A stretch of DNA of 15,698 nt, taken from positions 1 through 15,698 of the forward strand of contig JBDRBK010000066.1 of assembly GCA_043822705.1 (NCBI GenBank), read 5' to 3'. The stretch's first letter is position 1, and each line of letters starts with the position of its first letter. Origin of the DNA: Fidelibacterota bacterium. Its GTDB lineage: Bacteria > Fidelibacterota > Marinisomatia > Marinisomatales > TCS56. The notes under the pieces were generated by a model. That model searched no databases. It was not told where the DNA came from and saw only the letters and a list, made by a program, of their open reading frames with translations. Of the stretch, positions 1-15,698 are shown piece by piece. A program made the position numbers and the translations under genes.

Positions 1-377
1 AACAGTCCCGCCGGTTGGGCGGCGGTCAACCGTATCCGGGCGCTGTCGATGGTCAAACGGTAACCCTCGCCACCGTCCACGCCGGCCGGATCGAGGGCCA
101 GCCGGATCAGCGGCACTGCCGCTTCGTCAACGGAAACAACGACCGGTAATTGCCAGCCGGTGTGCTGCTGCACCAAGCCACGGAGATAATCGCCGGTGGC
201 GGCGGTTGCGCTATCGACCGCAATCCTGGTTTCCGCCGTCAAACGGAAAACAGCGCTGGCGGTTTCCACCTGCCGGGGCAGGGGAATTATATCCACTGCG
301 GCGGATAGCAGACCAGGCGACATGGTTAACAGCAGTAATTGTGCATAATGTTTAATCCAGCGATGTTGTATTTTCAT
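1..377 (-). CDS. Beta-N-acetylhexosaminidase (GH20), N-terminal part; runs off the window start
   Basis: Not in the ORF track. Manual translation from ATG at 377 gives MKIQHRWIKHYAQLLLLTMSPGLLSAAVDIIPLPRQVETASAVFRLTAETRIAVD...GEGYRLTIDSARIRLTAAQPAGL, open to the edge. A signal peptide, 'IIPxP' and 'EGYxLxI...I.L.A....GL' match the GH20 domain-2 pattern. The catalytic domain is outside the window. Confidence 0.8.
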   Translation of the reverse strand, partial: MKIQHRWIKHYAQLLLLTMSPGLLSAAVDIIPLPRQVETASAVFRLTAETRIAVDSATAATGDYLRGLVQQHTGWQLPVVVSVDEAAVPLIRLALDPAGVDGGEGYRLTIDSARIRLTAAQPAGL

Positions 378-1248
378 TTTTCCGTGTTCTGATTTCAGCC
401 AGTAGTTGTTCAAGGGCGGTGACGATTGCAGCTGGTGCTTCCTGCTGCAGGTGGTGGCCTGATTCCGTCAGCAGCCGGAAACCGCCACAGGTTGATTTTT
501 CCGCTACCAAGCGGCTCTGCTCGATCCAGAATTGCTGGAAGGATTCGGCATATTCACCAAAAGCCGGATTAGGCTGGCCGGCTGCCAGCAGCACTAGAGG
601 CAGATTGCCATAAGAACCAATATTACTGACGATATTGGCACTGATATTAAGCATCTCATTATGCTCCGACGCCAGTGTCTTGTAGAACAGACCCTCCCCT
701 TGTTGCCGGGGATCACCGGAATCCAGCAACTCCAGCGCGGCCTGGTTCATCTCCCAGGATTGGCGATTGGCCAGTTCGCGCAATTCGGGGAAGCCCTGGC
801 CCCGCAACCAGGCCAGCGGTGGCGGGTCCAGCAACAGCAGGCCGGCGACCTGATCGGGATAGTCGGCGGCAAACACCTGCAGGTTCATCGCCCCCAGGGA
901 ATGCCCCACCAGCAGGTAGGGACCAGGGACTTTATTGGTCGTAAGACAATAATGCAAATCATGGGCGACGCGGCGGGCGTGGCGCGGAAAATGGCCCGGT
1001 TCGCTACGACCGTAACCGGCCCGCTCATAGACAAAGACCGTGGATAGTTGCGCCAGTTGGGGGATGATTTCTTCCCAGGTTTGAAAGGTCTCGCCGAACC
1101 CGGTGTCGATCACGATGGTCGGGGTACCGCTGCCGTGGACTTCGAAATACAGTTCGGGCATTCGCCGGCGGTCGCCGCAGCCGAATACTAACATAGCCGC
1201 CAGGACCAAGGCGCCACCCGCTTTGAGGCTCTGCCGGGATGCAATCAC
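352..1248 (-). CDS. Alpha/beta hydrolase, probable lipoprotein
   Basis: GHSLG nucleophile elbow, YERAGYGRSE motif, C-terminal SGHH. Hydrophobic N-terminus ends in VFGC (lipobox-like). GTG start overlaps the upstream TGA (GTGA, 1245-1248). Confidence 0.9.
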   Translation of the reverse strand: MIASRQSLKAGGALVLAAMLVFGCGDRRRMPELYFEVHGSGTPTIVIDTGFGETFQTWEEIIPQLAQLSTVFVYERAGYGRSEPGHFPRHARRVAHDLHYCLTTNKVPGPYLLVGHSLGAMNLQVFAADYPDQVAGLLLLDPPPLAWLRGQGFPELRELANRQSWEMNQAALELLDSGDPRQQGEGLFYKTLASEHNEMLNISANIVSNIGSYGNLPLVLLAAGQPNPAFGEYAESFQQFWIEQSRLVAEKSTCGGFRLLTESGHHLQQEAPAAIVTALEQLLAEIRTRKNENTTSLD

Positions 1249-2261
1249 CGCTGTAAAAATTCCACTATTTTCGAATCGACCAGGTCCGCCCGTACAATCG
1301 TCAGATCATGACCGGCACCTGGCACCAGCAGCGTCCGGATCTTCGGGGCCACCCGCCGGAGCCGTTCCAGGGCGGCGTTCGGATCATAGATCACTTCCCG
1401 GTCGCCCACCATGTACAGGGCCGGCACGTTTTGCAGCTGACCCAGTTCCGCGTCCGTCAAAACCGTGGGTGTGACGGTCATTTTCAGCTTGAAACAGCGC
1501 AAGCCCAGGTAGGCGTCTTCCAGCATCGTTTCGGCGGTAGCCCGACCCTCCGGTGTTTGAATCAATGCGGGGAACATCCATTCCACCATCTGGCGCATGA
1601 AATAGCGGTGGGGCAGGAGGGCCTTGATGGCGACTTTGGCCCATTCCAGTGGTAATTGCTGGACCGTCGCCACCGGCGCCATCAGTACAATTTTATTCAA
1701 TCGCTCGGGATAACGCAGGGCATATTGACCGGTCAGCCAGCCACCGTAGGAAAGGCCGGCCAGATTGATCTCATTGTCCAGTCCCAGACCGCTGAACAAT
1801 TCATCCAGCCAGGTGGTGAAATCTTCGGGAGTTTTGAATTCCCGCAGGTAGATGCTGCGGCCGAAATCATAGATATTATCGACGGCGTAAACCCGGAAGT
1901 CCTGTGACAACGCGGCGACATTCGGCAACCAGATCAGGGTGTTGGCCGAGGCCGAGGGCAGCAGGACCAGCGGCGGCGCAGCTTGGGGACCGCTGATGCG
2001 CACGAAGGTCGTACCGTCCGAAGTGGGGACAAAGCGATCCTCAAATGTTACCGGCCATTCCTGAGAGCGCCGATCGTAGTGGGCCAGGTAGCGTTCCCGG
2101 GCGCGGGGGGATTTGAAGGGATGATAATCGTTGATTTTGTTGGCGCCGGGACCGGTAAACAGACCCAACCAGACCCAGGCGACGAATATGAACACCAGCA
2201 GCAGGATCGTGCCGCAACCGATCTTCATGGATTTTTTTAAGGTGAGTTTGGATTTCTCCAT
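1245..2261 (-). CDS. Alpha/beta hydrolase (carboxylesterase-like) with N-terminal membrane anchor
   Basis: GLSYGG nucleophile motif, VGDREVI acid region and GAGHDL catalytic His. TM segment ILLLVFIFVAWVWLGLF. Confidence 0.9.
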   Translation of the reverse strand: MEKSKLTLKKSMKIGCGTILLLVFIFVAWVWLGLFTGPGANKINDYHPFKSPRARERYLAHYDRRSQEWPVTFEDRFVPTSDGTTFVRISGPQAAPPLVLLPSASANTLIWLPNVAALSQDFRVYAVDNIYDFGRSIYLREFKTPEDFTTWLDELFSGLGLDNEINLAGLSYGGWLTGQYALRYPERLNKIVLMAPVATVQQLPLEWAKVAIKALLPHRYFMRQMVEWMFPALIQTPEGRATAETMLEDAYLGLRCFKLKMTVTPTVLTDAELGQLQNVPALYMVGDREVIYDPNAALERLRRVAPKIRTLLVPGAGHDLTIVRADLVDSKIVEFLQR

Positions 2262-2292
2262 AGCAGTGTTCCAACGGATTTTATTTTGTCGA

Positions 2293-2321
2293 ATTATAAA
2301 CAGGACTGGTCAGATATACAA
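2293..2321 (-). promoter_or_regulatory. Sigma70-type promoter for the hydrolase-hydrolase-GH20 unit
   Basis: Minus strand reads TTGTAT (2321-2316), a 17-nt spacer, then TATAAT (2298-2293), about 30 nt upstream of the ATG at 2261. Confidence 0.6.
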
Positions 2322-2372
2322 TTCCAAATCCACTACACAGTCAGGGCAGCCTGTAGCGGGCAAATCTAATGA

Positions 2373-3659
2373 TCAGAATTTGATGCCCGCCAGCAGGATC
2401 GGGCCGGCGTTCAGGGCAAAACCGTCAAGGTAGCCGGCGGATTTGTAGCCGAATTCAAACAGAATATCCACAGGATAGTCATATTCGGCGAGGTCGAAAT
2501 AACCCTGCAGGAACACCGCGCCACCATTGCCGCCGGTCAGTGACGGTGCAGTGTCGGTTCCCAAATCCAGTTCCGGCTGCCGCCAGAGATTGATGTCTAA
2601 ACCGATGGTCAGGTTTTCCGCTTGGCAGACATTCTTGACGAACAGTTCGATTCCGCCCCAGGATTGGTGGAAAGCATTATCGCCCAGCCGCAGATCGATC
2701 AGCGCGCTGCGGGCACCCAACTGCAGGTAATTTTCCAGATGGTATTCCGGTCCGAAAGGCGTATAACCCAGGTGCAGGGCCGGCAGGTAATCCAGCGGTC
2801 CCAACTTCAGGGTCGGAAGGCTGGCGGTCGGATTGCCATCCCATAAGTACGTTTTTAGCTGGATAAATACGGCGATGAATAGGAAAGGGTCGATCAGGTC
2901 GATTTTCTGACGGCCGATCAAATCGCTGACTGACAGTGTCTGGTCGTTGATCCCGTCAGCGCCATTCAGAACGTTCAAGAGATAAATGTAGGCCTGGGGA
3001 TCATTCAAACCCTGGTCGGCGGTGGTGATTTCAGCGGTGGACTGAATATAATTGGTCTGCAGCTGATAACACCAGAAATAGCGGAACGCCTCACGGTAAT
3101 GGATCTGGCGGCGTTCGAACCAGTACAGGCGGGTCTGACGGTTTAAGATATTCTGGACTTCAAAACCACCGCTCCAGATGGCCACCTTTTCCGGTGTGCT
3201 GACTACACCTAATCCGATATTTGCCGATGCTTGACCGCCGCCAGGACCGTAGGGTGGTGGCCGATCGTAGCCGTAATCGATATCACTGATACCCAGTTCA
3301 CGGTAGCGGGCACCGTGACCAAAATATTCATGGGCCAGCACGTTGGAAAAATAGTCTATCGGGCAGTCCAACAGGATGTATTTGGTTACGCGGCCGATGA
3401 AATTACCGGCCCTGCCGCTGAACCGGTTGCCGGGAAACCAGGCATATCCCAGGTAGCGGTCTTCGATTTCCGCGACTGTTTTATGCAGGGTGAGAATATT
3501 GTAGCTGCCACTGCGCATCGATAAACCGCGGTCCAGGGCGATTACTTGTCCGCTGAGATTGAGCACTAGGCCGGCGGTGGACTGAATGTCGCCGGCGACA
3601 GCGGAACCGGCGAGCAAAAAAACGCCGACAGCCAGTATATAAAATTGTTGGTTCGTCAA
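2373..3659 (-). CDS. Secreted or outer-membrane hypothetical protein with HEYFGH motif
   Basis: 428-aa ORF with TTG start preceded by AGGGG and a signal peptide ending AVA. The C-terminal third has alternating strands and ends LAGIKF, as beta-barrel proteins do. Confidence 0.75.
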   Translation of the reverse strand: MTNQQFYILAVGVFLLAGSAVAGDIQSTAGLVLNLSGQVIALDRGLSMRSGSYNILTLHKTVAEIEDRYLGYAWFPGNRFSGRAGNFIGRVTKYILLDCPIDYFSNVLAHEYFGHGARYRELGISDIDYGYDRPPPYGPGGGQASANIGLGVVSTPEKVAIWSGGFEVQNILNRQTRLYWFERRQIHYREAFRYFWCYQLQTNYIQSTAEITTADQGLNDPQAYIYLLNVLNGADGINDQTLSVSDLIGRQKIDLIDPFLFIAVFIQLKTYLWDGNPTASLPTLKLGPLDYLPALHLGYTPFGPEYHLENYLQLGARSALIDLRLGDNAFHQSWGGIELFVKNVCQAENLTIGLDINLWRQPELDLGTDTAPSLTGGNGGAVFLQGYFDLAEYDYPVDILFEFGYKSAGYLDGFALNAGPILLAGIKF

Positions 3660-3679
3660 TATATCCCCTGCGATTATCT

Positions 3680-4192
3680 TTATTGCAGCGTTTCGAACTC
3701 ACCGATCTGTTTATTCTTGCGGACGTTGTCCCAGTGGAAGTAACGACCGCTCATGGCGATATACACCCCGGCCGGCAGGGTCTGTACGAAGGCAATCGCC
3801 GAGCCTAGGTTGAATAATCCGTCGGAACTGCCGAAGGTGTAGGGAATCATCGCCCCGGTCAGCACGATGGTCTTGTCCTTGACCAGCCCGGCGATCACCC
3901 GGGCCGTTTCGACCATGGTATCGGTGCCGTGGGTGATGACGATCCGCTGTTCCTCGGCCTTGAGGCAATTCCTGGCGATCAGTTCCCGGTCGTCGTCGGT
4001 CATGTCATTGCTGTCCACCATCATCAGCGTCCGGATGTTGACCTTGAGTCGGGAACGCCCCAATTGCAGCATATTGGAAATATGGGATTCCTTGAAGAAC
4101 AGCTCCCCGTTCAGTTCGTTGTATTCCTTGTCGAAGGTGCCGCCGGTGACAATGATGCGAATATTTTTAACCATATTATGTACCTGTTTCAT
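3680..4192 (-). CDS. Short asparaginase-domain protein (N-terminal catalytic domain only)
   Basis: TGGTFDK and ITHGTDTM catalytic Thr motifs, LTGAMIP and SDGLFNL. Start is at 4192 (TAATG overlap) or 4174. Confidence 0.9.
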   Translation of the reverse strand: MKQVHNMVKNIRIIVTGGTFDKEYNELNGELFFKESHISNMLQLGRSRLKVNIRTLMMVDSNDMTDDDRELIARNCLKAEEQRIVITHGTDTMVETARVIAGLVKDKTIVLTGAMIPYTFGSSDGLFNLGSAIAFVQTLPAGVYIAMSGRYFHWDNVRKNKQIGEFETLQ

Positions 4193-5472
4193 TAGTCAAA
4201 TTTACGGGTGATAAGTGTTTCCAGGTAGTGTGATTTAACCTGTTTGCTGGCTAAAGCCTGTTTTATCGGTGGGAGTTTAAGAATGACCCCCAAAACGGCA
4301 GCCAGGGAGCGATGATTCCATAAAACCTGCTGATCGAATATCAGATTTTGCAACTTTCCACGCTCGATAGCCATACAGACGGTACGGTGAGCTCCATTTA
4401 AAGGCGTGATCACCCGCTGTCCCCTTTCTCTCAGGGTGATACAGCGATCCCTGCAAGTCCGCACGCACAATCCACATCCCAGGCAGATTTCAGTATCCAA
4501 TTTAGCCTGTTTTTTCCGTGGTCTATGGGGGTCGTTGGCCGAAACCAGTGTCATTGCCTCGACCGGACAGATATTTACGCATTTGCCGCAGCCGTCGCAT
4601 TCACTGGTATTGATTTCGGGAAGAAAATTGGTTGTATGCACCGGGTTCAGAGTCGCAAAACGGCGAGCGGCAATCATCGCTTCGCAGCAGCAGCCGCAAC
4701 AGTTGCAGATGAAATTGACGCTCCGGCGTACATTTTCACCGAATTGGACCAGGTTATTGTCATAAGCCTGCTGCAGCAGGTCCAGGCCTTCGGCTTTATC
4801 CACAGGACGAGCAATGCCGTATTTCAACAGTGATTTTGCCGAATTATTGAACGTCAGGCAGATATCCAGAGGAGCAGTGCAGGCACGGTTCATGTGAGCC
4901 ATTTTATGGCGGCAATAACAGATGCCCACTCCAATGGCCGCAGCGGTCCGGATTACTTCACTGGCCCGTTCGTAGTCCAGCACATGCAGGGCATTTTCTT
5001 CCGACAACGATGGCTCGTTGACGAAAGTTCGGCCTAACTGGGTCTCACCCCGGGTAAAAAGTTCACGGATAAAATCTTCTTCCACGTTTATATACTGATA
5101 AAACAGTTCACTTAACGCTTTCTGATCGATATCGGTGCGCAGGCGCATCAGGGAAAATTCAAAGAAGCCGGCCATCGGCGGTGGCAAAGTGTAAACCGAT
5201 TGACCATCCTGTTCGATGTCAACCAGAATAGCACGTGAGGCCAGTTCGGTGAGTATCTTACGGGTAGCGGGTAGATCCATTTTCCAGAGTATACTGGCTT
5301 TTTGCGCTGAAAACGGTTTGATCGGCAGGCTGGAGACAAGGCTGGCTTCCAGTTCTGAAAAGAGCATTTTCAGGATTTTATACAATAGTTCAGAAGGTGG
5401 GGCACCTTGTGGGAAAAGATTGAGACGGTCCACCAGACTTGAATAACCGGATTTGAGTACGTTATGAGCCAT
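4192..5472 (-). CDS. Cys-rich 4Fe-4S dicluster domain protein
   Basis: CDGCGKCVNICP and CLGCGLCVRTC ferredoxin motifs plus CYCRH and ICNCCGCCC. Start moved to ATG 5472 (MAHNVLK) because the TTG extension to 5550 runs through AT-rich intergenic DNA into a terminator. Confidence 0.85.
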   Translation of the reverse strand: MAHNVLKSGYSSLVDRLNLFPQGAPPSELLYKILKMLFSELEASLVSSLPIKPFSAQKASILWKMDLPATRKILTELASRAILVDIEQDGQSVYTLPPPMAGFFEFSLMRLRTDIDQKALSELFYQYINVEEDFIRELFTRGETQLGRTFVNEPSLSEENALHVLDYERASEVIRTAAAIGVGICYCRHKMAHMNRACTAPLDICLTFNNSAKSLLKYGIARPVDKAEGLDLLQQAYDNNLVQFGENVRRSVNFICNCCGCCCEAMIAARRFATLNPVHTTNFLPEINTSECDGCGKCVNICPVEAMTLVSANDPHRPRKKQAKLDTEICLGCGLCVRTCRDRCITLRERGQRVITPLNGAHRTVCMAIERGKLQNLIFDQQVLWNHRSLAAVLGVILKLPPIKQALASKQVKSHYLETLITRKFD

Positions 5473-5548
5473 ATTTGTCACAACAATATTGAATATATCT
5501 AAAGCTAAAAAACAAGTTACAAGTTGTCCGATACCGTCATCCCGGAGC

Positions 5549-5588
5549 AAAATAAAAAACCTGACGGTGAGGTCAGGCTTTTTATTTT
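5549..5588. terminator. Rho-independent terminator after the aldo/keto reductase, potentially bidirectional
   Basis: AAAATAAAAAA-CCTGAC-GGTGAG-GTCAGG-C-TTTTTATTTT: a stem flanked by A and T tracts, 13 nt past the stop at 5602. Confidence 0.8.
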
Positions 5589-5601
5589 CTTGGTCAATTA
5601 T

Positions 5602-6570
5602 TTACCAGGCATAGGCTTCCGGGGCCTGCCCGCCGGGACCGGGCCAGATTTGATCCAGTTTTGCCAGCGTGTCCGAATCAAGGTTCAGATCGACGGCAGG
5701 GAGGACGCCGGTGAATTGCTCCATGGTACGGGGTCCGATGATCGGTGCCGTCACCACCGGGTTGGTCAGCAGCCAGGCCAGCGCCACAGCGGCCAGATCG
5801 ACGTTCAGTTCGGCGCATAAATGCTCATATTGCTCCAGTTGTGAACGATGATTCTCAACATTCTTTCGGACCGCTTCACCATCCCGTCGGACGTTGCCAC
5901 CCTTTTTGAGGATACCGCCCAGCAGTCCGCTGCCCAGGGGACTCCAGGGGATCAATCCCAGGCCGAATTTTTCCAGGGCGGGAATGACTTCCAGCTCGAT
6001 CATCCGGGCATTCAGGTTATACAGGCTCTGCTCGGAAACCAGACCCATGAAATGCCGCTGCCGGGCCTCGTACTGGGCTTCCACGATGTCGATGCCGGCA
6101 AAATTGCTGGAACCCACGTACAGCACTTTGCCTTCCCGGACCAGTTGTTCCATGGCCTGCCAGATCTCCTCCCAGGGCGTGGCGCGATCCACATGGTGCA
6201 TCTGATACAGGTCGATGTGATCGGTCTGGAGCCGTCGCAGGCTGTCCTCGGCGGCCTTCTTGATATGATAGGCGGAGAGGCCGCGTTCGTTTTCAGCCTC
6301 GCCCATCTTGCCGTAAACCTTGGTAGCCAGCACGATTTTATCGCGACGGCCGCCCTGGGCCAGCCAGCGGCCGATAATCTGTTCGGTGATGCCTGCGCCG
6401 ATCTGCCAGCCGTAAACATCGGCGGTGTCGAAGAAATTGATCCCCAGTTCCAGGGCCTTGTCCATGATGGCGTAACTGTCGGCTTCGCTGGTGTGGGGAC
6501 CGAAATTCATTGTGCCCAGACACAGGCGGCTTACTTTCAGACCGGTGCGGCCCAGGTTGGTGTACTGCAT
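5602..6570 (-). CDS. Aldo/keto reductase
   Basis: LGRTGLKVSRLCLGTMNFG, FFDTADVYG (catalytic Asp/Tyr), LATK, SLRRLQTDHIDLYQMH, PWSPL and PIIGPRT motifs. AAGGAG RBS. Confidence 0.96.
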   Translation of the reverse strand: MQYTNLGRTGLKVSRLCLGTMNFGPHTSEADSYAIMDKALELGINFFDTADVYGWQIGAGITEQIIGRWLAQGGRRDKIVLATKVYGKMGEAENERGLSAYHIKKAAEDSLRRLQTDHIDLYQMHHVDRATPWEEIWQAMEQLVREGKVLYVGSSNFAGIDIVEAQYEARQRHFMGLVSEQSLYNLNARMIELEVIPALEKFGLGLIPWSPLGSGLLGGILKKGGNVRRDGEAVRKNVENHRSQLEQYEHLCAELNVDLAAVALAWLLTNPVVTAPIIGPRTMEQFTGVLPAVDLNLDSDTLAKLDQIWPGPGGQAPEAYAW

Positions 6571-6651
6571 AAAATACTCCTTGTCGGATTTGATTATTTA
6601 ATTCCCCCGACTAATTTGATGAACCATCGCTGTAAAAGTTACGTGCCCACG

Positions 6652-7356
6652 CTAAACTGTGCCATGCAGGTAGGCCTGTCGTTCCGGTTCGGGAAATTTT
6701 TCGATGGCGTAACGCAGCATGGTGCGGGGCATCTGCCGGTAGCGGCTGTGCAGAAATTCCCGCTCGACCTGGGAAGCGCGGTTGCCGACCTCCCGCAGCA
6801 TCCAGCCCACCGCCTTGTGGATCAGGTCTTCCAGATCCTGCAGCAGGATTTCCGCGATGGCCAGGGCATCGTCGAATTGCCCGTTTTTGATGAACCAGTA
6901 GGTGGACATGATACCGACCCGGCGTTCCCAGAGACCGCCGCCACGGGCTAGTTCATAAAGGATTGTTTTGTCCCGCTCCAGCAGCCAGGCGCCGACGATG
7001 TAATGGGCGCTGCTGTCCACCAGGTCCCAGTTGTTGACGTGCGACAGATTATCCAGATACAGCCGGCAGATTTCTTCCCGCCGGTCCGGTTTTCTGCGGT
7101 TGAACTGTTTCACCAGCAGGAACAGGGCCAGCAGCCGCGCTTCGTGATATTCCGAATGCAGCAGTTCGCTGACCTCGGTCAACGGCAGTAGGCCGAACCG
7201 GCTGGTCTGCTGTCGCAGGACCGGCACGCGGATGCCGAGGAACACGTCACCGGCGCCGTATTCGCCGGGGGCCGTCTTGAAAAAGCGCTGGGAATGGGCC
7301 GCCATTTCCGGATTTGCCAGCTCCTGCAATGATTTGAGGACGGTAGTGGCGGTCAT
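6652..7356 (-). CDS. DNA alkylation repair protein (AlkD-like HEAT-repeat glycosylase family)
   Basis: FFKTAPGEYGAGDVFLGIRVP, VNNWDLVDSSA, LWERR, DLIHKAVGWMLREVG and MPRTMLRYAIEKF motifs. Confidence 0.92.
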   Translation of the reverse strand: MTATTVLKSLQELANPEMAAHSQRFFKTAPGEYGAGDVFLGIRVPVLRQQTSRFGLLPLTEVSELLHSEYHEARLLALFLLVKQFNRRKPDRREEICRLYLDNLSHVNNWDLVDSSAHYIVGAWLLERDKTILYELARGGGLWERRVGIMSTYWFIKNGQFDDALAIAEILLQDLEDLIHKAVGWMLREVGNRASQVEREFLHSRYRQMPRTMLRYAIEKFPEPERQAYLHGTV

Positions 7357-7361
7357 GCTGT

Positions 7362-9677
7362 TTACCGATCGCCAGCAGGTGAATAATCGACCCAGATCGG
7401 ACTGCTCCAGGCCATTTCATTGTTTTCCTGAATGACCCGCAGGTAGTACCAGTTGGTTCCGGCCGGGATATCCTGGTCGACGAATGTGCTGCGGGCGCCG
7501 CGGCCTTCATGCAAATCCTTGCCCACGACCCGCAGCACCTGATTATTGCGCACCAGCTCAACCATTTTCAGCGGGGCTGACCCGACTACTTCGAACTGAA
7601 TTTCCGGCGGGGTGGTGGTGGCGAAATCGCTGCCCGGCCAGCGGCCGTCGATCAGCAGTTTAATTTCGATGCGGGTGCCGGAGGTGGCGTAACAGGAACG
7701 GGCCTGCAGGGCGGCGAAAACCGCTGCCCGGTCACGGCCGCCGGTCAGAACCGCTGCCAGTCCGCCGGCGCGCGAATCTTCCTTGGGACTCATCCCGTGG
7801 TGATAGCGCAGGCCGTGGCTGTCGGACGAGCCGATGAAGCCGAATTTCAGTCCCCGGGCCAGTCCGTCTTGGATGAAATTACCGGGCATGCCACCGCGGT
7901 GCATCAGGGGCAGGTTGCCCTGATATTCGAATGCACCGTGACCCGACACCAGTTCCATCACCGGCTGGATGACCGGATCGGGGTTGTCCCAGTCGATGCC
8001 GGTCCAGCCGATATGATGGGGCACGGTCAGGGCCGGTTTCCCGGCCAGGCTGTCGAATAGCTGGCTGGTCGTTCTGGCATCGCTGCGATAGCTGAAGATC
8101 GACTGCTCCCAATCATTGAAATAAACATTCTTATGACCGAATCCCTTGGGCAGCCGGGCAGTGGTCCATTCAAAAGCCGGCAGCACGGCAAACTGCCCCA
8201 GTTCGTCCAACATGCGTCCGACGAATTTGATGAATTCCCATTCCGATGGCAGGATCTGGTTGCCGACGAACCATTCGTGGTCGGTCAGGGCGGCGAAATC
8301 ATGGCGGTAAATCCGGCGCGACTTGGTTAAAACCTCATCCGCCGTTCCCATGCCGTCGGAGAGCGAGGAATGGAGGTGGATATCGCCCCAGAGCAGGTTC
8401 AGACTGTCGGGCAGGCGCAGACGGCTGTCCGGCAGCGGTAGAACCGGGCTGGCATATTCGACAACAGGAAGTTGTTCCACACGACCGATCAATTCCGGCA
8501 TAGCTGCGTTGGGATCAATGACCGAATAATAGATGGCCCGAATATCGCGCCGCACGGAATGAATGCGGCCGGCGGCATCGCTGACCGCCCGGACGTACTG
8601 GCCGCGGCCGCCCCAGCCGGGCACATCAAAATTATAGAGCACCGATTTCAGTCCATCATCGACGACCTGGGCCAGGAAGCCCTGAGAAGGTCGACCGAAG
8701 ATCCACAGCCGGTCGGCATTGTCATAGGTCAGGGTAGGAAATTCGAAACCCTGGTCCTCACCGGACTTGTCCCAGTCCGCCGGACCGGCCGGGGTGAACA
8801 CTGGTGACAACCGCCCACGATCCAGGTGGCGGTAATTGATCCAGGGCGTCAGGCCGATTTTGCCTGCCGGTTGCAGGTTGGTTTTCCAGGCGATGGTAAC
8901 CTGACCCGGCCGACGGCTGGCCAGGGCCGGGGTGAGGTTGAAACCAGCGCTGGGACTGACCTGAATCTCCGGCTCCCAACCGTTCCTGGTCAATTGGCGG
9001 ACGAACACCTGGTAGCCGTCCCCGGCTTGGCGGTCCCAGGCCAGGAACACTTCGCCGTCCCGGGTCTGCTGCAGCACCGGACGCAATTCCATTTCCGGCG
9101 TATTGGTCACTGCTTCGGGCAGGCTGGCACCGTCGGCGTCCAGTCGGGCCGCCAGCAGGTCGGTCTGACCATCACTTTCACTTTCCCAGACGATTAGTAT
9201 CTGGTCGCGATTGAACCGACAGACCGCCGGACGGATATCGACGGTGGGAGCGCCGGAGATACGATATTCCGCTGACAATGTTCGGTCACTGTAACGCCGG
9301 GCATAAATATCCCAGTTACCATCACGCTTGGCGGACCAGACCACCCAGACGCCGCCGTTCTCAGCGCCGCAGAGCCGGGGACGGTATTCGAATCCGGTGG
9401 CGCTGCTGACCTGCAACGAATCGATCAGGCGCTCCTGCTGGTATTGCAGCAGCAGGATGCGTTCCCGGTCGTCGATCATTGCGGTGTAAACGATGGTTAC
9501 GACACCGTCGGCAGCCACATGAATATCGGGATACTCGCAGAGCGGTGAAGTGGTGATTTTCAGGTCCCGGATACCCAGGACGGAAAGCGATTTTTGTGGC
9601 GTCAGGTTCGGGGCGGCCGGCTGCTCGGTGCAACCGGTGAAAAGGAGTACCAGGATCAGGGTGATAATCGGCAGCAT
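7362..9677 (-). CDS. Lipoprotein: repeat-rich (beta-propeller-like) N-terminus plus PHP-like metallohydrolase (CehA/McbA/DUF3604-like)
   Basis: WGDIHLHS, ALTDHE, VPHH and GFIGSSDSH metal motifs, and a C-terminal YYLRVIQENNEMAWSSPIWV. ATG 9677 is preceded by GAGGA and followed by the lipobox LFTGC. N-terminal units of the form 'RP.....G.V.vvW.....G..DIY' repeat several times. Confidence 0.85.
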   Translation of the reverse strand: MLPIITLILVLLFTGCTEQPAAPNLTPQKSLSVLGIRDLKITTSPLCEYPDIHVAADGVVTIVYTAMIDDRERILLLQYQQERLIDSLQVSSATGFEYRPRLCGAENGGVWVVWSAKRDGNWDIYARRYSDRTLSAEYRISGAPTVDIRPAVCRFNRDQILIVWESESDGQTDLLAARLDADGASLPEAVTNTPEMELRPVLQQTRDGEVFLAWDRQAGDGYQVFVRQLTRNGWEPEIQVSPSAGFNLTPALASRRPGQVTIAWKTNLQPAGKIGLTPWINYRHLDRGRLSPVFTPAGPADWDKSGEDQGFEFPTLTYDNADRLWIFGRPSQGFLAQVVDDGLKSVLYNFDVPGWGGRGQYVRAVSDAAGRIHSVRRDIRAIYYSVIDPNAAMPELIGRVEQLPVVEYASPVLPLPDSRLRLPDSLNLLWGDIHLHSSLSDGMGTADEVLTKSRRIYRHDFAALTDHEWFVGNQILPSEWEFIKFVGRMLDELGQFAVLPAFEWTTARLPKGFGHKNVYFNDWEQSIFSYRSDARTTSQLFDSLAGKPALTVPHHIGWTGIDWDNPDPVIQPVMELVSGHGAFEYQGNLPLMHRGGMPGNFIQDGLARGLKFGFIGSSDSHGLRYHHGMSPKEDSRAGGLAAVLTGGRDRAAVFAALQARSCYATSGTRIEIKLLIDGRWPGSDFATTTPPEIQFEVVGSAPLKMVELVRNNQVLRVVGKDLHEGRGARSTFVDQDIPAGTNWYYLRVIQENNEMAWSSPIWVDYSPAGDR

Positions 9678-9781
9678 GGCGGTCCTCGTGTGGCTGAAAG
9701 GCAATTAGCGATTGACTGTGGCGTTTAATTTAGCTGAATCGGCGGATATGTCGAAACAGCATTTTGCCGGCAATCGCAGGA

Positions 9782-10174
9782 TCAGCACCGGCGCTGGTCG
9801 AGGCTGAAAATTCCCGCCCCGCGAACAAAAATAAACAGGAACAGAAAACAGTACAGCACCGCCAGTTCGCCGCGGTTCATGATCGGCAGCAGATCGTTCA
9901 ATCCATGTTTCCACCAGTAGGCCACCGCCATCAGTCCCGCCGACAGGAACGCCGCCGGCCGGGTGAAAAAACCGAGCATGACCAACAGACCGCCGATCAG
10001 TTCGATCGGTCCCGCCACCCAGGTAATCGGCCAGGGGGCCGCGCTACCGGCGACCGGGAAACCGAACACCTTATTGGTTCCATGCCAGAGAAACAGGAAG
10101 CCGGTCACGATCCGCAGCAGGGCGTAGACCTGGGGTTCGAATCTTGATAAAGCAGAGGTTGGGAATTTTGTCAT
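9782..10174 (-). CDS. DoxX family membrane protein
   Basis: LLRIVTGFLFLWHGTNKVFG, IELIGGLLVMLGFFTRPAA, GELAVLYC and GAGIFSLD motifs. Confidence 0.92.
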   Translation of the reverse strand: MTKFPTSALSRFEPQVYALLRIVTGFLFLWHGTNKVFGFPVAGSAAPWPITWVAGPIELIGGLLVMLGFFTRPAAFLSAGLMAVAYWWKHGLNDLLPIMNRGELAVLYCFLFLFIFVRGAGIFSLDQRRC

Positions 10175-10227
10175 TTGCAGATCTGTTTTGAATTAGTGAA
10201 TTGACAAACGAATTGATTGTGCCGCTA

Positions 10228-10335
10228 TTATTCGGTTTCCAGGCGTTTTAAAACAGCTACTGATAAGACTATTCCCAGTCCGCCGATCACAAACAACAGC
10301 ACCGCCACGGCCACGCTGATCTTGGTGTTTTGCAT
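10228..10335 (-). CDS. Putative small single-pass membrane protein (35 aa; 49 aa if it starts at 10377)
   Basis: Manual translation MQNTKISVAVAVLLFVIGGLGIVLSVAVLKRLETE, ending in a tandem TAA TAG. It fills the intergenic gap and is co-oriented with doxX. RBS is weak. Confidence 0.55.
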   Translation of the reverse strand: MQNTKISVAVAVLLFVIGGLGIVLSVAVLKRLETE

Positions 10336-10453
10336 ATCGTACTTTCTTTTAACCGGTAAAATTAGGAATTTCCCCATGTCAGACCAACCGTCTGATCCGG
10401 TTGTGCTGGAGGGCGGGGCGGAATTCCCTGTCCTGGAAAAGAGTCAAGGTCGT

Positions 10454-10459
10454 TATAAT
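10454..10459 (+). promoter_or_regulatory. Possible -10 element for the SGNH hydrolase gene
   Basis: Perfect TATAAT followed by a GGAGGT RBS-like sequence before ATG 10486. No convincing -35. Confidence 0.4.
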
Positions 10460-10485
10460 CCGGATAAACCGGGAGGTGGGATGGA

Positions 10486-11331
10486 ATGGAATGGGTACTG
10501 CTGATAATTGTTGCCGGGCTGGCAGCCATTGCGGGAATCATCCTGATCTATGGCAATATCGTCGCCCGACGCCTGCCGATCAATTGTCCGGCGCGGTTTC
10601 TGTCCCGGCCACGAATCGACCAAAAAGTCGTGGTCTGCGTCGGCGACAGCATCACTCACGGCCGGGTCAGCGCCAATTATGTGGACCTGCTCGGCACGCG
10701 CTTGGGGGAAGACTATCAGGTGGTCAATGCCGGCATCAATGGTGAACTGGCTTGGAATGTGCTACAGCGGATCGATGAAGTAATCACCTGCCGCCCGGAT
10801 TATATCACAATCCTGATCGGCACCAACGATGCCAACACCACCCTGGACCGGAAAAACCAGCGCGAGGCCCTGCGGGCAATGAAACTGCCGCAGGTACCGA
10901 CGGCCGAATGGTACCGGGAGAGCCTGGAGGAAATCTGCCGGCAGTTGAGCGCCCGAACCACCGCCCAAATTGCCCTGCTGTCGCTGCCGCCGATCGGCGA
11001 GGATTTTACCCATGTGGGTTATCAACGCACGATGGAGTACAGCACTATCATCCGGGAGACCGCCGCGCGACACGGCCTGACCTACCTGCCGCTGCACGAA
11101 ACGATGACCGCCGTTCTGCGGCAATACAACCAGCCAGCAAAACTATCCTACGATGACGGGATTAGTCTGGTGATGTACAAAGGAATCTTCGATCATATCA
11201 TCCGCCATAAGAATTACAACGATATCGCAGCTGCCAACGGATTTCAGTTTTTGACCGACTTTCTGCATCTGAACGAGCGGGGAGCGGAACTGGTGGCGGG
11301 GATAGTGGCAGGATTTGTATCCGATTTATAA
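10486..11331 (+). CDS. SGNH/GDSL hydrolase with N-terminal membrane anchor
   Basis: Blocks VGDSIT, NAGING, IGTND and TDFLHLN. Hydrophobic N-terminal helix. Confidence 0.93.
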   Translation: MEWVLLIIVAGLAAIAGIILIYGNIVARRLPINCPARFLSRPRIDQKVVVCVGDSITHGRVSANYVDLLGTRLGEDYQVVNAGINGELAWNVLQRIDEVITCRPDYITILIGTNDANTTLDRKNQREALRAMKLPQVPTAEWYRESLEEICRQLSARTTAQIALLSLPPIGEDFTHVGYQRTMEYSTIIRETAARHGLTYLPLHETMTAVLRQYNQPAKLSYDDGISLVMYKGIFDHIIRHKNYNDIAAANGFQFLTDFLHLNERGAELVAGIVAGFVSDL

Positions 11332-11421
11332 GCGGAACAGGTGAGAAGGATAAGTATTTTGAATTCGCCATCAGGATGCGACCATCGATCGATAAATTCC
11401 TGCCGGTAATATTGCAACGGA

Positions 11422-12354
11422 TTGATGAATAACTACGACCTGTGTATTTTATGGAACTGGGAATTCGACGCTGATTTTGTCGGGTTGCTCGATGCTGCCT
11501 GTTCGCGGCAGGATTTGTCGGTCCTGCAGGTCACGCCGGATAATCTTGCCGAGCGGCTGAATCAACTTAAGGCCGGCTGGATCGATTTCCGTGTGTTCCT
11601 TGACCGTGCCTCCGAGGATGATGACCGGTTTATGCCCTTCGTGAATTGGGCGAATCAGTCTGGTCGCTACTATATCAACCGCTATGAACTGGCTCGGCGC
11701 AGTTGTGACAAGGCAGCGCTGCATTACGATCTGATCCGTGCCGGTCTGCATACGCCCTATTCGTTTATCCTGCCGCCCTATGCGGAACAGCCGGAAATCA
11801 GTGGAATTGACCGGGACAAGTTAGGGGAACGATTCATCTTCAAACCGGTCCGGGGGAGCGGTGGCGAAGGCGTGGTCATGGACCTGGCCGAACTCAGCCA
11901 GGTTATGGCCCTGCGGAAAAAAGACCAGTCCCGCCGCCACCTGTTGCAGGCCTGTATCACGCCGCGCATGTTAGATAATCGGCCGGCCTGGTTTCGCGTG
12001 CTGTATTGCCGGGGCAAAGTCTATCCCTGCTGGTGGCATACCGAAACCCACCGGTATTCAATCGTTACGCCTGACGTGACCGATAGATTCGGTCTTGAAC
12101 AATTGTCTCAGGTGACCGCCACCCTGGCCGCTGTCAGCGGATTGGATATATTCTCGACCGAGATCGCCTTCACCGACGATGACCTGTTTGTAGTCGTCGA
12201 TTATGTCAACGATCAACCCGACCTGCGGCGGCAGTCGGCGGCGGTGGACGGCGTCCCGGATGAAATTGTCCTGGATATCGTGGAACGTCTGGCACAGCTG
12301 GTCGCGGAAAATTGCCGCACGCAGCCGGCCAGGCCGGGCACAGCACCCGGATAG
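11422..12354 (+). CDS. ATP-grasp fold protein (RimK-like), substrate unknown
   Basis: CDKAALH, LHTPYS, FIFKPVRGSGGEGVV, LLQACI, WFRVLY and STEIA...VVDYVND motifs. Start is TTG 11422 or ATG 11425. Confidence 0.75.
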   Translation: MMNNYDLCILWNWEFDADFVGLLDAACSRQDLSVLQVTPDNLAERLNQLKAGWIDFRVFLDRASEDDDRFMPFVNWANQSGRYYINRYELARRSCDKAALHYDLIRAGLHTPYSFILPPYAEQPEISGIDRDKLGERFIFKPVRGSGGEGVVMDLAELSQVMALRKKDQSRRHLLQACITPRMLDNRPAWFRVLYCRGKVYPCWWHTETHRYSIVTPDVTDRFGLEQLSQVTATLAAVSGLDIFSTEIAFTDDDLFVVVDYVNDQPDLRRQSAAVDGVPDEIVLDIVERLAQLVAENCRTQPARPGTAPG

Positions 12355-12450
12355 GCCTGCTCATCGGCAGGTATCGGAGGTTGTCCCTGCCAAGTTGGAC
12401 TGGCTGTTTTGAGTCTATTGGGACTGCCTGGCTGCAGCGGTTATGTGGTA

Positions 12451-13113
12451 TTAATCGGTTCCCGGCGATTTGAAAAGGCCAAGGATGGTCAGACCCTCTT
12501 TCAGGAAATTCGGCATTTCATCCGGGGTGACACGTTTGGAAAGCCGGTAAAATAGCAGCGTGTCCGCTTTGCCTTCGGTGCAAAGTTTGGGATGTTTTTC
12601 GAAATAATCCAATTTGTCGGTCCCAAACAATTCGCGGATAGCTTCCTCATCGACACCCCGCAGCAGGTACTGCCGCGAGAATTCCGGGTGGGAATCGAAA
12701 TCGATATCCTGATAGCCGAAGGCCCCGACTATACGGTGGATCAGATTTTCCGGCCGCAGCGCAAATTCGGGTAAATCCAACCGGCTGGTCCGGAACAGCA
12801 GCACCGTCTGCCGGAAGGTATGGGATTCTTTTCCACCGCCGATGGTGTAGCGGTAATCCATCAGGTACAGATCGACCCCCTGAATCGACCCCTGCAGCAC
12901 GTTGGCGATTTTACGGGAATGTCCCTGGGTGAACAGGTGGAAATGATTGGTCAGGGAATACAGGCGCTCATCGGCTTTATGGCCGAATGTCAGTTTCAGG
13001 GATTCGGCCAGGGCGGTCAGGGCTGCGGTGCGCTGCTTTTCGTAGCGCCAAATCAGGTAAATGATTACCGCCACTGCGGCGATGACTGCGGTGATTATGA
13101 TTGGGAGGGGCAT
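12451..13113 (-). CDS. Membrane-anchored hypothetical protein
   Basis: 220-aa ORF with an N-terminal TM helix followed by a soluble domain (DIDFDSHPEFSRQYLLRGVDEEAIRELF). Host-like GC. Confidence 0.8.
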   Translation of the reverse strand: MPLPIIITAVIAAVAVIIYLIWRYEKQRTAALTALAESLKLTFGHKADERLYSLTNHFHLFTQGHSRKIANVLQGSIQGVDLYLMDYRYTIGGGKESHTFRQTVLLFRTSRLDLPEFALRPENLIHRIVGAFGYQDIDFDSHPEFSRQYLLRGVDEEAIRELFGTDKLDYFEKHPKLCTEGKADTLLFYRLSKRVTPDEMPNFLKEGLTILGLFKSPGTD

Positions 13114-13114
13114 G

Positions 13115-13178
13115 GGCTAACATTTGAGTTGACCTGCTTTATGTGAAGCAAAAAGTCAGGTTGAGCAATTTGTTGGAG
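13115..13178 (-). mobile_element. attC-type integron recombination site (64 bp)
   Basis: Minus strand: R'' CTCCAAC, 5 nt, L'' GCTCAACC, TGAC TTTTTG CTTCA CATAAA GCA, L' GGTCAAC, 6 nt, R' GTTAGCC. Spacing is canonical, with extrahelical G (13163) and T (13156) on the + strand. It begins 4 nt after the stop of an AT-rich ORF. Confidence 0.82.
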
Positions 13179-13555
13179 GTCGTTATTGCGTCCAATCATT
13201 CCAACCACATTTTATGCACTCTATTGCATAATATAGCTCATCTCTTTTACTATCTTCTAGTGTACCCTTTTTTAATTCATTTGAGCCACATTTAGGACAT
13301 GCTTTATATGGTAATGGATCACCACTTTTCATATCTTCATAATCAATGGTTTGTTTATTAATTAAATCATTTAAATCCTCTATGGTTAGATTATCAGCTT
13401 TTGAAGATAAAATTGTATTTTTTAGCTCTTCAGACATTTTTGAAAATATTTTTTCTTGATCATTCGTTGATCTATGATAATAAATATGGGTGAAAAACCA
13501 TGAGACAATGCCACCTGCAATAAAGAGTAATGTTTCCATTCTATTATTTCCCCAA
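13121..13555 (-). mobile_element. Solitary integron-type gene cassette (about 435 bp)
   Basis: Starts at G|TTGGGG (13556-13550) 10 nt before ATG 13539, carries one AT-rich ORF and ends in attC at G|TTAGCC. No integrase in the window. Confidence 0.72.
13183..13539 (-). CDS. Hypothetical cassette protein: N-terminal TM helix and C-terminal Zn ribbon
   Basis: 118 aa from METLLFIAGGIVSWFFTHIYY, with CPKC...CIKC near the C-terminus. Very low GC (14/60 in 13321-13380). Start at 13539 is preferred over 13605 because it lies inside the cassette boundary. Confidence 0.75.
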   Translation of the reverse strand: METLLFIAGGIVSWFFTHIYYHRSTNDQEKIFSKMSEELKNTILSSKADNLTIEDLNDLINKQTIDYEDMKSGDPLPYKACPKCGSNELKKGTLEDSKRDELYYAIECIKCGWNDWTQ

Positions 13556-13697
13556 CTACTATTTATGAAGAATTCCTCATGCCACAAAGTAACAACCCAT
13601 TCCATCCGGAAGCAAACGTGAAAAATGCCAGCGGTGCAATTCTACATCCGGTAGTGAATAAGTTTAATGCGGTTATGATGGTGAGTGCAAGCGTTTT

Positions 13698-13813
13698 CAG
13701 GGGGCAGGGATCAGAGGACTGGGGGCAGGGCCAATAGATAGGAACTGTTGTGCTGAGCGCGTGGTTGCCATATCATCACCGCTGCTCCCCGGCACCTGAT
13801 CCCCTGACTCCTG
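13698..13813. repeat. Imperfect inverted repeat built from degenerate heptamers
   Basis: Left arm (+): CAGGGGG CAGGGAT CAGAGGA CTGGGGG CAGGGCC (13698-13732). Right arm (-): CAGGAGT CAGGGGAT CAGGTGC CGGGGAG CAG (13813-13782). Confidence 0.65.
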
Positions 13814-13831
13814 CGCTTGCTGCTCATAGTT

Positions 13832-13858
13832 AAAAAAAGGGCCCGGAAAACCGAGCCC
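13832..13858 (-). terminator. Rho-independent terminator of the thiolase/DUF35 operon
   Basis: Minus strand GGGCTCGG-TTTT-CCGGGCCC-TTTTTTT, about 33 nt after the stop at 13892. Confidence 0.88.
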
Positions 13859-13891
13859 CATTATATCTTGGCTAATTCTCGGATGTGAAAA

Positions 13892-14482
13892 TTACCCGAA
13901 CGTAAAGCCCTCCGGCAGAGCGGAAGCCGATGTTCCCGCCGGCACCCAGGCCAGGTCCAGAATCGTGTAGGACGGTTTGACGGTCTGGAAAATCGGCACG
14001 ACCTGCATTCCGATTTTCGGTTCGCCCACCGCCAGGTTACCCATCAGGATCGTGCAGACACCTGCGAATTCCACGTTCACGAAGCGGATCGGTATTGGCA
14101 GTGTATTAAAGGCGCCGGTCCGTTCGGTGATCATGAAAGTGTGCACTCTGGCGCCGGTGCGGGCGACTTCGGTCATGTCCACAATCGTATTCTTCGCCAG
14201 GCAGTCGGGGCAGTGAATCCGGAACGGCACGAAAATCGAACCGTGGGCGGGACAGGTAGGATTATCACAACGGGTGCCCAGTAGTTTGCCCTGACCGAGT
14301 CCCTCGAAGAAAGGGGCTTCACCACCGTAGCTGTGGATATGGACGATGTCCCGGGGATTGGTTACACCCAGAAATTTGCCATGCTCATCCCGGATCGGTG
14401 TGGAGGGATTGATGTAATGGAATTTACCCGACGGTTTGTATTTGCCGTTTACGACTTTTACGGTTCCGCGCTGGTCGCTCAT
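13892..14482 (-). CDS. Zn-ribbon/OB-fold protein (DUF35/ChsH2-like), thiolase partner
   Basis: FFEGLGQGKLLGTRCDNPTC...FVPFRIHCPDC Zn ribbon, then an OB-fold (VHTF...KIGMQVVPIF). ATGA overlap with the thiolase stop. Confidence 0.88.
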   Translation of the reverse strand: MSDQRGTVKVVNGKYKPSGKFHYINPSTPIRDEHGKFLGVTNPRDIVHIHSYGGEAPFFEGLGQGKLLGTRCDNPTCPAHGSIFVPFRIHCPDCLAKNTIVDMTEVARTGARVHTFMITERTGAFNTLPIPIRFVNVEFAGVCTILMGNLAVGEPKIGMQVVPIFQTVKPSYTILDLAWVPAGTSASALPEGFTFG

Positions 14483-15698
14483 TTGCCGCTCCTTTCCAGT
14501 TGATGATCAGGATGGATCAGAATCGTAGCTGTCACATGACTGCCGACACCGGCATGACTGATCGCCAGACCACGTTTGGCGTCTTTTACCTGCAAATCGG
14601 TCCAGTCCGCCGGTTTGGTGCGACCGAAGCGATCCCATTTTTTCTGATCACCGTGCATCTCGGCCCAGCGGCCCCAGATCTGCTGGCCGACTTCGATCGC
14701 CTGCATGATGCCGGTGGCACCGACAGCGTGCATGCAGCCAATCAGTCCGCCGGAAAGATTGGCGGGTAATTTACCGGGTCGGCCGGTTCTGGGATTGATA
14801 TGGTAGCAGTCGCCCGATTCGACGTAGGTGCGGCCTTCGCCGTAGGGCCGGATGCCGATATCCTCGTAGGTCTGGATATCGCTGATGGTGAAGGCGTCGT
14901 GCAGTTCCACCAGATCGAGGTCGTTGGTGGGATCGACGATGCCGGCCATCCGGTAGCCATAGTAGGCGGCCATCCGGGCGGCCAGGAAGCCGGTGAAACC
15001 GGGGTAGCGGTCGCCGCCGGGGAAGCGTTTCCCCAGATCCTTGTACTGGTCCGGCGTCTCGTTCGGCAGTAACGGGATCGCCATGTCACGGCGGTCGGCC
15101 ACTCGCAACGTGTGACTGCCGGCCGATACGTAGACCAGTAGGGGATTGTCGGTCAGCTCGTAGGCGGTTTTTTCATCGCAGAGGATGGCGCAGGCGGCGC
15201 CGACGCTCATCAGGCAGCAGTCCAGCGCCCGCAGCGGATAGGCCACCACCGGGGAATTGAGCACATCTTCCACGGTGATTTTCATCGGTCCCTGGGCGTG
15301 GGGATTCATTCGGGCGTAGCCGCGGTTCTTGACGGCGATTTCGGCCATGGTCTTACGGAATGATTCTTCTTCCTTGCCGAATACCTGCCAGTATTTCTGG
15401 GCCATCACCGCATAATAGCCGGTGTAGATATGACCCAGGGGCGTTTCCCAGTCCTTGTCGGCAGCGCAGGATATGTAATTGTTACCCTCGTCGGTGGGCA
15501 CCTCGTCCATGCGCTCCCAGCCCATGGCCAGCACGCAGTCGGAATAGCCCGAGGCCACCGTCTTGAATGCTTCCCACAGCGTCGAGCCGCCGGTGGCGCC
15601 GCCGGTCTTGATGCCGACGTTGCCCAGCGGATCGAGCCCCAGCCGGTCATGGATCACCGATTCGCCCAGCAACTGGTCGCCGAAGTGGTCGGCAAAAT
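14479..15698 (-). CDS. Thiolase-superfamily protein (SCP2/archaeal-like, HDAF type); 5' end outside the window
   Basis: The frame is open to the window edge (FADHFGDQLLGE...). Motifs IAVKN...NPHAQ, VLNSPVVAYPLRALDCC, VELHDAFTI and NLSGGLIGCMHAVGATG. Confidence 0.9.
   Translation of the reverse strand, partial: FADHFGDQLLGESVIHDRLGLDPLGNVGIKTGGATGGSTLWEAFKTVASGYSDCVLAMGWERMDEVPTDEGNNYISCAADKDWETPLGHIYTGYYAVMAQKYWQVFGKEEESFRKTMAEIAVKNRGYARMNPHAQGPMKITVEDVLNSPVVAYPLRALDCCLMSVGAACAILCDEKTAYELTDNPLLVYVSAGSHTLRVADRRDMAIPLLPNETPDQYKDLGKRFPGGDRYPGFTGFLAARMAAYYGYRMAGIVDPTNDLDLVELHDAFTISDIQTYEDIGIRPYGEGRTYVESGDCYHINPRTGRPGKLPANLSGGLIGCMHAVGATGIMQAIEVGQQIWGRWAEMHGDQKKWDRFGRTKPADWTDLQVKDAKRGLAISHAGVGSHVTATILIHPDHQLERSGK

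Follow-up and report, generated by a model that had tools for sequence, protein, structure and literature searches.

The recombination of gene cassettes through the bottom strand of attC, with its crossover between G and TT, is well established (Loot et al., bioRxiv 10.1101/2022.09.11.507474). Cassettes that lack a neighbouring integrase gene have been described under several names. A SALIN at an attG site has one ORF and one attC, no intI nearby and a G|TT crossover, and may be expressed from a neighbouring promoter. According to that preprint, attG sites have only GWT in common, carry CRGM at +6 to +9 in IntI1 hotspots and are unlike attI; a left-side hotspot motif is placed in its supplementary figure. 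CALINs are likewise cassettes with no neighbouring intI, at least two attC sites being required, and their proposed origins include intI loss and the action of a distant integrase (Cury et al., 10.1101/030866). According to the same text, IntegronFinder seeks attI and promoter solely as exact class 1-3 sequences. Since attI is unknown for most integrons, annotation tools miss sites of the kind described below. One attI per integron is the rule stated in PMC3607928. Displaced fragments of attI are found in Delta-attI-type gene cassettes, where they remain recombinogenic (PMC12901181). SALINs, attG insertion, CALINs and intI loss are thus already in the published record (10.1101/2022.09.11.507474; 10.1101/030866; Ghaly et al., PMC9668308; a Xanthomonas preprint). 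No multi-copy integrase-less attI platform was found in titles and the beginnings of abstracts, in a coverage that most subscription journals fall outside.

The window analysed here (15,698 nucleotides) is the entire contig C66 of a Fidelibacterota assembly, G000, of 3.34 Mb in 218 contigs (93% complete, 6% contaminated); G001 and so on denote genomes of relatives, and Cn a contig. The parts of the locus are a promoter module, an attI core, the G|TT crossover, an ORF and an attC, in that order on the - strand. The locus is probably an integrase-less promoter-attI platform with one cassette, captured by IntI in trans. A preliminary description had read it as a solitary cassette inserted off-target into housekeeping DNA. 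With a single attC candidate on the 15.7-kb contig it is formally a SALIN, and the claim that no integrase lies nearby agrees with the whole assembly, where no intI was found; it is less solitary than was thought, since four more cores and at least two integrase-less arrays (C60 and C93) are present in G000. The same description held the cassette to be possibly still excisable, which would require an IntI, and G000 yielded none.

Compared with a SALIN at attG, the window shares the single ORF and attC, the lack of intI and the crossover. It differs in having at its left junction a conserved core from the attI of a known IntI clade, along with its own promoter-like module and many sister copies. 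Loot et al. define an isolated cassette as one with no other att site nearby; here an attI core lies at 13574-13554. GWT is present at the crossover as in attG insertions, but the target resembles attI and has CCAT where CRGM would be expected. Like a CALIN, the locus is a cassette without a neighbouring intI; unlike a CALIN it has only one attC and keeps a recognisable attI and a promoter-like module. The attI/Pc platform of a sedentary chromosomal integron is similar in its promoter-like element, a core ending in G|TTRRRY and a correctly oriented cassette, and the window core is nearly the same as that beside clade-B intI genes (see below) in relatives. In contrast to such an integron, the window has no adjacent intI, its platform occurs in many copies per genome and has an internal deletion, and its module is unseen beside intact intI. 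In Delta-attI-type cassettes the displaced attI fragment takes the place of attC, at the 3' end of the resistance cassettes of class 1 and class 2 arrays (PMC12901181), whereas the attI piece of the window is upstream, chromosomal and accompanied by a promoter-like module.

The gene cassette (13121..13555, - strand) measures 435 bp between its two G|TT points, with a GC content of 31% compared to 54% in the downstream gene. Its ORF has 29% GC and a GC3 of 0.19, while the genome median is 0.65. The drop in GC noted earlier across the ORF is therefore confirmed between the G|TT points, with its left change-point at 13119 (support 13111-13211). The other change-point lies at 13574 (support 13566-13700); the AT-rich tract therefore continues past the cassette boundary, the G|TT of position 13556, and enters the attI core.

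The attC occupies 64 bp (13115..13178, - strand), with R'' at 13178-13172, R' at 13121-13115 and the crossover at 13121|13120. R'' (CTCCAAC) starts 4 nt past the ORF stop codon (13185-13183, - strand) and is followed by a 5-nt spacer, L'', a short central stem-loop, L', a 6-nt spacer and R' (GTTAGCC); the coordinates and the two spacings first proposed for the site hold. Both outer boxes fit the RYYYAAC/GTTRRRY consensus, the first base deviating. The canonical hairpin folds from the bottom strand at -8.8 kcal/mol and the top strand reaches -7.8, a difference of 1 kcal/mol. The z-scores are -1.98 (bottom) and -1.91 (top), and 9 of 200 shuffles are equally good, which is weak evidence if taken alone. 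The stronger evidence is comparative. A two-arm profile, trained on 15 sites from arrays at other loci (one of them of the same attC family), ranks the site second of 627 candidates in G000, after a training site, and scores it at 28.9 bits, the best value across three genome shuffles being 26.3. A first genome-wide attC scan of G000 had been overly strict and overlooked the C60 and C93 arrays. Four genomes among 200 others of the order also have the attC family. In one of them it belongs to an array next to an intact intI, a site originally picked up by a generic scan. In the consensus fold of five family members the columns of G13163 and T13156 (numbered on the + strand, which is the bottom strand) are unpaired, as the preliminary description had it for these extrahelical bases, and five of the 20 pairs have changes on both sides. 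The profile rank, the family members in arrays and this consensus support the attC as genuine, and with it the initial view of a true integron cassette with a canonical site.

That the hairpin arose by chance, or is a terminator behind a horizontally acquired gene, can practically be dismissed. The fold z-score near -2 and the small strand difference would suit such a hairpin, but the rank among candidates, the occurrence of the family in arrays and the conserved extrahelical bases do not, and no terminator was called in the attC region. A search with Rfam over 12300-13900 returned no significant family.

The cassette has GTT at both of its junctions, and the R box at the left one is GTTGGGG. 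The pairing probability of AAC with GTT is 0.77-0.83 in the present attC and 0.99 in the circular form. When the attC is completed with the cassette 5' end GTTGGGG (13556-13550), the fold improves by 3.3 kcal/mol to -12.1 kcal/mol and R-box pairing rises from about 0.8 to 0.99, in agreement with the suggestion that the circular cassette opened at G|TT.

The ORF of the cassette (13183..13539, - strand) encodes 118 amino acids with a hydrophobic N-terminal helix, a helical middle and a C-terminal four-cysteine zinc ribbon. A longer, 140-aa ORF from 13605 was rejected because the homologues begin at the Met of 13539. The protein has 173 homologues, in which the four cysteines are invariant; none occurs in 300 other genomes of the phylum. 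Seven full-length genomic homologues come from several bacterial phyla and one archaeon; three are in attC context, and for the remaining four this context is not clear. In the structure model (pLDDT 94.5) the N-terminal helix is long and the C-terminus forms a zinc ribbon. No family in Pfam, PHROGs, PADLOC or NCBIfam was above cut-off for the ORF. Foldseek gave nothing at E<=0.001 for the model, the best matches being TFIIS-type zinc ribbons, and the best VIA-align hit (Z 5.0) is on the first helix; a word-index protein search returned the protein itself only, and Atlas scores were <0.9. The product is most likely a membrane-anchored zinc-ribbon protein. A role against phages or in stress is a guess from the neighbours at other platform copies, and a doubtful one.

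At the left junction an attI core of 18 bp ends at the crossover G|TT, 13556|13555 (13554..13574 with the crossover, - strand). Of the 21 bases that precede the crossover at 13556 (a length set after the match was seen), 16 are shared with the attI next to the intact intI of G010:C50 and of G025:C128, and the window core is as near to these attI as true attI sites are to each other. This comparison took in 24 of 31 intI loci, the other seven having no readable attI upstream. Few sites in G000 resemble attI so closely: 7 of 93,434 GTT sites reach 16/21, or 4 of 5,624 at matched GC. The integrases of G010:C50 and G025:C128 fall into one clade (clade B, support 1.0) with those of G051:C251, where a similar core was seen by eye, and of G005:C63, which is of the same family as G000. 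Positions 13574-13551 are 24/24 identical in another genus (G004:C18), there before a cytosine methyltransferase gene. On sequence grounds, the left junction is an attI-type core.

Five copies of the core are present in G000, the window's and those on C13, C40, C82 and C99; each of the latter four precedes a GTTRRR-like crossover (T for G in C99) and a foreign-looking gene. A core model trained without G000 places these five as its top sites. Insertion at an anonymous GWT site (attG), or survival as the lone remnant of a decayed array, is consequently very improbable. The single attC, the missing intI and the host-like flanking genes would fit it, and SALINs are common enough (3,400 in RefSeq genomes; 10.1101/2022.09.11.507474). 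Against it, the left flank consists of an attI core of which four sister copies exist, attG sites are described as unlike attI, and the 24/24 match before a different gene in another genus largely refutes an anonymous target. The idea of an off-target event in housekeeping DNA has thus given way to one of a conserved module and attI core belonging to a family of dispersed platforms.

In a platform loaded in trans, the integrase would be a clade-B IntI, encoded elsewhere in the ancestor or by incoming DNA. It would join the folded bottom-strand attC of the circular cassette to the attI core at G|TT, the R' half of the cassette (TTGGGG) passing to the left junction and the resident TTAGCC completing the present attC. 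We infer this trans step, and with it the activity of the promoter described next.

Upstream of the core is a 5' module (13586..13698, - strand) made up of a putative promoter and about 70 conserved bases, with an imperfect CCGG...CCGG inverted repeat. The promoter-like element, TTGCAC - 18 nt - TAAACT (13661..13690, - strand), was not called by a strict sigma-70 scan. The pattern TTGNNN-17/18 nt-TANANT is found in all 20 aligned copies of the module, the boxes near-invariant and the spacer variable. By this shape the element is a putative Pc and would, like a Pc, drive transcription of an ORF that has no promoter of its own; no module was found beside intact intI among the loci compared, so it is the shape that argues for the role.

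The module is characteristic of one family of bacteria. An HMM built from the copies of G004 alone detects that of the window (E 6.9e-5). There are 16 copies in G000 and 11 in G004 (training copies included in both), 6 in G008, 2 each in G001, G002 and G006, and 1 in G005; outside the family just two weak matches were obtained in 72 genomes of other families. In G000 the copies are mostly located before AT-rich ORFs, ThsB-like TIR and HNH proteins among them. Only 4 of 17 module matches in G000 are followed by the core and 13 are without it; the module may therefore be a promoter-carrying repeat in its own right. The coreless matches and the altered C99 copy also form a decay series. In full-length copies the end of the module is the reverse complement of the first intI codons. 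Relative to these, about 110 bp are missing from the window platform in the stretch that separates module from core, an internal deletion that may have removed the upstream IntI-binding repeats. Modules are only moderately alike (median 55%, the window module at most 56%), while the core is 18/18 identical between genera. A core that stayed unchanged while the modules diverged points to selection on the core.

Two other identities for the module were rejected. As a structured RNA it showed no consensus pairs with RNAalifold, and as decayed intI coding sequence it had no match to intact platforms. Modules also occur in other arrangements. In G008:C263 (L188, 2378-6962), five stand in tandem, each before a different gene. 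In G008, G005 and G002 the same DUF4440 gene follows a short module whose core has decayed, and these copies look like a vertically inherited, domesticated cassette.

Integrase-less cores are not confined to G000; 25 were gathered in 11 genomes, hand-picked from pattern matches. A core pattern with three mismatches gave 43 matches and its reversed control 19, so such matches mean little by themselves. Matches that were doubtful or whose surroundings did not resemble a cassette were left out (G053:C84, G047:C9, G047:C1, G002:C4, G029:C1, G035:C6, G009:C2, G038:C2 and G008:C322), as were the short-form cores found behind modules in G008, G005 and G002, whose crossover has decayed. Conservation in the 25 is high up to G|TT and falls after the crossover, which is GTT plus a purine in 22 of them, a count that is partly circular because the search patterns contained GTT. 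No IntI match was detected in the regions fetched around these cores. Their first genes are mutually unrelated, with one weak shared match. Different cassettes join the crossover in different copies of the platform, as distinct from alleles of one locus. Judged by these alignments, the window locus is one of a family of dispersed integrase-less platforms. The exact core pattern was found in two stretches of metagenome contigs, both without the module and one plainly unrelated, in no viral contig (0 matches), and plasmids gave no match.

Several of these copies have features of their own. At G000:C99:16344 the core is followed by a 187-aa ORF and an attC-like site at about 16950-17030, in which AAC and GTT are both altered; this degenerate attC, with the T for G at the crossover, has the appearance of a frozen cassette. 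Contig G001:C18 (L196, 1-245) stops exactly at the crossover G of a full-length platform, as would be seen if cassettes at this position varied within the population. Between the core and the first ORF of G010:C10 (L129), the first 30 bases contain a perfect palindrome and a GC-rich hairpin right at the crossover, which may represent a small insertion or a cassette lacking an ORF. The C40 platform and its cassette are closely followed by a fluoride riboswitch (55 bits; L009, 2916-2976, - strand) in front of a crcB-like gene; Rfam over the five platform loci gave no significant family.

Alleles of the window locus itself were sought in relatives and in reads. Among 30 relatives no orthologous locus with both flanks was found. 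Two low-depth sequencing runs provide the read data for the locus, and their short contigs match 13378-13579, 13598-13748 and 13840-13990 exactly. These runs showed no joint, no empty site and no circle; none of their contigs spans a junction by 31 letters, and they give no indication for or against excision. Neither relatives nor runs contained an empty or differently loaded allele of exactly this locus.

The gene downstream of the cassette (12451..13113, - strand; 220 aa) has no assigned function and is of host-like composition, with a GC3 of 0.66 (genome median 0.65). It was found in 7 out of 101 genomes of the order, a patchy distribution, and its homologues are named from several phyla. 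It is either a resident behind the platform or an older cassette with a decayed attC. Just past its stop, at 12447-12432 (- strand), ACATAAC and the GCTGCAGCC after it look like an attC left half whose spacer has been shortened; a matching right half was not detected, and the likeness is an impression. The orthologue in G001 shares TAGCCCATG at its start and is accompanied by neither cassette nor module, so TTAGCC may be host DNA. This would agree with promoter, core and cassette having left another locus as a unit, through recombination of attC with a secondary site upstream, and having entered a secondary G|TT just before the 220-aa gene, the core being a passenger. Insertion of attC at attG and excision outside the insertion point have been shown by Loot et al. 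(10.1101/2022.09.11.507474), and such movement would account for both the spread and the tandem occurrence of platforms. It is nonetheless quite unlikely: the left edge of the module has no conserved crossover or target duplication, the bases at +6 to +9 to the right of the attC crossover are CCAT and lack the CRGM hotspot motif of IntI1, and the first genes of the 25 sister copies are unrelated but for one weak match. Unrelated first genes suggest that each copy was loaded or reloaded separately.

On the other side, a terminator-like hairpin (13838..13859, - strand) closes the thiolase-DUF35 genes and separates them from the platform. These are a thiolase-like gene, cut by the contig end, and its DUF35 partner (13892-15672, - strand). 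The hairpin is also present behind a second DUF35 copy on C161, which is 84% identical and diverges past the terminator; that copy may be a paralogue or contamination.

Integrase genes are numerous among the relatives: 31 out of 151 genomes belonging to the order, and 5 of 8 in the family, score above the TIGR02249 cut-off. Nothing in G000 reaches it, the two best matches being XerD and a XerC-like protein, and no intI was found in an assembly of 93% completeness in 218 contigs; an intI may reside on unbinned DNA of the source. One IntI query had a weak tblastn match (29%, E 4e-4) at G000:C81:7237-7956 that the family searches did not report. For another class of integron, the loss in G000 can be traced. 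In G004 an intI follows smc, co-oriented with its array, in about 1,060 bp; on C60 about 40 bp remain between two alignable flanks. This appears as a clean deletion of intI (G000:C60:81640-82170) that kept the upstream region, a second type of attI and an array of about 8 kb. On contig C93 an intI of this same type survives as its final 30 codons, ahead of another array, which brings the integrase-less arrays of G000 to at least two. Pieces of this second platform type are also seen at C93, C17:3077 and C140:7477.

The window could in the same way be a relic in place, an integron that lost its intI by deletion, with the scattered copies as independent dead remnants devoid of trans activity. 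The losses at C60 and C93 are precedents, and truncated intI starts persist at several orphan cores (about 25 codons in G025:C17, 10 in G002:C34 and 6 in G010:C6). This reading is unlikely, however. The family copies share the module in place of the intI body, for which one loss followed by multiplication is a better fit than many losses. Perfect conservation of the core and a shared cassette also indicate recent use of integrase-less cores: 818 bp, from the G of GTT to the end of R', are 100% identical between the orphan core G002:C34 and G004:C57, where the cassette is in first position in an intact integron, the flanks differing on both sides. Identity between two genomes assembled from metagenomes could be an assembly join. 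In a family of platforms loaded in trans, intI would have been lost behind its first codons, with the truncated starts as intermediates, and the platform then multiplied, spreading cassette capture across many chromosomal sites; copies would decay later, losing core or attC, with the gene domesticated behind the promoter.

The cassette of the window is ordinary in itself, and it is the orphan attI family that deserves follow-up. Integrase-less single cassettes are currently read as off-target insertions at GWT, and here such a cassette sits at a real attI. The origin of SALINs and small CALINs is an open question, for which the left junctions of SALINs can be compared with attI sites of the same lineage. 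Defined attI/IntI pairs are now at hand for an assay. It is conceivable, though somewhat short of probable, that these bacteria possess a distributed integron, an intI-free promoter-attI pad at 5-16 chromosomal sites per genome that is maintained by selection and loaded in trans. If so, each captured cassette would be first in line and expressed at once, as against waiting in one array. The module may then be the unit that spreads, and decayed copies a route to permanent chromosomal genes. If the pads are loaded in trans, many captured genes could be expressed at the same time, and loss of intI would freeze the set.
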